This document shows positions 1 through 64,000 of a stretch of 64,000 nt of DNA, in pieces. Location: assembly GCA_020241125.1 (NCBI GenBank), contig GCA_020241125.1_4708.1. The stretch is one strand, 5' to 3'. The notes under the pieces are model-generated. The model was given only the letters and a program-made list of their open reading frames with translations. It was not told where the DNA came from and did not search any database. The DNA comes from a phage. Within the stretch, counting starts at the first letter, position 1. Each line of letters begins with the position of its first letter. Position numbers and translations under genes: made by a program.

Positions 1-243
1 CCAAGTGTTCTGTCCGTACTGGTATTCAATCCCCGTCGTTAGTCGGGACGGTTTCGCATCTTTGATAACCAACGCTTGGCTAAGATGTCCACCAAACATC
101 GCAGCGCGCTGTGCTGAGTTATAATGCAATAGCCCGTTAAGTCCAGTCCCTACGCCAGTATACTCCTGTTTAATGGGAATGATTTTACCTTCAGCGATTG
201 CCTGCTTCACAGATTCATAAAGAGGTTTTTCTTTATAATGCAT
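1..243 (-). CDS. hypothetical protein, 5' complete, 3' end beyond window edge
   Basis: ATG at 241-243 preceded by AGGAAG; frame stays open to position 1 (81 codons, MHYKEKPLYESVKQAIAEGK...). Not in the ORF track because no stop falls in the window. Confidence 0.4.
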   Translation of the reverse strand, partial: MHYKEKPLYESVKQAIAEGKIIPIKQEYTGVGTGLNGLLHYNSAQRAAMFGGHLSQALVIKDAKPSRLTTGIEYQYGQNTW

Positions 244-274
244 AGGACTTCCTATTATCGAATTGAGGTACGTC

Positions 275-628
275 ATGTCTAACACGCCCCTGAACGACTT
301 TCTTAAGACAAACCCCGATGACCTCATCCACGATCTTGATTTCAGGAACGTTGTTGAGATGCATCTGGAATATTTCAAAAATGCCGGACTGGTCTCTACG
401 ATAGACATACCACCCGAACGCGCCTACGAATTCGATGGTAACTTTTATGGATTGTGTCGTGTTCTGCTTGGCGAGGGCAGTGAACCAATGCACTGGATAA
501 CCATGAGACTCAATGGTTATCGTGACCCTACGGAATACACCGCCGATGTTCTAACCATGAAGATTGTCGATACAAGCGCAATCAACACATTAAAACAACA
601 GTACCGCACAATCCACTACAGCGCTTAA
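275..628 (+). CDS. hypothetical protein
   Basis: Track ORF 263-628 (TTG start); more likely ATG at 275 with GAGG 6 nt upstream; followed by hairpin 634-662. Confidence 0.45.
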   Translation: MSNTPLNDFLKTNPDDLIHDLDFRNVVEMHLEYFKNAGLVSTIDIPPERAYEFDGNFYGLCRVLLGEGSEPMHWITMRLNGYRDPTEYTADVLTMKIVDTSAINTLKQQYRTIHYSA

Positions 629-633
629 GATAA

Positions 634-662
634 CCCTCCCACAGCGTAAAGCGTAGGGAGGG
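634..662. terminator. putative stem-loop terminator between convergent genes
   Basis: CCCTCCC (634-640) pairs with GGGAGGG (656-662); 15 nt loop. Confidence 0.35.
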
Positions 663-693
663 CATTTATACCGTCGTTCGATGACTTAATACA

Positions 694-1974
694 TCAGAAA
701 CGATTTACAGTACGTCCTGTCCACGCGCTCAGGATGTTGTTACGTTCCATCTCAGCACGACGACGTAAACCGTTTGGCGACTGCGGTGCTGGCGGCATCC
801 CCCATCCAGCAGGTTGCATGCCCATGCCTGGCCAAGCAGCATTATTGAACATCGTACCGTTACGTTCCGCAACACGGTTCATCAACGCATCAAACGTGCT
901 ATTACCTGCCGGTTGGTTACCACCACTTTCCCACTGATTAGGTTGGACAGGTGCGGTTTTACCTAACAGGTTATCGATCACACTGCCTGTTGAAGCAGGA
1001 CGCGGTTGCATACCTTCATGTGCAGCTGCTGATGGATTTGGCTTAACCGTCGGCTGCGGACGACTGTTCAGCGTTACACCCATGTTGTATTTCGCTGGCG
1101 GAATCTGACCACGATGTTGATTGATCGGTTCAAAATCCTCAACCCAAGTAACATCACAGTAGCCGTTCTCTTTACCGTCGTACTTATCACCAAACAGTTT
1201 GATGAGATTGTTCAGCGGTTCCATCAGCTTAGCGAAGCTGTGGATAAGACAATCGAAATACGGAGCATGAGGATCGCTTGACCCAGCGTTGTACGTTTCA
1301 CTTACCTCACCCGCGTGCGGGATAACGTACTCAACCAGGTTTCTCAGCATGTTAAGATCTTTCTTGGAAATCTCAACACCACACCAATACGTTTTCTTAT
1401 CTTTCGTGCTGATATGTTCTTCTTCCATGAACGGGAAAGTAACGACCGCAACGCGGGTCATCTTCTTACCCATGTAGGTTGCGCCGGTACGACGAAGATA
1501 AATTTTGGACAGCGTATACGGTGTGTCGCGTTTCAGCCAAACGGTGACCAGTTTACCCAGGGTCGTTAATGTTTTATCGCTGGCGTCCGCAAGGATGTTG
1601 AAGAACTCTTTTTGCTTCGGTCCGAAACGTTTTGCTTCTTTAGGATTGATTGCGGTTTCAACCATCCAAATCAGCATGGAGCATAGCGTGGCGTTAAAAC
1701 GAACAACCATCGCACGACGCAGGAACTGAAGTACTTCCGATTCGCCGTTCATCACGTCTTCACTTAGCGGATGGAACAGCACACGTTCAGCCAGCTGATT
1801 TCCGGTACGAACTTCAGAAACCGGCATCAGCAACGGCATGCTTTCCACGGTAGCGGCAACTGCAACAACTTTACCATCCCCATCCGTAAAACGATATTCT
1901 AATTCGTGGGCGTCATTCTCAAAATAGTTAACGCTCTGTAGTGCTTTGCGATAAGCTTCGATAAGCTTCGACAT
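694..1974 (-). CDS. hypothetical protein with P/Q/G/N-rich C-terminal third
   Basis: 426 aa track ORF; low-complexity C-terminal region. Confidence 0.6.
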   Translation of the reverse strand: MSKLIEAYRKALQSVNYFENDAHELEYRFTDGDGKVVAVAATVESMPLLMPVSEVRTGNQLAERVLFHPLSEDVMNGESEVLQFLRRAMVVRFNATLCSMLIWMVETAINPKEAKRFGPKQKEFFNILADASDKTLTTLGKLVTVWLKRDTPYTLSKIYLRRTGATYMGKKMTRVAVVTFPFMEEEHISTKDKKTYWCGVEISKKDLNMLRNLVEYVIPHAGEVSETYNAGSSDPHAPYFDCLIHSFAKLMEPLNNLIKLFGDKYDGKENGYCDVTWVEDFEPINQHRGQIPPAKYNMGVTLNSRPQPTVKPNPSAAAHEGMQPRPASTGSVIDNLLGKTAPVQPNQWESGGNQPAGNSTFDALMNRVAERNGTMFNNAAWPGMGMQPAGWGMPPAPQSPNGLRRRAEMERNNILSAWTGRTVNRF

Positions 1975-2001
1975 ATTGTATTTCCTTTTCTTTACGTCAA
2001 C

Positions 2002-2023
2002 GGTCCCCCTACAACAGGGGACC
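2002..2023. other. intergenic stem-loop
   Basis: GGTCCCC / GGGGACC inverted repeat with 8 nt loop between two minus-strand genes; no U-tract on either side. Confidence 0.3.
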
Positions 2024-2029
2024 TATGGA

Positions 2030-3616
2030 TTAGAAGTTGCCTTTGGTAGTTACCGCATCCACCAGGTTAAACAAATCAACGCTCAGCTTATACACCTCCT
2101 GCTGGCTACGGTTGAGCAGCGGGCTGTATGCGGATGGGTTGATGTTCGGCATGGTGTACGGAATCGGTGCAGAGCCGTCAACGCTGATCTTGAACTGGCT
2201 GTCCAGGAACAGGTTAATCGCGCCGCTCACCATAACCGCATTCGGGTTGTTACCCAACATGGAGGGTAGGATATTGGTAATCATGTCAGAACGCATTTGT
2301 TCAGCAGCACGGTTACAATCGTATCCTTTAATGAACGGTACAGCGTCGGTAACCGCAACCGCCCACTGACCAGGCATGATACCGAGTTCTGGGTGACCAT
2401 GGTTGTCAGCAATGAAACGGAACGACTCCAACATGCGATACGTCATCGCAGCAGGCATCATTGCAGCAAGCGATGAGCAATACAGCGTTGGATAATCGAT
2501 CACGTCCCAGCTCTGGCTGTCGGTCGGCATCCAACCAAACTCGGTGGTTGCTGATGTACCACGACGAGCTTCCACATACGGGAATAACGTTAAGACGTCA
2601 CGGATATGTTCACCGAACATCCGTTTCATGTCAGCCCAACTCAGGCTACCGCTGAAAGCGAACCCTTCATCACGCATAATCGCACCGAATACCGGATGTG
2701 CAACCAGCGGTTCTTCACGAACAGCTTGAGCGGCTTCTACGTAAATATCCTCGTTCTCTGCGCTACCTGGATGAGACCCGCTTTCGTACGTCTGACGAAT
2801 AGCGCCAACATTATCGAAGGCTTTTCTCAGATAGATGGTTGGGATGTTCGTATCAGCACTAGCGGGTTTGATTTTCTCTGTTGCGAAACACATTGCTGCT
2901 TCCACACCACGGAAAACCGGTTCCGGTTGCGGTGGGTAGGATGTACGATGAACCACATCAGCGTAGGCTGGATCGAACTGTTGCATCACGTTCTGCATGG
3001 CTGGGTCCATGAACTGGTTATCAAAACCACCATTACCTACCCAACGTGCTGTTGATGCATAGGTCAGCGTATCCTGAACACGAGTACTGAACTGAACATC
3101 ACGATTAACGGGGTCGTATGCGCCGGTCAACAGGTTCGTTGCGTCCATCGGGGTTGCACGAACAATTTGCTTACCGAACATGTCCGTTGTGGTTGTTTCG
3201 GTTACCTGGATTACGTTCGTGAAGAAGAACACCAGTTCGTTCGGCAGATCGATAGCGCGCGTTGTAAACGCATCGAGGCTTACAGAATGGTCGGTGTATC
3301 CAGAAATGTAATGGACACGCTTGGTTCCTGGTGCGAGGGCCAAGGATTCTTCTACCGCCATCATGAAATGGAAACGACGTGTGCCCCAACCATTCGCAAT
3401 CTCCGAAACCCCCTCAGGTTCTGCAGACTGCTGCAACAAACCGGTTGCAAGCTTATTGATTGCTGATGGTGTTGTTGCCGTACCGAACCGCGTCGTGTTA
3501 ATGAAGTCTTCGATGCTACGCATGCTATCTGCGTGGAATCGTAGTGGACGACGTTGTACGTTGTTATACGGTGCGGTTTCAACCATCAGTATTTCACGAA
3601 CATTCATCGGGATCAT
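2030..3616 (-). CDS. hypothetical protein
   Basis: 528 aa track ORF; AAGAGGAAA upstream; start lies 1 nt after the stop of the upstream gene. Confidence 0.6.
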   Translation of the reverse strand: MIPMNVREILMVETAPYNNVQRRPLRFHADSMRSIEDFINTTRFGTATTPSAINKLATGLLQQSAEPEGVSEIANGWGTRRFHFMMAVEESLALAPGTKRVHYISGYTDHSVSLDAFTTRAIDLPNELVFFFTNVIQVTETTTTDMFGKQIVRATPMDATNLLTGAYDPVNRDVQFSTRVQDTLTYASTARWVGNGGFDNQFMDPAMQNVMQQFDPAYADVVHRTSYPPQPEPVFRGVEAAMCFATEKIKPASADTNIPTIYLRKAFDNVGAIRQTYESGSHPGSAENEDIYVEAAQAVREEPLVAHPVFGAIMRDEGFAFSGSLSWADMKRMFGEHIRDVLTLFPYVEARRGTSATTEFGWMPTDSQSWDVIDYPTLYCSSLAAMMPAAMTYRMLESFRFIADNHGHPELGIMPGQWAVAVTDAVPFIKGYDCNRAAEQMRSDMITNILPSMLGNNPNAVMVSGAINLFLDSQFKISVDGSAPIPYTMPNINPSAYSPLLNRSQQEVYKLSVDLFNLVDAVTTKGNF

Positions 3617-3617
3617 T

Positions 3618-5204
3618 TTATTTTTTTCCTCTTAAATTTACTACGTGTTCATTTAATCGAACAACTAATTGCACAAGCTGCTGACGGATATCTGCTGGAC
3701 AAAGCATCAATCCTTTACGGTCAGCTGGGACTTTCTCAAGGATTTCCGGGCCTGCTGCTGAAACATCCCAGTCCCATTCACAAAACGCATCGGCCACCAT
3801 GTTAATACCGACAACCGGTAAAGTTGTACGTTCATCTTCATACATGGCGTGTGGATACAATTTATTGACAGTAATGATCTCCTGTGGTTTTAATTGGTGG
3901 ATAATCTGATAAACATCGTCGCGTTTGACCTGGATACCTACGGTCAGCGCGGCCAGTTGAGGAAAACCCCAATGGTCTAACAAACAAGCTGCGATCGCTA
4001 ACGCTTTTGCCTGATGCACGGCTTCAATCGGTGCCAGACTTCTCGCCGGAAGATGGCTATCAAGCAACCATTGCGCCAGTGCTCGGCATCCGCGGTTAAT
4101 TGGTTTTAACTCAACGGTGTCATCGTGTTTAGCGTACGTGTATCCGTCGTAACGTTTTGCGATACGCGCATACATGTCTTCAACTTTACCGTAAGGTGCC
4201 GTTTCGTCGACGTCGTGCAACACACGTTCCATCTGGGTAAGATACGCAATGTCGAGAATGAGTACACGTGGTGAACGTTTATCTTTCACCATCAACGCAT
4301 CAATCACGCCTTGACTGTCTTCATCTTGCGCATTCCCTCGCGGCGTTTTCTCGCGAATCGGTCCGCTGAAACGTCGTTCCGTACAAAGGTTATTCACATA
4401 GCTGAAGATCAGTGTTACTAGATGCGTACAACTCACTAACACCCCATCTTTAACGACAGGCTGTACAGCTTGGTCCAAGTCGCGTACGGCGAGACGGCGG
4501 ACGATGGCTTGTGAACGCAACCAGCCGGGCACTTTCTCCGTCGACATGTAATCCACGGTCATCGACAGCGTGATCTTTTTATCACCCGTCTGTGCGCGGA
4601 TATAGTCTTCCAGTCGGTCGTAAGCGGCGATATCATGAATGCGTGTTTTATACATCAACGACATAGCCACTTCTTCTTTACGAACCGTTCCGTACGTTTT
4701 CCCTGCGTCAATCAGAAACTCTGCCCAAATCGGCACCATCAGACGGACGTAGATCGCTAACGCCGTTAACTCAACGTAATCATTTCGTAAATAGGTTTTC
4801 TCAGGTATGTCATCCTCACCTAATGTTGTTTTCATGTCCGGTGGTAATTTTACCCAACCTGGGGTATTACACAATGCCAGAATCTCTTCGTACACAACCG
4901 GTTTGTAAATTTCACCAACAGCGCGACTCAACTCCTCCATTTGTTGTTGTGGAGCAATGTAGTTATCCATCGCTTCACGTGCTTTAACGAACCCTTCGAA
5001 GATGTCGTCAATTCGACGTGGGTTCTTTTGTTCTATCCAGGCGAGATACTTGTTAATCTCCCGCATCTGATTGCTAGCCATATCCCCATCAATCTTGATG
5101 TAACCCTGACCTGAAAATTCCACAGTACGTCCATCACGGTGTTTGATGAGATAGTGATCCAGCTTTTCTTTTCCTTGCGTCGTAATGACGGGCACTATGT
5201 GCAT
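3618..5204 (-). CDS. hypothetical protein
   Basis: Track ORF runs to 5339 with a GTG start and an Arg-rich N-terminal extension that overlaps a promoter-like motif; probable true start is internal Met 46 (MHIVPVITTQ...) with GAGG upstream. Start coordinate is approximate. Confidence 0.55.
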   Translation of the reverse strand: MHIVPVITTQGKEKLDHYLIKHRDGRTVEFSGQGYIKIDGDMASNQMREINKYLAWIEQKNPRRIDDIFEGFVKAREAMDNYIAPQQQMEELSRAVGEIYKPVVYEEILALCNTPGWVKLPPDMKTTLGEDDIPEKTYLRNDYVELTALAIYVRLMVPIWAEFLIDAGKTYGTVRKEEVAMSLMYKTRIHDIAAYDRLEDYIRAQTGDKKITLSMTVDYMSTEKVPGWLRSQAIVRRLAVRDLDQAVQPVVKDGVLVSCTHLVTLIFSYVNNLCTERRFSGPIREKTPRGNAQDEDSQGVIDALMVKDKRSPRVLILDIAYLTQMERVLHDVDETAPYGKVEDMYARIAKRYDGYTYAKHDDTVELKPINRGCRALAQWLLDSHLPARSLAPIEAVHQAKALAIAACLLDHWGFPQLAALTVGIQVKRDDVYQIIHQLKPQEIITVNKLYPHAMYEDERTTLPVVGINMVADAFCEWDWDVSAAGPEILEKVPADRKGLMLCPADIRQQLVQLVVRLNEHVVNLRGKK

Positions 5205-5254
5205 AACAACCTCTTTTCGCGGTTCCCTGTTAAAACGTCTTCTGTGACGTCTAC

Positions 5255-5295
5255 CACAAAGGTAATATAAGCGTGAATAATTTTGGATTCCGGCT
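5255..5295 (-). promoter_or_regulatory. early-promoter-like motif, copy A
   Basis: Plus-strand AGGTAATATAAGCGTGAATAATTTTGG; minus-strand reads TATATTACC after an A/T-rich block. Confidence 0.4.
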
Positions 5296-5408
5296 GAGTT
5301 ATCGCTCAGCATGCAAGGCATCCCGCCGAAGCGAGACACCTTGCACTAACGGAAAATATTCGCGTTACCTTCTGAATCGAGGACTCAGAATGCGATGCTA
5401 AAGCATGA

Positions 5409-6200
5409 TTAGAACGCTAAGCCATCAAAGGCTACGGACGGATCATCGTCGTCATTTGCGCTTGGCGCATCCCAACGGGTATCAGGGGCCGCTGAAGCCG
5501 AACTTGATGCGTTAGAGTTACCGTTGTACTGGCCGTTACCAGCATTACGGTTACCGCCGCCGTTGTTATTGTTACGGTTATAGCTATTGTTGCCACCATT
5601 ACTTACGCTACGGCTTTCACCGTCGAAATTGGTTGCGAGGATGCTCGGCAACACTGCGCGATGAATACGTACAAATTCCAACGCACAAAGCGGAGAAACA
5701 ACCCCGATCTGTAAAGGTTGCCCAGACTCATCAACCAGAGCGTGGAAACGCGGTGGCTTGAATACGAATTGGATGTTCGGTTTTTGGTACGCGGTTACAG
5801 CGATATATACCGAACCATCATCGTTCTTACCAACCCATGTTGTACTTTCGGTAATCTGTTTCTTCTTACCTGGATTATTGCGATCGTCGATAACCTTTTC
5901 GTTCTTCATCGCAAAACGTTGGCCTGGCTTACCCTTAGCAACCTGCTCGAGGATCGCAAGCAGGTTATAGAACGCGTATGAACTCATGCGTGCCCAAATG
6001 CTTTCGGCGCGACCCTGCTGGTCTTTACGACCTGTATAAACCGTGATGCGCGGTTGATTCTTAGCAACGCTAATTTTCAATGAGGGGATTGAATTACCGC
6101 CCTCAACCTTTTCGTCCGCCCACAGTTTCCAGTTGTTGTCGTCATACGCTGTAGGAATAATGTTTCCTTGTGGTTTACTGCCCGAATTCCAATTGCTCAT
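5409..6200 (-). CDS. hypothetical protein with SSB-like architecture
   Basis: 263 aa: about 190 aa globular part, then a G/N-rich linker (NGGNNSYNRNNNNGGGNRNAGNGQYNGN), ending in an acidic tip DDDDPSVAFDGLAF. Confidence 0.5.
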   Translation of the reverse strand: MSNWNSGSKPQGNIIPTAYDDNNWKLWADEKVEGGNSIPSLKISVAKNQPRITVYTGRKDQQGRAESIWARMSSYAFYNLLAILEQVAKGKPGQRFAMKNEKVIDDRNNPGKKKQITESTTWVGKNDDGSVYIAVTAYQKPNIQFVFKPPRFHALVDESGQPLQIGVVSPLCALEFVRIHRAVLPSILATNFDGESRSVSNGGNNSYNRNNNNGGGNRNAGNGQYNGNSNASSSASAAPDTRWDAPSANDDDDPSVAFDGLAF

Positions 6201-6273
6201 TTTCAGCCTCGTTACGTAGTGTGAATCAATTTCTGGTTCAGATGATAGTCAATATTAGTTAAAAATTACAGCC

Positions 6274-7071
6274 TCAGCGGAACATGTCCAACAGAAAACG
6301 TTTTGCGAAGGGGTCACGTAACTGGTTGACACCAAAGCGTGTACGGTCTTCCGTTGTTAATGGATTCCACTGACTCTGTTTCGCAAGATCTAACAGCATC
6401 CTTTTTATTTTCACCGGCCCGCTATTGAACTGTACGGCTTGGTCACCGAACGTTCCCAATGTCATCTTTGTAAATGGAAGGTTCGCAACCTCTGGACGAT
6501 CCCCACCAGTAAGTTTGGTCGACCACTGATGTTTTCGTTTCAAGGTTCCGGTATGGCTCTCCACCAAAATAAGTTCACCAAAACCGGTTCTTGCCAACAA
6601 GTCAGAAACATAGTGCGTGGTGATATACGATGTCTTGGTTATCGTGGGTAATTTACAATCCATCGATTCGATATTAGGGAGTCGATCTACAGACGCCATC
6701 AACCCACGATAAAGTGTAGCGAGTCCTTTTTGTTTTTCGGTGTGTGGCTCCTTATGTATAGCGTGCGGATAAACACGCTTTATTGACGCATAGGTTGGCG
6801 CATATATCCGCAAACGAATATGGGGAATGAGTTCATTCACCAACTGCCTTAGCTGCAGTAACTCGTTTTGAAAATCCCCTGTTATCATCGATAACGGTAA
6901 TTTATGTTGTTCAACGTCTTCAAAGCTTTCAACGAAATTGCGTGCTAAAGTACGCAGGTTGAACAACCAATCCATCGGTGTTTCTGGCTGTTGCTGTACT
7001 GCTGATAGTGTTGCTGACGTCCCTACCGATAAAGGATAATCACCTAACGTGCGGGCGTACATATTGCTCAT
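6274..7071 (-). CDS. hypothetical protein
   Basis: Track ORF 6274-7107; likely start at internal Met (MSNMYARTLG...) preceded by AAGAAGGAG. Confidence 0.5.
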   Translation of the reverse strand: MSNMYARTLGDYPLSVGTSATLSAVQQQPETPMDWLFNLRTLARNFVESFEDVEQHKLPLSMITGDFQNELLQLRQLVNELIPHIRLRIYAPTYASIKRVYPHAIHKEPHTEKQKGLATLYRGLMASVDRLPNIESMDCKLPTITKTSYITTHYVSDLLARTGFGELILVESHTGTLKRKHQWSTKLTGGDRPEVANLPFTKMTLGTFGDQAVQFNSGPVKIKRMLLDLAKQSQWNPLTTEDRTRFGVNQLRDPFAKRFLLDMFR

Positions 7072-7090
7072 ACCCCACAACTCCTTCTTA

Positions 7091-8233
7091 TCATGGCAAC
7101 GTATCAAGCCAAGCAGAAACCTTTAAGGCATCAACGTTCGGGTATTTATTACGAATGCGTTCGACCAACAAACGCTTAACGTTGTCCTTTGTCAAGTCTC
7201 CACCTTTCTCGATAACGTTATTGACAAAACTGTTCTTTAATAGCGACTGGTTGTTCTTGGCGTCCGTTTTAATTGACCAAACGAAGCCTGGATACAAAGA
7301 AGGGATAGAACGAAACGTTTTCGCCGCATCGTCTTCCTTATCGCAGCGTATTCGGATATGATCACCCTTCTTCAATGGAGCCAATTCCCGTTCCAACACA
7401 CGGACAATTTCATCTCCAACAAGACCATGCAGTTTTATCGTCTTGTAGACATCTGCTTTCTTGTTTTCAACAAATTCCCACTGGTCGTTAAACGTTTCCG
7501 TTAACATATAACGGAGATACCCTTTTGGACCTTCTTCACCGTGCGCCAAGCGACCGAACGAACCGCCAACCATGATACGTCCTTTCTGGGATTGTAAGTG
7601 AATATGTCCGCTCACGATCCATCCCTGGGTCTTCTCCACCATTGCGTTATACGCATCGCTGCTATGAACACATGTCGCTTTTAACGCTTCTGGTGGAAGC
7701 TGATATTCAAACGCACCGTGCATCAGAATGAAGCCCGGCGATCCCTTCTCATCAATAAGTCGGTTCACGGCTGACAACGTCACATCCGGGTCGTGGCTGT
7801 AGTTATCTGGAAGATAAAGTACTTTTAAACCAAAGTCTTCATCAACCATGCAGAGGTCATCGTAATAACGAACTTTCGCTCCTATCTCCATGACCTCGTT
7901 CTGTTCAACGAACCACTGACTTTGCTTCTGGTCGTGTAAGTTGGTACCCTCAAGAAAGATCAACGTAATATCGTGTTTTCTTGCATACCGTAACAACCAG
8001 GTACCCCAGGCACGAACAGCAACCACGTCACTCGTCACAAACGTCGTGATACGATCGAAGACATCACCACTGAACGTAATCACATCAAGCAGCGCAGGAT
8101 CTTCTTTTGTAATGTAATAACGCAGCTGGCTAATCAGGTTTACTGTCGGTGTTTGACGATGGATAAAGTGAATATCCGACAAGTTGATTCCACGTAATAC
8201 CCCAGGCGTTTTATTTCGACTGAAGTCTCGCAT
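7091..8233 (-). CDS. calcineurin-like metallophosphoesterase, possibly SbcD/Mre11-type nuclease
   Basis: Ordered motifs LSDIHFIH (D-x-H), SGDVFDR (GD-x-x-DR), EGTNLHD (GNHD-like), MHGAF, GHIH (GH-x-H). Confidence 0.6.
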   Translation of the reverse strand: MRDFSRNKTPGVLRGINLSDIHFIHRQTPTVNLISQLRYYITKEDPALLDVITFSGDVFDRITTFVTSDVVAVRAWGTWLLRYARKHDITLIFLEGTNLHDQKQSQWFVEQNEVMEIGAKVRYYDDLCMVDEDFGLKVLYLPDNYSHDPDVTLSAVNRLIDEKGSPGFILMHGAFEYQLPPEALKATCVHSSDAYNAMVEKTQGWIVSGHIHLQSQKGRIMVGGSFGRLAHGEEGPKGYLRYMLTETFNDQWEFVENKKADVYKTIKLHGLVGDEIVRVLERELAPLKKGDHIRIRCDKEDDAAKTFRSIPSLYPGFVWSIKTDAKNNQSLLKNSFVNNVIEKGGDLTKDNVKRLLVERIRNKYPNVDALKVSAWLDTLP

Positions 8234-9015
8234 CAGAATTCCTCTAAGTTGCTGCTGCTAATAGTCCCCGTCGTAGACGGCATGTTTCTACTACCCACCG
8301 ACGCAGTTGTTGAAGAGGTTCTGGCTAGATTCAATCCGTTTAATAACCCACACTCTTTTACCGTACGACGTGAACCATCACGAACGTCATAAAGAGGTAC
8401 GTTATAATGGTCAAAAATCCGAAGCCATTGCACGTAATCAGCAACAACATGGTCTTTGCTTTCATTCGGGGCAAAGCGATCAAGCTGATGGTCGACGTAA
8501 GCTTTAGCGCTTTCAGGATTGAAGTTATACTGTCGACGTGCTTTGTCCACCATCGCGAGGAAACATGTATTGGGGTCACGATTGATGTATGAACGCGTCC
8601 GGATAAAGATAGCCGGTACCGTAAACAGAACCTTGTTGTTATTCCCATCAGCAACGATGTTAACCGCACGATGCGGTTGGCCTGCTATCTTACACCAATC
8701 GTGAACAATGGTGCTATTACTCAGCATCTCCGCGTATTCAGGATCCTGGGAAAACATTCCTGCGAACGGATACAAGAAATGTTTAACGAACAGCGATTCA
8801 GGCAGGATGTTGGGACGCGTCATCTCCTGTAAACCTTTTCGTAGAAGCTCGCTATTGTCTACCAGCTCCTGCCACATGTCCGGTCGTGTTTTCGGGATGG
8901 ACGGATCCTGAGCGCGGCGAATGCGCTCTTCCTCATTTACAACCACTACCCCAGCCGGATACCCCAATAAATCCGTTCCTTCGCTAACGTTGCTGTTAGT
9001 TTGGCGCGCCTTCAT
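8233..9015 (-). CDS. hypothetical protein
   Basis: 260 aa track ORF. Confidence 0.5.
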   Translation of the reverse strand: MKARQTNSNVSEGTDLLGYPAGVVVVNEEERIRRAQDPSIPKTRPDMWQELVDNSELLRKGLQEMTRPNILPESLFVKHFLYPFAGMFSQDPEYAEMLSNSTIVHDWCKIAGQPHRAVNIVADGNNNKVLFTVPAIFIRTRSYINRDPNTCFLAMVDKARRQYNFNPESAKAYVDHQLDRFAPNESKDHVVADYVQWLRIFDHYNVPLYDVRDGSRRTVKECGLLNGLNLARTSSTTASVGSRNMPSTTGTISSSNLEEF

Positions 9016-9403
9016 TTACTTCCTCCTGCCACTTGATAAAATTACCACGCTCGGATCGCAGAACACCACCCAGATCGTACGATATACCTTTCTCTGTGAC
9101 AATCCCCCCAATCTGGAGATCAACACGTTCCGTCGTCGGATCGATATACTTGACACGGACTTTCAATTCCACGCGATCGTAATAACGCATTAAATAATCA
9201 TACAACATCCGGTACGTCGCATCTTCCAATTTGGGTGCGCTATACTGCGACGTTGCAATGAGGTACGGTAGTGAAACGATGGAACCTTGATAGCAATACG
9301 ACTGGGAATAATTCGATATTGCGAAATTGGTCATTAACCCATCCAGCTTTTTACCCGACGCGGTTAAAAAGCTCGACAGTCCCGGTAACGGATTCGATGC
9401 CAT
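8996..9403 (-). CDS. hypothetical protein
   Basis: 135 aa ORF with AAGAGGAG 6 nt upstream of ATG. Confidence 0.5.
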   Translation of the reverse strand: MASNPLPGLSSFLTASGKKLDGLMTNFAISNYSQSYCYQGSIVSLPYLIATSQYSAPKLEDATYRMLYDYLMRYYDRVELKVRVKYIDPTTERVDLQIGGIVTEKGISYDLGGVLRSERGNFIKWQEEVNEGAPN

Positions 9404-9416
9404 GAGGAACTCCTCT

Positions 9417-9890
9417 TTAAGCGTAATTCATTCCAACCAATCTATCGTAGTTAGGCATATGCCCTAACTCCAGTTCGACGGGCATGGATACATTGGTGCG
9501 TGGTGCGTAAAATGTTCGCGTATGCATATCGATATACCCACAGTCCAAATAAACAATATCGGACAACTCCGCTGGATGTTTAGGTGCGGGAATCTTTAAG
9601 CGATTGTAACACTCAAGCTGCCACCAGGCATGAAAAAAGTTATTGTAAGCGTACGATTTACTGTTAGCAACTTTAAGTCCGTAGATCACCCATAACGCCG
9701 CCATGAAGTTGGTCGCGTTAATTCGCATCGGTTGTTCATTATTGAGCATGTACGTGTAGGTAAACAACGGTGTGTTACCATCACCGAAACGTCCGACCAA
9801 GGTATTGTTTGTGCGTTCGACCTCAAAGGAAAAATGCTGGCTGCTATTGCCATCAAAATGGATCATTCCGTTCTCCTCAAGCTTTTTCAT
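9417..9890 (-). CDS. hypothetical protein
   Basis: Track ORF 9417-9956, but the first 22 codons overlap the hairpin and U-tract at 9923-9971; internal Met start (9890 or 9866, the latter with GAGGAG) more likely. Confidence 0.45.
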   Translation of the reverse strand: MKKLEENGMIHFDGNSSQHFSFEVERTNNTLVGRFGDGNTPLFTYTYMLNNEQPMRINATNFMAALWVIYGLKVANSKSYAYNNFFHAWWQLECYNRLKIPAPKHPAELSDIVYLDCGYIDMHTRTFYAPRTNVSMPVELELGHMPNYDRLVGMNYA

Positions 9891-9922
9891 TTCATAGAGT
9901 GGTGGAAATTCGTAGAAAGTTA

Positions 9923-9971
9923 CAAAAATAAAAAAGAATGGGCAGCCCCTCCCCACCCGAAGGTAGGGAGA
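9923..9971 (-). terminator. intrinsic terminator with UUCG tetraloop
   Basis: Minus-strand RNA folds CUCCCUACC-UUCG-GGUGGGGAG (9 bp), followed by a U-run (UUCUUUUUUAUUUUU). Confidence 0.5.
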
Positions 9972-9985
9972 GACCGCAAATATAC

Positions 9986-10450
9986 TTAAACCAAAGCTGC
10001 GATAACGTCGTTAACATTACGGCCTCGCAACTCTGCCGCTAAACGAATAACTTCATCCAGGGAACGGTTTGTACGAATCTTGGCCACTTTCCAATTTTCA
10101 GGATACTGTTCGAAGTTAAGCAACCAAGTCATTACCTTTGCTTGTTCCATACCGTTGAGTTTGATTGTCGTGCGCGGATTGGCTTTGAACCACTTCTTGC
10201 TCAGCTGCGCCATACGGCGAACAGGGTAAGCGTAAGCGCGAGTCCAGTCTTTGGACAGATTGTCGAGTAATTCACAGTAGCTGTTGTCGTAGTCTTTGTT
10301 GATACGACGTAATAACCAGTTGGCGGTCATCTGATAAAGTTTATCATCTTCACGTAACCGCATACCCGCTACTGCTAAATAAATGATAAGACCTGCGCCC
10401 AGGATGAGAGACAGGATAAACAGAATTTGGGTTTCTTGTGCTAAAGTCAT
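9986..10450 (-). CDS. membrane-anchored protein with single N-terminal TM helix
   Basis: N-terminus ILFILSLILGAGLIIYLAVAG is hydrophobic; early-promoter-like motif B upstream. Confidence 0.5.
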   Translation of the reverse strand: MTLAQETQILFILSLILGAGLIIYLAVAGMRLREDDKLYQMTANWLLRRINKDYDNSYCELLDNLSKDWTRAYAYPVRRMAQLSKKWFKANPRTTIKLNGMEQAKVMTWLLNFEQYPENWKVAKIRTNRSLDEVIRLAAELRGRNVNDVIAALV

Positions 10451-10535
10451 TTTACTATCCTCGGATTTCGTTAGGATTTAATTTCCAATATAAGGGCAAT
10501 GTGATATGCCTTATACAGTCGATTGATGTTGTACA

Positions 10536-10572
10536 TCACTTAAGTAATATAGCCGTGAAAAATGTTGGATTA
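10536..10572 (-). promoter_or_regulatory. early-promoter-like motif, copy B
   Basis: Plus-strand TAAGTAATATAGCCGTGAAAAATGTTGG; minus-strand TATATTAC core about 95 nt upstream of the 10450 start. Confidence 0.45.
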
Positions 10573-11406
10573 ACGTGTTCTCCTATCACGATGCGTATAC
10601 GACTGAAGACCGATGTCCATATGCGGTAACGTCAGCGTCTGCCAGATCTGTCGTGCGTAGCGATCGAGCGTATGATCGTCAGTAACACAATCGACGGGTT
10701 CGATGAGGTGGGTCGTATACTGGCTTTTCTCAGAGAAAGGTTCGATGTTAGCTGTATCGCCTAATCCGCTTTTCACGGTGAAGACAAGACGTGTGACGAT
10801 CATCGCCTTATGCTGCTGTTCATTATAACGAAGGCTGCGGTATACGGCATAGCTTCCTCCCTTTAAGCTTCGGGTATAACGAAGGTCGGAGGTCGTCTCG
10901 GAAATCTGATACAGCATCCAGTCCAACGTATCACGCCAGTACGCATCATCCACATCAGGAACTGTAATACCATACCGCGTAGGTAGCAGTTCTAAAAGCA
11001 ATTTATAAAGTCCGCGACGCAGACCATGCTCTTCTGTTTCCGATAAACCGTTTCCAACGTAACGTGAAATACGTGTACGTAAATACGTACGGATGAACAT
11101 ATTCGCCATCAGTGTTTTCACTCTGCTACTGGTATCCTCAAAGCGATCAACGCTGAAACTCGTTTCAATCAGCCGTCCATTAAAATACAATGCGGCAACA
11201 TACATCGCGTTATTGCTATCACGTTCAATGTTTAAACGACCGCAGATATTAGCCGCGTCGTTCATGGTAAATTCTAATTTATCGTGTTCGATACGATAGA
11301 TAATATCCTCTTGGGTTGCCAGGCTCGCAATGCGACGGTAGCCCGGAGAAGTACGTTTTACACTCATGATTGTCCTCGTTTTCAATTTTAAGATTGCATG
11401 CGGCAT
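10570..11406 (-). CDS. hypothetical protein
   Basis: 278 aa track ORF; TTTATGCCG element and hairpin upstream. Confidence 0.5.
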   Translation of the reverse strand: MPHAILKLKTRTIMSVKRTSPGYRRIASLATQEDIIYRIEHDKLEFTMNDAANICGRLNIERDSNNAMYVAALYFNGRLIETSFSVDRFEDTSSRVKTLMANMFIRTYLRTRISRYVGNGLSETEEHGLRRGLYKLLLELLPTRYGITVPDVDDAYWRDTLDWMLYQISETTSDLRYTRSLKGGSYAVYRSLRYNEQQHKAMIVTRLVFTVKSGLGDTANIEPFSEKSQYTTHLIEPVDCVTDDHTLDRYARQIWQTLTLPHMDIGLQSYTHRDRRTR

Positions 11407-11409
11407 AAA
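11395..11409 (-). promoter_or_regulatory. TATGCCG element downstream of hairpin
   Basis: Minus-strand TTTATGCCGCATG about 45 nt upstream of the 11406 ATG. Confidence 0.3.
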
Positions 11410-11434
11410 CCCTCCCCGCCTTATGCGGGGAGGG
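11410..11434 (-). terminator. stem-loop terminator
   Basis: Perfect 10 bp stem CCCTCCCCGC / GCGGGGAGGG with 5 nt loop; short U-run after it on the minus strand. Confidence 0.5.
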
Positions 11435-11449
11435 CAGCCATTAAATGGA

Positions 11450-12088
11450 TTAACCTAATTTACCACCGGCGATATTGGTGAAATCTTCGCCATCAGGAAC
11501 TTGCAGTAGGATACGTGCCATGTCCCAGTTGGTTAATGTAATTGCTTTATCATCGATACTCAGTTCTGGTAGGTCGAGTTCATGATCATCAAACTCGTAG
11601 GAAATACTCCACGTTTCATCTGTTTTAGGATCGGTTATCAACACACCGTCTGTTACACGCATGTAGTCCGGGTGCAGTTCATTACTGAACGTGCCGAACG
11701 GATCGGTGTAACATTCAGCATACCCCTCGATCTGCTGACGCTGTGCCTTCGTACGTAATTCAGGGCACGCCATGATCAGTTGTCGAGATATGCCGTTTGC
11801 AGCTCGGAAATCCTCCACGGTGTTACATGGCATAACCACATCGTCATGGAAGATGTTCTCCGATTGTCTCAGCAAAGTCTTACGGAGTTCAGCATAGTTT
11901 ATCTGATTGAATGCGTCGAACGTTGCTAACGATTCAGCGTAAAAATGCTTTACGTGTTCGCTTGCGCCGCCGAGGCTATTCATCAGCTTGTGGCCGTACT
12001 CCATAAAGCTTTTATCGAGACCGGAGGACATTTCTCCGAACCTCAGTGCACGATAACTGTCTCGTCCACCTGTAAATATTTGCGCCAT
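11450..12088 (-). CDS. hypothetical protein; possible RNA polymerase beta-prime region F / bridge-helix fragment
   Basis: 212 aa ORF with AGGAGGA 8 nt upstream, starting 15 nt after the exon 2 stop. N-terminus GGRDSYRALRFGEMSSGL loosely resembles beta-prime DSGARGS...AGMRGL; weak similarity only. Confidence 0.45.
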   Translation of the reverse strand: MAQIFTGGRDSYRALRFGEMSSGLDKSFMEYGHKLMNSLGGASEHVKHFYAESLATFDAFNQINYAELRKTLLRQSENIFHDDVVMPCNTVEDFRAANGISRQLIMACPELRTKAQRQQIEGYAECYTDPFGTFSNELHPDYMRVTDGVLITDPKTDETWSISYEFDDHELDLPELSIDDKAITLTNWDMARILLQVPDGEDFTNIAGGKLG

Positions 12089-12103
12089 TACAGGCGTCCT
12101 CCT

Positions 12104-12346
12104 TTAGCAATGGTTGTTAGTTGCTTCTATTTCGTCAAGATAAGGTTCTACGTCATCGCCCTCCACGAATTCGTTGAACCAACAGTCAATAGTGGAAATA
12201 ACCGGTGACTGGTGTTCACATTTCTTAGATACCTTAAAAGGTACGTTATTATCCATCATGCCGAGTTCGGGTCGAAAACGCCCGAAATGTTTCGCAGTCC
12301 AAATGTCTGGGACGATATGGTTGTTCATTGCGTCGCCGTCAAAGTC
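12104..12346 (-). CDS. non-virion-type RNA polymerase beta-prime-like subunit, exon 2
   Basis: Begins DFDGDAMNNH...MMDNN, matching the beta-prime NADFDGDQMAVH and LMMSTNN motifs; track ORF 12104-12349. Confidence 0.65.
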   Translation of the reverse strand, partial: DFDGDAMNNHIVPDIWTAKHFGRFRPELGMMDNNVPFKVSKKCEHQSPVISTIDCWFNEFVEGDDVEPYLDEIEATNNHC

Positions 12347-12696
12347 CACATATCTTCAGTATGAATCGCTACTTCATACCCGCAGCATTACCTGCAGCTC
12401 CTGGTGTTACCAGGACGGAGAGATCATCTCATCACCCACGAAGGGTGTTCCGCGCTACCCTCAGCGAATTCGAGGGACATGATCGTTGAACCTTCCACCG
12501 ATAATCGGTGGCTAGGCTGCTGATTAAACATTGTACGTTGGGGTGGCATCCTGGTTCAGGACTGTCGTTGAAGCCTCCCAACATCCACTCACTTATTTCC
12601 GCCTTATCGGCTCCCATAAGGGCAGAGTGGCTTTAGCCCGTCTCAGCAATTCACGGAATTCAAGCTCTTCCTTTCAGAAGGCAGGGCCTCATCTGA
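12347..12696 (-). other. putative group I self-splicing intron (no ORF) in beta-prime gene
   Basis: About 350 nt between GYNA (exon 1) and DFDGD (exon 2); read-through hits a stop. Exon 1 ends in U, insert ends in G. Contains GGUUCAACGAUCAUG with complementary AGAUGAUC downstream and several compact hairpins including a UUCG tetraloop. Confidence 0.55.
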
Positions 12697-13947
12697 AGCA
12701 TTGTATCCCTTAAGGATCATCACGCTTAACCCGATGGTATTATCCTGCGGATCGCGTTTAACCTTGGTGATTTCAAGACATTGGTTACTGCTTCGGTCAA
12801 GTGATGGGTTTCGAACAAAACCGCACACAATCCCATCGAACGGTGTATCAGCAATAAGCTCATCGTGCAGCTCACTCATCATCGGATGATAATTACGGAC
12901 ATGTTCCGCAACGAACGCACGTGCTGCTCTCGGTGAATAACCACGATGGAATAACTTGGATTGGATATGTTCTTTATTGGTTAAAGTAAATGGTGCGTAT
13001 GGGAAATGCAGATGATAATAACGATGGTTCGCTGTTATCGAACTGATTACAGTACGCGTGGTGAATGGATGTAATGTACCTAATATGTTTTTACGTGTGA
13101 TACCTTTCTTCTTACCGATGAACTCATCGAAAATCGCCGCATGGTATTGCAGTAGCTTCAATTGCACTTTCGCCATCCAGTTTTCTTTCTTTCTGGCGCT
13201 CAAAGGTGTTGTTGGGTGATAGATACTATTCAACGTACCGATAGCATCGATCGCACCTTCCATTTTGCTATCCGCATAACGACCGGTTGGCGTATTCTCG
13301 ATAACGAACATCATGGCCGCAGGAAAGCTGATATACTGACTGAAGAACTTATCACGATGGATACGGATGAATTCTCGTAGCGTATCAACTTTCTCCGTGT
13401 TCTTCGGTCCGCGTAACGTCGGTCCTTTATACAAGATCTCCATGATGCGATCGAAGTTCTGTATAAAACTATTTACACCGCGACGTATCCCGAATACATC
13501 GAATTGCTGCTCCAGATAGTTCTTGAGTTCGATGGGTCGTTTTACATTTGGACGGTAACTGGCATCAATGAGCCACGTCATCGTTTCAAAGCTTTTGATA
13601 TTCAACTCGCTTGCCAGCACGAGATGGACCAACGGGTTAATGAACGCATCAATTCCTTCAGGAACACGCGCCCAAACCGTCGAACGAATCTCTTGTTCTG
13701 CTGGATAGGTTACAACCGTTTTACAGTTCGGACACACCGTGCCGAGCAGCTCACCACGATTGTAGAAACCACAACCACATTGTGGCGTGATATCCAACGT
13801 ATCGCTGGAGTAAACACGGGTGATAAAACTGTTTAATTTCTTCTTCTCTTCGACGACTTTTGTATCGTAATCATTCAACAAAATCGGCGTGAAAGGAAGT
13901 TCTGCGAGCTGTCTATCGAAACTCACGATATCGAGCATGATGGCCAT
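12697..13947 (-). CDS. non-virion-type RNA polymerase beta-prime-like subunit, exon 1
   Basis: Zn-finger CGCGFYNRGELLGTVCPNC; RKNILG...TRTVISS (beta-prime RQNLLGKR..SGRSVI); GFVRNPSLDRSS (NRAPTLHR); ends GYNA. Track ORF 12643-13947 includes intron read-through. Confidence 0.65.
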
Positions 13948-13989
13948 GGGGTATCTCCTACAAATGAAAAAGAACGTTAGGACGTATAA

Positions 13990-14013
13990 GGGAGGGAGGT
14001 TGCCCTCCCTCCC
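13990..14013 (-). terminator. stem-loop, terminator or processing site
   Basis: 10 bp perfect stem GGGAGGGAGG / CCTCCCTCCC with 4 nt loop, between the 631 aa gene stop and the beta-prime gene RBS. Confidence 0.5.
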
Positions 14014-14039
14014 GTCAGATTACATCGAACGTTCTTCCA

Positions 14040-15935
14040 TTAGAACAGGTTGAATGCCCCACCCATGTTGTTAACGCCAACATTCGGACGATCGCTACGT
14101 GCGTAGATGTTACCGGAGATGTTACCCAGACCACGAGCACGTGCTGCCATGTTACCACGAACAGCGGTACCTGCCAGATGCTGGATGTTCTCAGGACGGA
14201 TGGTGAAGCCAGCATCAGCAGCGGCCTCGATCAGCGCCTGCAGTGCTAACGGATCGAAGTCGTAACGCATTGCCCAGCCGGTTTGTTCCCAGCTACCAGA
14301 CAGAACACGATCAATGATTTCGTGACGAGCGACAACACGCTGAGACATCGTCATATCGGTACGGTCGAAGCTGTCTTCCCAAGCTTCTACGGTATCCGGG
14401 TTAGTGATGTTCATCATGTACAGATCGTCCATATCACGAATATCGTGACGGTGACCATCCTGGTGGTTATAATGACCCAGCGGGATACGGTTACCGGTAG
14501 CGTAGACCAGTGGTGCGCCGTACTGATATTTCTTGCTGAAGCAACCCAGGGTAGTATCATCGAAGGCACGGAAGAGTGCTTTGTAACCTTCGGAGATTTC
14601 CCGGACTTCACCTTCAACTTTGCCCGTATAGATCTTCTCAGCCGCCGGGATCATACGCAGCAGCCAGCTGTATTCGCCTTCTTCCGGTACGTCGATAGAA
14701 ATCAGCAGAGACGGATACAGTACCTGTTGCAGGAACTTGTAAATCTGCTCGTTGGTTTGAGTAGACAGATCCAGCGGTGCGGTAACTTCCGGATCCAGTA
14801 CCATCGCCAGAGCACCCGGGTTATGCGGACCAATACCACGAGCAGCGTTGCTGATTAAAGACTGTGCCCACGCCATACCGCTGTTCAGCGTAGCGATGGT
14901 GCCAATCAGACCCAACACGAAAGTGTTCGGCGTGAACGCATCCAGCTCCAGCGGGTAAGCGCTGGTCATCACGTAACGCGGTTGGTATTGTACAGTCGGC
15001 GGTACCGGATAACCGTTAACCAGAACAGGGCCTTGGTTGAAGGTCGGGTTCTGCGGGCTGTAGGTCAGGTCAATGTAACCGGTGGTTGCGACCAGACGCT
15101 GCTGACTATCGTAATCGCTCATCGCTTGACGGATGCGGTTAGAGATAGTTACAGTGATGTCAGAACGCACAGGGTTACCAACAATATCGCTGTCCTGCAT
15201 ACCGCTGGTGTTGTACTGAACGCTGCTGATTGGCTGATCGCTTGCCATCATGCCCAGGTTGAACTGCGGCAGACCCAGTTTATCGCCGAGACGGATTTCG
15301 ATCGCGGTTTGGATTGCGTTATCTGCAGCAGACAGCAGGGTGGTTGCCAGATGCGCAGATTCAGCGGTGATTTCATTGGTCACCACAGCCAGACCAGCGA
15401 TACGAGCAGTACCATTAGACTTACCACCGATAGCTGCATACATTGCCGCCATGACTTCGTTGATGAACGTACCGTTCAGGTTATCAACCCAGGTACGCGG
15501 CACCAGAATGTTACCATGCGGGCCTTGTTCTTCACGACGCGGCAGCGGAGCCAAACCGGCAACCAGTGGAAGCACATAACCGAAGAAGTGGTTATGGTCA
15601 CCAACTTTTGCACCGCTCATAACAACCAGGGTCGGATACGGTACACTGTATTGGTTAGGATCGACGGTCACCATGATGAAGTCGTCTTTGAATCCTTTAT
15701 CTTCCAGTTCTTTTTCCATCAGACGACGGAGATTCAGTACCTGCTCGGAGCCAGTATTACGGCTAATACGACGGCTCAGTGTACGGTTGATCGTACGCAT
15801 CGTATGAGTTACTTTAGGCTGGCCAGCAAAATCTGCAGCGGTTTCCAGCGCCTCATCAGCACGTTGTGCGGTGCGGGTTTCAGCTGCACGAATTTCTACA
15901 TTATCGTTACCGTTATTACGTACGTCTAAGCCCAT
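14040..15935 (-). CDS. hypothetical protein; candidate phage-nucleus shell protein (chimallin-like)
   Basis: 631 aa; AGAGGA RBS; early-promoter-like motif C upstream; sits directly upstream of the beta-prime gene, the arrangement recalled for phiKZ gp54-gp55. No sequence motif verified. Confidence 0.4.
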   Translation of the reverse strand: MGLDVRNNGNDNVEIRAAETRTAQRADEALETAADFAGQPKVTHTMRTINRTLSRRISRNTGSEQVLNLRRLMEKELEDKGFKDDFIMVTVDPNQYSVPYPTLVVMSGAKVGDHNHFFGYVLPLVAGLAPLPRREEQGPHGNILVPRTWVDNLNGTFINEVMAAMYAAIGGKSNGTARIAGLAVVTNEITAESAHLATTLLSAADNAIQTAIEIRLGDKLGLPQFNLGMMASDQPISSVQYNTSGMQDSDIVGNPVRSDITVTISNRIRQAMSDYDSQQRLVATTGYIDLTYSPQNPTFNQGPVLVNGYPVPPTVQYQPRYVMTSAYPLELDAFTPNTFVLGLIGTIATLNSGMAWAQSLISNAARGIGPHNPGALAMVLDPEVTAPLDLSTQTNEQIYKFLQQVLYPSLLISIDVPEEGEYSWLLRMIPAAEKIYTGKVEGEVREISEGYKALFRAFDDTTLGCFSKKYQYGAPLVYATGNRIPLGHYNHQDGHRHDIRDMDDLYMMNITNPDTVEAWEDSFDRTDMTMSQRVVARHEIIDRVLSGSWEQTGWAMRYDFDPLALQALIEAAADAGFTIRPENIQHLAGTAVRGNMAARARGLGNISGNIYARSDRPNVGVNNMGGAFNLF

Positions 15936-16000
15936 TTGGGATTCCTCTTTTCTTAAACTTTATTAAATGACGTCATTGAATCAGCTTCTACTCGCTCATT

Positions 16001-16045
16001 CACCTAGGTAATATAACCCTGAAATTTTTTTCAATATTGGTGTAA
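16001..16045 (-). promoter_or_regulatory. early-promoter-like motif, copy C
   Basis: Plus-strand CACCTAGGTAATATAACCCTGAAATTTTTTTCAATATTGG; minus-strand TATATTACC about 70 nt upstream of the 15935 start. Confidence 0.5.
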
Positions 16046-16189
16046 CCACATTGAACGATATAAACCCCTAGGCGAACGCTGCCGAGAAGCAACATTCTTT
16101 CTACATATAATCAGGATATGTCTGTAAACTTTTACTTCTCTTATTGAGAGTAATGTCATATCCGTTTACCATCTTCTTACGGAGTTCGT

Positions 16190-17284
16190 ATGTTTCGTGT
16201 TTTAAATAACCTCCCGCGAACATCATCGGGTGTGCAACCCGTCCCTCAGAAAGACTATCTAATACGCGAAGTTCAAAGAAACCTACAGACAATCCAGAAC
16301 CACTATCAAGGTTTTACCTTCGCGGTTCAGAGCGATCACATCCTTGCGTTGCTGCTCGCACAGCTCCCTATGAGATACGACATCTCAGTACAAACTTACT
16401 ACGACATGATTCTCGATCTTACTCCAGAATTGGGTAATCGTGTTAAGTTGACAACATCAAGATACGCGGGTAAGTTATTCGACGGTGCTTTCTATCCGGG
16501 ATTGCACGAAGCTATTATCGCAACCGGTGAAAGTCGTCTTATTTCACGTGACGTTCTTGACAACTGGCGTAATTGGTCACCGGTTAGAATCGTGACGCAC
16601 CCATACGCAAATCTTCGTTACATTCCTCTTCACCGAAAGCCGGTTGAAGAAGGACGAGGTTTTGCGGTCATTATGGTTGATGTACCTTTATTAGCGCTAC
16701 AGTATCGAATGTGGTCTTTGGTCATGGGTCATAACGTCGACGGCAAATGGGTGGTTAAAGAACCGGTTACAAGCTTCCTTGCGAGTTTTCCGTTGGTTAA
16801 CGCATTATACTCACACAACGATGTTGTTATACGCAATCGTTGTTTGTGGGTATCTCCGGCTAAGAATCCACTCAAATCACCAATTTACGTTAACGACCTT
16901 GATAACGTATTCAGTCAAGTCGTTCTGTCCGTACAGCATCATTTATTACGAAGAAGACGAAGCTACACCGACATGCTTAAACAGATACCGAGTTTATACG
17001 GGGATCAGTACCAAGCAACCCGAATGGGTTACACCGTCGATCTTCGGCAAACGCGATGGGCAAGGGATCTGGGTTGTCTGTCATTATGGCAACAACTCGT
17101 CACGTTGCAAAACGTATCTGAAAGCGTCGGGTTCAGCAGTCAAATCGATAATGACCTGTACCGTGCTGCCGACCGGAGTCTAAAAGAAGGTAACTGGGAG
17201 TCCTCTCCGTTACCTGGCGATTTAAGACGTGAAGTTATCGCACAGGTTGCCGACCTCTTAAAAATTCTTCCCGCTGGTGCATAA
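16190..17284 (+). CDS. hypothetical protein
   Basis: 364 aa ORF; ACGGAG RBS; followed by hairpin 17305-17334. Confidence 0.55.
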   Translation: MFRVLNNLPRTSSGVQPVPQKDYLIREVQRNLQTIQNHYQGFTFAVQSDHILALLLAQLPMRYDISVQTYYDMILDLTPELGNRVKLTTSRYAGKLFDGAFYPGLHEAIIATGESRLISRDVLDNWRNWSPVRIVTHPYANLRYIPLHRKPVEEGRGFAVIMVDVPLLALQYRMWSLVMGHNVDGKWVVKEPVTSFLASFPLVNALYSHNDVVIRNRCLWVSPAKNPLKSPIYVNDLDNVFSQVVLSVQHHLLRRRRSYTDMLKQIPSLYGDQYQATRMGYTVDLRQTRWARDLGCLSLWQQLVTLQNVSESVGFSSQIDNDLYRAADRSLKEGNWESSPLPGDLRREVIAQVADLLKILPAGA

Positions 17285-17304
17285 TAACCTCCCTCCTCCC
17301 TTGC

Positions 17305-17334
17305 ATCCTCCCAACCCGTAAGGGAAGGGAGGAT
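17305..17334. terminator. bidirectional stem-loop terminator between convergent genes
   Basis: ATCCTCCC / GGGAGGAT 8 bp stem enclosing inner CCC-GTAA-GGG; pyrimidine run upstream. Confidence 0.5.
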
Positions 17335-17350
17335 GGGGTGGTGGGTTATG

Positions 17351-19504
17351 TTACTCTGCGGTTTCTTGCTTCGGTAAATAACTTGCTGCGATGTCTTGGG
17401 CTAACAATGTATTGTTTTTATTCGAGATGAAAATACCATAACTTTCCATTAACGCGTAATACGAACGCACGAGCGTAGAGATCAATCGACGAATATCCAT
17501 ACCTTGAATAAAGATATCAGGAAGCCCGGAGGCTTCGATCACCGGTAATGGTATCGTTAAGTTGCTTATCGTTTTCTTATCGTTACGTACAATCCAATCA
17601 CGGAAACGTTGTTGTAACCCTTTATCCTCCCAGGAATCAATCCAATCGTTAAGAAGCGTTTTGTTCTTCGTCGCCAACGGCACACGAACCCCAACATAGG
17701 GTGGTTCCTGGCAATGGCCGTACGATTGAGCAAACACCTCTTCCCACATATCGTAAGACTGTTTCGTTACTGCAACATGCGGTTTCACTTTAACACGTGT
17801 TAAGAAATCAGGATCACCACGTTTCATGGACTCAACGATTTCGTTTTCTAACGAGATAATATCGTCAAGAACCAATCGAATGCTGATCTTCTCGTTACGT
17901 AACAGCTTATCCATGATACCACACATCATGCGTTCAACACGTTTGACGATCATTTTTGGTGCTGACGCATCGCGCATAACCGGACCTTTCAATTCCAGCT
18001 TCGGTGGATTGATAGGAACCCCTTCACGCATGGTCATGTAACCGTAATAGTTTTTACCCATCGAGGTTAACGACAGAATCAAGAACATATATTCGTTCTT
18101 CATTTCCATCACGTACATATGCTCTTTCGCCACACCGATATTACCAGAACACATCGCCATCAGATGAACCGTAATCTGCGTAACCAGATAGATAAGCGTG
18201 TTTGCTAAGCGCGTCGAAACTGGATTGATCTCCATATTTCCAAATCGCCACTGAACCCACTCCTGGCAGGTAAACACCGTCGAGTCGGTATCAGACAACA
18301 CACCCACTTCACGGATTGCTGATGGGAAAGCATAAACACCAGCCGGTTGGTTCTCGGTACGCCAGAACGCCATAATCAAATCAGCATAGCTTTGAATACG
18401 CTGTAGCATTAATTTTGTCGTTGCTGCAGTAAGACGATAACCAAGCTCATTTCCTTTTTCTAGCGCTACGTAAATCGCTTCCCCATTCAAGAACTCCGTA
18501 CATTGTGCTGTAATCCAAGCGACCGTGTTGTTATCCATGGAAGCAATAATGGCTTTAGCCTCTTCCATCGTTTCAACAGGTTCGGATGCCAGCTCGCATA
18601 ACGAATCAAGAAAATCTCGAACAAATTCAGGATTAAGCTCACGTAACGAGTACAGGTTATTGCTATACATGTAGCAGGCGCGTTCCAGTGGGGTTAAACC
18701 GGTAATTAACTCCCGGATAGTCAGTTCTTTCTCTGGGTCGAAAGTATATCGATGCAAGCATTTCGATACGTTAGCCCAAACCTCTTCCGGCGTAGGGTAA
18801 TGTAGTTTGTATTTTACCATTACCTGTTCAATGGCTTTACGATCGCTGTTGCGGACAATACTCACGATGTTTTCAATTGCGATATCACAATCGTAATAAT
18901 GGAAATTGCCCGCAAGGAAGCGTTCGTTGTTCGCATTGGCTGAACCTGAAGCACAGCGACACGTTGTCGTTAAACTTGGATGCGCAATTGGATTATAAAA
19001 AGGGTTAAACTTGGACGCCTGGGTTCCTGACAAACTGTTGTTATCTAACTTGGTGTTGGTTTGTCGTTTATCGTGTAACTCAGCTTCATCTTTACGTCCG
19101 TGTGCTTGCGCTATCGACATTTGTTTCTTTTGTTTCTTACGCAACTTACCGTTTTCAACCGCAAAGTCGCTTAGCACACTGGAACGTGTTTCACGTGGAT
19201 AACAGTTAGCCCACACCGGCGTGATAATTAAATTATTTTCTTTAATATCATTGAAGTATTGGCTGAACTTGATGACTTCTTTTTCTCGATTTCCTTCGGT
19301 GCGCTGTGTTAATACAAGGCAGTCGGGATCAACCATCCCGTATTTTCCACCAGGACGAACCGTATCAAGGACAAACTGCAACGCTTCCTGCTGTGATATC
19401 CCACGCATGCGCATTAAGAACAGGGTATAATCCTGTACCGCTTCTTTGGTCATATCCAACGTACGGCCATATCCGTTTTCATCGTAAAAGAACGGATTTT
19501 CCAT
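17351..19504 (-). CDS. hypothetical protein; candidate divergent family-B DNA polymerase palm domain
   Basis: 717 aa; LSDTDSTVF (motif C-like YGDTDS), YSNNLYS about 120 aa upstream (motif B-like NSLYG), DNNSLSG further upstream (weak motif A-like); GGAGG RBS. Confidence 0.45.
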   Translation of the reverse strand: MENPFFYDENGYGRTLDMTKEAVQDYTLFLMRMRGISQQEALQFVLDTVRPGGKYGMVDPDCLVLTQRTEGNREKEVIKFSQYFNDIKENNLIITPVWANCYPRETRSSVLSDFAVENGKLRKKQKKQMSIAQAHGRKDEAELHDKRQTNTKLDNNSLSGTQASKFNPFYNPIAHPSLTTTCRCASGSANANNERFLAGNFHYYDCDIAIENIVSIVRNSDRKAIEQVMVKYKLHYPTPEEVWANVSKCLHRYTFDPEKELTIRELITGLTPLERACYMYSNNLYSLRELNPEFVRDFLDSLCELASEPVETMEEAKAIIASMDNNTVAWITAQCTEFLNGEAIYVALEKGNELGYRLTAATTKLMLQRIQSYADLIMAFWRTENQPAGVYAFPSAIREVGVLSDTDSTVFTCQEWVQWRFGNMEINPVSTRLANTLIYLVTQITVHLMAMCSGNIGVAKEHMYVMEMKNEYMFLILSLTSMGKNYYGYMTMREGVPINPPKLELKGPVMRDASAPKMIVKRVERMMCGIMDKLLRNEKISIRLVLDDIISLENEIVESMKRGDPDFLTRVKVKPHVAVTKQSYDMWEEVFAQSYGHCQEPPYVGVRVPLATKNKTLLNDWIDSWEDKGLQQRFRDWIVRNDKKTISNLTIPLPVIEASGLPDIFIQGMDIRRLISTLVRSYYALMESYGIFISNKNNTLLAQDIAASYLPKQETAE

Positions 19505-19562
19505 AAATCCTCCAAAAGTTATTTAGTCTGTCTACATCATCTCGTATATCTGTTAAAAAAGA

Positions 19563-19578
19563 AGGACGGCATAAAAAA
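19563..19578 (-). promoter_or_regulatory. TATGCCG element downstream of terminator
   Basis: Minus-strand CTTTTTTATGCCGTCC about 55 nt upstream of the 19504 ATG. Confidence 0.3.
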
Positions 19579-19607
19579 GAACCGATCCAGCCGAAGCCAG
19601 ATCGGTT
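19579..19607 (-). terminator. intrinsic terminator with UUCG tetraloop
   Basis: Minus-strand AACCGAUCUGGC-UUCG-GCUGGAUCGGUU (12 bp incl. 2 G-U pairs) then CUUUUUU. Confidence 0.6.
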
Positions 19608-19643
19608 AAAAAGGATAATAACTGACAGAAAGATATCGATGAT

Positions 19644-19745
19644 GTTCGTGAAACAAGATCTTCTCTCGTGTACAATGATGCTAGATCAGAGGGAGGTTGT
19701 AACACGAGAGGTGGTCCGCCAAAGAAGGAATAAAAAACACGAACC
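19644..19745 (-). ncRNA. structured intergenic RNA element of unknown function
   Basis: Nested inverted repeats: outer GTTCGTG / CACGAAC (19644-19650 with 19739-19745), inner CTCTCGTGT / ACACGAGAG (19664-19672 with 19703-19711) around a 30 nt loop whose minus-strand RNA contains CCUCCCUC. Confidence 0.3.
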
Positions 19746-19803
19746 TATCTTATTTCACTGATGGCACTAACCACTCAAAATATATAGTACCGTATGTAAA
19801 AGT

Positions 19804-20217
19804 TTACTGATTAATCAAGTCGTTAGCAACAATCTTGGTGTAACCCGCCTGATTAAGAATTTGATTAATTTTCGTCACGTCGGTCGCATCCTCAATAACG
19901 ATGCTGGGTTTATAGATCAGCGTCTTGGTAACGACGATTGTACTCTCCTTAATCCAAGGAATCCCTAGAATCACATACTCACCATCGGCTGTAATGACCT
20001 CGACGTAATTGTATTTCGTCGGATCGTTCGGTACACTAGACGGGAGCCGGGAATAAATCTGTTGGTGAATGGCGTCTACATCACGACCGTTACGTACAGC
20101 TGTGCGATAATTGTACACAGCGCTAATTTCTACTCCGTTGAAGTTAACCCCAAGTTCTGGGGCGTACACATCAAAACTCACAACAGAGCCAATCTTTTCT
20201 AAATCAGAAGCTGGCAT
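19804..20217 (-). CDS. hypothetical protein
   Basis: 137 aa track ORF. Confidence 0.5.
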   Translation of the reverse strand: MPASDLEKIGSVVSFDVYAPELGVNFNGVEISAVYNYRTAVRNGRDVDAIHQQIYSRLPSSVPNDPTKYNYVEVITADGEYVILGIPWIKESTIVVTKTLIYKPSIVIEDATDVTKINQILNQAGYTKIVANDLINQ

Positions 20218-20749
20218 AATAGCATCCTTTATTTAAAATGTATTCATATCCGAAAGTCGTCGCTGACCAGACCCGGATAGATGATAGTGTTCCGCCACGA
20301 TAAAACGTTTTTGTGAATTCCATATCCTGGACAACACGATAATAAACACGTCCGATAATACGCACGATAAGGTTTCGTGATAACGATCTCTCCTCGCAGT
20401 ATTCATCGATAAAGTCATCGTCGATATCCGATAAGACAACATCCGCAATTTCTTGCAGTAGATTCCTCATCAGCATCTGCCTTCCTTCGGTACCCCACCC
20501 AGACAAACAGTAATCGTCTTCTGCCTGACTATAGATGTCGTTAACCGCCTGTTCGAGCAGTTGCTCAAGATAGTAGTCATCGCGTTTTATAACGTGGCGA
20601 CGGCGCTCAGTGGCGTATTTTTCCATCCTGTGTTTCTCTTGTTCGGCGTATGTATTAACGACGCCACAGTCTTTTCTGGATCGTCCCACAATGCGCGACG
20701 AAAACTGGATACTACCATAACGGTAGGATAGATTTGTACAACCTCCCAT
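20204..20749 (-). CDS. hypothetical protein, start uncertain
   Basis: 181 aa track ORF; N-terminal part overlaps the upstream ORF in another frame, so an internal start is likely. Confidence 0.4.
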   Translation of the reverse strand: MGGCTNLSYRYGSIQFSSRIVGRSRKDCGVVNTYAEQEKHRMEKYATERRRHVIKRDDYYLEQLLEQAVNDIYSQAEDDYCLSGWGTEGRQMLMRNLLQEIADVVLSDIDDDFIDEYCEERSLSRNLIVRIIGRVYYRVVQDMEFTKTFYRGGTLSSIRVWSATTFGYEYILNKGCYYASF

Positions 20750-21075
20750 CCGTAACGATGTGCGTTAGTCGTACGTCCGACATTGAACAGACATAACTGA
20801 TTTAAGAAACAGAGCTGCATCTTCGTAAACAACACCATATCTTCACGTTTAACGTATCCGAGGATATATGCATTCTCGAACGCCTCGCGTGACAAGACGG
20901 GACGATTAAGATACCGTAACGCTAATACCAACAACGTTGTTATGCGCAACGGATCTTCTGGGTCATTCATGGTGCTCAGCTCTGCTTGTAACCAGTCAGG
21001 GATAGTAACCGTCAGACGATAGGTATCTGTTCCACGATCAACCACATTCAATGTTGAAAAAGGCAACATATCCAT
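20587..21075 (-). CDS. hypothetical protein
   Basis: 162 aa track ORF. Confidence 0.45.
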   Translation of the reverse strand: MDMLPFSTLNVVDRGTDTYRLTVTIPDWLQAELSTMNDPEDPLRITTLLVLALRYLNRPVLSREAFENAYILGYVKREDMVLFTKMQLCFLNQLCLFNVGRTTNAHRYGWEVVQIYPTVMVVSSFRRALWDDPEKTVASLIHTPNKRNTGWKNTPLSAVATL

Positions 21076-21613
21076 GAATTCCTTCTAGCTCGAGGTTGTT
21101 CTCGCCGGTCTTCGGTAATAACCCACTGGCCGTTAACATCTGTGTCATCGAGTAGTCAAAGCACGGGAATATCAGGTTAACGGTTTCCTGGATCGCGTCA
21201 ACATAACTATAAATGGCTTCATAATACTCACCGTCATGATCTACGCTAACCAGTTCCTGACACAGTTCTTCGCTTATCATTTCATATACCGGCGGATACC
21301 ACGATTGAAATGGTCGCTGCATACGTAACGACCAATACTCGTACGTCGTATACTGAAGCACGTCGTAAGCCGATACGTTAATGCGGTCGAAGAAAGCATA
21401 CTTGTCCATATGCTGATACAACATCGCCAGCACGGTTTCCAAGCACACCGATATCCGCACGCCGTCATCTTTCCCGTTAAGAAAATTAGGTTTCTGCCGA
21501 TAACGCACAAATGCCGACGGCTTTGATTGCATTATTCCACCACCAACCATAACGTCATACTCGTATCTAACGTAAAATTGAAATGCCACCAATCTTCTAC
21601 ACGTGGAATCCAC
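21038..21613 (-). CDS. hypothetical protein, start uncertain
   Basis: 191 aa track ORF; probable start at an internal Met near 21532-21550. Confidence 0.45.
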   Translation of the reverse strand: MDSTCRRLVAFQFYVRYEYDVMVGGGIMQSKPSAFVRYRQKPNFLNGKDDGVRISVCLETVLAMLYQHMDKYAFFDRINVSAYDVLQYTTYEYWSLRMQRPFQSWYPPVYEMISEELCQELVSVDHDGEYYEAIYSYVDAIQETVNLIFPCFDYSMTQMLTASGLLPKTGENNLELEGIHGYVAFFNIECG

Positions 21614-22215
21614 GTACGAAGGATTTGGTTAACTTCGCTTCGCATCACCGATAAACGACAACGAAAATCGAACTTCTCATCGTGGCCGTAGTCTTCATGC
21701 ATGAAAACTTCATCCAAAACGAACTCAAGTTGCATGTCGACATCACGGCCAGAGATATTCCGTTTGTACAGATACAGTTCAATCGTGTCGTAAAGCAACG
21801 TGTGAATATCATAATTTCCGTTCGGTGAGAAATAAGGTAATCGCTCATCGAGCATCGTAAACAGATATTCGCTGTAGTTTAATAACGGGATGATGTACCG
21901 ACGCCCTGTCTGTGGTGTGCGAATATGTATCGAAACCTGACTTGGGCGCGGAATAACCGACGGCTTAGAATCGTCTCTCTGAAATTGCTCTAAAGATCGC
22001 AACAAAGGTGGCCGCATTGTAACTCTCCAACGCCCAATTGTAAGGCCCTTCCAACATGTGTTCCCATACGTGAATAAACTCACTACCGAAGACAGGCTCC
22101 AGCGCCATGGTGAGATTCGTAAGTTCTGACGCAGCCGCATGGTAAGCATCAACATGTCTTTCCATTGACGGATCGTCTTCATTGAAAATACGTTCTGTGT
22201 CGCCAGCCCGCTCAA
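21532..22215 (-). CDS. hypothetical protein, start uncertain
   Basis: 227 aa track ORF; N-terminal about 85 codons overlap the next ORF in another frame; possibly one gene with 21965-22594 through a +1 shift. Confidence 0.3.
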   Translation of the reverse strand: MSGLATQNVFSMKTIRQWKDMLMLTMRLRQNLRISPWRWSLSSVVSLFTYGNTCWKGLTIGRWRVTMRPPLLRSLEQFQRDDSKPSVIPRPSQVSIHIRTPQTGRRYIIPLLNYSEYLFTMLDERLPYFSPNGNYDIHTLLYDTIELYLYKRNISGRDVDMQLEFVLDEVFMHEDYGHDEKFDFRCRLSVMRSEVNQILRTWIPRVEDWWHFNFTLDTSMTLWLVVE

Positions 22216-22594
22216 TAAGTTCGGTAATGAGATCTGTCCATGTCTCGTGACACGTCATCATTTCCTGTTCTCGACTTAGTATGCCGATGTCTGCGTGGAC
22301 GCTGGACTCGAACCGGTCTAAAAGGACCCGAAGAACGTGCACCTTGTCGATGTATTTCACCGTTATCCAGGAAAGCGGTTGCCACCGACTCAGCATCCAT
22401 CCGGTACTCGGGAACCCCAAACTCATATAGTACGGGTTGCACCGGACCGAAGACGGAGCGACGTTGTTTAAATCGCTCCTTAAGGGCAAGGCCTTGTTTA
22501 ATATAAACGGGTTCATTGGCGAGTTGTTCCGCTTTTCGTTTTGCGTGAGCCAATCGAAGTTCTTCCAATTGCCCAAGCCATTCAAATTGTTCAT
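21965..22594 (-). CDS. hypothetical protein, start uncertain
   Basis: 209 aa track ORF overlapping 22212-23189 by about 380 nt; plausible coding only from about 22355 or the Met at 22261. Confidence 0.3.
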   Translation of the reverse strand: MNNLNGLGNWKNFDWLTQNEKRNNSPMNPFILNKALPLRSDLNNVAPSSVRCNPYYMSLGFPSTGWMLSRWQPLSWITVKYIDKVHVLRVLLDRFESSVHADIGILSREQEMMTCHETWTDLITELIERAGDTERIFNEDDPSMERHVDAYHAAASELTNLTMALEPVFGSEFIHVWEHMLEGPYNWALESYNAATFVAIFRAISERRF

Positions 22595-23189
22595 CTGTTA
22601 GCTCCTGGGGACGTTCAACAATCGCGCCAGACGGGCAGATATTGATCGTAATGTTAATTGACGGCATCGCCATCACTCGAGGATTACTATTACGTACGCG
22701 GACAACATGTTCGGTTGCTGATTTACGATCGACGCAATACTCTGTTTCTTGGAACTCAAATGCTTTTAACGGTGTTGGTTTTATTTGACGTTTAGGAACG
22801 CGGCCAAGATCAACAATATAGGCATAATCGCACACACGTTCTATTCCGTAAATACGGTTATCCGACCAGTTCTTACCAAACAGCTTATTGTGGTGATAAG
22901 ACAGATATTCGGTTACCATACCCTGGACAACATCGAAGTCTTCTCGAAATTCAGGTTGGTACCAAATCGGACCGAGAATATCTGCGAACGATTCATGACG
23001 ATATCGAGGATCATGTCGAGTCCAGGTCATTCTCTGATTAAGATCGAAATCCACCAACAACTCGGTTAATTGCAATTTTTCCTTCGGAGAAAGCTGGCGT
23101 TGATGATGCAAACTCAGGCAATCGATAAGCGGTAATGAAACCCACGATGCTAATGTGTACAAATCGATCCTGGCTAATCTCTTGGTCAT
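22212..23189 (-). CDS. hypothetical protein
   Basis: 325 aa track ORF; last about 45 residues are Arg-rich and look out-of-frame. Confidence 0.5.
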   Translation of the reverse strand: MTKRLARIDLYTLASWVSLPLIDCLSLHHQRQLSPKEKLQLTELLVDFDLNQRMTWTRHDPRYRHESFADILGPIWYQPEFREDFDVVQGMVTEYLSYHHNKLFGKNWSDNRIYGIERVCDYAYIVDLGRVPKRQIKPTPLKAFEFQETEYCVDRKSATEHVVRVRNSNPRVMAMPSINITINICPSGAIVERPQELTDEQFEWLGQLEELRLAHAKRKAEQLANEPVYIKQGLALKERFKQRRSVFGPVQPVLYEFGVPEYRMDAESVATAFLDNGEIHRQGARSSGPFRPVRVQRPRRHRHTKSRTGNDDVSRDMDRSHYRTY

Positions 23190-23280
23190 ACTCTTTTCCT
23201 AAGTCCCCATTGTTTATACACACGATATCTGGGAATAGTTAAAATATACGGCGTAAAACGAAGCAGGAGAGTTTCTGACG

Positions 23281-23601
23281 TCATTTTCTCCCTCTTCGAA
23301 TACTACCGATACCTCTTTCGTCTAAGACGTCCCAGGCACGCTTTATTTCATCCTCCGTTGCTCTGGTATCTGGAGGGACAACCATAACACAGTCGTGGAA
23401 CGGCCAATGTGTAGGTCTGGGGTTAGCGAACAAATCATCCCATTCAAATGTCCATTCTTTCTTTGAGCGATTGTAGTAGAGCGTAAGGTACGTGTTGGTA
23501 TACGCCGGATAACCGCGCATAACTTCAATATCCTTACGATCTTGCCGTTCCTGATTCCAATCGTTAAACCGCTTTCTTATTTTCTCCCACCACTTTCCCA
23601 T
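23281..23601 (-). CDS. hypothetical protein
   Basis: 106 aa ORF; GGAG RBS. Confidence 0.5.
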   Translation of the reverse strand: MGKWWEKIRKRFNDWNQERQDRKDIEVMRGYPAYTNTYLTLYYNRSKKEWTFEWDDLFANPRPTHWPFHDCVMVVPPDTRATEDEIKRAWDVLDERGIGSIRRGRK

Positions 23602-23610
23602 GCTTTCTCC

Positions 23611-23623
23611 TACACGGCATAAA
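23611..23623 (-). promoter_or_regulatory. TATGCCG element downstream of terminator
   Basis: Minus-strand TTTTATGCCGTG about 20 nt upstream of the 23601 ATG. Confidence 0.3.
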
Positions 23624-23645
23624 AGCCTGCCCCGAAGGACAGGCT
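23624..23645 (-). terminator. intrinsic terminator with UUCG tetraloop
   Basis: Minus-strand AGCCUGUCC-UUCG-GGGCAGGCU (9 bp incl. one G-U) followed by UUUUAUG. Confidence 0.55.
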
Positions 23646-23654
23646 CGATAGAAC

Positions 23655-23855
23655 TTAACGACCATCCAATTTCAATGAAGGATGGTTGACGATATGTGCG
23701 TGTTTTGCTGGGTCATATAGCTGATATGGAAAATAGCCATGCCATTGACGGCCTTGGCATTTCGTACACAGGAACTGACCAACACCTTGTCGATTCTCGT
23801 AAGCGAGTTCGGTACTATCAACATGACCGCAACGTTCGCAGATAAACAGCGACAT
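23655..23855 (-). CDS. small zinc-ribbon protein
   Basis: 66 aa with CERCGH ... CTKCQG (two C-x-x-C pairs). Confidence 0.5.
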   Translation of the reverse strand: MSLFICERCGHVDSTELAYENRQGVGQFLCTKCQGRQWHGYFPYQLYDPAKHAHIVNHPSLKLDGR

Positions 23856-23892
23856 AGCGCATCCCCATTCACTTGAACCTTTTGGTTCGGCA

Positions 23893-24873
23893 TTAGAAAA
23901 GCAAGAAACCGCTATTCTTCGCTTCCGCTACAGTTTCGTCACCAACTTTCGGCGCTTGTTGACGTGCGTTACGATGTTCGATGTAACGTTTCGCTTCGTC
24001 CGCGATCTGTTTGATAATACCCCCTAAACGATCGGTACTTAAAACAAACGACGTCGCTTCACGAATTGGGCTGCTTTCAGGCACAAAACCATCGCAGCTG
24101 TAAATAGCGCTAACGCCCATGACTTTTGTCGCGTCTTTCGGATAAAGCGTACAGAAAGCAATCGGGCTATCGTTCTCTTTCGTCCAATCGTATCCCATGA
24201 ACGTATTCAGTTCGGTGATCGTTGGTTCCAAACCGGTAACACGTGGATGGTTTAAGAAGTTTTCCAGGTCGGCGCTGTCAAGACGACGGTTCTCGCCAGA
24301 AAACAGAACACAAAGCTGGCTAATAACAACCTGCACGTCCAGGTTGACATCCTGCTCCGATTTCCCATTTTCGCCATTCATGTGATAGCTAACAATCACT
24401 GGACGTTTCAACCCTTCTGCAGCCGCCATCAGTCCTTTGAAGGTGCGATCGGCGTTGATCGTTTGACGCTCGTCATCGAACGAGGCAACGATGCAACACA
24501 CCACACGTTCACCACGTTCCAGCAGGTTAGCAACCAACGCAGGACCTGCAACAGAACCTGAACCACCGCTCAGACTAAAGACCACGATATTAAATTTACC
24601 TGGCGTATGCTTATTCAGAATACCCGGGATTTGTGAACAGATCAGTTCAGCGTTCTCATCACGCTTCTTACCAGAACCGTCTAACTCACGACCGGCTACA
24701 TCTTTAAAGATGTAAATATGATCGTCACCCAGTGTGCTATCGCGTAGGTTAGCGCGGCTGGTATCGACATACGTCATGCTGTGTAATCCTTTCGCGACTT
24801 CGCCTTCAAATGCTGAGCCGATTTCGCCACCACAACCACCGACAGCCCAAATATGTACTTGGTTCTCTTGCAT
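23893..24873 (-). CDS. phuZ: tubulin/FtsZ-like protein (PhuZ-type spindle tubulin)
   Basis: 326 aa; N-terminal IWAVGGCGGEIGSAF (FtsZ GGGGGN / tubulin GQCGNQIG loop) and FSLSGGSGSVAGPALVA (tubulin signature GGGTG(S/T)G). Confidence 0.7.
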   Translation of the reverse strand: MQENQVHIWAVGGCGGEIGSAFEGEVAKGLHSMTYVDTSRANLRDSTLGDDHIYIFKDVAGRELDGSGKKRDENAELICSQIPGILNKHTPGKFNIVVFSLSGGSGSVAGPALVANLLERGERVVCCIVASFDDERQTINADRTFKGLMAAAEGLKRPVIVSYHMNGENGKSEQDVNLDVQVVISQLCVLFSGENRRLDSADLENFLNHPRVTGLEPTITELNTFMGYDWTKENDSPIAFCTLYPKDATKVMGVSAIYSCDGFVPESSPIREATSFVLSTDRLGGIIKQIADEAKRYIEHRNARQQAPKVGDETVAEAKNSGFLLF

Positions 24874-24937
24874 GTGAACTCCTAACTTAATATGTATTTA
24901 ACGTACAATGAATCTTTCTTTGCTAAAGGGGTGACCC

Positions 24938-25780
24938 ATGGGTGCTATTGACTACAGTGTAGATCGTATCTGTCGTACAATACCGGCAGATATCCTACAG
25001 TATTGCTATATCGATCGTTACGACTGGCGTAATCGCTATCCTCGTTCCGTAGAAGACATCATTACCGATTGGGTAATCCGTAAACGGGTTATCGGCGACA
25101 TCGATATCTACGGGGGACTACAAACCGTTATTCCCCTTGATGATGCAGGTGTCACAATCGAAGAAGTCACCATTAACTGTTATGTTTTCCACATTCCGTT
25201 GGAAGCCACACAGGGACGTTATATCACGTCCGCATTATCCATTATTTCAGGGAGCGTGAACAACTACGGAATAAACTATAACGGGCAATGGGGCGCTTTC
25301 AACCAAACCCAATTTCAACGTCAGCTTTGTGGGTGGAACCCCGCAAGCAACACGTTACAGCAAGGGATGAACGCGTTCGGTCCCATGAACGTTCTTAGTA
25401 CAGCCAACGTTGATATCATCGCCCCTAACACCATCATGGTGAACAACGTCACGCCTGTACAATTTCCCCTGAGCCTACGCTGTTTCCTTGCCCACGATCC
25501 GGAACTTACCAACCTCAGCATGGAGGTTTGGAACGACTTCTACAAACTCTGTTTATACGCCACGCAAAGTGACATCTACAACAGAACCGTTATCCGTCTC
25601 GATAGAGGTGTTACAGCACAAGGACAAGAAGTCGGTGCATTCAAGGAATACATCGATCGCTTTGCTGATGCTGAAAACACATATCAGGAATTCCTGAACG
25701 AAACGTGGGCTGGCGTTGCTGCCTGGAACGATCCACAAACTAAACGTCGCGCCATTCGACTACAAACCGGTTACTTCTGA
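24938..25780 (+). CDS. hypothetical protein
   Basis: 280 aa ORF; AAGGGG RBS; followed by terminator 25794-25818. Confidence 0.55.
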   Translation: MGAIDYSVDRICRTIPADILQYCYIDRYDWRNRYPRSVEDIITDWVIRKRVIGDIDIYGGLQTVIPLDDAGVTIEEVTINCYVFHIPLEATQGRYITSALSIISGSVNNYGINYNGQWGAFNQTQFQRQLCGWNPASNTLQQGMNAFGPMNVLSTANVDIIAPNTIMVNNVTPVQFPLSLRCFLAHDPELTNLSMEVWNDFYKLCLYATQSDIYNRTVIRLDRGVTAQGQEVGAFKEYIDRFADAENTYQEFLNETWAGVAAWNDPQTKRRAIRLQTGYF

Positions 25781-26307
25781 TTAACGACAGCTTCCTCCCT
25801 CGGTGTTTTCGAGGGAGGTATTTGCCGTTTAAACACTTTCAGCACGTTCGCAAATTCAGCGGCAATAATACAGGCCGAGGTTGATAGCTTATTACTGAAA
25901 ATGAGATCGTCCGGTAAACAATCGAACTGAATACCGTATTGCGTCTTTGTCTCATCAACGATCAATGACGGTGTCGATCTTGTCTTCGCGATGTCGGTGA
26001 TATACAAACGTAGAAATAATTCACCGTCTTCGCTATCCATAAAACGATAGGCGTTACCAGAAAACGCAACACATGGCGTAACGATAAATTGAACACGATC
26101 GTCGGTCGGATGGATATTTAACCAACGTTCGATATCATTACTACTCACATTTCGCATATTTACTACGGTAAAAGCAAATAGCGTATCGTGATGTTTGGAA
26201 TAATGCAGCACGTACGCCGCACCTTTCTTTCTGTGAATCCCTTCAATGTATTCTATTGTCGTATAGCCGGATTTATATAGCTTTACTTGCGGTTTATCAC
26301 TCATCAT
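25771..26307 (-). CDS. hypothetical protein
   Basis: Track ORF 25771-26388; probable start at Met 28 (MMSDKPQ...) where ATG overlaps the upstream stop as ATGA. Confidence 0.5.
   Translation of the reverse strand: MMSDKPQVKLYKSGYTTIEYIEGIHRKKGAAYVLHYSKHHDTLFAFTVVNMRNVSSNDIERWLNIHPTDDRVQFIVTPCVAFSGNAYRFMDSEDGELFLRLYITDIAKTRSTPSLIVDETKTQYGIQFDCLPDDLIFSNKLSTSACIIAAEFANVLKVFKRQIPPSKTPREEAVVNQK
25794..25818 (+). terminator. intrinsic terminator
   Basis: CCTCCCTCG / CGAGGGAGG stem with 7-8 nt loop followed by TATTTGCCGTTT; overlaps the 3' end of the convergent minus-strand gene. Confidence 0.5.
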
Positions 26308-26603
26308 AACAACCCTTCCCGTTTCATCGCAGCACGCATACTTGCGTAAAGCGCATTCTTCATCGCACCTGGACGCAACGGATAACAAATCTCATATCGA
26401 CGTCCTTGTTTTACAGCAATTTTCCTTCCATTCAGAAACAACGTGCCATTATCCAGCAACAACTCACCTTGTAGTACCATGAGTCCTGCTTTAACATGAC
26501 GTCCTTCTTCTTTCGTTAAGACCTTATAGCCGTGTTTATCCAATAACCACAATTCGTAGATACCATGCGCAGCCTTCGGCATTACTTTCTTCTTCGTCGT
26601 CAT
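26304..26603 (-). CDS. hypothetical protein
   Basis: 99 aa track ORF; stop overlaps downstream start. Confidence 0.5.
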   Translation of the reverse strand: MTTKKKVMPKAAHGIYELWLLDKHGYKVLTKEEGRHVKAGLMVLQGELLLDNGTLFLNGRKIAVKQGRRYEICYPLRPGAMKNALYASMRAAMKREGLL

Positions 26604-26615
26604 GGAAGATCCTCC

Positions 26616-26990
26616 TTAAACTCCTTGTCGGATCATCACCAACCGGAGCATGTTGTATTCCAATGTAGCGCTTTCTAATTCGAATTCATATCGATACCAG
26701 AAATTCGGCTCTAATTGACCTACAACACATTTACGAACATCTGTCTGCACCTTCCTCGACAACACCTGTAACAGTTGTGTTATCTCCGGCTTGAAGTAAT
26801 GCGCCAAACCTAACTGATCAGAATAAAACAGGCCACAATCAAAGATGGCCTGTAAAATAACATATTCAACCATCAGGTGACGCGCATCGGGGTCAGGGAA
26901 TGGCGAACGTAAAGCGAGATCTAACACATCGACGATTGGGCCGACATAAATGGCGGCACGGTACTCACGAATAACACTGATGTTATCCAT
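26616..26990 (-). CDS. hypothetical protein
   Basis: 124 aa track ORF. Confidence 0.5.
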   Translation of the reverse strand: MDNISVIREYRAAIYVGPIVDVLDLALRSPFPDPDARHLMVEYVILQAIFDCGLFYSDQLGLAHYFKPEITQLLQVLSRKVQTDVRKCVVGQLEPNFWYRYEFELESATLEYNMLRLVMIRQGV

Positions 26991-27003
26991 GATAACCTAT
27001 TCG

Positions 27004-27828
27004 TTAACTATCGCTTTCTGACGTATCGACGTAGTTGAAAATACGATCCCGTAAACACTCGTAACGAGGCAACGCGCTAAGAATGATCATCTTCAACTGC
27101 ATCGCGATCGATACACGTTCTTCATTCGATGCATCGTCTCCCCATTTACCCGGCTTAACCTGAATGGGTTCGTGCGGATCCTGCGGGAATATAAAACTTA
27201 ACAACAGATAATCTGTGCGGAACTCCCACACTTCTCGACCGTCGTTATCGGTTTCCTTACGCAACGTGAAGAGTTGACGTTCGGTGGTTGGATCCAACAT
27301 CAGCGGTCGGCCACGAACAATCTCCAGTTTACGTGGGCTGACGAACGTCGTACGTTCAGGAAGGTATTTTTCAACATCATCCGTATCCAACAAGAACAAA
27401 ATGATGTCGTCGAAATACTTCGGTGCGTACGTGTGTATCGGTTCACCGTCGCTATACGAAGAGATCTCTTGAAGTATTGGTGTCTTACACGAAAAGTTCT
27501 GGCATGAGCCGCGGGTGATCGGTAAGGTGGTCCATTGATGTTCTGTAGACAATTCAACAGGCACTAACGGATAGTCATCAATGAAAACCACACACGTTGT
27601 ACTAATGGGTATTCTTCCATCATTACCGGGTTCAAAAACCAAACGTATCTTACCGGTAATCAACGCCATCTCATCTGGCATTAAATGGCTTGCTGAACGG
27701 GCAAGTCTGAAACCGCTCGCCTGTTTATAAGGTTCGGGTTTATAGCCACGGACAATAAGAGACACATCCGCAAGTTCAACGCTCACGAATGCATCTTTGA
27801 TGTCTTCATTGTTCGTCGTTAACGTCAT
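27004..27828 (-). CDS. hypothetical protein
   Basis: 274 aa track ORF. Confidence 0.5.
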   Translation of the reverse strand: MTLTTNNEDIKDAFVSVELADVSLIVRGYKPEPYKQASGFRLARSASHLMPDEMALITGKIRLVFEPGNDGRIPISTTCVVFIDDYPLVPVELSTEHQWTTLPITRGSCQNFSCKTPILQEISSYSDGEPIHTYAPKYFDDIILFLLDTDDVEKYLPERTTFVSPRKLEIVRGRPLMLDPTTERQLFTLRKETDNDGREVWEFRTDYLLLSFIFPQDPHEPIQVKPGKWGDDASNEERVSIAMQLKMIILSALPRYECLRDRIFNYVDTSESDS

Positions 27829-28843
27829 TGTTCATTTTCTCCATTGCAACGAATCGTTCAAGCTCGCGTAATAAACGCTCTTTTAACGCAGGATCAACTT
27901 CCGGAGCATGTTTATCACGATACCACTCTGTCCCGTTGTATTGCAGGCTAACATGCCATGTTCCTAACGGGCTTTCCTCTGCAGCGGCGATGAAATTCTT
28001 AACGCCGGTTTTGGTAGGATACTCCATGATAGGAATAGCCTGCTTCAGATCCATTACGGTAAGATCCTGGAAGTTATAATCCAGGAGCGTTAATGCACGT
28101 TTGTCGCGTAACAGTAACCCGCAATCCAAGATAGTGAAATCGATACCCCAAAATTGTAGCTTACCGCCCGTACTGATAGGAATATGACCGCGATAAACCG
28201 CGAGATAAATCTCACCTTTATCGGTTTCTTTATTGTATCCTGCGATGAATGCTGCGGTAATTAACGGCTGATCGCCTTTCGCAAAGAAAACAGGATGCGT
28301 ACGATAAAGCCAATCATTACGGATTAAATCGGATACCTGACCTAAACGTGCCGTGGGCACCATTGTCGATCCTAAGTCACTATTACTAACTTCGAATTGG
28401 TAATATTCAAACAGAACACCGTCGACTTCTTCTTTAGCGTATGGTTCACGATCCGGATTAGCGAGTATATAACGCAACTTATTATCGATTTCGGCTACGC
28501 GTTCCTCATGGGTATCCATAAGGCTAGTGACGACGAAAGCAGCCAGATTACGTACGCTAAGGAACACGTCGTCTTTCTCCTGGTCGCTTAGTCCTTCTTC
28601 ATCTGCTAGCGTTGTCCAATGCAGTGGTCCCTCCACCATTTTCAACCATTTGTCTTCACGCTCTGGGTAAACAAAGGGCTTGTGTACAGGAACGCTGGTA
28701 TGCTGCACACGCAATAGTAACGAACAAGGGGATTGCATTATCGACTCCCATGGCACTATACCACTCGTGACAGCGATGACGTGACGATTAAGAACAAGAG
28801 AAGCTGAATAAGTAATGTTATCTAATCCTGGTAATTGATCCAT
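27806..28843 (-). CDS. hypothetical protein
   Basis: 345 aa ORF; AAGGA RBS; 308 nt AT-rich region with small palindromes upstream. Confidence 0.55.
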   Translation of the reverse strand: MDQLPGLDNITYSASLVLNRHVIAVTSGIVPWESIMQSPCSLLLRVQHTSVPVHKPFVYPEREDKWLKMVEGPLHWTTLADEEGLSDQEKDDVFLSVRNLAAFVVTSLMDTHEERVAEIDNKLRYILANPDREPYAKEEVDGVLFEYYQFEVSNSDLGSTMVPTARLGQVSDLIRNDWLYRTHPVFFAKGDQPLITAAFIAGYNKETDKGEIYLAVYRGHIPISTGGKLQFWGIDFTILDCGLLLRDKRALTLLDYNFQDLTVMDLKQAIPIMEYPTKTGVKNFIAAAEESPLGTWHVSLQYNGTEWYRDKHAPEVDPALKERLLRELERFVAMEKMNNDVNDEQ

Positions 28844-29098
28844 GATAGAAATCCTTAGTATGTTTGATATGTTGTTTAATTAACATATTAAGTTTAAAAG
28901 AGGTTATGTTTTACGTATTGTTAATAACGTATTCTTATCTCTATTAAGTTATGTTCTATCTAAAGATAGTAAACAGATATAATGCTCCCCACCTCCCCAT
29001 TCTCCCAAGTAATACTGGCCTACCGGCCCTCTCCTTTTTAAGGGAGAGAGTAAGCATTCAGTATTGCTCAAATGAATAAGCAAAACAGTATAAACTTA

Positions 29099-29122
29099 CC
29101 GTCTCGAGATAACTCGAGACGG
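29099..29122 (-). terminator. stem-loop terminator
   Basis: Perfect 10 bp stem CCGTCTCGAG / CTCGAGACGG with 4 nt loop, about 30 nt after the stop of 29152-29505. Confidence 0.45.
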
Positions 29123-29151
29123 CGTAGTAGTATCTGTTTATCTCTTTTATG

Positions 29152-29505
29152 CTAACAGCCTATTTCTGCATGAACCTTTAACGATTCGAATACATCTTGC
29201 TTCTTTATCATCGTCTTGTATAAACGTGATTGAGCAATGATCTTTATCCATTGTTGTGGATCGCGTAAATTCACATTTTCAAAACGGGGTGGGGTATTAT
29301 CTCCGTCGAGTCGGATATACCCTAAGAGCAATCCTTCATGGTCTCCTCGACGGATTTCGATATGCGGTTTGAGGAAGACATGATTGTCTGGTGGATACCA
29401 GCTTACGGTGTAGTAATGGTTTCCTGAAACAACGAATTCGTGAACGGCTTTTGTCTCATCGTCAATGACCGCATTTACGCTGGGAATCATTAATTTTTGA
29501 AGCAT
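29152..29505 (-). CDS. hypothetical protein
   Basis: 117 aa track ORF. Confidence 0.5.
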   Translation of the reverse strand: MLQKLMIPSVNAVIDDETKAVHEFVVSGNHYYTVSWYPPDNHVFLKPHIEIRRGDHEGLLLGYIRLDGDNTPPRFENVNLRDPQQWIKIIAQSRLYKTMIKKQDVFESLKVHAEIGC

Positions 29506-30089
29506 GGGACATAAACCTCCATCAACATCGCATAAAGCGCACCAAGCCCATGCAGGACTTGGTTAGGTGCAAAGGTCGGAGTGTAGCATACTTGTTCGGT
29601 TGGTGCTTGTTGACGTAAGTCTAACGGATCTCCGTTGATAAGCATCTGCAGGAGATCAGCATCATCTTGCAATGTGTCTTCATCGATATACGCATCAACA
29701 CAAAGCAGTCGGTGTAACTGTTCTGGTTTAATTGAAATACCTACAACCATGCAGTTGTTGTAGGTGGCGTTGTCCAGAAAGAAGTGAATGACGCCCGCTT
29801 GAGGATCGCCACCGTAGTGGAGCCAACGCGTAAAACCAGCCGACATCATCCATAGCGGGTTGTGTTGTAACGCACTGACGACGCGGGTCTCGAAATCCAA
29901 ACCAAACTTCTGGAAGATTGCGCCCATCTGGAAACGATCTTCATCGAGACGGTAACGGAATATACAGGCATCCGATCCCGTTGAGTTATCATACACCGAA
30001 AGATACCCACGATGGATTTCCACGGTAACATTGTTGTCGTCAAGCGTGGCGCTCGCAACGCCGTTAGAAAAGGTTGGAACAAAGCTCAT
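29490..30089 (-). CDS. hypothetical protein
   Basis: 199 aa track ORF. Confidence 0.5.
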   Translation of the reverse strand: MSFVPTFSNGVASATLDDNNVTVEIHRGYLSVYDNSTGSDACIFRYRLDEDRFQMGAIFQKFGLDFETRVVSALQHNPLWMMSAGFTRWLHYGGDPQAGVIHFFLDNATYNNCMVVGISIKPEQLHRLLCVDAYIDEDTLQDDADLLQMLINGDPLDLRQQAPTEQVCYTPTFAPNQVLHGLGALYAMLMEVYVPCFKN

Positions 30090-30637
30090 CTTGTAATCCT
30101 TAATTTACCTGAATGAATTATCGTTGATGGGTCCACGACGCGACCGTATTTCGCGTTACGTAATACACGATGCCCAAAGAAGTCAGCGGTTTCCAAAACA
30201 ACCGTGTAACAACCCAGCTGATGTTGATGTCCCCAAAACCGTTCAATGGGAATCCAGCAGGGCGACATGCCTTTGTGTCGCCAATCCGTAACACAGCCGA
30301 ATTCAGCAAACTGTTCAGTAAACCACTCGTCAATGTCGGTATCCGTAAAGAGAAACACGTGGTTTTTAACCAGATAAGCGAACCCAGGATAAAAAAGCTG
30401 AGGGTCATCTGGGTCACGGAGATAAACACGAAGTTTGTCTAGCGTACCCTCGACAACGATTGTATCGGGTAATCCTGGCGGCGTGAACCGAAGTTGGAAG
30501 TTATCCTCGTTTGCCGAGGCGTTAACCAAATACCCCAGTTGAAGGGGTCGATGCAATTCGAAAAGGTTAAACGTTAATGCATATTCGATATACTCTAATC
30601 CTATATTCATGTCTGACCTATGTGGTATGGACGGCAT
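30086..30637 (-). CDS. hypothetical protein
   Basis: 183 aa track ORF; start overlaps upstream stop. Confidence 0.5.
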   Translation of the reverse strand: MPSIPHRSDMNIGLEYIEYALTFNLFELHRPLQLGYLVNASANEDNFQLRFTPPGLPDTIVVEGTLDKLRVYLRDPDDPQLFYPGFAYLVKNHVFLFTDTDIDEWFTEQFAEFGCVTDWRHKGMSPCWIPIERFWGHQHQLGCYTVVLETADFFGHRVLRNAKYGRVVDPSTIIHSGKLRITR

Positions 30638-30742
30638 TGCATTGCCTTCCGCGAGTGTAATCAGGAAGGTAATGTAGGTTTATTTTAATCTCCATTTCGC
30701 GATGATATGACAGTCTTTATTACGTTTACCATCTGAGGGAGC

Positions 30743-31987
30743 ATGCTCATGTCTTCTATTTTACAGGTGTTTAATGCGCATGCGGAAGGCATTGACATCG
30801 ACGAGTATTTTGTTAATCAGGTTATCCGTTACGCGACACGCTTCCGTACGCAAGACCAAGAACACATGCGTTTTTTCGGTGGGGTTCTGTTAGGTGTACA
30901 GAAAATCCGATTCACAACAAGACATAACGATACATGGTTTTCCGACGTCTTGATGATGGATGAAGAAAGCTTACGGCGCGATTTGAGTAAACTACCCTTC
31001 TACAATACGCAGACCAACCGTGTTGCCTCAAACGCCTTTAACCTAAGTTGCTGTTGGTTGCTTTATGCGATCTTCCACAGCAAACAAATCAAAAAAGAAA
31101 AGGTTCGTGAAGCCGGGATGCTTGCAGCAATGCAAGTCCTCCATTATAAATTCATTTGCGGTCTGGTAGCACGACGTTATCCTTATAACGCCGATCCGGC
31201 TATCGCCATTAAGGCGTACGATGAGTTAACCCTCAAATCAGGCATCAAGCGCATGAATAGCTGGAATGAGTACATCGACGAACGCTGTAACGCCATCATT
31301 GCGCGCAATAGCACGCATCTCAGTCGCTGGTCAACCCTGGAACCAGATAGTGTCGCCGAACGTTTTGTGCGTGATGTGAATACCGGAATCCGTAAGGTTA
31401 TCAACCGTATCACCGATACGTACTATGCGATGTATGAAGAGGGTAAGAAGATAGGCACGTCCTCTCAAACTGTAGAATTAGACGACGGCCTCGCTGTTCG
31501 CGATATCAAACGCAACGAAACCACTTATCGTCAATATCTGTTCGAAATCGCTTATGACCGAACAAGTTTCGTTAAACGTGAACTCATGGTCGTCATCCTC
31601 GACGTGCATCATACTACCAATCTTTTATCCCTTGAGCGAGCGTTAAGCTATATCAGCGCTAACGTAGAACGACCGACAAGAGACGGAAAACAGGTCTCTC
31701 AGATGTTGCGGCTTGTAATGGAGCATGCTATCGAGTATATCATCTTGAATAAGGTCGATATGCGCGATCTTACGTTCTTATTCTACATGCGTAACGTGTA
31801 CACGTCCAACCGTACCAGCAACCCGAAACTGTTAGAACTGCGTAAACTTGGCTCTGAAGTCATTAAGAAAGCAACCAACGCGAGAAACGACGCTGAAGCT
31901 GCAGCGACACGTACCGGTGTCTTTCTGTATATCCTGCTTCGTGTGTTTAGCCGTAACTATTACGTTCGACGTGCGATGTCACGTTAA
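30743..31987 (+). CDS. hypothetical protein
   Basis: 414 aa ORF; GAGGGA upstream (start may be the second ATG at 30749). Confidence 0.55.
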   Translation: MLMSSILQVFNAHAEGIDIDEYFVNQVIRYATRFRTQDQEHMRFFGGVLLGVQKIRFTTRHNDTWFSDVLMMDEESLRRDLSKLPFYNTQTNRVASNAFNLSCCWLLYAIFHSKQIKKEKVREAGMLAAMQVLHYKFICGLVARRYPYNADPAIAIKAYDELTLKSGIKRMNSWNEYIDERCNAIIARNSTHLSRWSTLEPDSVAERFVRDVNTGIRKVINRITDTYYAMYEEGKKIGTSSQTVELDDGLAVRDIKRNETTYRQYLFEIAYDRTSFVKRELMVVILDVHHTTNLLSLERALSYISANVERPTRDGKQVSQMLRLVMEHAIEYIILNKVDMRDLTFLFYMRNVYTSNRTSNPKLLELRKLGSEVIKKATNARNDAEAAATRTGVFLYILLRVFSRNYYVRRAMSR

Positions 31988-32139
31988 CAATGTAACGGTA
32001 AAACTTTACTGACGTTGGTTATTATTTGAAGCATAGGGCTTCACCCAGGAGTACCATCCCTTTAAGTCGTTTGTCCTCTCCTGGTTAACTGTCGTTCTCT
32101 CACAGTGCTCGACAGACCAAAAATGCTCAGGCCTCATAG

Positions 32140-32168
32140 CCTCCTCTGGGAATGGAACCCAGAGGAGG
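32140..32168. terminator. bidirectional stem-loop terminator between convergent genes
   Basis: Perfect 11 bp stem CCTCCTCTGGG / CCCAGAGGAGG with 7 nt loop. Confidence 0.55.
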
Positions 32169-32180
32169 ACTATGTTTGCC

Positions 32181-32489
32181 TTAAAATTCAACGCGACCTT
32201 TTGTCGTAAACAATACACCTCTTTGCCAACAGAAAAGATCCTCCGATTGAGCGCAAACACGAATACCCGCATCGAATAGATGTTTTGTTCTAGCGCTTAA
32301 ACAATCAGGATCTTCTACATACAACAGAAGACGTTGGCATTTATTTTGAATGCGTTCGACAAGGATGTTCTTATCGCTTAAAATAAAATGCGCGTTATCT
32401 GTTAAGTTATCGTCGGTTTCCAGCTGCTTGACAAGTTTGATTAAAATACGTAATTGCTCAAGTGTGTCATGATCAAGTGAATCACCCAT
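32181..32489 (-). CDS. hypothetical protein
   Basis: Track ORF 32181-32501 (TTG start); likely ATG at 32489 with GAGG upstream. Confidence 0.45.
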   Translation of the reverse strand: MGDSLDHDTLEQLRILIKLVKQLETDDNLTDNAHFILSDKNILVERIQNKCQRLLLYVEDPDCLSARTKHLFDAGIRVCAQSEDLFCWQRGVLFTTKGRVEF

Positions 32490-32536
32490 GGCGTACCTCA
32501 ACGTTATACGTCGTTTGTATTATAATACGCTATCGT

Positions 32537-32560
32537 CTCCCCGCCAGTATTAACGGGGAG
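32537..32560 (-). other. stem-loop downstream of terminase gene
   Basis: CTCCCCG / CGGGGAG stem with 10 nt loop; no clear U-tract. Confidence 0.3.
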
Positions 32561-32574
32561 TCTGCAGACTACTC

Positions 32575-34806
32575 TTAGAAAAAACCGCCCGGGCGGTATT
32601 GGCCCATCGTCATCCACGCATTACGAGAAATATTCCGTTCATTCGAAGAGCGGCTTATTTGACGATAAGTATTCGCTCGTTCCTCCCTTGCTTTCGTGAT
32701 CATCGCATCAATAGAAACAGCCGCTGAATCCTCCCCACGTATTTTTCCTTTATACGTAAGAAGCTCTGCCTCCAATCGATCCAAGATAAGGCCGTTGGTT
32801 TCGGTCTTAAGCAACTCATAGATTTCAGCAACGCGTTGACGTAGCTTCGCCTGCTGTTGGTTAAGATACGCTTCATACGGATCGATTTCACCCGTTACAG
32901 ATGCTGGTAAACGACTCATGACTTTAAGTGGATCGATACCGTAATGGATCTGTTTCTTAGCACGCTTGATGAACCACATCGCTAACATCCATGCGAACGT
33001 CATGTCATCGTGCATTCCATCCTGGTGATCGACACGCCCATCTTTGATAACCAATCCGAGGATCTCGGAACACAGCATCTTGTCACGTAACTGCCCGCGG
33101 GTTTCTACAATACCTTCCATCAAGATGTCGGAATACAACTCCATACGTTTGCGCGCATCCGTTGTGAAGCCTAAATGCCGTTTACGTTGAGCATACCAAC
33201 TTTCATCACGCATGCTCAATGGTAATTTCAGGTCTTCGAACATCGCTGGATTATCAGCATGCCTGTCTACAATCGTGTTGTATACGCGTTTGAACACGTC
33301 GATGCCCGCTTGCCGCAAGAACTCTTCAATTGCGTCTAACAGCATGATTGCACTGCTTTTACGTTCAGGAATCAACGTAACGTTCTTAAAACGCATCATG
33401 AAGTTGGCCATCCAACGAGCAAAAGAAAGCAGACTCAGTTTATTAAAACGTCCTGTCGCAACAACTTCTGCTGTTTCTACATCCACCATCACCAAACCGA
33501 TAGCGTCACGACCTATTGCATCGCTGGTGTCTAAACCAGCAACCACCTTATTGTTCTGCATGTATGTCTCGATTTTACCTCGAGGTATATACCAGTTAAT
33601 GCAGTAGCCTTCAGGTGAGATCTCGATATGGTCGATTTCACGTTGTCCCGCCATGATCATCTCAACCATCTCAGCGGTTAACGGGCTTTCTGCTGAACCG
33701 TTGGTCCAGATGTTCATGTAGTCGCGGTCTTTCTGAAGTTTATCACCTTCCGTTTCGTTCATGGTTTTTGCTAACCATTCATCACTGAAGCCCAGCTGAG
33801 CGTGGTTCCATTGTGCCCCGATCCTGACGGTTGCTTTGCTGAGCTCGCACGGCACGTTGTTCAATACCGTCTGATGCAGATGCTTTTCATTACGGCAGTC
33901 AAAGAAACTTTCAGAGAACGGCGCTGAACGCATGAAAACTTCATAAGCCCATTTGCCTTCGCGTTTATCCAATTCACCTGCTGTTGTCGTATAGATGATA
34001 CTCGTCAGGTCGCCGTTGCTTAATGCTTCATCGCGTGCCGCACCCATCGCACCGATACCAGCAGGAACAATGATTTCGATGTATTTCGTAAACGCGGTTT
34101 CGTCGCTATGGAATAGCGGGGTTGTTAGACCACGGCCGATGTTTGTTGCTTGTTTCTTATCCGAACGTGGAATCTTTACCGATAACTTGTTCTTGAAACG
34201 TGTGTAGGTTACGTTCTCTTTGTTCGATGAATCACGGCTATCCAGCGTCCAGAGATACGCAGGCAGCAGATCACGTATACTACGCACATCTTCTACTGTT
34301 TTCGTACGGGCATCACCGTCTTTTGTTAACTGAATAACCTCGGTGTTTCGACTACGAACATAGGTTAGATAGCAGAACAATCCTAACATGGTCATGGATT
34401 TACCCGTCTGACGTATCTGTATCTGATACCAGTTCGTTCGGGTAAATATTCCCCAGAGCATCGGAATGTTACCGCGGTTAGCACGGAATGAAATTTTGTT
34501 ATCACCCGCTTTAGCCGGAACACGCATCACTTCACGGAAGAAGTACCATGGATTAAGATAGCATTCCGCACTGATCATCTGAATCTGTTCTGACGTCAAA
34601 TTCGGTGCATGAGGATCAACACCAATCAATCTTGGGTTTAATAACGCCATGAAAAACGCAGAGTTTCGGACACCGAATTCACGACGATACAAGATCGCTA
34701 AATCACGCCAACTTGTGTTTGTTGTTTCCCAGTGTGGAACAGCCTGAGGAAAATAATCCCAATCTTCCTCAAACAGGATGATTTTCTTCGGATCGACAAT
34801 CGACAT
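32575..34806 (-). CDS. terL: terminase large subunit
   Basis: 743 aa; terminase-type deviant Walker A IRQTGKSMT (compare T4 gp17 SRQLGKT); C-terminal nuclease-like region with DGMHDD; GGAGGAG RBS. Confidence 0.75.
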   Translation of the reverse strand: MSIVDPKKIILFEEDWDYFPQAVPHWETTNTSWRDLAILYRREFGVRNSAFFMALLNPRLIGVDPHAPNLTSEQIQMISAECYLNPWYFFREVMRVPAKAGDNKISFRANRGNIPMLWGIFTRTNWYQIQIRQTGKSMTMLGLFCYLTYVRSRNTEVIQLTKDGDARTKTVEDVRSIRDLLPAYLWTLDSRDSSNKENVTYTRFKNKLSVKIPRSDKKQATNIGRGLTTPLFHSDETAFTKYIEIIVPAGIGAMGAARDEALSNGDLTSIIYTTTAGELDKREGKWAYEVFMRSAPFSESFFDCRNEKHLHQTVLNNVPCELSKATVRIGAQWNHAQLGFSDEWLAKTMNETEGDKLQKDRDYMNIWTNGSAESPLTAEMVEMIMAGQREIDHIEISPEGYCINWYIPRGKIETYMQNNKVVAGLDTSDAIGRDAIGLVMVDVETAEVVATGRFNKLSLLSFARWMANFMMRFKNVTLIPERKSSAIMLLDAIEEFLRQAGIDVFKRVYNTIVDRHADNPAMFEDLKLPLSMRDESWYAQRKRHLGFTTDARKRMELYSDILMEGIVETRGQLRDKMLCSEILGLVIKDGRVDHQDGMHDDMTFAWMLAMWFIKRAKKQIHYGIDPLKVMSRLPASVTGEIDPYEAYLNQQQAKLRQRVAEIYELLKTETNGLILDRLEAELLTYKGKIRGEDSAAVSIDAMITKAREERANTYRQISRSSNERNISRNAWMTMGQYRPGGFF

Positions 34807-34818
34807 ATAAACTCCTCC

Positions 34819-34845
34819 GATGGAGGGTGCCGAGCACCCTCCATC
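34819..34845 (-). other. stable hairpin immediately upstream of terminase RBS
   Basis: Perfect 11 bp stem GATGGAGGGTG / CACCCTCCATC with 5 nt loop; no U-tract; abuts GGAGGAG before the terL ATG. Confidence 0.4.
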
Positions 34846-34856
34846 GTTGTATTACC

Positions 34857-36596
34857 TTATGCGACTTTACTAATAACGACTGCTGTGATACCGAGATGTA
34901 GGTCGACGCCATTCTGTACTTTAATCCAGCGGATATACAGGTTAGCGTTATCCTGTCCCGTACCACCTGGGACGTTATTGTTCCTATTCCATTGCGAGAT
35001 TTCGAAACGTTTCTGCACGTTAGGACCAACCATGATTTCAAAGTGGGTCGGTTCTGGTGCTTTCGATTCCGTTTTCTCAAGATAGAGCGGATGTGTCGCG
35101 TAGTAAAGTTGGTTCAACCATTCACCCAGATCTGAGTGTTTGTTCGTCAAGTCAACATACGCGTTACCAGCAACATCGTAAGTAAACAACGCTTTCGTGT
35201 TACGACCGTACACATCCGTTGTCGTCGGCGTTGTTTGCGAGCTGAACGTTACTGTCCAGTAATCACCGGATGTTGCCGAACCTGCTTGCAATAGCGTCAT
35301 TCGAATAGTCTGCGTATGACGTACGCGTTTGTAAACGGTAGGATCGACTTCATCTAACCAGATGTTGTACGCAAATTCCTGAGGTTGTCCGTATTTCTTC
35401 GGATTAAACTCAGGGCTGTTCAGCGCCAATTGTACTTTATCGGTTACGTTGTAGTAACGTTCACGGTCGACGTTGTACAACCAGAACACCAGCTCGTATC
35501 CCACAGCATCAGATACCCATTGCGGATAGCAGAACAGTTTAACACTGTAAGCCCCTTTCGCTTCTTTAGAAACGACGGTATAAGGCACACTGATGTGTTT
35601 CACCGCTCCTGGTAACGCGTAGGATGTGTCCTCATCGTCGTCCAGGTAGTAGTGTAACGCCAGCGGATGTTTGCTGTTGATGACCTGGGACGTGAAGACG
35701 TTAAGGCCGTCCAACACAACCTTGTTACCAGTAACCGGCCAATGTTTAATGGAACCATCACTGTAAGTGACTTCAGCCTGAAGGTCGACGGAATCCAGGT
35801 TGACGTTGATCGGTAACTCAAGCAGTTTGGTATCGCTGCTGCTCAGCCACGTTGATTTCAGTCGTACCCCGTCTTCCAGAATATATTTAATACCCTGGTC
35901 TGGGGTGCGTACATAGTCAGTGATACGAACGATCATGCGTTTCATGGATAGCGGCTGCGGACCGTCACCATAACCTACTACCATCACCTGCTCAAAATCT
36001 TCGACAGGCTTAATGCAGTAACCTTCACGAGGTGCCCAGATAGCTTTATTCGTTCCGTCTTTGTAAGCGATAAGCTGACACGGAATGAAATCGCTGATCT
36101 TATTCCCGCTGTTGTCATACATCGCACTGATGATTTCGCCTTTGGCGCTGATATCAGAACCGCGGAACACTGCGATACGTCGAATATCCGAGCCATGCAG
36201 ATGGAAACGACGATCGATGTTCATTGTAGCAGGGATCGTGTTCGTATTAATCAATACACGCCATGTATCGTACGACCACGTCGGGTCAATACCTTCAAAG
36301 GTTGTCGTCCCATCGCCCTGACCATCGAACGGAGCAGACAGCTGACCGATAAGTTTAAGGGTACTTAGTTTTGTGCGATCGTCTACGGCGATAACACGGT
36401 ACACCGCATTCGTATCCCAGTCTTCAACTTTATCGTCCACGTTGGGGACGTAAAGTTTCCAGTCTTCTTCAACGCCATTATAGATCTCTTTATACGCATA
36501 GGTGGTATAGCGTCTGTCGAGATCCTGAATAGCGAGTTTATCCGGATGCTGTTGTGCATAAAGCACCGGATTGGTAATCTCTCTTCCCATTATCAC
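34857..36596 (-). CDS. hypothetical protein, possibly virion-associated
   Basis: 579 aa track ORF in the block upstream of terL. Confidence 0.55.
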   Translation of the reverse strand: MIMGREITNPVLYAQQHPDKLAIQDLDRRYTTYAYKEIYNGVEEDWKLYVPNVDDKVEDWDTNAVYRVIAVDDRTKLSTLKLIGQLSAPFDGQGDGTTTFEGIDPTWSYDTWRVLINTNTIPATMNIDRRFHLHGSDIRRIAVFRGSDISAKGEIISAMYDNSGNKISDFIPCQLIAYKDGTNKAIWAPREGYCIKPVEDFEQVMVVGYGDGPQPLSMKRMIVRITDYVRTPDQGIKYILEDGVRLKSTWLSSSDTKLLELPINVNLDSVDLQAEVTYSDGSIKHWPVTGNKVVLDGLNVFTSQVINSKHPLALHYYLDDDEDTSYALPGAVKHISVPYTVVSKEAKGAYSVKLFCYPQWVSDAVGYELVFWLYNVDRERYYNVTDKVQLALNSPEFNPKKYGQPQEFAYNIWLDEVDPTVYKRVRHTQTIRMTLLQAGSATSGDYWTVTFSSQTTPTTTDVYGRNTKALFTYDVAGNAYVDLTNKHSDLGEWLNQLYYATHPLYLEKTESKAPEPTHFEIMVGPNVQKRFEISQWNRNNNVPGGTGQDNANLYIRWIKVQNGVDLHLGITAVVISKVA

Positions 36597-39187
36597 TCAC
36601 CTTTGATTGTGTAAAACTTCGTGAAGTCCACGCGATCTTTCAAGAACTCACGACTGACGCGTTCTAAGAACCGCAGTTGTTTAACCGTAACTTCAAGCGG
36701 CGTCCAACTGTCGTGTGGATGAATAGAGACCATCCGCCAATCGTAATTACGTAACGCAGGATCGTAGTCATAGAACCATTTATACGGCTCCATGAAATCC
36801 ATCAGTTTAACGTCCTGCATATCAGGATCGGGATCGATAACACCATTGATAAGATCGTACGTTACCGCCATCAACGTTGGGCTGATAAGCTGGTATTTGT
36901 TTTCAATCGTTACCGGCGTATCGTACTTCACACGAGGGAAATACAAGGACATATAGTCTTCAACGCGTTTATCGGTTTCAAGACTTTTGTCGCGTAGATA
37001 ATACGTGTCTGTGTTCACGAGACCACGGATAGGGGCAATAACATGGTAAATCGCATAAGGCACCCCATCGTTGACTTTGATGTCGGCAGGGTATTGCGTG
37101 TCCTCTGCGGTAACCACTTCGCTACGATCGTAAATACGTCCACCAACCACAATACGAACAACATGGTCGTCACGAACATTAAACACGTCGTCGTAAGAAA
37201 GCTGATTATGCATCGTCCAACCGGTATCGTAAACGGTTTCACCGGTTAAGTCCGTACGTGGAAAACCAGTACATCTCACGGTAACCGTGTGCGTGTTCCC
37301 TTCACTGAAATACCGTTTCGCGTTGATCATGATCGTTGGCCATTTTACGATATAATCGATATCGCGTACCAAGCTGTAGCTTTTGGTTGCTCGCTCGTCA
37401 CCTAACCATACTTCGATTTGACCAGGTTCGAAAGGCAGCGGATATTCAACATCAATACCCGTCGTAACATCCAACCATACGGTGTGGTTACGATGTTGTA
37501 TTGTGGTCTTATACGCTAAGAAGTAGGTGTCGAACAATACTAAACCGGTTTGCTTTCTTCCATCCAACGACCATTTTATTACCCCGTTCTCTTCCGTTAC
37601 CACAGAAGCATCGTCGGTAACATCCTTCCATGTGTTCGCGACAGGTTGTCCGTTACGAAGATTTACGCTATAACAGCGGTAACTCGCCCATTCACGGATT
37701 GGGACGTCGGCAACACCCATCACGTAATCAAGCGTTCTCCCACCAACACCCGATCGACCCTCAACATAGGACGTGGTTTCATATTGCGGATAAAAATGTC
37801 GGCCTGCCGGATGTTGCGTGATACCCAATAATAGACCGTCACTGTCGTACTCAAAGAACGTCGCATTTGCACGTAAACCCCATGGTACTTCAGCGGTAGG
37901 GGTACCCATATCGTCAGTAACGCGTTGTGGACTATCTGCAACCAGTTTTGCCATCGCGTTATACCCGTAAGCGGAGGTCACCATGTCGATCGTGATATTG
38001 CTTTCCTTATTACGCATGATGCGTGTATAATCACTGGCTTCAAGCGTGCGTGCAAAGAACTCGGGTATATTAGCGTTCTGTTCTAACATCGCACCGACGA
38101 TGACGTCGTCTGGAAGTTTATACAGTTCGTGGATGCGGTTATGTTCGAAGGTTAACTGCGTTTTCAAACCGCTATCACGGACAACCACTTCCAGGGTTAA
38201 ATCACGAAGCGATTCTGCTCCATCAACCCGTTCAACGAAGTAGCTGACATAATCAACAGGAATCCCGTAATCACGATGCGTGAGCATGCGGATACTATTT
38301 TCCTGGTTGGTATGGTAATAACGTCCTTTTCCGTTAGGCCCTTTCACGTAGATATCAACGTCATCACGATACCGGATTTTAGTATCCGCTTCATCTTTCG
38401 GCGGATGAATAAGATACTTCACTTTTTTGTCCAGATCGCTGTTGTACGTTTTAAGATCTTCTACACGGAAGCTGTACCGATGAACAACGGTACCGTCATA
38501 GACGACCTGAATGCTATCACCGATCTTAAAACTTGTCGGCGGAATGTCTTCAACCGCTTCACCATTGATACTGCAGTGCGTCCAGCCGATACCGGTTTCC
38601 TGAATCTTTTTACGCCAGGCGTATAGCTGACGCTGCCACTGTAGAACCTGTGTCGAGCTGGTTACAATCCCCCCAAGGACATGCACTTCACGCCCCGTCG
38701 GTTTCGTGTATGACGGATAGCCTTCTGCGAAGTCGGCGTTGAGATAGGTGCGCCAGTAATAATCACCAACGCCAAGGTCAGCGATATTCGGTTGGTCGAG
38801 CACACAGACCAGCATCGTTTCGTTTTCCAGATTACCCGTCCACGTTAATGTCAACGGGAATTCTTTACCGTCCTCGGTATAGATATTGTAATACGATCCC
38901 TTCACCTCACAGAACTTGCTGAGTTCTCGCCACCACAACCGACCCGCCCCGACATTAAAATCCTCCCCCATATGTCGTCCAATAACAAACACATGGAACG
39001 TATTGGTATCATCAGGAAGATTGAATGTACGATGCCAAGCCGTAAAGTTTTTTACTGCGCCGGTCTTTCCGGTAATACGACGCATCTTGATACGATGCTG
39101 GTTGTCCATTAATGGACGGCAGTTCACATTCAGCGCAGCATGATTTATCAAGTATTGCGCTGTAGGATTAGAAGCGTTCAACACCAC
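36593..39187 (-). CDS. hypothetical protein, possibly virion-associated
   Basis: 864 aa track ORF; start overlaps upstream stop. Confidence 0.55.
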   Translation of the reverse strand: MVLNASNPTAQYLINHAALNVNCRPLMDNQHRIKMRRITGKTGAVKNFTAWHRTFNLPDDTNTFHVFVIGRHMGEDFNVGAGRLWWRELSKFCEVKGSYYNIYTEDGKEFPLTLTWTGNLENETMLVCVLDQPNIADLGVGDYYWRTYLNADFAEGYPSYTKPTGREVHVLGGIVTSSTQVLQWQRQLYAWRKKIQETGIGWTHCSINGEAVEDIPPTSFKIGDSIQVVYDGTVVHRYSFRVEDLKTYNSDLDKKVKYLIHPPKDEADTKIRYRDDVDIYVKGPNGKGRYYHTNQENSIRMLTHRDYGIPVDYVSYFVERVDGAESLRDLTLEVVVRDSGLKTQLTFEHNRIHELYKLPDDVIVGAMLEQNANIPEFFARTLEASDYTRIMRNKESNITIDMVTSAYGYNAMAKLVADSPQRVTDDMGTPTAEVPWGLRANATFFEYDSDGLLLGITQHPAGRHFYPQYETTSYVEGRSGVGGRTLDYVMGVADVPIREWASYRCYSVNLRNGQPVANTWKDVTDDASVVTEENGVIKWSLDGRKQTGLVLFDTYFLAYKTTIQHRNHTVWLDVTTGIDVEYPLPFEPGQIEVWLGDERATKSYSLVRDIDYIVKWPTIMINAKRYFSEGNTHTVTVRCTGFPRTDLTGETVYDTGWTMHNQLSYDDVFNVRDDHVVRIVVGGRIYDRSEVVTAEDTQYPADIKVNDGVPYAIYHVIAPIRGLVNTDTYYLRDKSLETDKRVEDYMSLYFPRVKYDTPVTIENKYQLISPTLMAVTYDLINGVIDPDPDMQDVKLMDFMEPYKWFYDYDPALRNYDWRMVSIHPHDSWTPLEVTVKQLRFLERVSREFLKDRVDFTKFYTIKGE

Positions 39188-40115
39188 GGCATGCCTCCAG
39201 GAGGTATTTCATGTTGGCTTGGAAATCATTGACGTCACGCGCCATACGACGCTGATCCGCCATGAGACGAGCCAACACGGTATCACGGTAACCACGATCG
39301 TGGTCAGCAGCAGAGCATAAAAGAATAAATGTTGGTGGATGCTCTAAAGCAATCCCAGCAACTTCTTTACTATAACCCCCAACCCAGCTGTAAGCGGTGA
39401 TTTCAAACAACAACGCTTGGGTTAACGTGTTCAAACGGGGACTAATATTACTTTCTTTTAATGCTGTTACGAAAGCTGCCATGTTAGGGATATAACCCAG
39501 GTTTTCGGTTACGATACCGATGCTCGCAAAATCGTAACGAAGCGTTGTCTGGATGGTGCGCACCATAGTTAGTCTTTCATTATTTGTAAGGCTATCTTTA
39601 AACAGGCAAAGATAATACCATGCTGTTATGGTGGCAACATCACGACGTTGTTGAAGGTCCAGCCCTAAACGTTGTGTGATTTGTCCGCTAATCCAATCAC
39701 AAAAGACACGCATCGGGATAGGGCCAAGACGTTCAAAAGGACGTGTGCCCAAGGATTCCCATCCTACCTGAAGATACGCACGTGATTGAAGAAAGTTATA
39801 TTCACGTTCGTTAACAACGGTAGTACGCGATCCTGGGCGTGAAGTATCTGTTGGGGTGCGCGCGTAAGCGCGTTGGTCGATAACAACGCGCTGTCCGTCC
39901 ATCACTGTTTTAATGACCAACGGATGACCAAAAGAAGGGATATCGTCCAACGTATTTTTGTTGCCGATGACTTCGAGAACGGGAGTGTTTACGCCACTTT
40001 CTTCACCGGGTGCACTTAACAATCCGCCGACGTAAGCAACTTCGATAGCGGTTCGGATACGGTCAATGCCTTTTAGTTTTGTTCCAACAGTTGTGTCGTA
40101 AGGAGAGATGAACAT
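39168..40115 (-). CDS. hypothetical protein
   Basis: 315 aa ORF; AAAGGAA RBS; TATGCCG element about 22 nt upstream. Confidence 0.55.
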   Translation of the reverse strand: MFISPYDTTVGTKLKGIDRIRTAIEVAYVGGLLSAPGEESGVNTPVLEVIGNKNTLDDIPSFGHPLVIKTVMDGQRVVIDQRAYARTPTDTSRPGSRTTVVNEREYNFLQSRAYLQVGWESLGTRPFERLGPIPMRVFCDWISGQITQRLGLDLQQRRDVATITAWYYLCLFKDSLTNNERLTMVRTIQTTLRYDFASIGIVTENLGYIPNMAAFVTALKESNISPRLNTLTQALLFEITAYSWVGGYSKEVAGIALEHPPTFILLCSAADHDRGYRDTVLARLMADQRRMARDVNDFQANMKYLLEACRGVERF

Positions 40116-40125
40116 ATGTAATTCC

Positions 40126-40142
40126 TTTATTACGGCATATAA
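40126..40142 (-). promoter_or_regulatory. TATGCCG element
   Basis: Minus-strand TTATATGCCGTAATAAAGG just upstream of the 40115 ATG. Confidence 0.3.
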
Positions 40143-40190
40143 GAAAACGGGTTAAGCACACAGATTTACGCATAATTGTAATATTTTACG

Positions 40191-40203
40191 TTATGCCTAT
40201 GAC
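40191..40203 (+). promoter_or_regulatory. TATG-type promoter-like element upstream of tail-sheath candidate
   Basis: Plus-strand TTATGCCTATGAC about 60 nt upstream of the 40259 ATG; second TATG (AATTATGTCATAC) about 35 nt upstream. Confidence 0.3.
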
Positions 40204-40258
40204 ATTGTGTCACGTGTGCAATTATGTCATACAATTTCCTTAAATTAAGGAGAGTTCC

Positions 40259-42331
40259 ATGAGGCTTAAGAATAGCACGCCTCGCGCGATTTTTACGGGC
40301 TTTAAAGAGGGTCTTACCACGGATCCGGTTACAGCCCCAGAGATCACGCCCATTCACCTCCCGTATGTTTTCATTCAGGGTGGTCGTGGTAAAGAGGACA
40401 CCTTGCTGTTAACAGGGGACGCCCTGTCTACAGTCTACGGTGAAGATATGCTGAACTACCGCAGTAAGTACGCTTCTCCAGCAACACTGATTGCTCGCCA
40501 GGCGGCTTCTACAGGTAGCGCGATCTTCACAAAACGTTTGGTTGCGCCGGATGCAACGGCAGCACGCATCCGTATCGGTGTTGAAGTGGTCGCCGATAAA
40601 CTGGTCGTTTACCAGCGTAACGCTGACGGGTCCTTTATGAAGGACACCGACGGCAACAAAATCCCTGACGGCGATAAAACCGTTGACGGGGTGAAAATGC
40701 GTTGGATTGTTAACCACGACAAAGATGCCGTAGCGCCTAACGCCTTCGGTAAAGATGAAGTGGTTATCGGACAAATGACCGCAGCTGATGGTACCCAGAG
40801 CAACTACTATCCTATTCTGGATGGAATGGTGAGCTGGCGTGGTGCTGAAGGGGACAACATCGGCTTACGTCTGGAAGCACCGACCGCGCTGAGCAGCAAC
40901 CCTACCCGTACCGATATCATCGAACGTATCGGTGCTTTCCTGTACCGCATTCAGTTCGTGGAACGTAAGTCTTCACGAACTGCGCCGACGGTCATTCGTA
41001 CGATCAGCGGTATGGAACAAGAAACCTTCGCGTTGCAGGAAGGTGTTATCCAGCCTGATGACGAAACCGATCTGTCCTTCGGTAAAGTGGTCGTTGATGC
41101 CTACGAGTATAATGAAACGGGTAACACCCCGATCTTTGCTCCGATGGATCAGATGCATCTTTATCAGAAGAACATCGATGAAGTCGTCAAGAAGCTGTAC
41201 GAATCTGAAAGCAAAGTTAACAAAGATCTGTTAACCGACGTTGAATTCGTCGAAGGTCAGATGAACATCTTCACCGGTGTCGATTACAACGGCATCCCGT
41301 ATCAAACCATCGAAGTTCTCGATGCAGATCAGGGCGGCGTCATCTTTGATGGTACCAGCACCTTCTACGCAATTGATGGTAGCGACGGTGACGTCGACTG
41401 GGATACCTTCGACGCGTTAGCGAAACAGCAGTTCGAATCGTTCGGCAGAATGGGCGAAGATCTGGAAGACATGGCTTTCTATCCGTTCTCCATCGTGTAT
41501 GATATTGGTTACAAAGTCGACACGAAGAAAGCGATGGCAAACGTCTTGTCTCTGCGTCCGGATGTCATGATCATTGCGTCAACCCATACCTGGAAGGGTG
41601 TGGAACTGAATGTCGATGAAGAAAGCTCCATGGGCGCGATGCTGCGTAACTACTATCGTCTGCATCCAGAAAGCGTGCTTTACAATACCCCAGCTTGCCG
41701 TGCTGCGGTATTCATGCAATACGGTGAAAGCATCGAAGCGCCAAGCCTGGGTAAAGTTCCGTTGACGCTGGAAGTTGCTAATAAACTTGCAACTTACATG
41801 GGTGCTTCGGATGGTGTTATCCGCGGTACCCGCATCGATAACAACCCTGGTAACGTTGTCACAACGATGCGTAAAATCAACAAGACGTATCGTAACGCAA
41901 CGGTCCGCGATCGTGATTGGGAAAACGGCTTGAACTATGTTCAGACCTACAACCGTAATTCCAACTTCTTCCCGGCTTGGGGCACGATCTACAATAACGA
42001 CCGTTCGGTATGGCGTTCGTTGATCAACGTGATCATCGGTTGCGATCTGACTCGCGTGTGCTATCGTCTCTGGGCAGAAACCACCGGTACTACAGGAATG
42101 GATGAAACCCTGTTCCTGAAACTGATGGGCGAACGCTTCCTGGAATACACCACGGGCCGTTACAACGACCATGTGACTGTTAAGGGACGTTTCTACCTGG
42201 ATAAAGAAGACGGTTACAACGGCTTCAGCTATCACGGCGATATCAGCCTGATCGGCGATCCAGGCATGACCGTGGGTACGTTTACCATCACCGGGCTGCG
42301 TCGTAACACCGAAGCAGCAGAAGCGGCGTAA
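40259..42331 (+). CDS. major virion structural protein; candidate contractile tail sheath
   Basis: 690 aa; strongest RBS in window (TAAGGAGAG); followed 15 nt later by a 296 aa gene and a bidirectional terminator. Assigned by size and gene order only. Confidence 0.45.
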   Translation: MRLKNSTPRAIFTGFKEGLTTDPVTAPEITPIHLPYVFIQGGRGKEDTLLLTGDALSTVYGEDMLNYRSKYASPATLIARQAASTGSAIFTKRLVAPDATAARIRIGVEVVADKLVVYQRNADGSFMKDTDGNKIPDGDKTVDGVKMRWIVNHDKDAVAPNAFGKDEVVIGQMTAADGTQSNYYPILDGMVSWRGAEGDNIGLRLEAPTALSSNPTRTDIIERIGAFLYRIQFVERKSSRTAPTVIRTISGMEQETFALQEGVIQPDDETDLSFGKVVVDAYEYNETGNTPIFAPMDQMHLYQKNIDEVVKKLYESESKVNKDLLTDVEFVEGQMNIFTGVDYNGIPYQTIEVLDADQGGVIFDGTSTFYAIDGSDGDVDWDTFDALAKQQFESFGRMGEDLEDMAFYPFSIVYDIGYKVDTKKAMANVLSLRPDVMIIASTHTWKGVELNVDEESSMGAMLRNYYRLHPESVLYNTPACRAAVFMQYGESIEAPSLGKVPLTLEVANKLATYMGASDGVIRGTRIDNNPGNVVTTMRKINKTYRNATVRDRDWENGLNYVQTYNRNSNFFPAWGTIYNNDRSVWRSLINVIIGCDLTRVCYRLWAETTGTTGMDETLFLKLMGERFLEYTTGRYNDHVTVKGRFYLDKEDGYNGFSYHGDISLIGDPGMTVGTFTITGLRRNTEAAEAA

Positions 42332-42346
42332 TGAGAGGAGTCCATA

Positions 42347-43237
42347 ATGCGTCCTGATAATACCCTACTCGGTGAACAGGGTGTTGGTGCTCTTAGCAAC
42401 GCGGCTATGGTCGATATTCGTGCAGGTGCCCAAAACGGGTACATCAGCAATATCGGTACGTACGTTGCTAACGCCAACTACATTCCGAACCAAATGTTCT
42501 GTCTCCTGCTGGAGGCACCACGTGGTTTCAACTATCTACCTAACCCGGATGTACAGATTGGTTATCTGAAGGCGTTGGTAGAAGAAGTTGCGCATTCGAT
42601 TACCGGTCTGCAACGCGGATTGGAAGTTGAATTCGTTAGCGTCCCGGTTTCTGGTTCCGGTGAAATCCAGGAAGAAGTCTCTGACGTTAAACGTCCTCGC
42701 TCTAACCCGACTTTCGGGATCTATGAGAAAGAAGGTCGTTCCGTTAGTTACTTCCTGGAACAATGGATCACGTATCTGTTGATGGATCCGGATGCCAAAT
42801 ACCCGATGTTGTCGTCTATCGTATCCACTGGTGGTCCAACCGACCTGCTGGCGGATTATCGTAGCGCAACAATGCTGTTCGTTGAGCCAGACCGCCAACA
42901 CAAAAAAGTGGTTAACGCCTGGCTGTGCACGAACATGATGCCTCACGGTACCGGTGACTGGACATCACGTCGTAACAAGAACGATGCGCCAAACGTGGTA
43001 GAATTGAGCATTCAGTTCACAGCGTTAACACAGACCAACTACGGCGTGCGTGCTTTTGCACAACGTCTGCTGGATAAGATGAACCTGCTCAAAGTGAACC
43101 CGGATTTCCGTCCGGCTTATCTGAGCGACATCGATCCGGCTGTGGCAGCGCAGAAGGTTGGCTACACCTTCGACTTTGATAACAACGATACCTTTGAGGT
43201 ACCGAATACTTATCAAAACGTAACACCTCGCGTGTAA
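42347..43237 (+). CDS. virion structural protein; candidate tail tube
   Basis: 296 aa; GAGAGGAG RBS; immediately after the sheath candidate. No motif verified. Confidence 0.4.
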   Translation: MRPDNTLLGEQGVGALSNAAMVDIRAGAQNGYISNIGTYVANANYIPNQMFCLLLEAPRGFNYLPNPDVQIGYLKALVEEVAHSITGLQRGLEVEFVSVPVSGSGEIQEEVSDVKRPRSNPTFGIYEKEGRSVSYFLEQWITYLLMDPDAKYPMLSSIVSTGGPTDLLADYRSATMLFVEPDRQHKKVVNAWLCTNMMPHGTGDWTSRRNKNDAPNVVELSIQFTALTQTNYGVRAFAQRLLDKMNLLKVNPDFRPAYLSDIDPAVAAQKVGYTFDFDNNDTFEVPNTYQNVTPRV

Positions 43238-43263
43238 CGTAAAAAAAAAAGCATATTAACCTC

Positions 43264-43300
43264 CCTTCCTTCCCCGGCCTTGACGGCTAGGGAAGGAAGG
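43264..43300. terminator. bidirectional intrinsic terminator
   Basis: 11 bp stem CCTTCCTTCCC / GGGAAGGAAGG with inner GCC/GGC; A10 run upstream and TTTATGGTTTATTT downstream. Confidence 0.7.
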
Positions 43301-43312
43301 TTTATGGTTTAT

Positions 43313-43852
43313 TTACTGTTTGTTCGTGGCTTCACGAATGAAAATGACATCAGGATATTCTTGAGATTCAATGAATTCAGGATTACGATAACGACGAATA
43401 TGACGCATCGTTGTACAAGCAAGTTTGTAAAGATGTTCCTCCTCACGTTGTGTTAATAACATCAGTTGCGCGTCTGGAATCACGAATGGGAGTCTTTCAT
43501 TCACGTATTCCCGAAGGTCATCGAGATCATCGTGATGAATGCCCTCTGAGAGCTTATATAACGCTTCCAGCAATTCTAATCCACCGAACTGGTAACTTCC
43601 TATTGTCGTCTTAAACAATGCGCCAGAACGCGTGGTGGATGCTCTATCGGCGACATCGTATTGTTCTAACATATATCCGTAGACCATGCTACGTCGATCC
43701 AGTGTATCCGTAACGAGATTACGCCACCGTTCCAGTCTTTCGAGCGCTTTGTCGATAGAGTAAACGATCATGCCATGTTCATCCAACTCTTCCGCAATAC
43801 CCAATAGTTCATTGTTGTTAGGTTTTGCTGCACCGATAAGAAAAACACTCAT
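43313..43852 (-). CDS. hypothetical protein
   Basis: 179 aa track ORF. Confidence 0.5.
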   Translation of the reverse strand: MSVFLIGAAKPNNNELLGIAEELDEHGMIVYSIDKALERLERWRNLVTDTLDRRSMVYGYMLEQYDVADRASTTRSGALFKTTIGSYQFGGLELLEALYKLSEGIHHDDLDDLREYVNERLPFVIPDAQLMLLTQREEEHLYKLACTTMRHIRRYRNPEFIESQEYPDVIFIREATNKQ

Positions 43853-44313
43853 TACTCAAACTCCTTATTCCAAAACTCGATTAATGAATCGAGCTGTTCC
43901 TTACTGGTTATCTCACCTCCCCTAACAAAATGAAATCGTTCTTGAATGGCGATCTTTTCAAGGATATCGGTAAGCAAATGACGGTGACAGAAATTTCCTG
44001 CAGGACAATAACACCCTAACACCACAACCGGATGGGAGAATAAAGCCAACCATTCCGGTGTATGATCAACAAAGCTTTTGCGCATAAGCGCGTAGTAGCC
44101 TATGGTATATTCATCCTCGGTTAACGTTTTTGATTTGATTCCTGTAACAAGTTCCCATGAAGGTGCGAAGAGTGGGTTACCTGTTTTCACCGTCGTGTCC
44201 AGTAGAAACGCTCGTGTGTCTGAAAGCCAACGATATTTGGCTAATTGAAGGGTGTATAAAAACACAGCGCTAACCCCAAAGGATAAAAAATAAAACCTTG
44301 ACATAACCACCAC
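43852..44313 (-). CDS. hypothetical protein
   Basis: 153 aa track ORF with hydrophobic N-terminal stretch; start uncertain. Confidence 0.45.
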   Translation of the reverse strand: MVVMSRFYFLSFGVSAVFLYTLQLAKYRWLSDTRAFLLDTTVKTGNPLFAPSWELVTGIKSKTLTEDEYTIGYYALMRKSFVDHTPEWLALFSHPVVVLGCYCPAGNFCHRHLLTDILEKIAIQERFHFVRGGEITSKEQLDSLIEFWNKEFE

Positions 44314-44369
44314 CGCAACCCCATACAGGGCTACGGTGGGGTCATACAGAGAGACGTGTTAAGTTACAA

Positions 44370-44849
44370 TCAGTCTTTCAGCAGCTCAGCTGCATACGCA
44401 CTGATGTTGTCGCGAATATGCTTAACCTGAGTTGTTGGGAAAGATTTCTTATACGCGGTGGTCAGGCGTCCGTAAACCTGTTTCTTCTCGTTAGAGCCGA
44501 AACCAACTTCAGCGCTACGTTGAACCGTTGCGGACACAACGTCTTTGCCTAGCGGCAGGGTTACAGAAACAACGTCAACCTGCTTGTTATCCGCCATGAA
44601 CTGCGCGCCAACGCGACCTACCGCCAGACCATGAGCCAGACCGATATCGGTGGTCAGTTTCTGTGCTTTTTCCAGGATTTCTTTTTCTTCCGGCGTTACC
44701 AGAGTACCCAGGAAATCACTGCCTAACTTCTGGCTACCAGATTCGTCCAGTTTAATACCAGCGGCGATTTTATCAGAAAGAGCCTGAACTTCCGGACGTA
44801 CGTTAGAAGTGGTTTCAGTCGCTACGGTGGTTTCTACAGCTTCAGACAT
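44370..44849 (-). CDS. hypothetical protein
   Basis: 159 aa; GGAG RBS; early-promoter-like motif D upstream. Confidence 0.55.
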   Translation of the reverse strand: MSEAVETTVATETTSNVRPEVQALSDKIAAGIKLDESGSQKLGSDFLGTLVTPEEKEILEKAQKLTTDIGLAHGLAVGRVGAQFMADNKQVDVVSVTLPLGKDVVSATVQRSAEVGFGSNEKKQVYGRLTTAYKKSFPTTQVKHIRDNISAYAAELLKD

Positions 44850-44964
44850 GTTAATACTCCAATTAGTTTTTTCGATCGATCAAAAGGATAAAATCAGAAG
44901 ATTCTTTCTTCATAGGGAAAACACAAGTCGGTTAAGGTTTACTTCTTAAACTCCTTGCGTTCTA

Positions 44965-45010
44965 TCAGTTAGGTAATATAGACCTCAACTTTTTTCCAAT
45001 AATACTGCAA
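44965..45010 (-). promoter_or_regulatory. early-promoter-like motif, copy D
   Basis: Plus-strand GTTAGGTAATATAGACCTCAACTTTTTTCCAATAATACTG; minus-strand TATATTACC about 120 nt upstream of the 44849 start. Confidence 0.45.
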
Positions 45011-45785
45011 CGTTCCGCGCGAAACGAATTACCTTGTAATTGCGGGTCTGTTTGATATCTTCTTCCCCATCACTGTCACCTTCAGACGGATCTTCCCACA
45101 TGAAGTCTTGTTCGTCCGCTTTCTGTAAGTAGCGGTATAACTGCACCATGCTGCGTGCGGTCGGAGAGATAGCGCGAAGCTCATCCAATTCTTCATCCGT
45201 GAGCAGAACATGCGGTGAACGCAGTGGTTCCATTGTTGTATTACACAACAGACGAATCAGCAGATCGACGCACGGAATAACCGAACCTGGTGAGGCGATT
45301 TCTGGGTGTAATGTATAACCCCAATATACGGTGTTAAAATACGTCAAAACAGCAGGTAGTGACGGATGTTCCATCGCACGGCCAATTTGCTGTCTTACGA
45401 TAGATGCACGATCGTTCAATACATCGAAAGTAATCTGCTGCGGTTCCATAACCGCAAGTGAAATACCGTATGCGTCAGCCACACCCAGGATTTCATGAAG
45501 GGCCGAACGTTCTTCTTCGGTGGATATTGTCCCGATTGCCTTACGCCCTGCAAGGTCAATCAGCATCGGTGAAACAGCTTCTTTAACCGCATTAAAAGAA
45601 GCCTGGTAAGCATGTTTGTGAATATACAGTGTCCACGCTAATGCGCGCTCAGCCGCATGAAGTAGATCGACATAAGACAGTTCTTGATGGCATGGGCCAT
45701 ACACACTCACAGCAAGCTTGGTGGCTTTCTCAGAGGCTTGCATAATAACATCTGGTGATTTAGGCATATCGCGTTCTTCTTGCAT
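44985..45785 (-). CDS. hypothetical protein
   Basis: 266 aa track ORF. Confidence 0.55.
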   Translation of the reverse strand: MQEERDMPKSPDVIMQASEKATKLAVSVYGPCHQELSYVDLLHAAERALAWTLYIHKHAYQASFNAVKEAVSPMLIDLAGRKAIGTISTEEERSALHEILGVADAYGISLAVMEPQQITFDVLNDRASIVRQQIGRAMEHPSLPAVLTYFNTVYWGYTLHPEIASPGSVIPCVDLLIRLLCNTTMEPLRSPHVLLTDEELDELRAISPTARSMVQLYRYLQKADEQDFMWEDPSEGDSDGEEDIKQTRNYKVIRFARNVAVLLEKS

Positions 45786-45870
45786 CTTTTAAATTCCTAC
45801 TTAACAATAAAGTTCATATACGGCGTATGTATCCGTAGAATAATGGGTTCTGGTAAGATCTTACATCAAA

Positions 45871-45885
45871 ATGACGGCATAAAAA
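45871..45885 (-). promoter_or_regulatory. TATGCCG element downstream of terminator
   Basis: Minus-strand ACTTTTTATGCCGTCA about 90 nt upstream of the 45785 ATG. Confidence 0.3.
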
Positions 45886-45887
45886 GT

Positions 45888-45915
45888 ACCTCCTTACCCA
45901 CATGGGTAAGGAGGT
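45888..45915 (-). terminator. intrinsic terminator
   Basis: 12 bp perfect stem ACCTCCTTACCC / GGGTAAGGAGGT with 4 nt loop; U-run follows on minus strand. Confidence 0.6.
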
Positions 45916-46039
45916 TCGTCCATCACGACGAAAGGACGTTATGTGACGCGGTGTCCATAACGGCCCTGGTAGCAGGCATCAAAGATAACAAAAAGGATGT
46001 AAGTTGAGCTAAACCACCTAAATACGGTAACGATTACTT

Positions 46040-46078
46040 CCGTACACAATATAACGCAACATCTTTTTTACCAATGAT
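46040..46078 (-). promoter_or_regulatory. early-promoter-like motif, degenerate copy E
   Basis: Plus-strand CACAATATAACGCAACATCTTTTTTACCAAT resembles copies A-D, but overlaps the 3' end of gene 46068-46877 and lies upstream of a terminator. Confidence 0.25.
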
Positions 46079-46877
46079 TAAAGCTGCCCGCTTTAACGAC
46101 ATCACAACGTAGGTGGTTACGTAACTGATCCAGGAAGACAACCGGACTGTCGCCAGACAACATAGCCAGCGCGTGTTGGCCACCGGAACGAACAACAAGC
46201 TCATCGACCATTGGTGCTGTAATCGGGAGATCATACGCATCCATGATTGCTTTGGCTTCCTGTTCTACGTCTTTCTGGAACCCTTCCATCGTCGGAGAGT
46301 CATATTTGGTTGCAAACTCGATCCCAGGCAAGTTAACGTAATCGTAAGTCATGACACGGGTCATAACACGACGGCGCTCACGTTGCCAGATCTGAGGATC
46401 GGTTAACGCGCGAACCGAAAAACACACGTTCACCAACGGCGTTTCAAAATCTTTACGTAATGGATCACCGTACGGCCCGCAAGGAATAACATCCCCCATC
46501 ACCATCACGACAGGACGACCACGACGATCGCGTCCCGCTTCTTCTAACCAAATCTTAGAAAAGCAATGGCTTACCTTCGTTTCTTCGATTCGTAACGCTC
46601 GCTGCAAAAAGCTGGTTGCATCCTGACCGATCTCTGGTTTAGGGTGACCGTATTCACCTTTCAACGAACGATTGCGTGCGTTTGTTTGCAGTAAGCTGTT
46701 TTCCAGAAACAGCGGTTTCGAACGCTCAAGTTCGTAATATTCTTCGGTATTGTTAAAACAGTTAAATCCGCCGATAACACAGGTGTAGGCACCGTCAGCA
46801 TTAGGACGGATAATACCTTTCTTATTCACACCAAGATAACTGGTGCAAACAAGATTACTAATTGGTGGTTGCATCAT
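46068..46877 (-). CDS. hypothetical protein
   Basis: 269 aa ORF; AAAGGGG upstream. Confidence 0.5.
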   Translation of the reverse strand: MMQPPISNLVCTSYLGVNKKGIIRPNADGAYTCVIGGFNCFNNTEEYYELERSKPLFLENSLLQTNARNRSLKGEYGHPKPEIGQDATSFLQRALRIEETKVSHCFSKIWLEEAGRDRRGRPVVMVMGDVIPCGPYGDPLRKDFETPLVNVCFSVRALTDPQIWQRERRRVMTRVMTYDYVNLPGIEFATKYDSPTMEGFQKDVEQEAKAIMDAYDLPITAPMVDELVVRSGGQHALAMLSGDSPVVFLDQLRNHLRCDVVKAGSFNHW

Positions 46878-46955
46878 AACCCCTTTATAAGCAACTGAAT
46901 GAAAAAAGCGTTACATTCCCGCTTTTACGTCAGAAGGTGACGCGTAAGCGTTATA

Positions 46956-47687
46956 TCACCATTCATACGATCCGGCGCACTGATGCCCCAACAGTACCAA
47001 CGCGTCGTCTTTGGCAGCTAGGTATTTCTCTAACGTTATCCGTGAAACAGACACATTAGAGAAATCCATCACACCTAAGCGATGATCGTAATGGTTAATT
47101 TGCATCCGGTAATAACCTTTCTTTACCACCAGAAACTCGCCTTGACGCAACCATAGCGGAACGTTATCAACCTCCGCATGGATATAAAACACCGGACATT
47201 CTGTCGTAACGGAGTTTTCCTTCCCATCGCTATCTGTAATCTTCCCTTTGGGAACAGCCGCGATAAAACATTCTCCGATACGCTCGGTTTGATACCCGTT
47301 TGGATAGCGCGGATCGTGAAATAACCAGTGCTCATCGCTAATATCAACATCGGATAATAACGTACGATGTGGACGTAAGGCGATATCAAACGGAACACGA
47401 TAAATAACGTACCCGCCTAACCAATGGGCTAAGTGACCGCCAGAAAAATACTGCTTGATTGCGGTACTGTAACCGTATATACAACCCATCAAACTGCTGG
47501 ACACACAGATCCTTGGAAACGACCCGTCTTCCATACGCAAGGTACGTTGAGGGATACGTGGCATCATCGTTTTCAGTTCGGTATCGGTGCTAATATGCAA
47601 TAAACCGAAAGGAAGCGTTTTGCTCGGCACCCACGCACAACGTTCCATAATCGCTCTTGGGACAATAGTCTCGATAGACGATAACAT
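46956..47687 (-). CDS. hypothetical protein
   Basis: 243 aa track ORF. Confidence 0.5.
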   Translation of the reverse strand: MLSSIETIVPRAIMERCAWVPSKTLPFGLLHISTDTELKTMMPRIPQRTLRMEDGSFPRICVSSSLMGCIYGYSTAIKQYFSGGHLAHWLGGYVIYRVPFDIALRPHRTLLSDVDISDEHWLFHDPRYPNGYQTERIGECFIAAVPKGKITDSDGKENSVTTECPVFYIHAEVDNVPLWLRQGEFLVVKKGYYRMQINHYDHRLGVMDFSNVSVSRITLEKYLAAKDDALVLLGHQCAGSYEW

Positions 47688-47688
47688 A

Positions 47689-48399
47689 TCACCCCCTCAG
47701 AATCGCTTCTGTTTCGCTGATCGTATCCGCAGGATAAACCAAACTACTATCGATTGCGTTATTCACGTAACCACCCATTAAGTTGGTGATGGTGTTTGTA
47801 CCACTATCGATAATGTTTCGTAATCCGATATCGATGGCTTTTAACGTGCTGCGTTCCTCATCCGAAAGCAAACGCCATGCTCGACGACGATCGTTGGGGT
47901 CACGTGTGGTGATAGAAGCCAGAACAGAATAGATGCTGCTATCCGCATTCAGTTTAACGCCTGCCAATTTCGCTGACGTGTAGAGCAGCTGATATTTTTC
48001 TTTCTCAGTGTACCACCATGGCACTTTACCGAGCGTATAGATCTCGTTATACATCAGCCATGGGAAAGAGTTTCGCATCACGACATCGGTTGACACCAAC
48101 ACCGTGTCACCGGGAAGAAACACAAACTCATAAAACGGCTGGCCATCCATGGTAATTTCACGGATGTCAGACGGGTCGATATGGAGCTGGGTCAATGCGT
48201 GGCTGACACCATACTGACCATCGGGAAGAATAATCGGGCAGCACGCACAAACCCGGTTCTCACTCCCGATGATAGATAAACCCAATCCCTCGTAACGGAC
48301 GGGTGTCAGAATCGAACACCCGCCACGAGTAACAACAGATTTATCTTCTTGTATGTCCCAGTCCGCAAGCACCGCAGCACCGTTGCGGACAAGCGCCAT
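47689..48399 (-). CDS. hypothetical protein
   Basis: 236 aa track ORF; abuts neighbours with 0-1 nt spacing. Confidence 0.5.
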   Translation of the reverse strand: MALVRNGAAVLADWDIQEDKSVVTRGGCSILTPVRYEGLGLSIIGSENRVCACCPIILPDGQYGVSHALTQLHIDPSDIREITMDGQPFYEFVFLPGDTVLVSTDVVMRNSFPWLMYNEIYTLGKVPWWYTEKEKYQLLYTSAKLAGVKLNADSSIYSVLASITTRDPNDRRRAWRLLSDEERSTLKAIDIGLRNIIDSGTNTITNLMGGYVNNAIDSSLVYPADTISETEAILRG

Positions 48400-49923
48400 T
48401 TACACCTCGCTAATCTGGATAACGTAAAGCTGCTGGGCCACGTAATCGGTGGTCAGATGCATCGTTGCGATGGTCGCTGCTTCGAACACCGTGAGTTCAG
48501 GACGTTCACGCATAATCAAATCGATCTCATCGATGAGACGGTTAACGCCTTGAGCGTCTTCGTGATGCATGGTTTTCACGTACAGCGTACGGAAATACTG
48601 CTGGAAGTTAGCTACGTCGGTATCGGTAAGGGTAGCAACTTCACCACGTACGATTTCCATAACCTTCTTACGGGTATCTTCATCGAGGTCCACTGTAATC
48701 AGGTCAGCAAATACGCCCTGCAATGCCAACGCGTATGCACGTAAGCGGTTTGCGGCCTGCTGACTGGCTTTCATGTTGATGTAGTTACGGTAATGCTGCA
48801 TGAAGCCTGCACCGTTAGCCAACAGCTCATCTTTACTGATGAGTTCACGTTCTAACAGGACAGCTGCGGTCAGTGCTTCCGGCGAACCACCTTCTTGCAG
48901 ATAACCCATGTAGACATCTGCGTTAACGAAAATCGTCATCGTTGACGCATCTTCAGCACGTTGAATCTGAGAAGCCGACGGTGCAGAAAGAATCAGCTCA
49001 CCACGCTCCATACGCAGGATACGATCACGACCGACGCGGGCCATCCCGTTGATCGCCGCAGCGCGAGCTTGTTGCATTTTAGCGCGGTAGTTTTCAAGCA
49101 TCATGTCGTTGCCGTCCTGGATATCTTCCAGCAGGTTAACGGCCCACATATAGCAGAGGAATGCAGGAGTTGCCGCAGCGCGGGAACCGTGGAATGCAAC
49201 GTTATCGCTATCCGGATATATAATCAGATAAGCGGTGTTGTTCGAAGAAGGAGCGGAACCACGGAAGAAATAGTTGTAGATGTCTTCCAGCGCCTGATCG
49301 CTCATCCCTTCCGTTGCTTGCTGTACAAAACGATCCAGGTTTTCATTACCGGTATACAGCAACGTACGCAGCTTATCACCGGTGATAAACGCAAGCTTTC
49401 CGGTTGGAGTGAAATCGTTATTAATCGAAATCAAGCCATTGAGGTCATAATCGCTAACTAAGGCCTGGTACTCTTCGGAGTTATAAAACTCAGGATAGTA
49501 ACTCAGACTTACTGTCGGGATCAGTTTCGGTGCCAGGATGATCGAATCGATGCGTTTTTCCAGTTCCGGGTACAGCGCACGGCATTTCGGCAGGATGGTA
49601 TTACGCGCCAACTCTTTGGCATACACCACTTTTTCCACCACGTCTTGAACTGCGGTCTGTAAAACTTCATCGTGGATATAAACCTCGCGTTCGCTGGCAG
49701 GTGCTACAACGCCATCTTCGGTTTCATCAAGTGTTTCAGCAACAACCATACGTTCAGCACTAAGCTGCACCAACGCATCCGCGTCTTCCGGCGGCTGGTT
49801 CCAGTGCATGGTTTCACAAACCGCGGCTAACGGCGTGCCCGGAATGGCTGCGACGATTTGGTTACGTTTGATAAACCCTTCGACAATAGGCTCAACAGCA
49901 TAAACGGTTTTATTGGTGATCAT
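48400..49923 (-). CDS. hypothetical protein, possibly virion-associated
   Basis: 507 aa track ORF. Confidence 0.55.
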   Translation of the reverse strand: MITNKTVYAVEPIVEGFIKRNQIVAAIPGTPLAAVCETMHWNQPPEDADALVQLSAERMVVAETLDETEDGVVAPASEREVYIHDEVLQTAVQDVVEKVVYAKELARNTILPKCRALYPELEKRIDSIILAPKLIPTVSLSYYPEFYNSEEYQALVSDYDLNGLISINNDFTPTGKLAFITGDKLRTLLYTGNENLDRFVQQATEGMSDQALEDIYNYFFRGSAPSSNNTAYLIIYPDSDNVAFHGSRAAATPAFLCYMWAVNLLEDIQDGNDMMLENYRAKMQQARAAAINGMARVGRDRILRMERGELILSAPSASQIQRAEDASTMTIFVNADVYMGYLQEGGSPEALTAAVLLERELISKDELLANGAGFMQHYRNYINMKASQQAANRLRAYALALQGVFADLITVDLDEDTRKKVMEIVRGEVATLTDTDVANFQQYFRTLYVKTMHHEDAQGVNRLIDEIDLIMRERPELTVFEAATIATMHLTTDYVAQQLYVIQISEV

Positions 49924-50156
49924 TACTGCGCTCCCTCCAACGCATTACTACCTACGGGTTCTTTGGTTTCCAGACGGCTGTTTAAGCGCGCAGCAACCGC
50001 ATCTTCCAATCCCAACGGCATAACCTTTTTGTTCACGTCAGGATCGGCGGCATCATTACCAACGGTTTGACGTACGACCTCAGCAACCAACGTTACCGCG
50101 TTCGTCAGCGCAACAAAGCTCGCTGCCCGAGCCGTGTTAAGTTGTTCTTGGTTCAT
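49923..50156 (-). CDS. hypothetical small protein
   Basis: 77 aa track ORF. Confidence 0.4.
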   Translation of the reverse strand: MNQEQLNTARAASFVALTNAVTLVAEVVRQTVGNDAADPDVNKKVMPLGLEDAVAARLNSRLETKEPVGSNALEGAQ

Positions 50157-50230
50157 TCACTTTTCCTTTTAATGTCAGAGCATCGCATTCTTGACGTACG
50201 TCAAGAAGGTACTGCGTTCAGCGAAATAAA

Positions 50231-50256
50231 CGAGCAGGGGCATGAAGCCCCCTGCT
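50231..50256. terminator. bidirectional intrinsic terminator
   Basis: 9 bp stem GAGCAGGGG / CCCCTGCTC with 8 nt loop; T-rich on both flanks; directly after the stop of the beta-like gene. Confidence 0.55.
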
Positions 50257-50257
50257 C

Positions 50258-53200
50258 TTATTTGGCGTCGTTAAAATAAATATCAACAGCTCGTTCCGTT
50301 GCGTAGAGGAGACCAAGATTCACAGTCCCAACCACTTCCGGTGAACCGATGATACGGTTAGCGATACTGGTGCCACTGAAGATAGCATCAAGGGTGTGCC
50401 CGTCTTCGGTTTTGTTCACACCATGACCCACGGAAGAGACAACGGATTTCGCTTGAGCTGCGAAGGTACCTTTATCGCCCATCCCCGCACCAAGGTCGTA
50501 ACGCATGAAAATACGGATTGCGATCTGGTTCTCGCCTAACGGATTACCGTCTATTCTCACGTTACTGTTATTGATACGCCCCGTAGTTGCTTCGTTGAGT
50601 TTCAGTTCCTTAACGCGTTTAGCTCGCGCTTTATCTGCATCACCGACGAGCGCCGCCATGGTTTCACTCATATCCTCAATCTGAGCGCGGTACAGCACAT
50701 CGATCTGTACAACTTCACCATGAACGTCAGCACGTGGGTTATACTGACTCATACGACGTAATGCTTCAACGGCTTCCTGACTCTCATCACTCAGATCGGT
50801 CGCAATCGGTTCTTCCAGTGTTGCAAGGATCGTTCGTGGTTCAACATGATCGCCGATTTTCACGAGACCACGAATGTTGAGATGGGCGTCAACGATGAGC
50901 GTACGGCTCTTAATCGATGGTGTTACGAGACGATCGGCAAGATTGTCGAAGATATACGAACTGTCCTCGTGAGTCTCTGGAATATCCAGAATACCGACAA
51001 GAGACAGAACACCTGCGCGCCAAACAACCTGACCTGGGTTCCACCAATCGCGTTTAAAATAAAGACGATGGAAGACCACCACATCCTGATCCTTAACGCG
51101 ATCCCCGACTTTATAATCGGTAATGAGATCGTGAGGATAATACTTACCTGGTCCTTTCCCGATTATCGTACCGAGCTGGAAAACCTCTTCCCCTAACTCT
51201 GGATCGTCGTATTGTATCGTCAGCGCAGTTTTGGTGACCTTCTTAACAACACCGTCACCTTGGGCGGCAGCTGCAAAGAGTTTACCAACACGATGCGCGA
51301 TGACAGTCTCACCGCCGGTGCGCCACGGTTGTACATCGTAACCCTCAGCGGCAATCATGCGGTTGTGTTGGATCCCGACGAAGACCAGACGTTTTCCATC
51401 ATCACGGTCTACAGCCGGAACAGCTAACGCTGACGTACTCATTACCGATGAGATGCCGTCTGTCTTTTCATCGAATGGTCGTGTTTCACCATACACCGAC
51501 ACGATATTAGCATTAGGTGCAAGGTAAGCAGAGATACCCACATCCCCACTATCTTTCGTACCCTCTGACACAATACCAACATCGGACTTGTCGTATTCAC
51601 GATCACGTGCGCGTCGAAGCGATGTCTTTGAACGACCCCCGATACCGGTCATCGTTGCTTCTTCACCCTGCTTGATATCCAGCATCGGGTTGGTTTCATC
51701 GATCACGATGGACGCGCTGTCGTCGAGAATTTGGTTCCAGACACTTACCGGACTGATTGAGATTTTCTGGCGGTTTCCTTGACTGCTGTTCTCATTCTGA
51801 CGAATAGCGCCAACCAGATCCTTATACACCAATTCAGCGAACTTATCGTACGTTTTAAAACGTTGGTAGTTCACATCGTTCGTGTTAGGTGCCCAATCAT
51901 CCAGAAGCAGTTCAACAGCACGCAGTAACAACATGGCGAAATCGGTAGGTTCTCCCATGTTCTGTAGCAACGTACGGCTTACCGGATCAACGAAAAGACG
52001 CTCCATGAGTTCAAGTTCGCGTAAATGGCGAACCTTAAGTCCGGCACCATCGACAACGTTAAAATAGATATCTCGATTGTCGAAAGCACCGCGAGCGTAA
52101 CCGATGTAGTTACGGTACTCGTTAAATCCGCCCAGCAACAACGTCGTCATGCGATCGTCTTTACTGAAGATCAAACTTTCGTCATCAAAGCTCACCGCGA
52201 ATTCATCGGGTGCTAGACCCATACGAGAACCGCGAGGTACCGTACGATAGTTCGCTTTAAGATGTTCTAATAACGGGGTAAGTCCACCCAGATAACTTAG
52301 AACAACACCAACCGGAATACGTACACCCATGAATTCAAGATCGGCGGCTTCGATCGGCATCTTAGCCGCATTGATACCGAAGAAATCAGGGAACGTCCCT
52401 ACAGGTGTTGGTGTTTGTCCTGACTGACAGATATAGAGCTGATTGCGTTTATCGATTGCTAAGAATTCACCCAGCGTGTTACGCGCAAACGTCAGGAGCC
52501 CTTCGGCTAACTGTTCGTTGAACCGATCTTCCCCGATGAACTCCGGTAGCGTTTTTATATCGAGACGTATATCCCAATCAGCAAATTGGATTTGGGTATA
52601 GTTGCGTGCAAGCACAGCGAAGTAATACGGGACTTTGACGGCCGGATCAAAGACGTTACCACGTTTTAACGTGGTTAAGGGTGAGGACTTATCGTAATAC
52701 ATCGCTGTAAGTTGGCGTGTTAACCAACGACCGGCGTTATTAACGACACGCTCTGAACGTTTAACAAACACCTTACCGTAGGCGGTACTCAACGCAACTT
52801 CGGATGATGATACCTTTCTAATAGGTTTATCAACACGTTGTTTACGCATCCGGTATTTGATGCCGTTAACGACATAAATGCCGTCCTTACGAACCTTCGG
52901 CAACATCACCGGGAACGTGGTTGGGACACCGCCTACAGGGGCCAGTTTAATCGTGATGACTTGATAATCCCCCATCACGTCAACAACATCTTCAACTTTA
53001 TATCCCGTGACAGGGTAACCTGCCTGTTGTACGGCAACAACAGCGGCTGCGATGTCCTTTTGCATCACGTGTTCAACGTAATGTTTATCCCACACCGCAA
53101 GCGTCGATTTACATAGGCTCTTATCGACGATAACATCCGCTTCCGGCATAACCTTTGCTGGCGCTAATTTCGCGGCTTTTGGTTTAACTTCAACATACTC

Positions 53201-54604
53201 AGCAAGTGTTAATCCAGAACCGTCGGGTGCTTCGATTTCATGGATGGCGTCAGCATTACGCATCGCTGCTTTATATTGGACGCCGCTTAACTGACCCGCA
53301 TCAGCCAGATCGCTCGCGCGTACCAACACCGCATCCGATAACGACTGAATATATTCACCGTGCGTTTTTGGTAACGTTGCCGCGTCAAAGACATCAACCT
53401 TTTCTTCTTCGGTATCGTCGGTAACGACTTCGAAGAGATCGTCGGTAATGTCCTGATCTTCATCGGGTTGGAAATCTGGTTGTACTTCTACCCCGGGTAC
53501 TTCACGGACATCTTCGAACGAGCGTTCTACAATGGCGTTCCACGCATCAGCGTCATCGTCTTCATCCGACCCACCAACCAACTCCGCTTCTAACTCATCG
53601 GGATCAAGAACAGTGGCCAGATCCTCACCGTTAGGAAGCACGACGTCGCGATCATCGTACTCTGCATCCGGGCTGTCCGCAAGAATATCTCGCTCTTGAC
53701 GAAGAACCTGTTCCTCTTCTTGTTTCTGTTCTTCTTCATTCGCGCTCTGCGACCATAGACGTGTTACCGCCATCATCCAACGACGCTGGAAGGTTTCGAG
53801 TGTCGTTTTATCGAGTTCTTCCCCTTCCTTTACAAGCCCGGTACGCCATTCTTCCAACAGGCCGAGATTCAGCGTAAAGAAGTACACACCGTCTGTAAAT
53901 ACAACGTTAAGCTTATCCAGCGTGGCTCTGTCTAACGAAGCCATTGTGCTGTTCTCACGATCGGTTCCCAACCAGCGGAAGAAGTCAAAGAACGACAGCT
54001 CCTCCGGCGTGGCGAAATTCATGAGGTTGTTACGGGTCGGTGCCTGTTGCGTGGTACGCATCAACGAAATCTTCGGCAATGTTGACGGTATACGGAACAA
54101 CAAAAAGTGTTGGCGATCGCTTTGCTGCGCGATTTCGTTGGCTTTCGACCAAATTGTTTTACGTACGTTGAACCATTCATCATACCAACGGGTGAGCGTT
54201 GGACGATAGATGTACATGTGGTTAAGATGTGCGTAGTTAGCAACGATCTGAGCGTTGATGTTTTTCTCCACCGTACTTAGATCGGTAACCAAACGAAAAC
54301 GACGATGTGACGCACGATAATCCAATTTCGCTCGTGGGAGCTGGAATCGCTGATCACGTCGAGGTGCACCCTGTTTGGTTGCGAGATCATCAGCAAACGA
54401 AATCCATAGTTGAGCACTTTCTTTACTCAACATGTATTCGTTTTCTGGAGGACCTATCAATGAAGGATCCGTTGCGGTGTAATGATAGACAGCATAACGT
54501 GGCAGCTGCAATAGCTGCACTAAACGTAATCTCGGTGACAATAGCTCTTGGTATCGTCTGACGCCAAACTGTCGGTAGTAATCAAGGTATTTAAGTTTTG
54601 CCAT
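50258..54604 (-). CDS. virion-type RNA polymerase beta-like subunit, N-terminal fragment
   Basis: 1448 aa; DVGIVSEGTKDSGDVGISAYLA resembles beta ICPIETPEGPNIGLI; near C-terminus GMGDKGTFAAQAKSVVS (GDK..RHGNKGV-like) and EDGHTLDAIFSGTSIANRIIG (DGTPVDIV..PSRMNIGQ-like); ends before the GEMEVWALE region. Confidence 0.55.
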   Translation of the reverse strand: MAKLKYLDYYRQFGVRRYQELLSPRLRLVQLLQLPRYAVYHYTATDPSLIGPPENEYMLSKESAQLWISFADDLATKQGAPRRDQRFQLPRAKLDYRASHRRFRLVTDLSTVEKNINAQIVANYAHLNHMYIYRPTLTRWYDEWFNVRKTIWSKANEIAQQSDRQHFLLFRIPSTLPKISLMRTTQQAPTRNNLMNFATPEELSFFDFFRWLGTDRENSTMASLDRATLDKLNVVFTDGVYFFTLNLGLLEEWRTGLVKEGEELDKTTLETFQRRWMMAVTRLWSQSANEEEQKQEEEQVLRQERDILADSPDAEYDDRDVVLPNGEDLATVLDPDELEAELVGGSDEDDDADAWNAIVERSFEDVREVPGVEVQPDFQPDEDQDITDDLFEVVTDDTEEEKVDVFDAATLPKTHGEYIQSLSDAVLVRASDLADAGQLSGVQYKAAMRNADAIHEIEAPDGSGLTLAEYVEVKPKAAKLAPAKVMPEADVIVDKSLCKSTLAVWDKHYVEHVMQKDIAAAVVAVQQAGYPVTGYKVEDVVDVMGDYQVITIKLAPVGGVPTTFPVMLPKVRKDGIYVVNGIKYRMRKQRVDKPIRKVSSSEVALSTAYGKVFVKRSERVVNNAGRWLTRQLTAMYYDKSSPLTTLKRGNVFDPAVKVPYYFAVLARNYTQIQFADWDIRLDIKTLPEFIGEDRFNEQLAEGLLTFARNTLGEFLAIDKRNQLYICQSGQTPTPVGTFPDFFGINAAKMPIEAADLEFMGVRIPVGVVLSYLGGLTPLLEHLKANYRTVPRGSRMGLAPDEFAVSFDDESLIFSKDDRMTTLLLGGFNEYRNYIGYARGAFDNRDIYFNVVDGAGLKVRHLRELELMERLFVDPVSRTLLQNMGEPTDFAMLLLRAVELLLDDWAPNTNDVNYQRFKTYDKFAELVYKDLVGAIRQNENSSQGNRQKISISPVSVWNQILDDSASIVIDETNPMLDIKQGEEATMTGIGGRSKTSLRRARDREYDKSDVGIVSEGTKDSGDVGISAYLAPNANIVSVYGETRPFDEKTDGISSVMSTSALAVPAVDRDDGKRLVFVGIQHNRMIAAEGYDVQPWRTGGETVIAHRVGKLFAAAAQGDGVVKKVTKTALTIQYDDPELGEEVFQLGTIIGKGPGKYYPHDLITDYKVGDRVKDQDVVVFHRLYFKRDWWNPGQVVWRAGVLSLVGILDIPETHEDSSYIFDNLADRLVTPSIKSRTLIVDAHLNIRGLVKIGDHVEPRTILATLEEPIATDLSDESQEAVEALRRMSQYNPRADVHGEVVQIDVLYRAQIEDMSETMAALVGDADKARAKRVKELKLNEATTGRINNSNVRIDGNPLGENQIAIRIFMRYDLGAGMGDKGTFAAQAKSVVSSVGHGVNKTEDGHTLDAIFSGTSIANRIIGSPEVVGTVNLGLLYATERAVDIYFNDAK

Positions 54605-54607
54605 GGG

Positions 54608-56254
54608 TTAGGCTCCACGAGGTCCCGTTAAGTTGCGTAATAGGAACGCAACCGTATCGTAACCAATATCGATGTTGAATTTATTTTTACCACTTACCCA
54701 GAAAGCTCGCTTCTTGTGCGAGTTGGTAATTTCGTCAATAGCTTCCATGGAATAAAGAACGTTAACCGAGACCGTATCACCATCAAAGTCCCCACCAAGT
54801 CCGGCGAGGTATGGCGCAGGGACAATAGTCGTTTCTACGAACGAAGCATTAGGTAACCAGTCGGGGTATTCCCATGCGATAAATCGTTCATCCGTTATTG
54901 GTTCCCAGTTACTATCCAGTTCGGTTTTCGGTTTTGCGGCGACGGTTGTACGTGCGTAACAGGTTAACGGGATAACGGATTGCATACCTGATACCGGATA
55001 ACGTGTTACCATCGCAGCCAGGTTATTCCAGTACTTATATCCGGCAATATAGATAAGCTCGGTGTAAGTAATGGGGTGAACATCCGCGCCAGGTTTATTC
55101 AACATCTCCGGGGGTAATTCACTCATGTCACGGAATAACCGAAACGAATCGTTGTTCACATAGACGAGGCAAAGATATCGTCCATTGACCATGATAGGCT
55201 CGTTACGCACGCCAGGATCGCTTAAGGTGTTCAGTAAACGTTCTATTCCGTCCCATGTTGTAAAGTCATCGATGGTGTCTGGATCAAGCGTGACGCGCTC
55301 ACGTTCCATCGTTTCGGTATCAATAAGTTCAACTTCTGTAACATCACGGACAAATATTTCCTGCAAAATACCTGTACGTAACGCATGTTGCGTTACTGGG
55401 AGAGCGGCTTTACTCATCTGGTATAACCCTAACTGAACCGCGGTACAGGAAGGCTGGTTAGGCGACCCTAATACCTCCGTTGTGGGGTTAATTGCCGAAA
55501 TAACGTTACGGGTTGAGTTCCAAACGCGACGTGAACCAAACTTACCTTGGAAGATCCCTTTCTTACCCTGGAACATATCCAACAGTAAAGCGTAGATATC
55601 GTTGAATGTTCTCTGTAAGCTCCAGCGCTGGCCGTCGTAAACGGGATCGGAATAATCTTTTAATCCATCAGGGACGGTGTTAGAAATTGCAAGGAAACGA
55701 CGATACAACTCCGTGATTTCTTGCTCGCTTTCATACCCACCTTCTTTTACTTCTATTTCACGTAAGCCTGCAGGCAATACCAGTAAGTGACGGGTCATCG
55801 CTTTGAACATGTTCTCTTCGACAACTTTAATTCGTAGCTCTCGTTGAGCTGAACCCGTTGAAACGAACTTGATATCCGCGACGTGTTGTGCAAAGAACCC
55901 GTATCCTGTTTGTCCTGTTAATGCATCAGACGCAACGAAGTCGCGTTGTTCGGGATCCCACCGAGCGTACGCCTTCCCCGACATGATATCGCCATAGAGG
56001 TGTTTTAATCGAATGAGACGGTCGTAAATGACAGGATGCAGGATTTCAACCTTGCATTCAATCACCGCAAATCGACGGTCTCGATCTTCACTACCCGCAC
56101 TACCAAAGATGGTGTAAGAATAGAAACCATCATCGTGGAAATTACCGGTGCTTGGGTCACGAATGCTCATGCTCGTGATCTTGGGGAGAAAACGTAACTG
56201 CTGTTTATCGAGGTGTAAAATACTAATATTAAACGGCTCTCTGACTTTAGCCAT
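54608..56254 (-). CDS. virion-type RNA polymerase beta-prime-like subunit, N-terminal fragment
   Basis: Track ORF 54608-56296; likely start at Met 15 with AAGAGGAG. Motifs LLVLPAGLREI (VLPPDLRP), ITELYRRF (DLNDLYRR), GGDFDGDTVSVNVLYSMEA (NADFDGDQMAVH). Confidence 0.7.
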   Translation of the reverse strand: MAKVREPFNISILHLDKQQLRFLPKITSMSIRDPSTGNFHDDGFYSYTIFGSAGSEDRDRRFAVIECKVEILHPVIYDRLIRLKHLYGDIMSGKAYARWDPEQRDFVASDALTGQTGYGFFAQHVADIKFVSTGSAQRELRIKVVEENMFKAMTRHLLVLPAGLREIEVKEGGYESEQEITELYRRFLAISNTVPDGLKDYSDPVYDGQRWSLQRTFNDIYALLLDMFQGKKGIFQGKFGSRRVWNSTRNVISAINPTTEVLGSPNQPSCTAVQLGLYQMSKAALPVTQHALRTGILQEIFVRDVTEVELIDTETMERERVTLDPDTIDDFTTWDGIERLLNTLSDPGVRNEPIMVNGRYLCLVYVNNDSFRLFRDMSELPPEMLNKPGADVHPITYTELIYIAGYKYWNNLAAMVTRYPVSGMQSVIPLTCYARTTVAAKPKTELDSNWEPITDERFIAWEYPDWLPNASFVETTIVPAPYLAGLGGDFDGDTVSVNVLYSMEAIDEITNSHKKRAFWVSGKNKFNIDIGYDTVAFLLRNLTGPRGA

Positions 56255-56499
56255 GGAGACACTCCTCTTTACCACCACCGGCTGCGGCGGTATCATCTGA
56301 ACACACGAGAGACGTAATGGGTGATGGCGTCACCCATCGCTTCCTTGCTTGAGGCGAGGAAGTTATTAGGTTACGTACCTGCCTGATTTTATCAGGTGGG
56401 CGATGTGTGAAGTTACGCTTCAACATTATCAATGCCGAAGGTAAACTTCGTGCATCACGTTCCAACGTAACATGGGAACGTATCGAACTGGAGGTATAC

Positions 56500-59400
56500 A
56501 TGGTAGATAAAACCCGTGTTGAGGGTGATGATAATTGGGACAACTGGGATGAAGACTTCTCCCTGGATCTCGATTTTAACGAACCCAAAGACGATCGTAA
56601 ACCGATAACACGCTTTGCGATAGGAGCGGTTAAAGGTGCTGCTGAGGATCTTACTTCCTACGAAAGAATGAAGGAGATCGCCAGAAACGCATTGCCTAAG
56701 GGCTACAGCGACGGTATGGATCTTATTGATTCCGCCGTCGGATCCACGAAGGAACTATACAATGAAGCCGTTCGTGACGTTCTTCCTAAGGTCCAAAGCT
56801 CAAAACGGTTAGCCGCACAACTGACCAAGAAATACCGTGCGAGCATGCCCGATTTCTCGAAGAAAATTCTTGAGCAATGGGAGCGAGAAGCCAAGGAAGA
56901 AGACGAACGTAAACAAGCTGAAGAAACCCTTCGTCAACGCATGGCGAGCGCGGGGGACGATGAGATCGCCCGCAAGGTTGCCGAGGCATTAGGCGAATCA
57001 GCAAACCAAAGCGCGGATCAGTTCGCTGAACAGCAAGCGAAAGAGAGTATCCGTGACGATATCGCTGACAAACGGTACGCTGTAACCAACAAACAAATGA
57101 GCGCGATGCAAGAAGGCGTCGCCAAGATGGTTGGTTTCAACAACGAATTCGCTGCACGCTACATGCGTAAAAGCCTGGAACTGAAATATCGTTCCTTAGC
57201 GATTCAACGTGCAAGTTTTGATCAGCATAAAAAGTTAGCCGAAGTCTATATCGGTTTATTACAAAACATCCAGAAGAATACGGCTTTACCTGATGCGGCT
57301 AAAGCAAAAATGTCGGAAGAATTCCGCCGTAGCGCGTACCAACGTTTCTTTGGTAATGCGTTAGATGCGATGAGTTCTTTCGAGAACCGTTTCTTTGCCG
57401 ATGTTAAGAAGAACCTTGCCACCAACGCATTAGGCGCTTTAAAAGGTGTCGTGTCCGGCGCAAACGATGCGTTATACGGTTTAAACGAAGCGCGTGACTC
57501 GATGTCCATGATGGACGGGATGGGGTCAGAAGGCGATATTAAGGAAATGCAAGGAAAGATGTTGGGTCAGTTCATTGGCTCAACTGTCGCGCCGTGGATG
57601 GCTAATAAAGGCAGGATGGCGTTACGCGATTTAGCAAAACGTCACCCCAATGCTAAATTCGCTAGCGCGTTAAAAGCCGTGGATCAAGGTGGTGAGGCTG
57701 CCGCTTACACGACGCGTAATCTCGGTAAACTGCTCCAGGAAGATATTCGTAAAAACGAATTCAATCTTAGCGATCCGTTTTACAAGCAATTGTTACGCGG
57801 TGCAGGGCGTTGGGCGTTCAACATGGACAGCGGACGTAACTTCCGCGTGATGAACGACACCGCTGAAACACTGGCGGAGCAAACATCTTTCGACGGTTTA
57901 ACTTACCGCAGTATCAATGAAGTTATTCCTGGTTTTCTTGCACGCATTCTGAAAAGCAGTGAAGGTATCCGCACCGGAAACAGCGATCCTGACTACGAGG
58001 TCTATGACGGCATCAGCGGACAATTCGTGTCTCAGCGCACGCGTGAACAAAGCGTCAATGACACGCTGTTTAACAAACGTACATTTGGTTATTACGCCAG
58101 CCGTTTCAACGAGGTTATCTCGGTCATCGATCCCGATAAGCAATTATCGGAAAAAGCCAGAAAGGCGCTGGCCAAGCAGTTGGCGCGAGATAGCGACGCG
58201 AACATCGCATTCGACCCGGCTCGTTTTACGGATGAAAGCAACTTCGATCGTAGTATTGACCGCGACGCTATTAAGGAACTTTCCACGTACTTTCGTGACC
58301 GTTACGGTATTCGTGATGATGTCAACGATAAGGGCGAACGTCATCAGGTCATTGGAAACCGCGGGCAATATTACACGGAACGTAACCGAGCCGATCTTCG
58401 TTACGGTCATCTGAAATCTTTACAACCGGATATCCAGCGTAACCTTAACCTGCTGAAACGTACTGGTGACGTCCAATATCTGGAACGGATTGGGATTGTA
58501 ACGAGAAATAGCGACGGAAGCTACTCGGTTAATCACGATCGGTATTTCTCTGAAATCGATCAATACATCGACCGACCGGAGTACGCTGACCGCGGCGATG
58601 TCAATACGCGATTAACCGCTCAGGAAACAAGAGCGCTGGCGCTGGGTTATCGTGACGCAAAACCATCAGCTGGTGACGTCCAAAATGTCGGCCTGCCGAA
58701 CATCGGTCGTAAGGCTGCTGGAACAGTAACCGTTGATGAAAACATCGGCTACGATAAATGGTGGAACGACACAGGTGTTATCACCACATCGCTTGAAGAA
58801 CAGAATCGAGCGTGGCAAGAGCTTTATCTCGAGGCGTTGTCCGAAGCATCCGAACAACGTGTTGAAATGCTTGCGCTGCTGAAAGCCATTTCTGAGAAAG
58901 ACTGGTCTAATAACGTTTCGCTGGATGGTGAAGATGTACCTGAAGGTACAGCACCCATTTCATTTATCGATCGTGCCAAACAAAAACTCGGCGGACGCAA
59001 CCTGTTTAAAGGCGGCCGCAATCTCCTCTGGAAAGGAATTAAAAATACCGCACGTTTAGGTGTTAAAGGCGCACGCTGGGGTGCAGAACGCACGTTGGGT
59101 AGTTTGGTAAATTCTGGCCGACGCATTATCAATTTCAACCGCTTCGTGTTCGGCGCATTATCCAAGGTTGATCAGGTTCCGTTTGACATTTACGTTAAAG
59201 GGGAATCCCAACCACGCATACTGGCTGCCAAACTTCGTCAGGGGTTATACTTCGACGAAGCGACAGGAAAAGCCGTAAAACGGATGAAGGATATCAAAGG
59301 CCCACTCGTTGATGCGGATGGAAACATCGTAATCAGCAACGAGGATATCGAGAAAGGGTTGGTCACTCGCGCTGGTCGTGCCTTTGAGAATTCAGGACTT

Positions 59401-62400
59401 AAAGCATGGGCACGTGAAGGTCTTAATGGAATAACGACGGCATTAAGTCTCCCACGGATGTTAAAACGCGGTGCGGTTGAGATCTACAAACAGCTTGACA
59501 AAACACCCGACGTTTACGTCAAGGGAGAATCAACGCCTCGTCTGTTGTCCATGGTGTTAGCAGCGGGTGGGTATTTCCGTCGCTCGGATGGACAAGTCAT
59601 CAAAAATCTTGAAGACATCGATGGTGATGTTGTTGATGCACAAGGTAACGTCGTACTTACGCTTGCCGACATGCAGAAAGGACTTGTCGATAAATACGGT
59701 AAAGCGATTCGTCGTTTAAAAGAAAAGCTCATCAACTTCGGTGTAAAAGCTTTTACGTTACCGTTAACGTTGCTACGTAAGACAAAGGACATCCTTAAAG
59801 CCCTTCCAGGTAAAACCGTTAACGGTCTACGGCGGATGGGATTAAATTTCCAATCACCCGACGCATTACTGGTGGGAACAACGTCGAGCATGGTAGATCG
59901 CCTCGATGCTATTTACCAGCTTCTTGACCAGCGTATGCCGGGAGGTGATAAGGATTACCGCGATTGGAATGGCGATGGTGTTCGAGAAGGATCGTTGGAA
60001 GACCTGAAACGTAAGCGTGAAGCCAAGGAAAACGGTAAGGATGACATCGGCAAAGATTCCAATAAAGGAGAAGAAAAGGAGAAGAAACGAGGGTTACTCG
60101 GAAGCCTTTTCGATATGCTCGGTGATACCGCAATAGGTAAACGTCTCATGGCGAGTCCGCTTGGAAAAATTCTGGGTGGTCTTGGGGCGGTGTTAAGCGG
60201 CGGTGCGTCGTTAACTGGGTTGTTGGGCAAAGGTCTCATTAGAGGAACCGGCGCGCTGGTCAAGGGAGGACTAAGTGCGGCAGGATGGTTAGGACGTGGT
60301 GCGTTAATGGCGGGTGGGGCCGCGTTGAACGCCGTTGGTGGGTTATCGGGATTAGGTGCATTCCTCATCTCACCTGTTGGGCTTGCTATCGCTGGCGGTG
60401 CGTTGGCTGCTTATGCTGGATGGAAGATCTATCAGCATTTCGCCGAGAAGCCTGACCCGATGCAGAAGCTCCGTCTTATTGCATACGGTGCAAAAGGGGA
60501 TGATAAAGACTTCAATAAGAAGCTGCTTGCGACAGAAACATACCTCACCGACCATGTGGTCATGACCGGGGATACCATCGGATTCGATCCGAAAGCCGAT
60601 TCTGAAAAGATTCTCGAAATCTGGGAATTGTCTCTGGAAGATTCCGACCGAATGAACGAATGGAAACGCTGGTATCTGCATCGTTTTATTCCTGTTTTCG
60701 CTCGTGCGTACAAACTCTGGAAAGAGCATATGCCGGACGAGAAGAAATACATGGAAATGGATAAATATCCGAACGGTGAGAACAAAGTGAAATGGTCGGA
60801 AGCGTTTATCTGGCCTTCCGATAGTCCTGATGGTCCGTATTACGTCGAAGCTAACCCGTTGGGTTCTTCTGGTGCGACGCGTTATATTGCTGGTCAAGAC
60901 GTCAAAACCTTGATGCTGAAACAGCTCGAAGCCATCAAGAAAGAGTACCAGAATCAGATTAAGCAATACACTCATGATGAGGCTATTGCTGATTGGTCAC
61001 GGATGTCTGACACACAACGTAAATCCGTTGCGCCTAACGCATTACGTGGTCAGAAAGCGTCATTACGTTTTAACGATAAACGTTACAACAGCGCTGGTGC
61101 TAAAGGACGACAGAAACTGGATGCAACCGCGGTTATTGAAAGCGTAGACCGTCGTGGTAGAAAATGGGTTGCCGGTGGATACATCGATGAACTCACCAGT
61201 CTCCGTGTTCGTGCGTACGGTATTAAGGTTCCGTTGTTAAGTCAGATAAAAGTGCTGATGGAACTCGAAGACGCTGTAGAACCTGGCGTTGTCGCTGAAG
61301 GTAAAGGTGTTAAATACGGTGGCGATCTTGTCGCGCTCTACAAGAAATTCGCGACGAAGTTCGGAAGAGACGTTAACAGCAAGCATGATCAGGATATCTG
61401 GTTTGCTTGGATGAACAACCGTTTCCTGCCCGTCTTTTTAACCTATTACCAACAAGTTAGCGACATGGGCGGTCAAGGACTTCTGTCCGACGTGGTACAG
61501 AACCTGAAAGACAGCCAACGTTGGGAAATCGGTGAAGAACTTGTCGCAGCGCAATACCGTGATGAGAAAGGTACACTGCAGCCCGTATGGTCGTGGAACA
61601 GTTGTGGTTTCTCCGGTACTGAAGCTAACACCACCAGCAGTTCAACAAAGAGTCAGCTCGATCTGTTAAAAGAATATGCGGATAAAGAGAAGGTTCGTGA
61701 GAAGAACGCGGAAGCATCGCAAGAGGATACCGATAAATTATCGAAGATCCAAGAGCTGATGATGAAGCAGGCTGGGTACGAGAAGAAAGACGGTGTCTGG
61801 CAGAAGAAATCTCGCATTACCGGCGGGATGAGTAACTCCGAAGCGAATTACAACCCCAATGGGAATAAGGTCGGTGCAAGCAGCTTTACTGCTTCAGCTA
61901 CTTCCAGTGCGGGATTGGGGTCAACCGGCGATCTTACCGGATTGCCTAACATGGGCTTACAGAAACCTGCAACGGGGCCAGGTCCCGAAGCTGGACGTCG
62001 TGCGCTTGTTAAATCCGCTGTGAAACGCGGTATTACCGATCCAATGGAAATGGCGATGTTCCTTGCAAACATCGAACATGAATCGGGGAACTACACTCAC
62101 GTACGTGAGGGGAACTATAAGACACCAGAGCGTCTTAAACAGGTCTTCCCTTACAAATTCCGTGACGTGCAGGATGCAGCGCAGACGATTAGCATGGGGC
62201 CGGAAGCGGTGTTCGAACGCGTGTACGGTAATCGTAAAGACTTAGGGAACACGCAGAAAGGAGACGGGGCGAAGTATTTAGGACGTGGCTTCATTCAGGT
62301 TACCGGTAAAGCTAACTACGCTCGTCTGTCCAAGACCTTGAATAAAGATCTTGTCAGCGATCCATCATACCTGGAAACGCCGGAAGGTGCGGCGGAAGGT

Positions 62401-63165
62401 AGTGTCGCGTGGTGGCTCAACCGAGGCAATGTGTTACGCGATCCTGCGAAACGGGGTGATGTGCGCCAAGTTCGTTATCTGGTTAACGGTGGCTATAATG
62501 GATTACGTGACGTTGAACAGCGCTCTGCTTATTGGATTCAGGCGGCTAAGAATGGCACCCTGAAGAAAATGATGGATGAGTTATCGGGATCAACATCAGG
62601 CGATCAAGCTGAAGGACCGACTACCGCCGAGCAGGTGAAGAATGAAGCAGCCCAAGAGGCAAACGGAACGCCAACTGTAAGCAACGATCCGCAAGCCCCA
62701 GCACCTTCAACCACCCCTGAAGCTAAACCGTCTGCGGCTGCCGGTACGGCTCCAGCACCCGGAGAAGCATCACCAGCGCCTGGAAGTTTCGAAACAGCGA
62801 AAGCTGCGGCAGGACAACCGACATCAACGCCAGCACTTAGCGATTTGCCGTCAAACCCTGGCGCAAATCGAGGGATATCGGTTCCGAATACGCCTGCACA
62901 GGTCGCGCAGTCTGCGACACAAACATCGGCCGCGAGTGAGAACTTCTACGGTAGCGCAGGTGAAATTCTCCGACAGCAGCTGACCACGCAGCAGAACATC
63001 GAGAAGAACACCGGTAGAACGAATGAACTTATTTCGGAATTAATCCAAGCCGTTAAGGGTTCTTCTATCGGTAAGGGTTCTGCAAGTCCTTCTCAACAAC
63101 AGGCGATGTCGCTACCTAATCGTCCGCAAGGAATCTCTCCAACACGGACAAGGTACGCGCAGTAG
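56500..63165 (+). CDS. giant virion protein with GH19 lysozyme-like domain
   Basis: Track ORF from 56407; likely ATG at 56500 after GGAGG. About 2220 aa: coiled-coil-like N-terminus, 108-codon tandem duplication, Gly-zipper hydrophobic segment, GH19-like block (NIEHESGN ... YLGRGFIQVTGKANY), P/A/T-rich C-terminus. Confidence 0.7.
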   Translation: MVDKTRVEGDDNWDNWDEDFSLDLDFNEPKDDRKPITRFAIGAVKGAAEDLTSYERMKEIARNALPKGYSDGMDLIDSAVGSTKELYNEAVRDVLPKVQSSKRLAAQLTKKYRASMPDFSKKILEQWEREAKEEDERKQAEETLRQRMASAGDDEIARKVAEALGESANQSADQFAEQQAKESIRDDIADKRYAVTNKQMSAMQEGVAKMVGFNNEFAARYMRKSLELKYRSLAIQRASFDQHKKLAEVYIGLLQNIQKNTALPDAAKAKMSEEFRRSAYQRFFGNALDAMSSFENRFFADVKKNLATNALGALKGVVSGANDALYGLNEARDSMSMMDGMGSEGDIKEMQGKMLGQFIGSTVAPWMANKGRMALRDLAKRHPNAKFASALKAVDQGGEAAAYTTRNLGKLLQEDIRKNEFNLSDPFYKQLLRGAGRWAFNMDSGRNFRVMNDTAETLAEQTSFDGLTYRSINEVIPGFLARILKSSEGIRTGNSDPDYEVYDGISGQFVSQRTREQSVNDTLFNKRTFGYYASRFNEVISVIDPDKQLSEKARKALAKQLARDSDANIAFDPARFTDESNFDRSIDRDAIKELSTYFRDRYGIRDDVNDKGERHQVIGNRGQYYTERNRADLRYGHLKSLQPDIQRNLNLLKRTGDVQYLERIGIVTRNSDGSYSVNHDRYFSEIDQYIDRPEYADRGDVNTRLTAQETRALALGYRDAKPSAGDVQNVGLPNIGRKAAGTVTVDENIGYDKWWNDTGVITTSLEEQNRAWQELYLEALSEASEQRVEMLALLKAISEKDWSNNVSLDGEDVPEGTAPISFIDRAKQKLGGRNLFKGGRNLLWKGIKNTARLGVKGARWGAERTLGSLVNSGRRIINFNRFVFGALSKVDQVPFDIYVKGESQPRILAAKLRQGLYFDEATGKAVKRMKDIKGPLVDADGNIVISNEDIEKGLVTRAGRAFENSGLKAWAREGLNGITTALSLPRMLKRGAVEIYKQLDKTPDVYVKGESTPRLLSMVLAAGGYFRRSDGQVIKNLEDIDGDVVDAQGNVVLTLADMQKGLVDKYGKAIRRLKEKLINFGVKAFTLPLTLLRKTKDILKALPGKTVNGLRRMGLNFQSPDALLVGTTSSMVDRLDAIYQLLDQRMPGGDKDYRDWNGDGVREGSLEDLKRKREAKENGKDDIGKDSNKGEEKEKKRGLLGSLFDMLGDTAIGKRLMASPLGKILGGLGAVLSGGASLTGLLGKGLIRGTGALVKGGLSAAGWLGRGALMAGGAALNAVGGLSGLGAFLISPVGLAIAGGALAAYAGWKIYQHFAEKPDPMQKLRLIAYGAKGDDKDFNKKLLATETYLTDHVVMTGDTIGFDPKADSEKILEIWELSLEDSDRMNEWKRWYLHRFIPVFARAYKLWKEHMPDEKKYMEMDKYPNGENKVKWSEAFIWPSDSPDGPYYVEANPLGSSGATRYIAGQDVKTLMLKQLEAIKKEYQNQIKQYTHDEAIADWSRMSDTQRKSVAPNALRGQKASLRFNDKRYNSAGAKGRQKLDATAVIESVDRRGRKWVAGGYIDELTSLRVRAYGIKVPLLSQIKVLMELEDAVEPGVVAEGKGVKYGGDLVALYKKFATKFGRDVNSKHDQDIWFAWMNNRFLPVFLTYYQQVSDMGGQGLLSDVVQNLKDSQRWEIGEELVAAQYRDEKGTLQPVWSWNSCGFSGTEANTTSSSTKSQLDLLKEYADKEKVREKNAEASQEDTDKLSKIQELMMKQAGYEKKDGVWQKKSRITGGMSNSEANYNPNGNKVGASSFTASATSSAGLGSTGDLTGLPNMGLQKPATGPGPEAGRRALVKSAVKRGITDPMEMAMFLANIEHESGNYTHVREGNYKTPERLKQVFPYKFRDVQDAAQTISMGPEAVFERVYGNRKDLGNTQKGDGAKYLGRGFIQVTGKANYARLSKTLNKDLVSDPSYLETPEGAAEGSVAWWLNRGNVLRDPAKRGDVRQVRYLVNGGYNGLRDVEQRSAYWIQAAKNGTLKKMMDELSGSTSGDQAEGPTTAEQVKNEAAQEANGTPTVSNDPQAPAPSTTPEAKPSAAAGTAPAPGEASPAPGSFETAKAAAGQPTSTPALSDLPSNPGANRGISVPNTPAQVAQSATQTSAASENFYGSAGEILRQQLTTQQNIEKNTGRTNELISELIQAVKGSSIGKGSASPSQQQAMSLPNRPQGISPTRTRYAQ
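59185..59832 (+). repeat. in-frame tandem duplication of a 108-codon module inside the giant protein gene
   Basis: DIYVKGESQPRILAAKLRQGLYFDEATGKAV...DADGNIVISNEDIEKGLV (from 59185) against DVYVKGESTPRLLSMVLAAGGYFRRSDGQVI...DAQGNVVLTLADMQKGLV (from 59509). Confidence 0.6.
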
Positions 63166-63176
63166 TCATTAGTTAA

Positions 63177-63196
63177 GGGCGGGAATCTCCCGCCCT
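63177..63196 (+). terminator. stem-loop terminator or attenuator
   Basis: GGGCGGGA / TCCCGCCC 8 bp stem with 3 nt loop followed by TCTTCTT, then the RBS of the next gene. Confidence 0.45.
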
Positions 63197-63214
63197 CTTC
63201 TTGAGGAATGTTAC

Positions 63215-64000
63215 ATGGGTATTCTTGTTCAAAACGCCCTAATCACCAAACAGGCGTTTTTATTACCGGGCGATAGCAGCACGCTTAGTGCTGACATGAT
63301 TAAAGCGAGACATACACCGTATTCCTACGATAACGTCGATGATACCACCTTAGGCGGGAACTGGGTGCTTAACCCACCACCGCAATATACCAAATTTGCC
63401 GACATCAAGGAACGCCGACGTGCGGTTATGCCTGGATCAACGGGCATGGGCCGAGGCTATAGTGAAAGCATTAACAGCTTTAAAGAGGTCGTTACGTTAC
63501 GATTCGGTAAACCTCGCTTTACAGGCGCAAGTATCTTCTTTACTGATTTCTACGATGCCGATGTTGCCGTAACGGTTAAAACCGGTCGCGATCCCGGTAT
63601 TCTTTATTACGCAGCCAAAGCGTATACCACCGTTCTTTCTTACCTCACACCTCTACCCTACTTGTATATGGTTGGACGTATCGGTCGATATTTCCTGGGT
63701 AAGCCTACCAGTCAATATTACTATCAAGTACCAACCATGCACGTGTATTGGGCGTCTTTCCAAACGCTGGTAAACCAAACAGCGATAAACATGGGTCTTA
63801 TCGCCGGTGCCGGTAAAGATAAAGGCTATGTGGAAGAAGGGGGTACCGTACTCCACCAATATTCAATCGGTGGTCAGAACGTTGAAGAATTCATCAACTA
63901 CGCCTCTAAGACGCTACCGGGGATTTATAAGAAAGGTGGTGGGATCGATATCTACCAGATCGCAACACGACGTCAGCGCATACAGAACGCATGGGTACGT
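63215..64000 (+). CDS. hypothetical protein, 3' end beyond window edge
   Basis: ATG at 63215 with GAGGA 6 nt upstream; frame open for 262 codons to window end (MGILVQNALITKQAFLLPGD...); not in track because no stop in window. Confidence 0.5.
   Translation, partial: MGILVQNALITKQAFLLPGDSSTLSADMIKARHTPYSYDNVDDTTLGGNWVLNPPPQYTKFADIKERRRAVMPGSTGMGRGYSESINSFKEVVTLRFGKPRFTGASIFFTDFYDADVAVTVKTGRDPGILYYAAKAYTTVLSYLTPLPYLYMVGRIGRYFLGKPTSQYYYQVPTMHVYWASFQTLVNQTAINMGLIAGAGKDKGYVEEGGTVLHQYSIGGQNVEEFINYASKTLPGIYKKGGGIDIYQIATRRQRIQNAWVR

Follow-up and report, generated by a model that had tools for sequence, protein, structure and literature searches.

The window is a stretch of 64,000 nucleotides that runs in the orientation of the Escherichia phage vB_EcoM_Goslar record (MK327938.1) and covers its bases 156964-220963. 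The open reading frame of interest is Goslar_00191, whose product gp191 was located at positions 174317-176467 of the record by tblastn against MK327938.1, with 100% identity over 717 residues. It is encoded on the minus strand; the strand was missing from the initial annotation. Upstream lies Goslar_00192, which matches PF20287, a family named 'SH3 fold domain associated with phage DNA polymerases', and is called SH3DP below. The hairpin between the two genes is also annotated in GenBank as a putative terminator. Rfam gave no match for the whole window at the gathering threshold, nor at E<=0.01 in two sub-regions with group I introns in the GenBank annotation, and no tRNAs were found in the window. 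The features of the locus are collected in Table 1. The names DNAPC (gp191) and DNAPN (the spliced product gp68 of Goslar_00068) are those of a preprint (PMC13648698), whose abstract appears to describe the same two proteins.

Table 1. Genes, domains and motifs at the DNAPC locus; positions are those of the window and residue numbers within DNAPC those of gp191.
Feature	Positions	Strand	Basis or remark
DNAPC gene (Goslar_00191, QBO63983.1)	17351..19504	-	717 aa, ATG start; GenBank label 'hypothetical protein'
Thumb domain, residues 513-717	17354..17968	-	Helix-rich C-terminal domain (AF2); profile 479-532 runs into RB69 thumb
KxY ('KKRY') primer-binding motif, K484-N485-Y486	18047..18055	-	K484 and Y486 invariant; RB69 705-708
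Motif C, S404-D405-T406-D407-S408, tip of palm beta-hairpin, predicted metal-binding DxD	18281..18295	-	Conservation, model
Lineage-specific all-helical insert, residues 206-380 (~175 residues)	18365..18889	-	AF2 model, pLDDT 91-99
YSNNLYS string inside the insert, not catalytic	18647-18667	-	Helices 272-290; conservation
Motif B, K152-L-D-N-N156-S157-L-S159-G160 (KxxxNSxSG), second fingers helix (138-161)	19025..19051	-	RB69 alignment
First fingers helix, R122 + K126 (i/i+4)	19127..19141	-	Invariant 63/63; model helix 110-134
N-terminal module, residues 1-92: two helices, beta-hairpin, helix	19229..19504	-	AF2 secondary structure
Strong terminator-like hairpin, 12-bp stem then CTTTTTT	19580..19607	-	Between SH3DP gene and DNAPC start codon
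SH3DP gene (Goslar_00192), 137 aa, SH3 fold	19804..20217	-	PF20287, E=1.3e-36

Profile searches show that gp191 is a member of PF20286, a divergent family-B clade confined to the phiKZ-like (Chimalliviridae, 'group 1') jumbo phages. The match scores 681 bits (cutoff 25.7, E=2.4e-204), well above what chance would give, and spans residues 9-705 of 717, aligned to profile positions 3-704 of 705. PHROG 2927, 'DNA polymerase', matches with E=2.5e-206, and phrog_262, also DNA polymerase, matches locally at residues 104-210. The initial annotation had proposed a highly divergent family-B DNA polymerase, and this is confirmed by the full-length match and by a model with the PolB palm, fingers and thumb fold. 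It had also pointed to the DNA_pol_B profile as a check, and here the outcome was divided: PF00136 (DNA_pol_B) gives no match to the Goslar protein at E<=10, and the polymerase is recognised by PF20286 instead. A PF00136 match is precomputed for many homologs, and the homolog P0244 scores 29.9 bits with this profile in the region of motif B, against a cutoff of 23. Single-sequence phmmer with gp191 against PDB sequences found nothing, and the family profile was therefore required for alignment to the PDB.

Conservation was examined in an alignment of 63 homologous sequences with 24-64% identity to Goslar gp191, most relatives being 24-37% identical. Invariant in all of them are R122, K126, K152, N156, G160, T179, G199, R398, D405, T406, D407, S408, K469, E471, K484, Y486, E494, K506 and G507. 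Goslar deviates at four otherwise conserved positions (Y101C, R201F, D283N and H485N). The family profile aligns to RB69 gp43 in two blocks, positions 78-161 to RB69 437-569 and positions 479-532 to RB69 705-758, and a palm fold is predicted. In the first block 'SPSxTxY...R..K' falls on RB69 'SPNGMMYY...QRKEHK' and 'K..NNSLSG' on 'K..INSLYG'; in the second, 'aKhY' falls on 'KKRY' (705-708) within the best-scoring stretch. The profile segment '...RkkaK...' is aligned to '...QRKEHK...', and by position we take R122 and K126 to be the counterparts of the RB69 fingers residues R482 and K486.

These alignments change the motif map. The string DNNSLSG (residues 154-160), which had been read as a weak motif A, is motif B: it is aligned to RB69 '..K..NSL.G' at 560-568 (K560-x3-N564-SLYG), K152, N156 and G160 are invariant, S157 is found in 60 of the 63 sequences and S159 in 61. 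Ser159 stands where canonical PolBs have Tyr. The string YSNNLYS (280-286), formerly labelled motif B-like, belongs to the helices of the lineage-specific insert; its family consensus is YTGDLYH, and the 63-sequence alignment shows neither an invariant residue in it nor an upstream Lys. LSDTDSTVF (403-411) was correctly recognised as motif C, with D405, T406, D407 and S408 in 63/63 and S404 in 62/63, and in the AF2 model it forms the hairpin 403-410 with strands 403-405 and 408-410. The three strings do stand in the order given, but the labels A and B were wrong; motif hunting by eye had misplaced both. The warning that short motifs can be coincidental was justified. The six-frame translation of the window (127,996 residues) contains 'DTDS' once, 'Y..NLY' once and 'K...NS.[YFS]G' twice, and the loose motif-A pattern 'D..SL[YFS]' occurs five times, so a string of the DNNSLSG type is weak evidence on its own.

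Global TM-scores reach only about 0.25 for the gp191 model, a low value that reflects the insert and the orientation of the domains. The insert is placed between the palm helix that follows motif B and the motif C hairpin, and it separates K152 from D405 by 253 residues. In RB69 the residues that are presumably equivalent, K560 and D621, are 61 residues apart. Iyer et al. (2021, PMC7824862) describe an insert of several helices and of exceptional length as a hallmark of the divergent clade, and the 253-residue spacing identifies the insert of gp191 as this hallmark. gp191 thus shows the traits of the PF20286 clade, with residues 206-380 helical ahead of the motif C strands and no fused exonuclease. 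At the other end of the protein, the alignment with RB69 runs from about residue 78 onward, starting at RB69 437, and residues 1-77, which have no RB69 counterpart, are likely to be a docking surface for the tail of DNAPN.

No motif A was found in gp191. The 63-sequence alignment has no invariant acidic residue N-terminal to the fingers, and the model has no strand-plus-Asp element ahead of them. Three candidates were rejected for lack of conservation: D59 in 'VDPD' (D39/N9/E3), N72 (D38/N24, N in Goslar) and 'NPF...Y12'. Exonuclease motifs or an exonuclease domain are also absent from the open reading frame, as the initial annotation had observed. The lack of motif A in gp191 is explained by the partner: the exonuclease subunit carries the catalytic Asp of this motif.

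That partner was recognised through Erwinia phage Kwan, in which a second CDS labelled 'DNA polymerase' codes for gp57 (590 aa) and lies about 31 kb away from the homolog of gp191. Kwan gp57 contains VIDVET (Exo I), WNHQFD (Exo II) and YAVYNIMD (Exo III), and in its C-terminal end region DLTQAYPS, a near-canonical motif A. A tblastn search with it in the window and in two further segments of Goslar gave chance matches only; the best of these, at 37724-37864 in the window, falls inside an 864-aa virion-type ORF and was discarded, which places the DNAPN gene outside the window. The search of the genome for a separate exonuclease gene, also proposed initially, was successful: the gene is Goslar_00068, at 79690-81189 of the record and about 93 kb from that of gp191. 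GenBank labels it a 499-aa hypothetical protein ending in '...RLFVAD*' and records a weak DNA_pol_B_exo1 similarity.

The GenBank annotation truncates Goslar_00068, having missed a group I intron that lies at motif A and the second exon behind it. Downstream of the gene are a NUMOD1/HNH homing-endonuclease gene and then the core of a group I intron (Rfam RF00028, 44.7 bits, E=3e-9), and past the intron an unannotated reading frame, 'LDISSSYPNGQ...', would be the 84-codon exon 2 of DNAPN. The predicted junction leads from GCGGAU (U at the 5' site) to CUCGAU, which is preceded by the intron-terminal G; splicing there would remove 1762 nt (record 81187-82948) and yield a DNAPN of 583 aa, which can be aligned with Kwan gp57 over the whole length. 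An uninterrupted 583-aa ORF, 99% identical, is present in a 237-kb Goslar-like metagenomic contig (P0113), and its junction is exactly the predicted spliced sequence (...FVADLDISSSYPN...). The alleles with and without the intron share 96% DNA identity upstream, and they differ by synonymous changes crowded into the roughly 30 nt that flank the insertion site on each side. Such clustering is a typical signature of homing and co-conversion.

Among 54 DNAPN homologs D155/E157 (Exo I), N254/D258 (Exo II) and Y389/D393 (Exo III) are invariant, and so are D499, D501, Y506 and P507 of motif A (D-x4-Y-P). Spliced DNAPN matches no Pfam family at E<=0.01, and its membership was therefore set by profile-to-PDB alignment and by fold. 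The DNAPN profile is collinear with RB69 105-232, 270-380 and 404-431. The third block, 'rahvaDLDvssaYPneeavlniskettv' over the motif A region of RB69, is weak alone (1.3 bits) and is supported by the collinearity, the invariance and a common 'NIS.ET' string. In the AlphaFold model residues 7-460 are confident, and Foldseek superposes them (E=6.7e-13, some 455 columns) on the N-terminal and exonuclease halves of RB69 gp43, Pol epsilon and Pol II; residues 461-583, with motif A and the tail, are of low confidence in isolation.

The genes for DNAPN and DNAPC co-occur almost one to one. DNAPN homologs were found in 296 phage records, and the counts of the two proteins are equal in eight of ten listed genera (Bacillus 6 vs 9). 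No fused DNAPN-DNAPC protein is present among the best 150 DNAPC representatives, none of which is long enough, and nearly all of these start at profile position 1-4. A 967-aa outlier (P0281) was considered as an SH3DP-DNAPC fusion and rejected, its extension being a 5'-3' exonuclease/T4 RNase H-like domain. The co-occurrence and the low confidence of motif A and the tail in the isolated model indirectly support a physical association of DNAPN with DNAPC.

The initial annotation had envisaged a split polymerase with a separately encoded exonuclease. The separate exonuclease lies on DNAPN, but the cut appears to lie within the palm, and motif A leaves with the exonuclease. On RB69 gp43 the cut maps between residues ~431 and ~437, so that motif A with its helix precedes it and the fingers follow. 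With motif A on DNAPN and the fingers on DNAPC, the split would pass through the palm, beyond the boundary between exonuclease and polymerase domains, and gp191 is very probably no complete polymerase by itself, since DNAPN holds the first palm strand with motif A. At the cut both chains are longer than RB69 gp43 by about 60-77 residues, three predicted helices in the DNAPN tail (508-583) and two helices and a hairpin in the DNAPC head (1-77), and these presumably zip the halves together.

We consider it very probable that gp191 is DNAPC, the C-terminal catalytic subunit of the two-chain replicative family-B polymerase of Goslar, and that motif A and the exonuclease reside on DNAPN. Judged by the collinearity with RB69, the two chains would come together as a single PolB-like enzyme whose active site is composite. 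DNAPN would contribute the catalytic Asp D501, the steric-gate Tyr Y506 (followed by Pro507), the N-terminal domain and Exo I/II/III. The fingers of DNAPC (R122, K126, K152, N156) would bind the incoming dNTP, D405 and D407 of the motif C hairpin the catalytic metal, and K484/Y486 would contact the primer, with the thumb holding the primer-template; DNAPC would also supply the clade-specific 175-residue helical insert. In PolB active sites the steric-gate Tyr confers selectivity for dNTPs, and the invariant Y506 predicts such selectivity here. With Exo I-III intact, the enzyme is expected to proofread. According to the abstract of the 2026 preprint (PMC13648698), the enzyme would work inside the phage nucleus together with Rhc, an RNase H-clamp protein. 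Rhc may be Goslar_00246, a protein of 508 aa with an RNase_H domain at residues 87-194 (E=1.9e-25).

The contributions of the insert and of SH3DP can be proposed with some caution. SH3DP is encoded upstream of the polymerase in Kwan as well, where gp27 precedes gp28, and Goslar_00192 and the Kwan SH3DP match each other pairwise with E=3e-4. Iyer et al. (PMC7824862) noted this neighbourhood and suggested SH3DP as a potential subunit, and it is possible that Goslar_00192 is an accessory subunit of the polymerase. A more far-reaching proposal, which we regard as rather unlikely, is that the split is a functional design, with motif A supplied in trans and with the insert, SH3DP and RNase H-clamp forming a module for clamp-free processivity and primer processing. 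Polymerisation would then be possible solely after assembly of DNAPN and DNAPC, and this assembly could follow separate import into the phage nucleus. Such a module would be without counterpart in other family-B replicases and might even reach priming in these primase-less phages. One relative has a FEN nuclease fused to DNAPC, an alternative to the RNase H-clamp in a module of this kind.

Priming by the enzyme itself has been raised by Iyer et al. (PMC7824862), because the group 1 phages have RNase H and no recognisable primase. A 'primpol'-like activity would account for the absence of DnaG and AEP primases, and the helical insert and the N-terminal module, to which no function is assigned, leave room for it. 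We hold this to be improbable. Neither subunit shows a primase-like fold or motif, the invariant Y506 of DNAPN argues for dNTP selectivity, and priming by the phage multisubunit RNAP is an equal alternative (Iyer et al., PMC7824862).

It is highly improbable that gp191 is instead a self-sufficient, exonuclease-less polymerase with motifs A, B and C on one chain, to which the exonuclease is merely an optional proofreading accessory. The A-B-C order of the three strings is in keeping with such an enzyme, as is the description by Iyer et al. (PMC7824862) of the exonuclease as only a standalone protein that 'might associate'. However, the presumed motif A falls on motif B of RB69 and has the invariant Lys four residues upstream, the presumed motif B lies in the helical insert without an invariant residue, no invariant Asp or Glu precedes the fingers, and a canonical invariant motif A (D-x4-YP) is present on DNAPN, whose gene accompanies that of DNAPC almost one to one. 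Scarcely credible is a catalytically dead scaffold relic or a repair polymerase in place of a replicase: the extreme divergence, with no PF00136 match and no phmmer match in the PDB, and the four Goslar-specific substitutions would fit it, but the catalytic and substrate-binding positions are all invariant, Goslar included, the gene belongs to the Chimalliviridae core with a homolog that localises to the phage nucleus (PMC10299810), it is the defining polymerase of its phage group (PMC7824862), and the Goslar complex is called the replication polymerase in the abstract of PMC13648698.

The two-chain polymerase with DNAPC as its C-terminal subunit fits what has been published. The split and divergent polymerase family is already known, and prior knowledge covers essentially everything reported here. 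PMC5105663 cites the identification, in about 2012, of a 'split subunit DNA polymerase' in phiKZ. The absent fused exonuclease, the helical insert and the SH3 neighbour of the divergent clade were published in 2021 (PMC7824862), the nuclear localisation of the homolog in phage RAY and the status of the polymerase as a core gene have been reported (PMC10299810), and a DNAPN-DNAPC-Rhc replication polymerase complex of Goslar is described in the abstract of the 2026 preprint (PMC13648698). A literature search for Goslar gp191 found no paper. As a discovery the finding on gp191 matters little, and its practical value lies in annotation. Goslar_00191 deserves the name 'DNA polymerase, C-terminal subunit', and the annotation of Goslar_00068 needs mending with the intron at motif A and the second exon of 84 codons. 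For research on replication in nucleus-forming phages, a catalytic centre that would be shared by two polypeptides, with the cut lying between motifs A and B, is a distinct and testable feature.

Comparisons within PF20286 (divDNApol) show that gp191 has no substantive difference from its relatives, such as Erwinia phage RAY gp220 and Kwan gp28, apart from a few lineage-specific substitutions. It matches the profile over its full length in the 700-800 aa class and shares with them the invariant motifs, the helical insert, the upstream SH3DP and a separate N-terminal/exonuclease partner. Of the canonical family-B features, gp191 has motif B with the R/K pair, motif C, KxY, the thumb and the palm-fingers-thumb fold. 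Motif A and a fused N-terminal domain and exonuclease are missing from the chain, and the predicted two-subunit enzyme has both. RB69/T4 gp43 consists of one chain, about 900 aa long, whereas the Goslar polymerase would have two, and compared with gp43 the Goslar gp191 has much shorter fingers, 175 residues inserted before motif C and Ser for Tyr in motif B. We know of no PCNA-type clamp partner in phiKZ-like phages. An RNase H-clamp protein is reported for the Goslar polymerase in the abstract of PMC13648698.

The closest relatives by profile-profile comparison are the family-B polymerases of poxviruses and NCLDV (Iyer et al., PMC7824862). The DNAPC profile matches vaccinia E9 and mpox F8 with E=2e-5, over the fingers and motif B only (profile 116-187). 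Unlike the Goslar polymerase, these enzymes are single chains that include the exonuclease by fusion and have processivity factors of their own. [quoted passage not shown] A naturally split polymerase is also known from Methanothermobacter thermautotrophicus, where PolB has two subunits that must assemble for activity. Its cut is further C-terminal: motifs A and B remain on the chain of the exonuclease, and a separate chain carries motif C and the thumb. The Goslar polymerase differs in that it appears to be divided between motifs A and B.

A group I intron that carries the NUMOD1/HNH endonuclease gene Goslar_00069 breaks the gene for the N-terminal, exonuclease-bearing polymerase subunit DNAPN (Goslar_00068) precisely at motif A. 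The GenBank product is cut to 499 aa and the second exon is absent from the annotation. Sequence comparison with an intron-less allele from a Goslar-like metagenomic contig (protein P0113, DNA L007), which is 99% identical, confirms the predicted splice junction. Synonymous changes between the two alleles are clustered around the insertion site, a pattern that we read as the signature of homing and co-conversion.

Among metagenomic relatives, P0154, P0188, P0176 and about 20 other DNAPN gene calls (457-508 aa) end at or just past '...VADLD', within motif A. Because so many calls end there, introns or other interruptions appear to be recurrent at this same conserved site. In phiKZ-type Pseudomonas phages (SL2, Churi, Phabio and others) the DNAPN match is split into two tblastn pieces over about 1.9 kb. 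Since DNAPN homologs of 629-640 aa exist, the cause is probably not an intron but about 60 extra residues inserted in frame.

Two further group I introns are annotated inside the window as 'Intron_gpI', both adjoining split RNAP-subunit genes and HNH genes. With Rfam 15, the whole window was negative at the gathering threshold, as were the sub-regions holding the two features at E<=0.01. Either these introns are too far diverged for RF00028 or their annotation is doubtful.

Features noted in the Goslar genome
Feature	Position	Strand	Remark
'Intron_gpI' ncRNA	window 12306-12682		GenBank annotation
'Intron_gpI' ncRNA	window 54854-55282		GenBank annotation
Goslar_00189, chimallin gene, 631 aa	window 14040-15935	(-)	PF25677, E=2.7e-26
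Goslar_00190, 364-aa ORF	window 16190-17284	(+)	between chimallin and polymerase genes, opposite strand
DNAPC Y101C	residue 101; gene window 17351-19504	(-)	family Y in 60/63
DNAPC R201F	residue 201; same gene	(-)	family R in 53/63
DNAPC D283N	residue 283; same gene	(-)	family D in 57/63
DNAPC H485N	residue 485; same gene	(-)	family H in 58/63
Group I intron, 1762 nt	L005 31187-32948 = MK327938.1 81187-82948, outside window		unannotated in GenBank
DNAPN exon 2, 84 codons	L005 32949-33203 = MK327938.1 82949-83203, outside window		missed in GenBank
Goslar_00147	L004 27994-29223 = MK327938.1 134993-136222, outside window	(-)	GenBank note

Goslar_00147, with weak similarity to 'exonuclease A' and a DUF5051 3'-exonuclease domain in its GenBank note, is a candidate second stand-alone exonuclease. 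It is distinct from the polymerase partner, DNAPN.

Two genes downstream of the gene for the C-terminal subunit DNAPC lies Goslar_00189, labelled 'hypothetical' in GenBank and identified by its profile match as the phage-nucleus shell protein chimallin. Goslar_00190 has no Pfam match, and the one resemblance recorded for it is to a hypothetical protein of an Erwinia jumbo phage.

At four positions Goslar DNAPC itself lacks the residue that is nearly invariant in the family; none of the four is a known catalytic residue. In the predicted gene call of one relative, P0281 (967 aa), the DNAPC N-terminus is joined to a FEN domain of the 5'-3' exonuclease / T4 RNase H-like type (PF02739 and PF09293). 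As a Rosetta-stone sign, this candidate fusion hints that primer-removal nucleases may work physically with DNAPC, in agreement with the interaction between DNAPC and the RNase H-clamp protein Rhc that PMC13648698 reports for the Goslar complex.

Follow-up and report, generated by a model that had tools for sequence, protein, structure and literature searches.

Introduction

On the minus strand, which carries most of the genes of a 64-kb stretch of phage DNA (64,000 nucleotides, here termed the window), several intergenic hairpins are followed by a short U-run and then by a conserved sequence of the type TATGCCG(T). The question raised by this arrangement is whether that sequence, which is real, forms part of the terminator suggested by the hairpin, or whether it represents a signal of its own, either a promoter or a processing site coupled to the terminator, as had been proposed in a preliminary description of the same DNA.

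The window shares 98.2% identity with Escherichia phage vB_EcoM_Goslar, a member of the Chimalliviridae with a genome of 237 kb. This nucleus-forming jumbo phage infects E. coli and possesses its own multisubunit RNA polymerases. Goslar encodes RNA polymerase subunits of the phiKZ type and, according to its annotation, genes for several RNA polymerase subunits, chimallin and PhuZ are found in or adjoining the window, the region also being annotated for DNA polymerase, terminase and tail sheath. The host genome of these hairpins is, in short, that of a chimallivirus whose multisubunit RNA polymerases comprise a virion and a non-virion type. The whole Goslar genome was assembled for the analysis, and the 247 annotated coding sequences that were checked make up 92.9% of it, leaving 7.1% as intergenic DNA. 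No other phage of the collection examined has a DNA polymerase more than 36% identical to that of Goslar, and the relatives of the window in IMG/VR are only copies with 99-100% identity; the comparison of orthologous sites was made, given the distance of the next relatives, between the window and Goslar.

Hairpins and Tails in the Window

The minus-strand RNA had been described as forming hairpins closed by a UUCG loop, with G-U pairs that confer strand specificity, and this part of the description is sound. Three such hairpins exist (9942-9977, 19580-19607 and 23623-23646), and folding of both strands showed that all three are far more stable on the minus strand. Hairpin B (19580-19607, minus) has a 12-bp stem, a C(UUCG)G loop and two G-U pairs, and reads AACCGATCTGGC-TTCG-GCTGGATCGGTT followed by CTTTTTTATGCCGT. 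It is located 3' of the gp243 homologue, 69 nt ahead of the start codon of the DNA polymerase gene, folds at -18.3 kcal/mol (z -6.2) on the minus strand versus -13.0 on the plus strand, and its counterpart in Goslar carries the annotation of a putative terminator. The tail of B (19566-19579, minus), CTTTTTTATGCCGT, consists of a U-run and then TTATGCCGT. Hairpin C (23623-23646, minus), equally with a UUCG loop, lies 3' of the gp235 homologue, with the start codon of gp236 only 20 nt downstream; it folds at -18.0 versus -11.4 kcal/mol, corresponds to an annotated terminator in Goslar and is followed by the tail TTATGCCGT (23614-23622, minus). The third UUCG hairpin, F (9942-9977, minus), has a 16-bp stem and folds at -31.3 versus -14.3 kcal/mol, and its tail (9923-9941, minus), CCATTCTTTTTTATTTTTG, is a variant that contains TTAT and lacks the G.

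Two additional minus-strand hairpins, A and D, fold nearly equally well on either strand. Hairpin A (11410-11435), of the CCCTCCCC...GGGGAGGG type and with a folding energy of -25 kcal/mol, is placed 3' of the gp184 homologue, and its tail, TTTATGCCGC (11400-11409, minus), includes an ATG (11404-11406) that serves as the GenBank start of gp183. Hairpin D (45888-45915) is found 3' of the homologue of the head maturation protease gene and continues into the tail ACTTTTTATGCCGT (45874-45887, minus), gp213 following 97 nt on. The set is extended by three putative terminators. G (32130-32180, both strands) is a bidirectional palindrome, with its hairpin at 32140-32168, between the convergent gp224 and gp223 homologues, and is flanked by CTATG on the minus strand and by ACTATG on the plus strand. 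H (43264-43312, plus), at the convergent junction after the gp217 homologue, is a 37-nt hairpin followed by TTTATGG, with TTAATATGC plus a T-run on its minus strand, while I (44296-44339, minus) consists of a hairpin at 44310-44339 and then TGGTTATGTC. The GC-rich hairpin and U-run of a canonical Rho-independent terminator are present at the window sites, the U-tract comprising five to six U before AU in B and D and only UUUAU or UUUUAU in A and C. All the sites are intergenic and on the gene strand, with G and H at convergent junctions, which is the location of terminators of the phiKZ type.

The statement that a hairpin or gene end is followed by TTT(T)ATGCCG(T) at five sites was confirmed for four of them, where a strong minus-strand hairpin precedes TT(T)ATGCCG(T/C) (UUUAUGCCG). 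The fifth copy, TTATATGCCGT (40132-40142, minus), is situated between divergent genes, 24 nt ahead of gp219, and is the sole intergenic TATGCCG of the window that is not preceded by a hairpin; rather than a terminator, it may be a candidate late promoter or a chance match. In the same region, the plus strand contains GTTATGCCTATG ahead of the tail sheath gene (40190-40201). The 10-mer CGGCATAAAA occurs exactly at 19567, 23615 and 45875 (three copies against 0.18 expected, a number reached in none of 100 shuffles); position 11401 reads CGGCATAAA, and 40133, the copy without a hairpin, reads CGGCATATA. The distance to the next minus-strand start codon, previously given as 20-90 nt, is 20, 24, 69 and 97 nt at four sites (from the T of TATG, in Goslar coordinates). 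At 11401 the motif is indeed present, its own ATG being the GenBank start of gp183.

The abundance of shorter forms of the motif is, by itself, unremarkable. TATGCCG occurs 12 times window-wide against 7.7 expected, that is, with no overall enrichment, and five of the 12 copies are intergenic, all of them on the gene strand and four directly 3' of a strong hairpin. Likewise, TTATKYYGT alone is not enriched window-wide (11 copies versus 6.3 expected), and thus the signal resides in the position after hairpins and not in the raw count. A generic scan for promoters and terminators retrieved a number of sites no higher than in shuffles. As for the possibility that the motif might be equally common inside coding regions, 16 of the 37 TATGCCG copies of the whole Goslar genome fall within the 7.1% that is intergenic, and 14 of these 16 lie 3' of hairpins of -15 to -30 kcal/mol.

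When the window is compared with Goslar, the five motif copies are identical, and changes are seen within the hairpins. The inner parts of hairpins H (43264-43300) and I (44310-44339) are inverted (reverse-complemented) between the two phages, the loop of hairpin D (45888-45915) is inverted while its stem is kept, and hairpin F (9942-9977) shows one change from U-G to C-G. Pairing is preserved through the inversions and the U-G to C-G change, and the flanking TTATG is unchanged in each case.

Distribution in the Goslar Genome

The association between hairpins and the motif was evaluated across Goslar by taking every intergenic position on both strands, selecting those preceded by 36 nt able to form a strong hairpin whose end is no more than 7 nt away, and ranking the 4-mers found there. 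This intergenic per-position test replaced a statistic that included hairpins of coding regions, which was dominated by noise and gave no signal. TATG turned out to be the top 4-mer after strong hairpins (56 of 214 positions versus a background of 5.7%, p = 4e-22), the overlapping TTAT and ATGC being the next ones. The 56 sites represent about 40 hairpins, many of them palindromes flanked by CATA at one side and by TATG at the opposite one, and in these hairpin plus TATG is present on both strands. In 41 of the 56 sites the G of TATG is placed 5-7 nt past the last paired base, and the bases after TATG are, at most hairpin sites, C, Y, G and T.

This extension distinguishes the hairpin sites from other occurrences of TATG. 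YYG follows TATG at 25 of the 56 hairpin sites versus 13 of 117 hairpin-less intergenic ones (p = 2e-6), and at 12% of the remaining TATG, nearly all of which are coding. The hairpin-less intergenic TATG show neither flank conservation nor the CCGT extension, and little orientation bias (65 sense versus 52 antisense). Since YYG is rare at these sites, the extension is a property of the hairpin context and not of gene starts, which argues against a free-standing promoter motif. Intergenic TATGCC(G), for its part, is almost always tied to a hairpin.

The orientation of the sites bears on the notion of a promoter in a similar way. In the window every copy points to a gene that it could express. 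Genome-wide this is no longer so: although 30 of the 56 sites are at tandem junctions, 17 are at convergent gene ends and six on the antisense side of tandem-junction hairpins, and from such convergent and antisense copies a promoter would yield only antisense RNA. Even for the complete motif, three TATGCCG copies (after gp007, gp172 and gp187) face into a converging gene, and at the gp007/gp008 junction the opposite strand, too, presents a hairpin followed by TTTTTATGCGC. On the other hand, YYG occurs more often at tandem junctions (19 of 30) than at convergent ones (6 of 18, p = 0.07), a tandem excess that leaves some room for a role connected with the downstream gene, and it was found in none of the seven antisense or other non-sense-strand sites.

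Several Goslar terminators recur almost unchanged. Outside the window, near-identical palindromic families of the form CCCTCCTCC-AACCCGTAAGGG-AAGGAGGAGGG are found at six Goslar loci at least (for instance, 27744/27780, 48141, 63711/63749, 71988/72024, 224379/224418 and 237243/237279), and hairpin C (23623-23646) has a second, identical copy at Goslar 3506-3529. This recurrence of near-identical terminators, together with the duplicate of hairpin C, suggests cassette duplication or recombination. The PeSL cassettes (promoter-early stem-loop repeats) of T4-type phages, described by Arbiol and coworkers in 2010, reportedly combine a sigma-70 early promoter with a stem-loop and would drive gene shuffling. 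They resemble the Goslar families in being repeated intergenic stem-loop modules and differ from them in the sigma-70 early promoter joined to the stem-loop, which is a PeSL feature.

Relationship with the Terminators of Other Phages

A precedent for these modules is provided by phiKZ. Putzeys et al. (2024, Microlife) determined the transcript ends of this phage by ONT-cappable-seq and reported that most of its predicted intrinsic terminators share a motif, present at 61 mapped 3' ends, 5'-BCCYCCCCHWWDGGGRRGGBYTTATKYYGT-3', which represents a stem-loop followed by a TTAT region. For 201phi2-1, a motif A (n = 59) with a strong resemblance to that of phiKZ was described, and eight terminators, selected so as to represent several motifs, were without exception functional in vivo when placed in reporters in uninfected cells (Microb Biotechnol 2024). 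The tail of the phiKZ pattern, YTTATKYYGT, recurs in the window: in B, C and D the tail is TTATGCCGT, which fits TTATKYYGT exactly, and in A it is TTATGCCGC, which matches at eight of nine positions. The stems are less uniform, since the C-rich 5' arm and G-rich 3' arm of phiKZ are recognizable in A and partly in C, while B and D have other stem sequences. A search of the window for the fixed 30-nt phiKZ pattern, allowing up to three mismatches, gave no match, because stem and loop lengths differ. A covariance model based on 12 phiKZ terminators, with an alignment that left out two stems because their polarity was opposite, was applied to the 64-kb window, where A was the best hit (20.8 bits, E = 0.009) and C the second (E = 0.36); B and D, both devoid of the C-rich/G-rich stem sequence, were not scored in this search.

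The 4-mer test was extended to other genomes. In 50 kb of phiKZ, TATG again took the first rank (21 of 461 positions; p = 4e-13), many sites showing it on the two strands, and in 30 kb of Erwinia phage RAY TTAT was first and TATG second, with five of the nine hairpin-TATG sites reading TTATGCCG. As a control, 50 kb of T4, a phage that uses the host polymerase, showed no enrichment of TATG. The signature formed by a hairpin and TTATG(YYGT) is thereby extended to a third and a fourth genus, those of Goslar (Goslarvirus) and of RAY. Such a spread over genera argues for a functional link between the tail and the phage polymerases, and against a peculiarity of a single genome.

The Goslar modules, then, share with those of phiKZ and 201phi2-1 a GC-rich hairpin directly followed by TTAT-K-YY-GT, a position after gene ends and a frequently palindromic, bidirectional character. 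With phiKZ they also share the family, the same kind of phage-encoded multisubunit RNA polymerases and TATG as the top hairpin-associated 4-mer. They differ in that Goslar belongs to another genus and infects E. coli, that the stems are longer and more varied, B and D lacking CCYCCCC/GGGRRGG, and that in the tail GCCG is dominant and more uniform in Goslar, while phiKZ has mostly GTCG, GTTG or GCTG. With regard to canonical Rho-independent terminators, the GC-rich hairpin, the stable tetraloop and the U-rich tail are common features, release being expected 7-9 nt past the stem, and several 201phi2-1 terminators do function with the host polymerase (Microb Biotechnol 2024). In contrast to the canonical type, the U-tract of Goslar is short and interrupted (UUAU) and is followed by a conserved G-YY-GU.

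RNA Ends Mapped in phiKZ

Since TATG is also the core of a known promoter, the positions of RNA ends at such tails are of particular interest. The late promoter of the phiKZ non-virion RNA polymerase (Yakunina et al. 2015; de Martin Garrido et al. 2026) is 5'-TATG-3', T(-3)ATG(+1), a core that proved necessary in vitro, and the beta-like subunit GP123 binds TATG on the non-template strand. The end tables of the bioRxiv supplement of Putzeys et al. were used for 119 of 149 starts (P008-P126) and about 43 of 133 ends, with true genome coordinates in the region retrieved. Within that set of about 43 ends, mapped with a resolution of approximately 2 nt, the 3' ends of T046, T051, T057, T059, T060 and T065 fall between -1 and +2 nt from the G, at TTTTATG[C] (T046), TTATGT[C] (T051), TTTATGT[T] (T057), ATTA[T]G (T059), TTATGA[C] (T060) and TTATG[T] (T065), the bracketed base marking the end. 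In the variants without G contained in this part of the tables, the 3' ends are at the T of TTAT. Because the phiKZ 3' ends map at it, UAUG can be considered the release point, with the proviso that 3' ends from long reads do not by themselves separate termination from processing.

The starts tell a different story. None of the 119 tabulated starts coincides with a terminator's own TATG, which is where the 3' ends map instead. Twelve of these 119 have a terminator within 50 nt upstream, and all 12 are located 5-42 nt past the terminator's TTAT(G), either at a second TATG (P049, P054, P075 and P078) or at a promoter of the early or middle class (P017, P023, P028, P034 and P099). The nearest ones in this part of the tables, 5 and 10 nt downstream of the terminator's TATG, are at a second TATG. 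As the starts sit beyond the terminator TATG, the arrangement of a terminator and then a promoter is real in this family, the promoter being a separate element. The window tails resemble the phiKZ late promoters in having the same TATG with A/T-rich DNA upstream. They are unlike them in two respects, since late promoters described so far function without a hairpin and lack base conservation 3' of TATG; furthermore, in the start-site tables between P008 and P126, late promoters tend to read CTATG and not TTTATG. The word "TATG" is absent from the main text of the phiKZ transcriptome paper, and an overlap between terminator tail and late-promoter TATG is not discussed in the consulted parts of either terminator paper (phiKZ and 201phi2-1).

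Interpretation and Alternatives

These observations are best integrated by considering that the hairpins and their tails are probably intrinsic terminators of the chimallivirus type, in which UUAUG-CCGU constitutes the conserved end of the terminator and not a separate promoter. The basis for this is given by the sequence and structure of the modules, their genomic distribution, their conservation across four genera and the 3' ends mapped in phiKZ, and Goslar transcripts would, by homology, terminate at these exact sites. Terminators of this kind have already been published for phiKZ and 201phi2-1, while for Goslar no earlier description was found in the literature; the map now comprises about 40 signature hairpins genome-wide, nine of them in the window. 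The proposal that GCCG is a promoter or processing signal coupled to the terminator was not sustained, in view of the match with the tail of the phiKZ motif, the convergent and antisense sites, the tie between YYG and hairpins, the phiKZ 3' ends and the lack of starts on the terminator TATG among the 119 tabulated.

Multisubunit RNA polymerases have a consensus pause position, with a pyrimidine at the RNA 3' end and then a G. The terminator module comprises a GC-rich hairpin, whose loop is frequently UUCG or GNRA, then a brief U-rich stretch that ends in UUAU|G, and finally YYGU. The nascent hairpin would fold behind the polymerase, the transcript would be let go at or just past UAUG, leaving a tail of about 5-9 nt after the stem, and GCCG(T) would be the DNA immediately ahead of the release point, acting as a part of the termination signal. 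A pause at U-G would give the hairpin time to act on the short U-tract, and the tail may well be conserved as such a pause position, helping a U-tract that is short. The terminator tail holds the TATG core of the late promoter, which bears on how these polymerases stop and start. A bolder, and rather improbable, extension is that both share TATG since one polymerase pocket reads both: the pocket beneath the beta-lobe (GP123 in phiKZ) that binds the non-template TATG at initiation would bind it again when the active site reaches the G, and this would pause the enzyme 5-9 nt past the hairpin, where a short U-tract would then suffice for release. Should this be the case, TTATG-YYGT would be a polymerase-specific termination signal that has co-evolved with the chimallivirus RNA polymerases across genera.

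The alternative that fares best, a sharpened version of the earlier proposal, is that the terminator overlaps a late promoter, the non-virion polymerase restarting at the G of TATG so that the next transcript begins with GCCGU. The need for T(-3)ATG(+1) in phiKZ late promoters and its binding on the non-template strand agree with this, as does the T-run upstream, which would melt easily, and the window copies, 20-97 nt before start codons, would leave leaders of sensible length. The 12 tabulated phiKZ starts with a terminator close upstream, and the hairpin-less copy with its opposite-strand TTATGCC, both located where gp219 and the tail sheath gene diverge, could be viewed in the same light. 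The strongest points are the excess of YYG at tandem junctions and site C, where the 20 nt up to the start codon leave no space for any other promoter, so that gp236 needs either read-through or a start at the TATG of site C; mainly on account of these two, an overlapping promoter retains a small share of the probability. Against it stand the phiKZ starts and ends, the antisense RNA expected from many copies, the hairpin-less TATG devoid of a CCGT extension and of any marked orientation bias, and the absence of conservation 3' of TATG in known late promoters; in addition, the gene that follows site B, coding for the DNA polymerase, does not belong to the late class. Overall, it is deemed unlikely.

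Much less likely is that the hairpin and its AU-rich tail represent an RNA processing signal, either a cleavage site or a protective 3' structure for a ribonuclease of the host or the phage. Stable UUCG hairpins protect RNA 3' ends, and the long-read 3' ends of phiKZ are equally compatible with termination and with processing. However, the eight 201phi2-1 terminators, some with these conserved motifs, terminated in reporters in uninfected cells, the geometry, with a GC-rich stem and then 5-9 nt of U-rich tail, corresponds to intrinsic termination, and no ribonuclease recognition motif is evident. Finally, that the GGGAGGG 3' arm acts as a Shine-Dalgarno sequence for the tail ATG, which would open a gene or a Met-Pro leader peptide, is hardly credible in spite of a plausible GGAGG-ATG spacing and of the GenBank starts of gp183, gp111, gp047 and gp167 at such ATGs, given that the Shine-Dalgarno-like bases are paired within the stem, that gp183 and gp111 have an in-frame ATG with its own ribosome-binding site downstream, that nucleotide-level conservation extends to the T after CCG and that the motif is also present on antisense strands.

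As for peptides encoded from the tail, a reading as mini-ORFs was rejected, the frames from the motif ATG having a median of 13.5 codons, variable length and no similarity past Met-Pro. In gp183, the in-frame ATG with its own ribosome-binding site is located about 39 nt past the motif ATG (11404-11406); outside the window, the annotated starts of Goslar gp111, gp047 and gp167 also sit on a terminator-tail ATG after a GGGAGGG arm. The GenBank starts of gp183 and gp111 are probably miscalled, because of the in-frame ATG and ribosome-binding site that follow, and gp167 (31 aa) may not be a gene. Altogether, four Goslar start codons on a terminator ATG are flagged here as probably miscalled.

Additional Elements of the Region

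Two Goslar insertions, of 1445 bp and 2044 bp, are absent from the window phage (at about 12.0-12.9 kb and 54.6-54.8 kb). In Goslar they are annotated as group I introns with the HNH-type endonuclease genes gp186 and gp206, and their host genes are two RNA polymerase subunit genes. The window gene at 54608-56296 is uninterrupted, with a single frame of 562 aa, and a search of the window against Rfam at gathering thresholds gave no matches, with no intron seen.

Between the gp243 homologue and hairpin B, about 200 nt (19608-19803, minus) contain no convincing reading frame and fold at -67 kcal/mol (z -4.9 versus shuffles), including a long-range helix; this segment could represent either a small RNA or a structured 3' UTR ending at terminator B. 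The segment from which gp219 and the tail sheath gene diverge (40143-40258) contains AAAATATTAC, similar to the phiKZ middle-promoter element AAanTTACc, together with several TATG on either strand, one of them (GCCTATG) preceding the tail sheath gene; judged from their sequence, these elements are candidate middle or late promoters. Lastly, a pattern formed by an A/T-run and then CA(C/G)G(G/C)TATATTAC(C/T)T, close to the early (virion polymerase) promoters of phiKZ, ...TTTAAGATCTATATTAC, has five matches against 1.6 expected. These candidate early promoters, all on the minus strand, are at 5260-5270, 10542-10552, 16006-16016, 30667-30677 and 44971-44981, and one copy lies upstream of the chimallin gene (14040-15935).

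Follow-up and report, generated by a model that had tools for sequence, protein, structure and literature searches.

Short RNAs that run from a promoter to an intrinsic terminator have been mapped in phages phiKZ and 201phi2-1. ONT-cappable-seq gave 17 short promoter-to-terminator RNA candidates in phiKZ, two of which were confirmed by Northern blot (Putzeys et al. 2024, PMC10914365), and 11 ncRNA candidates in 201phi2-1, of which one keeps its position in different genera (2024 transcriptome, PMC11512511). Phage PAK_P3 has RNAs of another kind, which derive from 3' UTRs and have no start site of their own. The enterobacterial sRNAs DapZ and MicL are also embedded in 3' UTRs; they have their own promoter and share their terminator with the mRNA. 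The put RNA of phage HK022 acts in cis and modifies the polymerase complex for processive antitermination. The translational operator of T4 gene 43, through which the DNA polymerase is autoregulated, lies across the ribosome-binding site of the polymerase mRNA.

Here, we analyse a group of hairpins upstream of a DNA polymerase gene in a 64,000-nt stretch of phage DNA (contig GCA_020241125.1_4708.1, hereafter the window) that is 97.9% identical to Escherichia phage vB_EcoM_Goslar. This identity places the source phage among the close relatives of Goslar, a jumbo, nucleus-forming chimallivirus of E. coli. The hairpins probably form the central part of a non-coding RNA of some 200 nt that is read from the minus strand (19776 to about 19573) and is both conserved and structured. 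This RNA is most likely a small regulatory RNA of the promoter-proximal-terminator class, and by analogy it is a solid candidate for the kind already reported in related phages. It resembles the 5'UTR-derived or intergenic ncRNAs of phiKZ and 201phi2-1, phages of the same family, in that a promoter (here predicted) and an intrinsic terminator lie within 250 nt or less of each other before a gene, no ORF is preceded by a Shine-Dalgarno sequence, and the RNA is conserved in close relatives. The predicted unit (19776-19573, 204 nt) is under the 250-nt limit of that class. It differs from the phiKZ and 201phi2-1 examples, whose transcripts were mapped, in being predicted from sequence and fold and in having an unrelated sequence and fold. 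It also differs in preceding a terminator that ends the preceding operon as well, and in that the gene has a separate promoter-like motif after it.

The likeness to the other systems is more partial. With DapZ and MicL, the Goslar-type RNA shares a promoter-like element where a coding region ends, a terminator common to it and the mRNA, and conserved single-stranded, seed-like segments; unlike them, it is encoded by a phage and is probably the product of a phage RNA polymerase, and the target search for it gave no specific target. Like HK022 put, it has two adjacent stem-loops between a (putative) promoter and a terminator upstream of essential genes, but there is no similarity to put in sequence or in Rfam, and the RNA polymerases of chimalliviruses are non-canonical. 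As in the T4 gene 43 operator, an RNA hairpin stands upstream of a phage DNA polymerase gene, whereas the Goslar-type hairpins lie upstream of a terminator and of a putative polymerase promoter.

The locus and its flanking genes

The hairpins lie in a gap of 299 nt (19505-19803) between two minus-strand genes. The upstream neighbour (19804-20217, minus strand) encodes SH3DP, an SH3-fold protein associated with phage DNA polymerases (Pfam PF20287, E = 1.3e-36), and is the homologue of Goslar gp243 according to the Goslar annotation. The downstream neighbour (17351-19504, minus strand) encodes a divergent family B DNA polymerase (Pfam PF20286, E = 2.4e-204), the protein being 100% identical to Goslar gp244. 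Goslar encodes chimallin, the nuclear shell protein, and the tubulin PhuZ near this locus. Position 19776 of the window corresponds to about 176,738 in Goslar and position 19575 to about 176,540. A polymerase leader of 66 nt is predicted at 19505-19570 (minus strand), with the Shine-Dalgarno sequence GGAGG at 19513-19509; it is largely invariant in the variants described below. No transcriptome of Goslar was found in the literature searched.

The original prediction had placed the element between the stop codon of 19804-20217 and a UUCG terminator, which is correct (the hairpin of the terminator is at 19607-19580, plus the U-run), and had assigned it no coding potential. We found no conserved ORF either. 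Two small ORFs, at 19553-19705 (minus strand) and 19639-19761 (plus strand), were rejected as candidates, being broken by indels of 1, 2 and 19 nt among the variants. With minus-strand RNA structure, the SH3DP stop codon upstream and a terminator downstream, the proposed classification as a 3' UTR structure or small RNA is apt.

Predicted structure of the RNA

The hairpins had been delimited as an element of about 100 nt (19644-19745) with a nested topology, in which a pair of outer arms encloses a pair of inner arms. Both pairs exist as sequence. The inner arms CTCTCGTGT (19663-19671) and ACACGAGAG (19702-19710) are complementary at 9 of 9 positions and 30 nt apart, and the outer arms GTTCGTG (19644-19650) and CACGAAC (19738-19744) at 7 of 7. 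The inner stem is kept in the 21 variants that we aligned, but the outer stem is not: one of its pairs is a C-A mismatch in 10 of the 19 distinct relatives, another is broken in 2, and the 3' arm never changes to compensate. The fold within these boundaries is unremarkable on the minus strand (z = -1.8; plus strand, z = -3.95). Folding of the whole gap exposed a 12-nt inverted repeat (19758-19747 / 19659-19648) as the closing helix. The minus-strand core from 19648 to 19758 reaches -36.4 kcal/mol (z = -5.4), a stability attained by none of 200 shuffles, and its minimum-free-energy and centroid structures are identical; the plus strand of the core gives z = -2.6 and a diffuse ensemble.

The fold predicted for the element is a three-way junction, in which P1 closes over P2 and P3, and not a nested hairpin. 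The outer 5' arm of the nested topology belongs to P2, because the same bases pair locally with GCGRACC (about 99% paired in relatives) while the outer stem breaks. The inner hairpin of the 100-nt element is real, but the closing helix and the unit of about 200 nt reach beyond that element. RNAalifold, run unguided on the 21 variants, recovers P0, P1, P2, P3 and the terminator, and the minimum-free-energy folds agree.

The predicted ncRNA (19573-19776, minus strand, 204 nt) is bounded by a promoter-like box and the terminator. It would begin with P0, a 5' hairpin of 5 bp (19774-19770 / 19765-19761; 19761-19774 overall) that was recovered by RNAalifold and is invariant, hence uninformative. The arms of P1, which form the 12-nt inverted repeat (I2), are GUGAAAUAAGAU on the 5' side (19747-19758) and AUCUUGUUUCAC on the 3' side (19648-19659), the latter overlapping the former outer 3' arm CACGAAC (19650-19644). 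P2 (19713-19745) pairs GGUUCGU (19745-19739) with GCGGACC (19719-19713) around a loop of 19 nt, UUUUUUAUUCCUUCUUUGG (19738-19720), with a conserved UCCUU core. P3 (19663-19710) is the inner stem of the original prediction, a perfect repeat of 9 bp formed by CUCUCGUGU(U)ACAA and UUGUACACGAGAG; with 19710-19702 and 19700-19697 pairing with 19675-19672 and 19671-19663, it extends to 13-14 bp. Its bulged U is paired in relatives by the insertion of an A. The P3 loop has 21 nt (19696-19676) and, like that of P2, is large and pyrimidine-rich. Between the junction and the terminator runs a single-stranded linker (19608-19647), whose 5' part, GAACAUCAUCGAUAUCUUUC, is invariant and whose 3' part carries an insertion of about 19 nt in 5 variants.

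Conservation of the fold and selection

We aligned 21 distinct versions of the gap, taken from Goslar-like contigs of IMG/VR, metagenomes and Logan/ENA/NCBI assemblies. Standard pairs occupy 97% of the cells, and the variable pairs mostly toggle between Watson-Crick and G-U. P1 is paired in 99.5% of cells (18 distinct sequences), with one pair that switches from U-G to U-A in 5. P2 is paired in 99.2%; five of its seven pairs vary and all of them stay standard, one being G-C in 13 sequences, G-U in 3 and A-U in 2. Three pairs of P3 have changed independently to G-U, and despite three indels the divergent L098 group retains a stem of 11 bp. The invariant parts of the RNA in the 21 variants are mostly unpaired ones: the P3 loop block CCUCCCUCUGAUCU, the linker segment GAACAUCAUCGAUAUCUUUC and the UCCUU core of P2.

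Formal covariation, one of the checks proposed with the original prediction, does not reach significance: in 83 of 500 column shuffles the score is at least as high as observed, and a single pair changes on both sides among variants that are close relatives. The set is too closely related for a strong covariation test. The same pairs are standard in 97.1% of cases on the minus strand vs 88.1% on the plus strand, because nearly all one-sided changes yield G-U in the minus sense. This bias favours an RNA of the minus strand over an RNA of the plus strand or a palindrome in the DNA.

The rate of substitution points to selection. The nearer variants differ from the window by 3-4.5% in the RNA, compared with 10-22% at the third codon positions of the two neighbours, SH3DP and polymerase; for the L098 group the values are 10-11% vs 26-37%. 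The RNA region thus changes 3-4 times more slowly than the synonymous sites on either side, which indicates that this non-coding stretch is under purifying selection. As modelled, the hairpins are part of a conserved folded RNA just upstream of the polymerase gene.

Boundaries of the predicted unit

A promoter-like box lies directly after the SH3DP stop codon (19777-19803, minus strand) and consists of CTTTTACAT, a variable 5-nt spacer and ACTATATATTTT. Across the 21 variants, the invariant blocks CTTTTACAT and ACTATATATTTTGAG flank the variable spacer. Transcription from this box is predicted to start at G19776. A motif of TTTAC, an AT-rich box and T(A/T)TG occupies the same position in three more distant loci, L008, L009 and L012, whose polymerases are 64%, 58% and 34% identical. 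The late-promoter consensus of the non-virion RNA polymerase of phiKZ is T(-3)ATG(+1), all four bases being required in vitro (PMC7598289). The box of the Goslar clade reads TTTG or ATTG at this place (TTTG in the window); L009 and L008 have ATTG or TTTG, and TATG is found there in more distant relatives. Similar motifs occur in the window at 23257-23239 (minus strand), at 32005-32029 (plus strand) and around 16128 (plus strand), upstream of gp237 and gp245 and after gp224. This makes 4 matches vs 0.5 expected, for a pattern that was chosen after viewing the data. The pattern has no match in positions 1-100 kb of Goslar, and the box is at best specific to one promoter class. A helix across the box (H1, GGUACUA / UAGUGCC) was considered and rejected, being broken by G-to-A and U-to-C changes in several variants.

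The other end is defined by an intrinsic terminator (19573-19607, minus strand) with a 12-bp stem, a UUCG loop and CUUUUUU, which was found by a terminator scan and is annotated in Goslar. It is a G+C-rich hairpin followed by a U-run and is invariant in the 21 variants. Overlapping the end of the U-run is TATGCCG (19567-19573, minus strand), a promoter-like element of the phiKZ T(-3)ATG(+1) type that elsewhere in the window precedes two further start codons by about 20 nt. The polymerase mRNA is predicted to start at G19570 within it. The element had been described as lying upstream of the polymerase, and the gap does precede that gene; but because the polymerase appears to have its own TATGCCG motif past the terminator, the element is probably outside the main polymerase 5' UTR.

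The same position in other Chimalliviridae

To place the locus in a wider context, we compared 45 distinct chimallivirus gaps from IMG/VR at the SH3DP-polymerase position. TATGCCG directly follows the terminator in most of them. Short gaps (<170 nt, 15 cases) have the terminator right after the stop codon; one of them, L013, has a terminator and TATGCC only. Long gaps (at least 170 nt, 30 cases) mostly start with an AT-rich box that ends in TATG or a near variant (14 of 30 by pattern match, about 24 of 30 when counted by eye); the terminator comes after a further 80-600 nt without coding sequence. The layout recurs where the polymerases are just 34-64% identical. In a second clade (L022, L025, L026, L034 and L063), the gap holds a closing helix and internal hairpins as well as a terminator, 6 pairs being compensated. 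In phiKZ, gp49 (homologous to SH3DP) and gp50 (polymerase) are separated by a terminator, TATG, some 60-80 nt and a second terminator.

MAFFT did not align the RNA sequences themselves between clades; the comparison took in the gaps of L008, L009 and 80 further chimallivirus loci. The covariance model R1, built on the RNA of the Goslar clade, matches that clade only and finds nothing in 85 other loci, hence no aptamer conserved in distant hosts, as would be expected of a riboswitch. With filters off, L009 scores 5 bits, two hairpins and the linker being aligned, which is not significant. The element occurs once in the window and, according to R1, is absent from positions 1-100 kb of Goslar. 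The layout recurs across Chimalliviridae, but with unrelated RNA sequences.

Searches for known families and for targets

Searching the whole 64-kb window against Rfam 15, another check proposed with the original prediction, returned no family at the gathering threshold. In 19450-19850, at E <= 10, there were only sub-threshold matches (11-19 bits vs cut-offs of 47-86) that are driven by the terminator. ARAGORN found no tRNA or tmRNA genes, and no copy of the element was found in complete E. coli genomes or PLSDB plasmids.

The loop of the inner stem had been reported to contain, on the minus-strand transcript, a sequence resembling the 3' end of 16S rRNA. The sequence in question, CCUCCCUC, is indeed there (19696-19689), and the loop was scored as invariant in the 21 variants. 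It shares the hexamer ACCUCC with the 3' end of E. coli 16S rRNA, but nothing beyond that hexamer. Its match to the polymerase ribosome-binding site (GGAGG, 19513-19509) is just the generic 5 bp of CCUCC/GGAGG, and the terminator and the promoter-like motif lie between the two. The energy of the duplex between the RNA and the polymerase leader is not better than that of shuffles in 10 of 11 phages (z = -0.12 here). A sequestrator of the polymerase ribosome-binding site would be expected to show extended, specific complementarity to it, which these comparisons did not reveal. An anti-Shine-Dalgarno role, although conceivable, is without specific support in these comparisons. The window-wide search for targets of the P3 loop, the P2 loop and the linker returned polypurine terminator arms only, e.g., 17295-17286.

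Two potential pairings within the gap were also recorded. In the P3 loop, GAUCU(A/G)GC duplicates 8 nt of GAUCUGGC, the 5' arm of the terminator, and could hence pair with its 3' arm; an A/G polymorphism in the loop keeps this potential pairing as A-U or G-U. Linker positions 19645-19638 and 19636-19631 are complementary (8 + 6 bp) to positions 19541-19534 and 19551-19546 of the polymerase leader, both sides being invariant. These pairings could be leads only, as they are within chance. Inspection by eye showed no segment complementary to the terminator 5' arm that might serve as antiterminator.

Alternative explanations

The potential pairings bear on the possibility, unlikely in our judgement but not negligible, that the stretch is a cis-acting leader. 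The P1/P2/P3 junction would then decide on read-through of the terminator into the polymerase gene, via a ligand or protein or by a put-like modification of the transcription complex, and TATGCCG would be a second, unregulated route of expression. The succession of promoter-like box, structured RNA, terminator and gene suits this, since the classic attenuator arrangement, known from riboswitches and put, is a junction with a terminator behind it. Moreover, phiKZ has terminators just after promoters with two transcript lengths, and antitermination is suspected in 201phi2-1. The repeat of the terminator 5' arm in the P3 loop and the complementarity between invariant linker and invariant leader would also fit. 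However, the loop copy has the polarity of the 5' arm and should be outcompeted kinetically by the UUCG hairpin next to it, chance would by our estimate give about 0.3 repeats of 8 nt in 200 nt, and inspection by eye gave no convincing competing antiterminator. The terminator is, besides, strong and does not vary; past it lies a conserved promoter-like motif that belongs to the polymerase gene, and in short-gap relatives, L013 among them, a terminator and TATGCC suffice. Alternatively, the stretch might be a mere 3' UTR of the gp236-gp243 operon, devoid of an internal promoter, whose structure stabilises or processes the mRNA and may bind a phage RNA-binding protein. That no terminator stands between the SH3DP stop codon and the element, so that operon transcripts run to the same terminator, speaks for this, as do the lack of a canonical TATG in the box of the Goslar clade and the precedent of PAK_P3. 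It leaves unexplained the two invariant blocks with a variable spacer after the stop codon, which recur at orthologous sites and before other genes while the helix spanning the box is broken in several variants, and the terminator hairpin should already protect the 3' end, so that a further 150 nt under selection would need another reason. We consider a simple 3' UTR rather improbable.

Explanations without a functional RNA fare worse. Protein-binding inverted repeats or a replication origin, with RNA folding being incidental, could account for a near-perfect palindrome of 13-14 bp, for four GATC sites within 130 nt and for the vicinity of replication genes. Yet most one-sided changes are G-U on the minus strand and would be A-C mismatches in DNA or on the plus strand (the 97.1% vs 88.1% given above), about 9 starting positions elsewhere in the window also give four GATC sites in 130 nt, the cumulative GC skew has no inflection near 19.6 kb, and the element is confined to a single occurrence in the window and lacking from Goslar 1-100 kb; a DNA-level element is very unlikely. 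As for chance hairpins in a neutral spacer, inverted repeats of 7-9 nt are common in 300 nt and the formal covariation is not significant, but the z-score of -5.4 for the fold, an evolution 3-4 times slower than at synonymous sites, and stems that persist through indels leave this with hardly any credibility. Substitution rates and the z-score of the fold already disfavour it.

Discussion

The reading that we prefer is that of a small regulatory RNA bounded by a promoter-like box and a terminator. Such an RNA would probably arise by initiation at the box next to the SH3DP stop codon, as a 3' end in common with the upstream operon transcript, or by both routes, the second being possible because no terminator separates it from SH3DP. 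It would end at the intrinsic terminator, and the polymerase gene would then be transcribed from its own TATGCCG element directly downstream. Our best guess is that the invariant unpaired segments, i.e., the P3 loop CCUCCCUCUGAUCU, the UCCUU core of P2 and the linker, would be where an RNA or protein partner makes contact. The sequence, the fold with its strand preference, conservation and selection, the terminator, the lack of an ORF and the recurring layout are observed, whereas the use of the promoter, the ends of the transcript, a trans mode of action and the partner are inferred.

The recurrence of the layout admits a broader idea. The slot between SH3DP and polymerase might hold a fast-evolving structured RNA that acts in cis, either on the terminator (by riboswitch or put-like antitermination) or on the polymerase leader, and that sets the timing or amount of polymerase, making it an undescribed, family-wide RNA control point of replication. 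We consider this a long shot.

Nothing established is overturned by these results. If expressed, the small RNA would be the first defined ncRNA of Goslar found in the literature searched, and it offers a testable secondary structure with clear invariant loops to mutate. The gap between SH3DP and polymerase provides a concrete, comparable locus at which transcriptomes of jumbo phages can tell regulatory RNAs from control of read-through. The wider layout of box, structured non-coding stretch, terminator and TATGCCG in many Chimalliviridae may be the more useful observation.

Possible pairings within and around the RNA

The linker of the predicted non-coding RNA, which joins its three-way junction to the terminator, contains two invariant segments, ACAUCAUC and AUAUCU (19645-19631, minus strand), that are complementary to a part, likewise invariant, of the predicted leader of the DNA polymerase gene. 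Their partners there are GAUGAUGU and AGAUAU (19551-19534, minus strand), giving 8 and 6 base pairs on either side of a small internal loop. Tested globally, duplex formation between the RNA and the polymerase leader was not significant. The loop of hairpin P3 contains the sequence GAUCUAGC in the window (19685-19678, minus strand) and GAUCUGGC in most relatives, the latter being also that of the 5' arm of the terminator (19603-19596, minus strand). Because the P3 loop repeats this arm, it could pair with the terminator 3' arm, and the A/G difference in the loop would preserve such a pairing.

The RNA also contains a 9-mer, AACCTCCCT, of which the window holds four exact copies (13993-14001, minus; 17286-17294, plus; 19690-19698, minus; 43258-43266, plus), when approximately 0.5 are expected. 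The three copies outside the RNA all lie in polypyrimidine/polypurine terminator hairpins. On the minus strand, the complementary sequence at 17295-17286, just beyond the stop codon of the polymerase gene, agrees with the P3 loop over 10 nt.

The RNA varies in one subgroup of Goslar-like phages (L098 and L106-L109), where approximately 19 nt (CACTTTTCATTTCCCTGTT) are inserted into the linker's variable part and the loop of hairpin P2 is altered to UUACUCCUUUAG; the junction and the terminator of these loci are unchanged.

A second candidate unit and comparison with Goslar

The promoter-like box has a second copy, AACTTTACTGACGTTGGTTATTATTTGAAGC, within 32003-32180 (plus strand), directly 3' of the stop codon of gp224. 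Next come approximately 150 nt that are non-coding and structured (z = -3.15) and hold several pyrimidine tracts of the CCUC type, and then a bidirectional terminator. The region 32003-32180, for which we found no Rfam match, may be a second small RNA unit.

The comparison of the window with Goslar also revealed a difference near the RNA polymerase beta-subunit gene. Nothing in the window (approximately 11000-12700 compared) matches Goslar 168235-169645, a segment beside this gene with an annotated group I intron and an HNH endonuclease gene, gp186. Homology restarts at window position 12698, and the upstream gene order is offset by approximately 1.4 kb between the two phages. Rfam identified no intron in window 11000-14100, and the allele of this phage seems to lack the intron.

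Distribution of the locus and of its motifs

Protein clusters of the SH3DP and polymerase genes (19804-20217 and 17351-19504, both minus strand) record the exact SH3DP protein of the window on 497 contigs, many of them named as isolate assemblies of Salmonella enterica, Escherichia coli, Shigella, or Enterobacter. Sequencing of isolates therefore often picks up Goslar-like phages, be it through contamination or because of a carrier state. These isolate contigs are about 240 kb long. Searches of complete E. coli genomes and of PLSDB plasmids returned no copy.

In phiKZ (L094 1779-1979, the gp49-gp50 gap) and its relatives, the same locus shows a terminator, TATG, a box reading TTTAC...TAATGTG, the conserved segment GUGAAUGUAAGUUGAUGUG, and another terminator. 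This layout would give a possible RNA of approximately 60 nt 5' of the polymerase gene. The motif TATGCCG occurs in the window at 19567-19573, 23615-23621, and 40133-40139 (all minus strand) and in loci L012-L093, either immediately 3' of terminator hairpins or approximately 20 nt 5' of start codons. Most of the distinct chimallivirus gaps that were examined keep it upstream of the DNA polymerase gene. TATGCCG has the appearance of a promoter or start-site motif that is shared across the family and fused to the terminator.

Follow-up and report, generated by a model that had tools for sequence, protein, structure and literature searches.

Three overlapping minus-strand reading frames of a Goslar-like jumbo phage are probably three separate genes

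When three long open reading frames (ORFs) overlap heavily in successive frames of the same strand, do they belong to one protein whose frames have been joined by recoding, broken by errors or lost to decay, or to three proteins made independently? The question is raised by part of a 64,000-nt stretch of phage DNA (the window), in which the three ORFs described in an earlier note were confirmed as follows.

22212-23189, minus strand: ORF A, 325 aa
21965-22594, minus strand: ORF B as an open frame, 209 aa
21532-22215, minus strand: ORF C as an open frame, 227 aa

The overlaps, originally given as 380 and 250 nt, measure 383 and 251 nt, and each transition is indeed a +1 step ((23189-22594) mod 3 = 1 from A to B; (22594-22215) mod 3 = 1 from B to C). 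Of the explanations that the note had listed, conserved starts and separate orthologs in distant relatives favour the last, in which three short genes start internally. A, B and C are very probably separate genes, with starts of their own and overlapping ends, of a nucleus-forming jumbo phage of E. coli that resembles Goslar. On this reading, the locus would be laid out as follows.

22212-23189, minus strand: gene A, 325 aa, starting at ATG 23189; homolog of Goslar gp237 (Goslar_00198)
21965-22360, minus strand: gene B as redefined here, 131 aa, starting at GTG 22360; homolog of Goslar gp238
21532-22017, minus strand: gene C, 161 aa, starting at ATG 22017; homolog of Goslar gp239
22212-22360, minus strand: true A/B overlap, 149 nt, where the tail of A is the -1 frame of the first 49 codons of B
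21965-22017, minus strand: true B/C overlap, 53 nt
22361-22594, minus strand: 5' part of ORF B, non-coding as read in B; the +1 frame of gene A, open here by chance
22018-22215, minus strand: 5' part of ORF C, non-coding in frame C, with stops in relatives and nonsynonymous changes
22018-22087, minus strand: invariant block inside B, upstream of the C start, with almost no synonymous change

Relatives of the locus and limits of the three genes

Escherichia phage Goslar (vB_EcoM_Goslar, NC_048170) matches the window at 98.5% identity, with no indel at the three genes; in its annotation gp237, gp238 and gp239 are distinct entries, flanked by two predicted terminators (Goslar_00198, Goslar_00197 and Goslar_00196 in MK327938, all designated 'hypothetical protein'). 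The clade comparison comprised 13 Goslar-clade genomes including the window (87.5-98.8% identity), derived from independent isolates and from metagenomes; A, B and C are intact in every one of them, and region 21450-23250 contains zero indel columns against the 12 other genomes. A has its full 325 aa in 12 of the 13, its stop in the remaining genome (L014) lying three codons earlier. In two distant syntenic jumbo phages with about 30% protein identity (L010 and L011), A, B and C, like the neighbouring D, E and F, each have a homolog encoded by a gene of its own; the independent short genes with conserved starts that the note had named as refuting frameshifts are thus present in these deep lineages.

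C is 36% identical to its counterpart in L010 (L010_g2, E 4e-26) and 44% identical to that in L011 (L011_g2, E 3e-29), and an exhaustive HMMER search with ORF A as query identified distant homologs of 334 aa (P0004, E 3e-35) and 280 aa (P0005, E 1e-16). With A, B and C as tblastn queries, a set of 50,697 phage records yielded Goslar only, word-indexed searches with B and C returned close relatives alone, and a scan of genome contigs gave no match.

Substitution patterns delimit the genes further. Constraint switches sharply from frame to frame, with dN/dS in the part that each gene has to itself amounting to about 0.15 for A (dS 0.52 and dN 0.08 against L006), less than 0.1 for B and 0.06 for C (dS 0.62, dN 0.04); in the downstream part of B, 37 variable sites among the 13 genomes are synonymous and 6 nonsynonymous. 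Within 22361-22594, substitutions fall at third positions of frame A and are nonsynonymous in frame B, and in the deep lineages similarity in the frame of ORF B goes no further than about 8 codons upstream of the B start. Similarly, every substitution in 22018-22215 is nonsynonymous in frame C, and stops close this frame in Goslar and L006-L008 (22101-22099) and in L018 (22053-22051). Judged by these patterns, both segments are open frames without meaning. The length of the ORF overlaps is largely a product of chance, and of 850 runs of the +1 frame in real genes of the window, 17 extended over 78 codons or more. Two remarks of the earlier note agree with these limits: ORF B, said to look protein-like only from about 22355, is constrained in frame B from about 22360, and the Arg-rich end of A, said to look out of frame, consists of about 45 last residues that are Arg-rich and predicted to be disordered.

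We infer that a single minus-strand transcription unit holds A, B and C and that the three are initiated independently, B and C each at a start codon of its own that falls within the 3' end of the gene before it.

As to what the proteins do, none of the six genes of the chain had a match in Pfam or PHROGs, AF2 models are of low confidence (pLDDT 55 for A and 52 for B), and a fold search produced weak matches only, to uncharacterized jumbo-phage proteins. In the part of the Goslar virion MS table that was consulted, gp236-gp241 are not among the proteins found, so that A, B and C are, as far as that part goes, probably non-structural. The 'gp196' that a Goslar virion paper names as a virion RNA polymerase subunit follows RefSeq numbering and is unrelated. 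No discussion of gp237-gp239 or of frameshifting was found in the literature on Goslar.

Start codons, conserved blocks and the A/B overlap

Codon GTG 22360 is invariant in all 13 clade genomes and, in the deep lineages, is matched by an ATG at the homologous codon of L011 (6917) and by a GTG two codons upstream in L010 (6217). Counted by codon position after the B start, identical sites number 14/21/14 of 29 in the comparison with L011 and 8/13/3 of 16 in that with L010, which, as aligned, is the profile of a coding frame, frame B. The Shine-Dalgarno-like sequence of this GTG is weak (CTGGAT). GTG 22360 also lies in the path of ribosomes translating the tail of A. Another candidate, GTG 22342, was eliminated by a GTA in L018.

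Alternatively, B might begin at the start annotated in Goslar (ATG 22261, or ATG 22258), overlapping A by about 50 nt, with the conserved stretch 22369-22262 acting as a cis element of non-coding type such as a leader, a translation-initiation region or a promoter. The gene caller used on L011 sets Met1 of B exactly there, products of 97-98 aa recur in automated annotation, and frozen blocks of 60-75 nt are also found ahead of the A, C and D starts. However, B is under strong purifying selection even though 6 of the 13 genomes lack the first ATG and 4 the second, these 4 being without either, and at deep divergence the periodicity of frame B reaches upstream of 22261, where L011 and L010 have homologously placed start codons. 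Since gene callers generally shun long same-strand overlaps, the 97-98 aa calls carry little weight, and a start at the Goslar ATG is unlikely. The window and Goslar have the same genes in the same order and frames, with identical coordinates of A and C after offset, and differ in how gp238 is delimited: its public start (98 aa, A/B overlap of 50 nt) is probably wrong, and the GTG would give a protein of 131 aa and an overlap of 149 nt. The start of Goslar gp240 likewise seems misplaced, the conserved start being the ATG equivalent to 21550. Corrections to gp238 and gp240 would matter for cloning, tagging and knock-down in this model nucleus-forming phage.

C starts at ATG 22017, which does not vary among the 13 genomes; a GGAG (22028-22025) lies 7 nt upstream. 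In L010, C starts at the same point, at the conserved 'YN' codons of B (TAC AAT G), and the N-termini compared are similar (MTKHLLL and MRPPLLR); L010 also has a like B/C overlap, of 41 nt, and that of the Goslar clade has a single variable site in its 53 nt across the 13 genomes. A longer C starting at GTG 22083 would have accounted for the 118-nt invariant block, but was rejected on account of an in-frame TAG in L018, a stop 15 codons upstream of the ATG in L010, and variable sites that are all synonymous in B.

Block 22018-22087 belongs to this 118-nt run (22088-21969), which is identical to L006 and is exceeded in length by just one such run in 14 kb. Its 70 nt contain 5 variable sites among the 13 genomes, all synonymous in B; because the same sites read in frame C amount to four nonsynonymous changes and one stop, the block is not dual coding. 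RNA structure was dismissed as a cause of the frozen blocks, with fold z-scores of +1.7 for this block (structure below that of 196 of 200 shuffles) and +0.5, and no Rfam match for the frozen blocks. A comparison of nine upstream regions revealed no 7- or 8-mer common to three or more of them. Blocks with near-constant synonymous sites before several starts hint at cis-acting signals within coding sequence.

In the first 99 nt of the A/B overlap (22360-22262), dS drops to 0.05-0.08 in both frames, as opposed to 0.52 in the A-only part and saturation in the B-only part, and there are 7.1 variable sites per 100 nt vs 24.5-34.7 in single-frame parts; the final 50 nt of the overlap vary freely. 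The frame of A stays open for 49 codons in the overlap, a length reached in 16 of 1552 runs by the -1 frame of real genes (mean 11), and this out-of-phase pair, with a conserved start codon for each gene, is intact together with its overlap in all 13 genomes. Because the frames are offset by one base, nearly any change would alter one of the two proteins, which would account for the roughly tenfold decrease in dS over 22360-22262. Constraint on frame B is evident here, and selection on the tail of A is likely; at the same time, the block at 22087-22018 is equally invariant without dual coding, so that low variation alone is no proof of selection on the tail.

A itself is made up of a conserved core of about 280 aa and an Arg-rich tail predicted to be disordered, pLDDT in its AF2 model being below 50 over residues 226-325. 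The distance over which A reads on past the B start differs by lineage, from about 20 nt in L010 and 89-95 nt in L011 to 149 nt here. The N-terminal coding region of B would be the older frame, and A may have been extended past an earlier stop, its Arg-rich tail arising by overprinting as a -1-frame reading of the first 49 codons of B. If so, the overlap offers a clean, datable case of a C-terminus growing over the start of its neighbour (about 20, about 90 and 149 nt). A resemblance of the tail to P0004 (RPVRVQR vs RPVRRQR), once regarded as proof of an ancestral tail, was downgraded, since the match is forced by the conserved LLDRF codons of B and is not independent evidence.

Frameshifting, sequence errors and gene decay

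Programmed +1 frameshifting, another of the explanations offered by the note, would take place at UUU-AGA 22322-22317 (A to B) and 21994-21989 (B to C), yielding A-B or A-B-C fusions instead of, or besides, the separate proteins. In a Ty1-like model, tRNA-Phe in the P site would slip from UUU onto UUA as long as AGA, a rare codon, is still undecoded in the A site, and the putative junction peptides would read ...SSGPF-DRFESSVHADIGILSR (SSGPF-DRFESS...) and ...TFVAIF-EQFQR. The candidate sites are the following.

22317-22322, minus strand: candidate shift site 1, TTT AGA in frame A; the same bases read cTT TTA GAc (Leu-Leu-Asp) in B
21989-21994, minus strand: candidate shift site 2, TTT AGA in frame B

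Both transitions are in the +1 direction and an in-frame TTT AGA stands at both junctions. The motif occurs in frame once among the 18,426 codons that make up the long ORFs of the window, at the site in the A tail, and as a hexamer TTTAGA is present only nine times in the window, both strands counted. In addition, AGA is rare in the phage (4.0 per 1000 codons), the window encodes no tRNA, and B has no strong Shine-Dalgarno sequence. Site 1, however, is accounted for by the conserved Leu-Leu-Asp codons of B, and the motif does not persist in relatives, being replaced by TTT CGA in L006-L008 and L016 and by CTT AGA in L011, and missing from L010, where A ends upstream of the equivalent position. 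All 13 clade genomes share site 2 unchanged, but it falls within a frozen block, and L010 has TAC CGG there. The orthologs in L010 and L011 are separate and have their own starts; over the 13 codons preceding site 1, frame B is conserved and shows coding periodicity, from a conserved start that a fusion would not need; the frame of A and its stop are kept for 35 codons past the site; and C has a good GGAG-7 nt-ATG. An Rfam search found no known recoding element, and the RNA around the junctions has no stable local structure. When the hypothetical read-through fusion was used as query in a word-indexed protein search, only 325-aa homologs of A were retrieved.

Frameshifting as an explanation of the locus is thus very improbable, and the presence of two TTT-AGA at two junctions is treated as a coincidence, though an uncomfortable one. 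We give hardly more than slight credence to minor +1 shifting at UUU-AGA 22322 and 21994 in the Goslar clade, by which some A-B and/or B-C fusion would be made besides three separate proteins; if true, it would constitute a lineage-specific recoding layer over ordinary overlapping genes.

The two remaining explanations of the note are barely credible. Sequencing or assembly indels, such as homopolymer errors, could in principle have broken one gene into three frames, and the window does have one homopolymer-length difference elsewhere (T4 vs T5 at about 20234-20239), but 13 independently assembled genomes from isolates and metagenomes share the three-frame layout without any indel in 21450-23250, and the layout recurs in relatives at about 30% protein identity. 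A pseudogene gathering frameshifts has nothing but the look of the overlapping ORFs in its favour, against dN/dS values of about 0.06-0.15 in own segments (roughly 0.1 for every frame), the lack of internal stops in the 13 genomes, and conserved start and stop codons. The lack of indels and the purifying selection acting on each frame therefore exclude sequencing errors and gene decay. The locus calls for caution, for long ORF overlaps in successive frames can mimic recoding or errors where, as appears to be the case here, the genes are ordinary and separate.

Comparison with known overlapping and recoded genes

Overprinted same-strand genes that are out of phase are known from phiX174 (A/B/K and D/E) and from the lysis gene of MS2. 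As in these systems, the A/B overlap has two frames on one stretch of DNA, of which the presumed younger is odd in composition and predicted to be disordered, and synonymous change is suppressed. Unlike them, it would consist of a C-terminal extension by which one gene runs over the start of its downstream neighbour, and it is found in a 237-kb genome with no evident compression pressure.

Systems of +1 frameshifting include E. coli prfB (CUU UGA C, with an upstream Shine-Dalgarno sequence), yeast Ty1 (CUU AGG C) and cps/tsh of Listeria phage PSA. The locus resembles them in the +1 direction and in having, at both junctions, a shift-prone P-site codon followed by a slowly decoded one (UUU AGA). 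It differs from them in that the downstream frames have conserved starts of their own and separate orthologs, the motif is lost in deeper relatives, and the upstream frame runs to a conserved stop well past the site.

Layout and annotation of the overlapping genes

The locus very probably consists of separate overlapping genes, an ordinary though tidy arrangement with a 149-nt overlap that is likely dual-frame; three short genes with internal starts, one option raised in the earlier note, is supported by separate orthologs, conserved starts and purifying selection in each frame. As that note had described, three minus-strand ORFs (A, B and C) overlap in successive +1 frames, by 383 nt (A/B) and 251 nt (B/C) in the ORF listing, every ORF being +1 relative to the preceding one.

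Features of the locus
22212-23189, minus strand: ORF A, 325 aa (ORF listing)
21965-22594, minus strand: ORF B, 209 aa (ORF listing)
21532-22215, minus strand: ORF C, 227 aa (ORF listing)
23893-24873, minus strand: PhuZ-type tubulin, directly upstream

The window is 98.5% identical to the nucleus-forming jumbo phage Escherichia phage vB_EcoM_Goslar, whose annotation places here the hypothetical proteins gp237 (325 aa), gp238 (98 aa) and gp239 (161 aa), with short overlaps. These are part of a chain of overlapping genes between two predicted terminators, and the reference genome likely carries a mis-annotated start in this stretch. None of A, B and C matched Pfam or PHROG; a fold search with a weak model of A returned only marginal matches, all of them uncharacterized proteins (264-287 aa) from other nucleus-forming phages, and gp236-gp241 had no match in the portion of the Goslar virion mass-spectrometry table consulted.

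When 1.84 billion representative proteins were searched exhaustively with A by HMMER, only two distant homologs came up: P0004 on contig L011 (334 aa, E 3e-35, 32% identity) and P0005 on contig L010 (280 aa, E 1e-16, 29% identity). Both contigs are chimalliviruses syntenic with the window, sharing the gene order DUF7484, tubulin, small gene, A homolog, small-gene chain, SH3DP and divergent DNA polymerase. By blastp, the genes following A in L010/L011 match B (E 5e-10, 4e-8) and C (E 4e-26, 3e-29), and homologs of the further chain genes D, E and F are likewise present, those of B-F each being called as an individual gene.

Constrained frames and start codons

Relatives gathered as IMG/VR contigs (L004, L005), Logan contigs (L006-L009) and metagenome contigs (L014-L018) gave a comparison set of 13 genomes, 87.5-98.8% identical. 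Against the 87%-identity relative (L006), dS and dN are 0.52 and 0.08 in the A-only part, saturated and 0.05 in the B-only part, and 0.62 and 0.04 in the C-only part, which indicates purifying selection on all three frames, each in its own segment. Classification of each substitution in all three frames mapped sharp switches: the constrained frame is A down to ~22370, B from ~22340 to ~22040 and C from ~21950, in agreement with the earlier impression that frame B is protein-like only from about 22355. Neither ORF B over its 5′ 234 nt nor ORF C over its 5′ 198 nt is constrained in its own frame, and frame C is interrupted by stops: Goslar and L006-L008 have one at 22101-22099, L018 one at 22053-22051. 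Since 2% of the +1-frame open runs in the window's real genes reach 78 codons or more, the long ORF extensions are attributable to chance.

The B start annotated in Goslar, ATG 22261, is lost in six of the 13 genomes (ACA or ACG instead), and ATG 22258 next to it reads CTG in four, although frame B is strongly constrained downstream; none of the 13 departs from GTG 22360. Another candidate, GTG 22342, was rejected, being GTA in L018. Upstream of the called B start, the +1 frame of L011 reads SWMTMKYVKPVNIIRLLLDRFVDSV, its window counterpart being SWITVKYIDKVHVLRVLLDRFESSV, and has ATG at the codon homologous to GTG 22360; in L010 the counterpart is WVTVSYVNKLMVLRF, and a GTG lies two codons upstream. 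Identity at B positions 1/2/3 is 14/21/14 of 29 between window and L011 (29 codons after this start) and 8/13/3 of 16 between window and L010 after the B start, compared with 15/21/12 of 29 at positions 1/2/3 of a genuine A-only control block. The most conserved position is the second of B and third of A, which argues that frame B is translated, rather than frame A alone or a non-coding element. Together, the ATG losses, the invariant GTG, the homologous starts in L011 and L010 and the frame-B codon periodicity place B, on sequence grounds, at 21965-22360, with a predicted product of 131 aa.

A terminates ~20 nt past the B start in L010, 89-95 nt past it in L011 and 149 nt past it in the Goslar clade. 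Its Arg-rich tail does look out of frame, as had been noticed, because it is a −1-frame reading of the first 49 codons of B; its likeness to the P0004 tail (RPVRVQR versus RPVRRQR) is forced by the conserved LLDRF codons of B, and thus lends no separate support to a function. Across the clade, both frames show dS values of 0.05-0.08 in 22360-22262, where variable sites number 7.1 per 100 nt, compared with 24.5-34.7 in single-frame parts. Frame A stays open over B for 49 codons, a length reached by 1% of −1-frame runs (average 11), which suggests that the tail is maintained. In its final 50 nt the overlap varies freely among the 13 genomes, and an early A stop in L014, three codons short (…SHY*TY*, equivalent to 22221-22223), indicates that the extreme C-terminus of the tail is dispensable; A residues 226-325 are predicted to be disordered in a low-confidence AF2 model. 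An 88-aa antisense ORF (22240-22506, plus strand) also spans the conserved overlap; its sequence does not appear protein-like, and it is probably a by-product.

C starts at the invariant ATG 22017, with GGAG 7 nt upstream. This ATG arises from conserved Tyr-Asn codons of B (TAC AAT G) in the window and L010 alike, and the C homolog of L010 begins at the equivalent point, its N-terminus being similar. In L011, the C frame is homologous also upstream of the called ATG (EVSVHLRRPQSGRQY versus SQVSIHIRTPQTGRRY), so that B and C probably overlap there as well. GTG 22083 was rejected as a C start because the frame is broken by a TAG in L018 and by a stop in L010.

Frameshifting, sequencing artifact and decay

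At each junction the upstream frame contains an in-frame TTT AGA (site 1, A/B, 22322; site 2, B/C, 21994), an arrangement that resembles a Ty1-type +1 site: AGA makes up only 4.0 per 1000 codons in the phage, no tRNA is encoded in the window, the in-frame pair turns up a single time among the 18,426 codons of the long ORFs, and both window strands together hold only nine TTTAGA hexamers. However, site 1 reads TTT CGA in four genomes of the clade and CTT AGA in L011, lacks a counterpart in L010, where A has terminated before it, and is merely the conserved Leu-Leu-Asp codons of B, while site 2 is TAC CGG in L010. Moreover, frame B is conserved upstream of site 1, with coding periodicity from a conserved start codon, and C has a good ribosome-binding site of its own. 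Neither a match to known recoding RNA nor a stable local RNA structure was found at the locus, and the separate orthologs in L010 and L011 are the outcome that the earlier note had named as refuting the frameshift idea. With sites varying across relatives, separate orthologs and genes having their own starts, the programmed +1 frameshifting proposed earlier is not supported; shifting at these sites is very improbable, and then only as a minor extra pathway.

Sequencing indels are rejected by base-by-base alignment with Goslar (zero indels in 21532-23189) and by the 13-genome alignment (zero indel columns in 21450-23250), and a decaying gene by purifying selection in each frame and by A, B (from 22360) and C (from 22017) being intact in all 13 genomes, the sole exception being the A of L014, three codons shorter.

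Low-variation blocks and neighboring genes

A 118-nt run at 22088-21969, identical in the window and L006, is the second longest in the 14 kb compared, the longest being 170 nt at 30664-30835. Its upstream 70 nt (22087-22018) have five variable sites among 13 genomes, all synonymous in B; this block is not dual coding, and 196 of 200 shuffled sequences are more structured than its RNA. It may be an unstructured translation-initiation region, an internal promoter for phage RNA polymerases or a recombination patch. Comparable frozen blocks lie ahead of the A start (23263-23190) and the D start (21612-21551). Against the 87% relative, a near-undiverged stretch of 60-105 nt accompanies each chain-gene start (23157-23263, 21551-21612, 21021-21080 and 20601-20660), in part within coding sequence of the gene upstream; no 7-8-nt k-mer is common to at least three of the upstream regions compared.

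Nine of the 13 genomes have ATA, GTA, ACA or GTG at the annotated start of gp240, the Goslar homolog of D (ATG equivalent to 21532, overlapping the C stop as TAATG), whereas ATG 21550 is invariant and agrees with the 170-aa gene called in L006; the gp240 start is thus probably mis-annotated too. In the gp242 homolog (20204-20626, minus strand), the window alone among the genomes compared has four T at 20234-20239, versus five in Goslar, L004, L005 and L006, which changes the protein end from ...YIFK* to ...YILNKGCYYASF* and makes the gene overrun the SH3DP-homolog start (ATG 20217); the difference reflects either a sequencing error in the homopolymer or genuine variation. The gene at 23281-23601 (106 aa, phrog_5903, no assigned function) appears dispensable or variable, given a ~190-nt deletion equivalent to 23357-23545 in L005 (IMGVR_UViG_3300011560_000001) and a 65-aa gene called there in L009.

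The two distant contigs, L010 (Logan SRR22177369_487917) and L011 (Logan SRR33371454_12849, where a SUKH/SMI1-family gene adjoins the polymerase), are apparently undescribed chimalliviruses, with ~30% protein identity to Goslar in these genes despite the shared order around PhuZ and the DNA polymerase.
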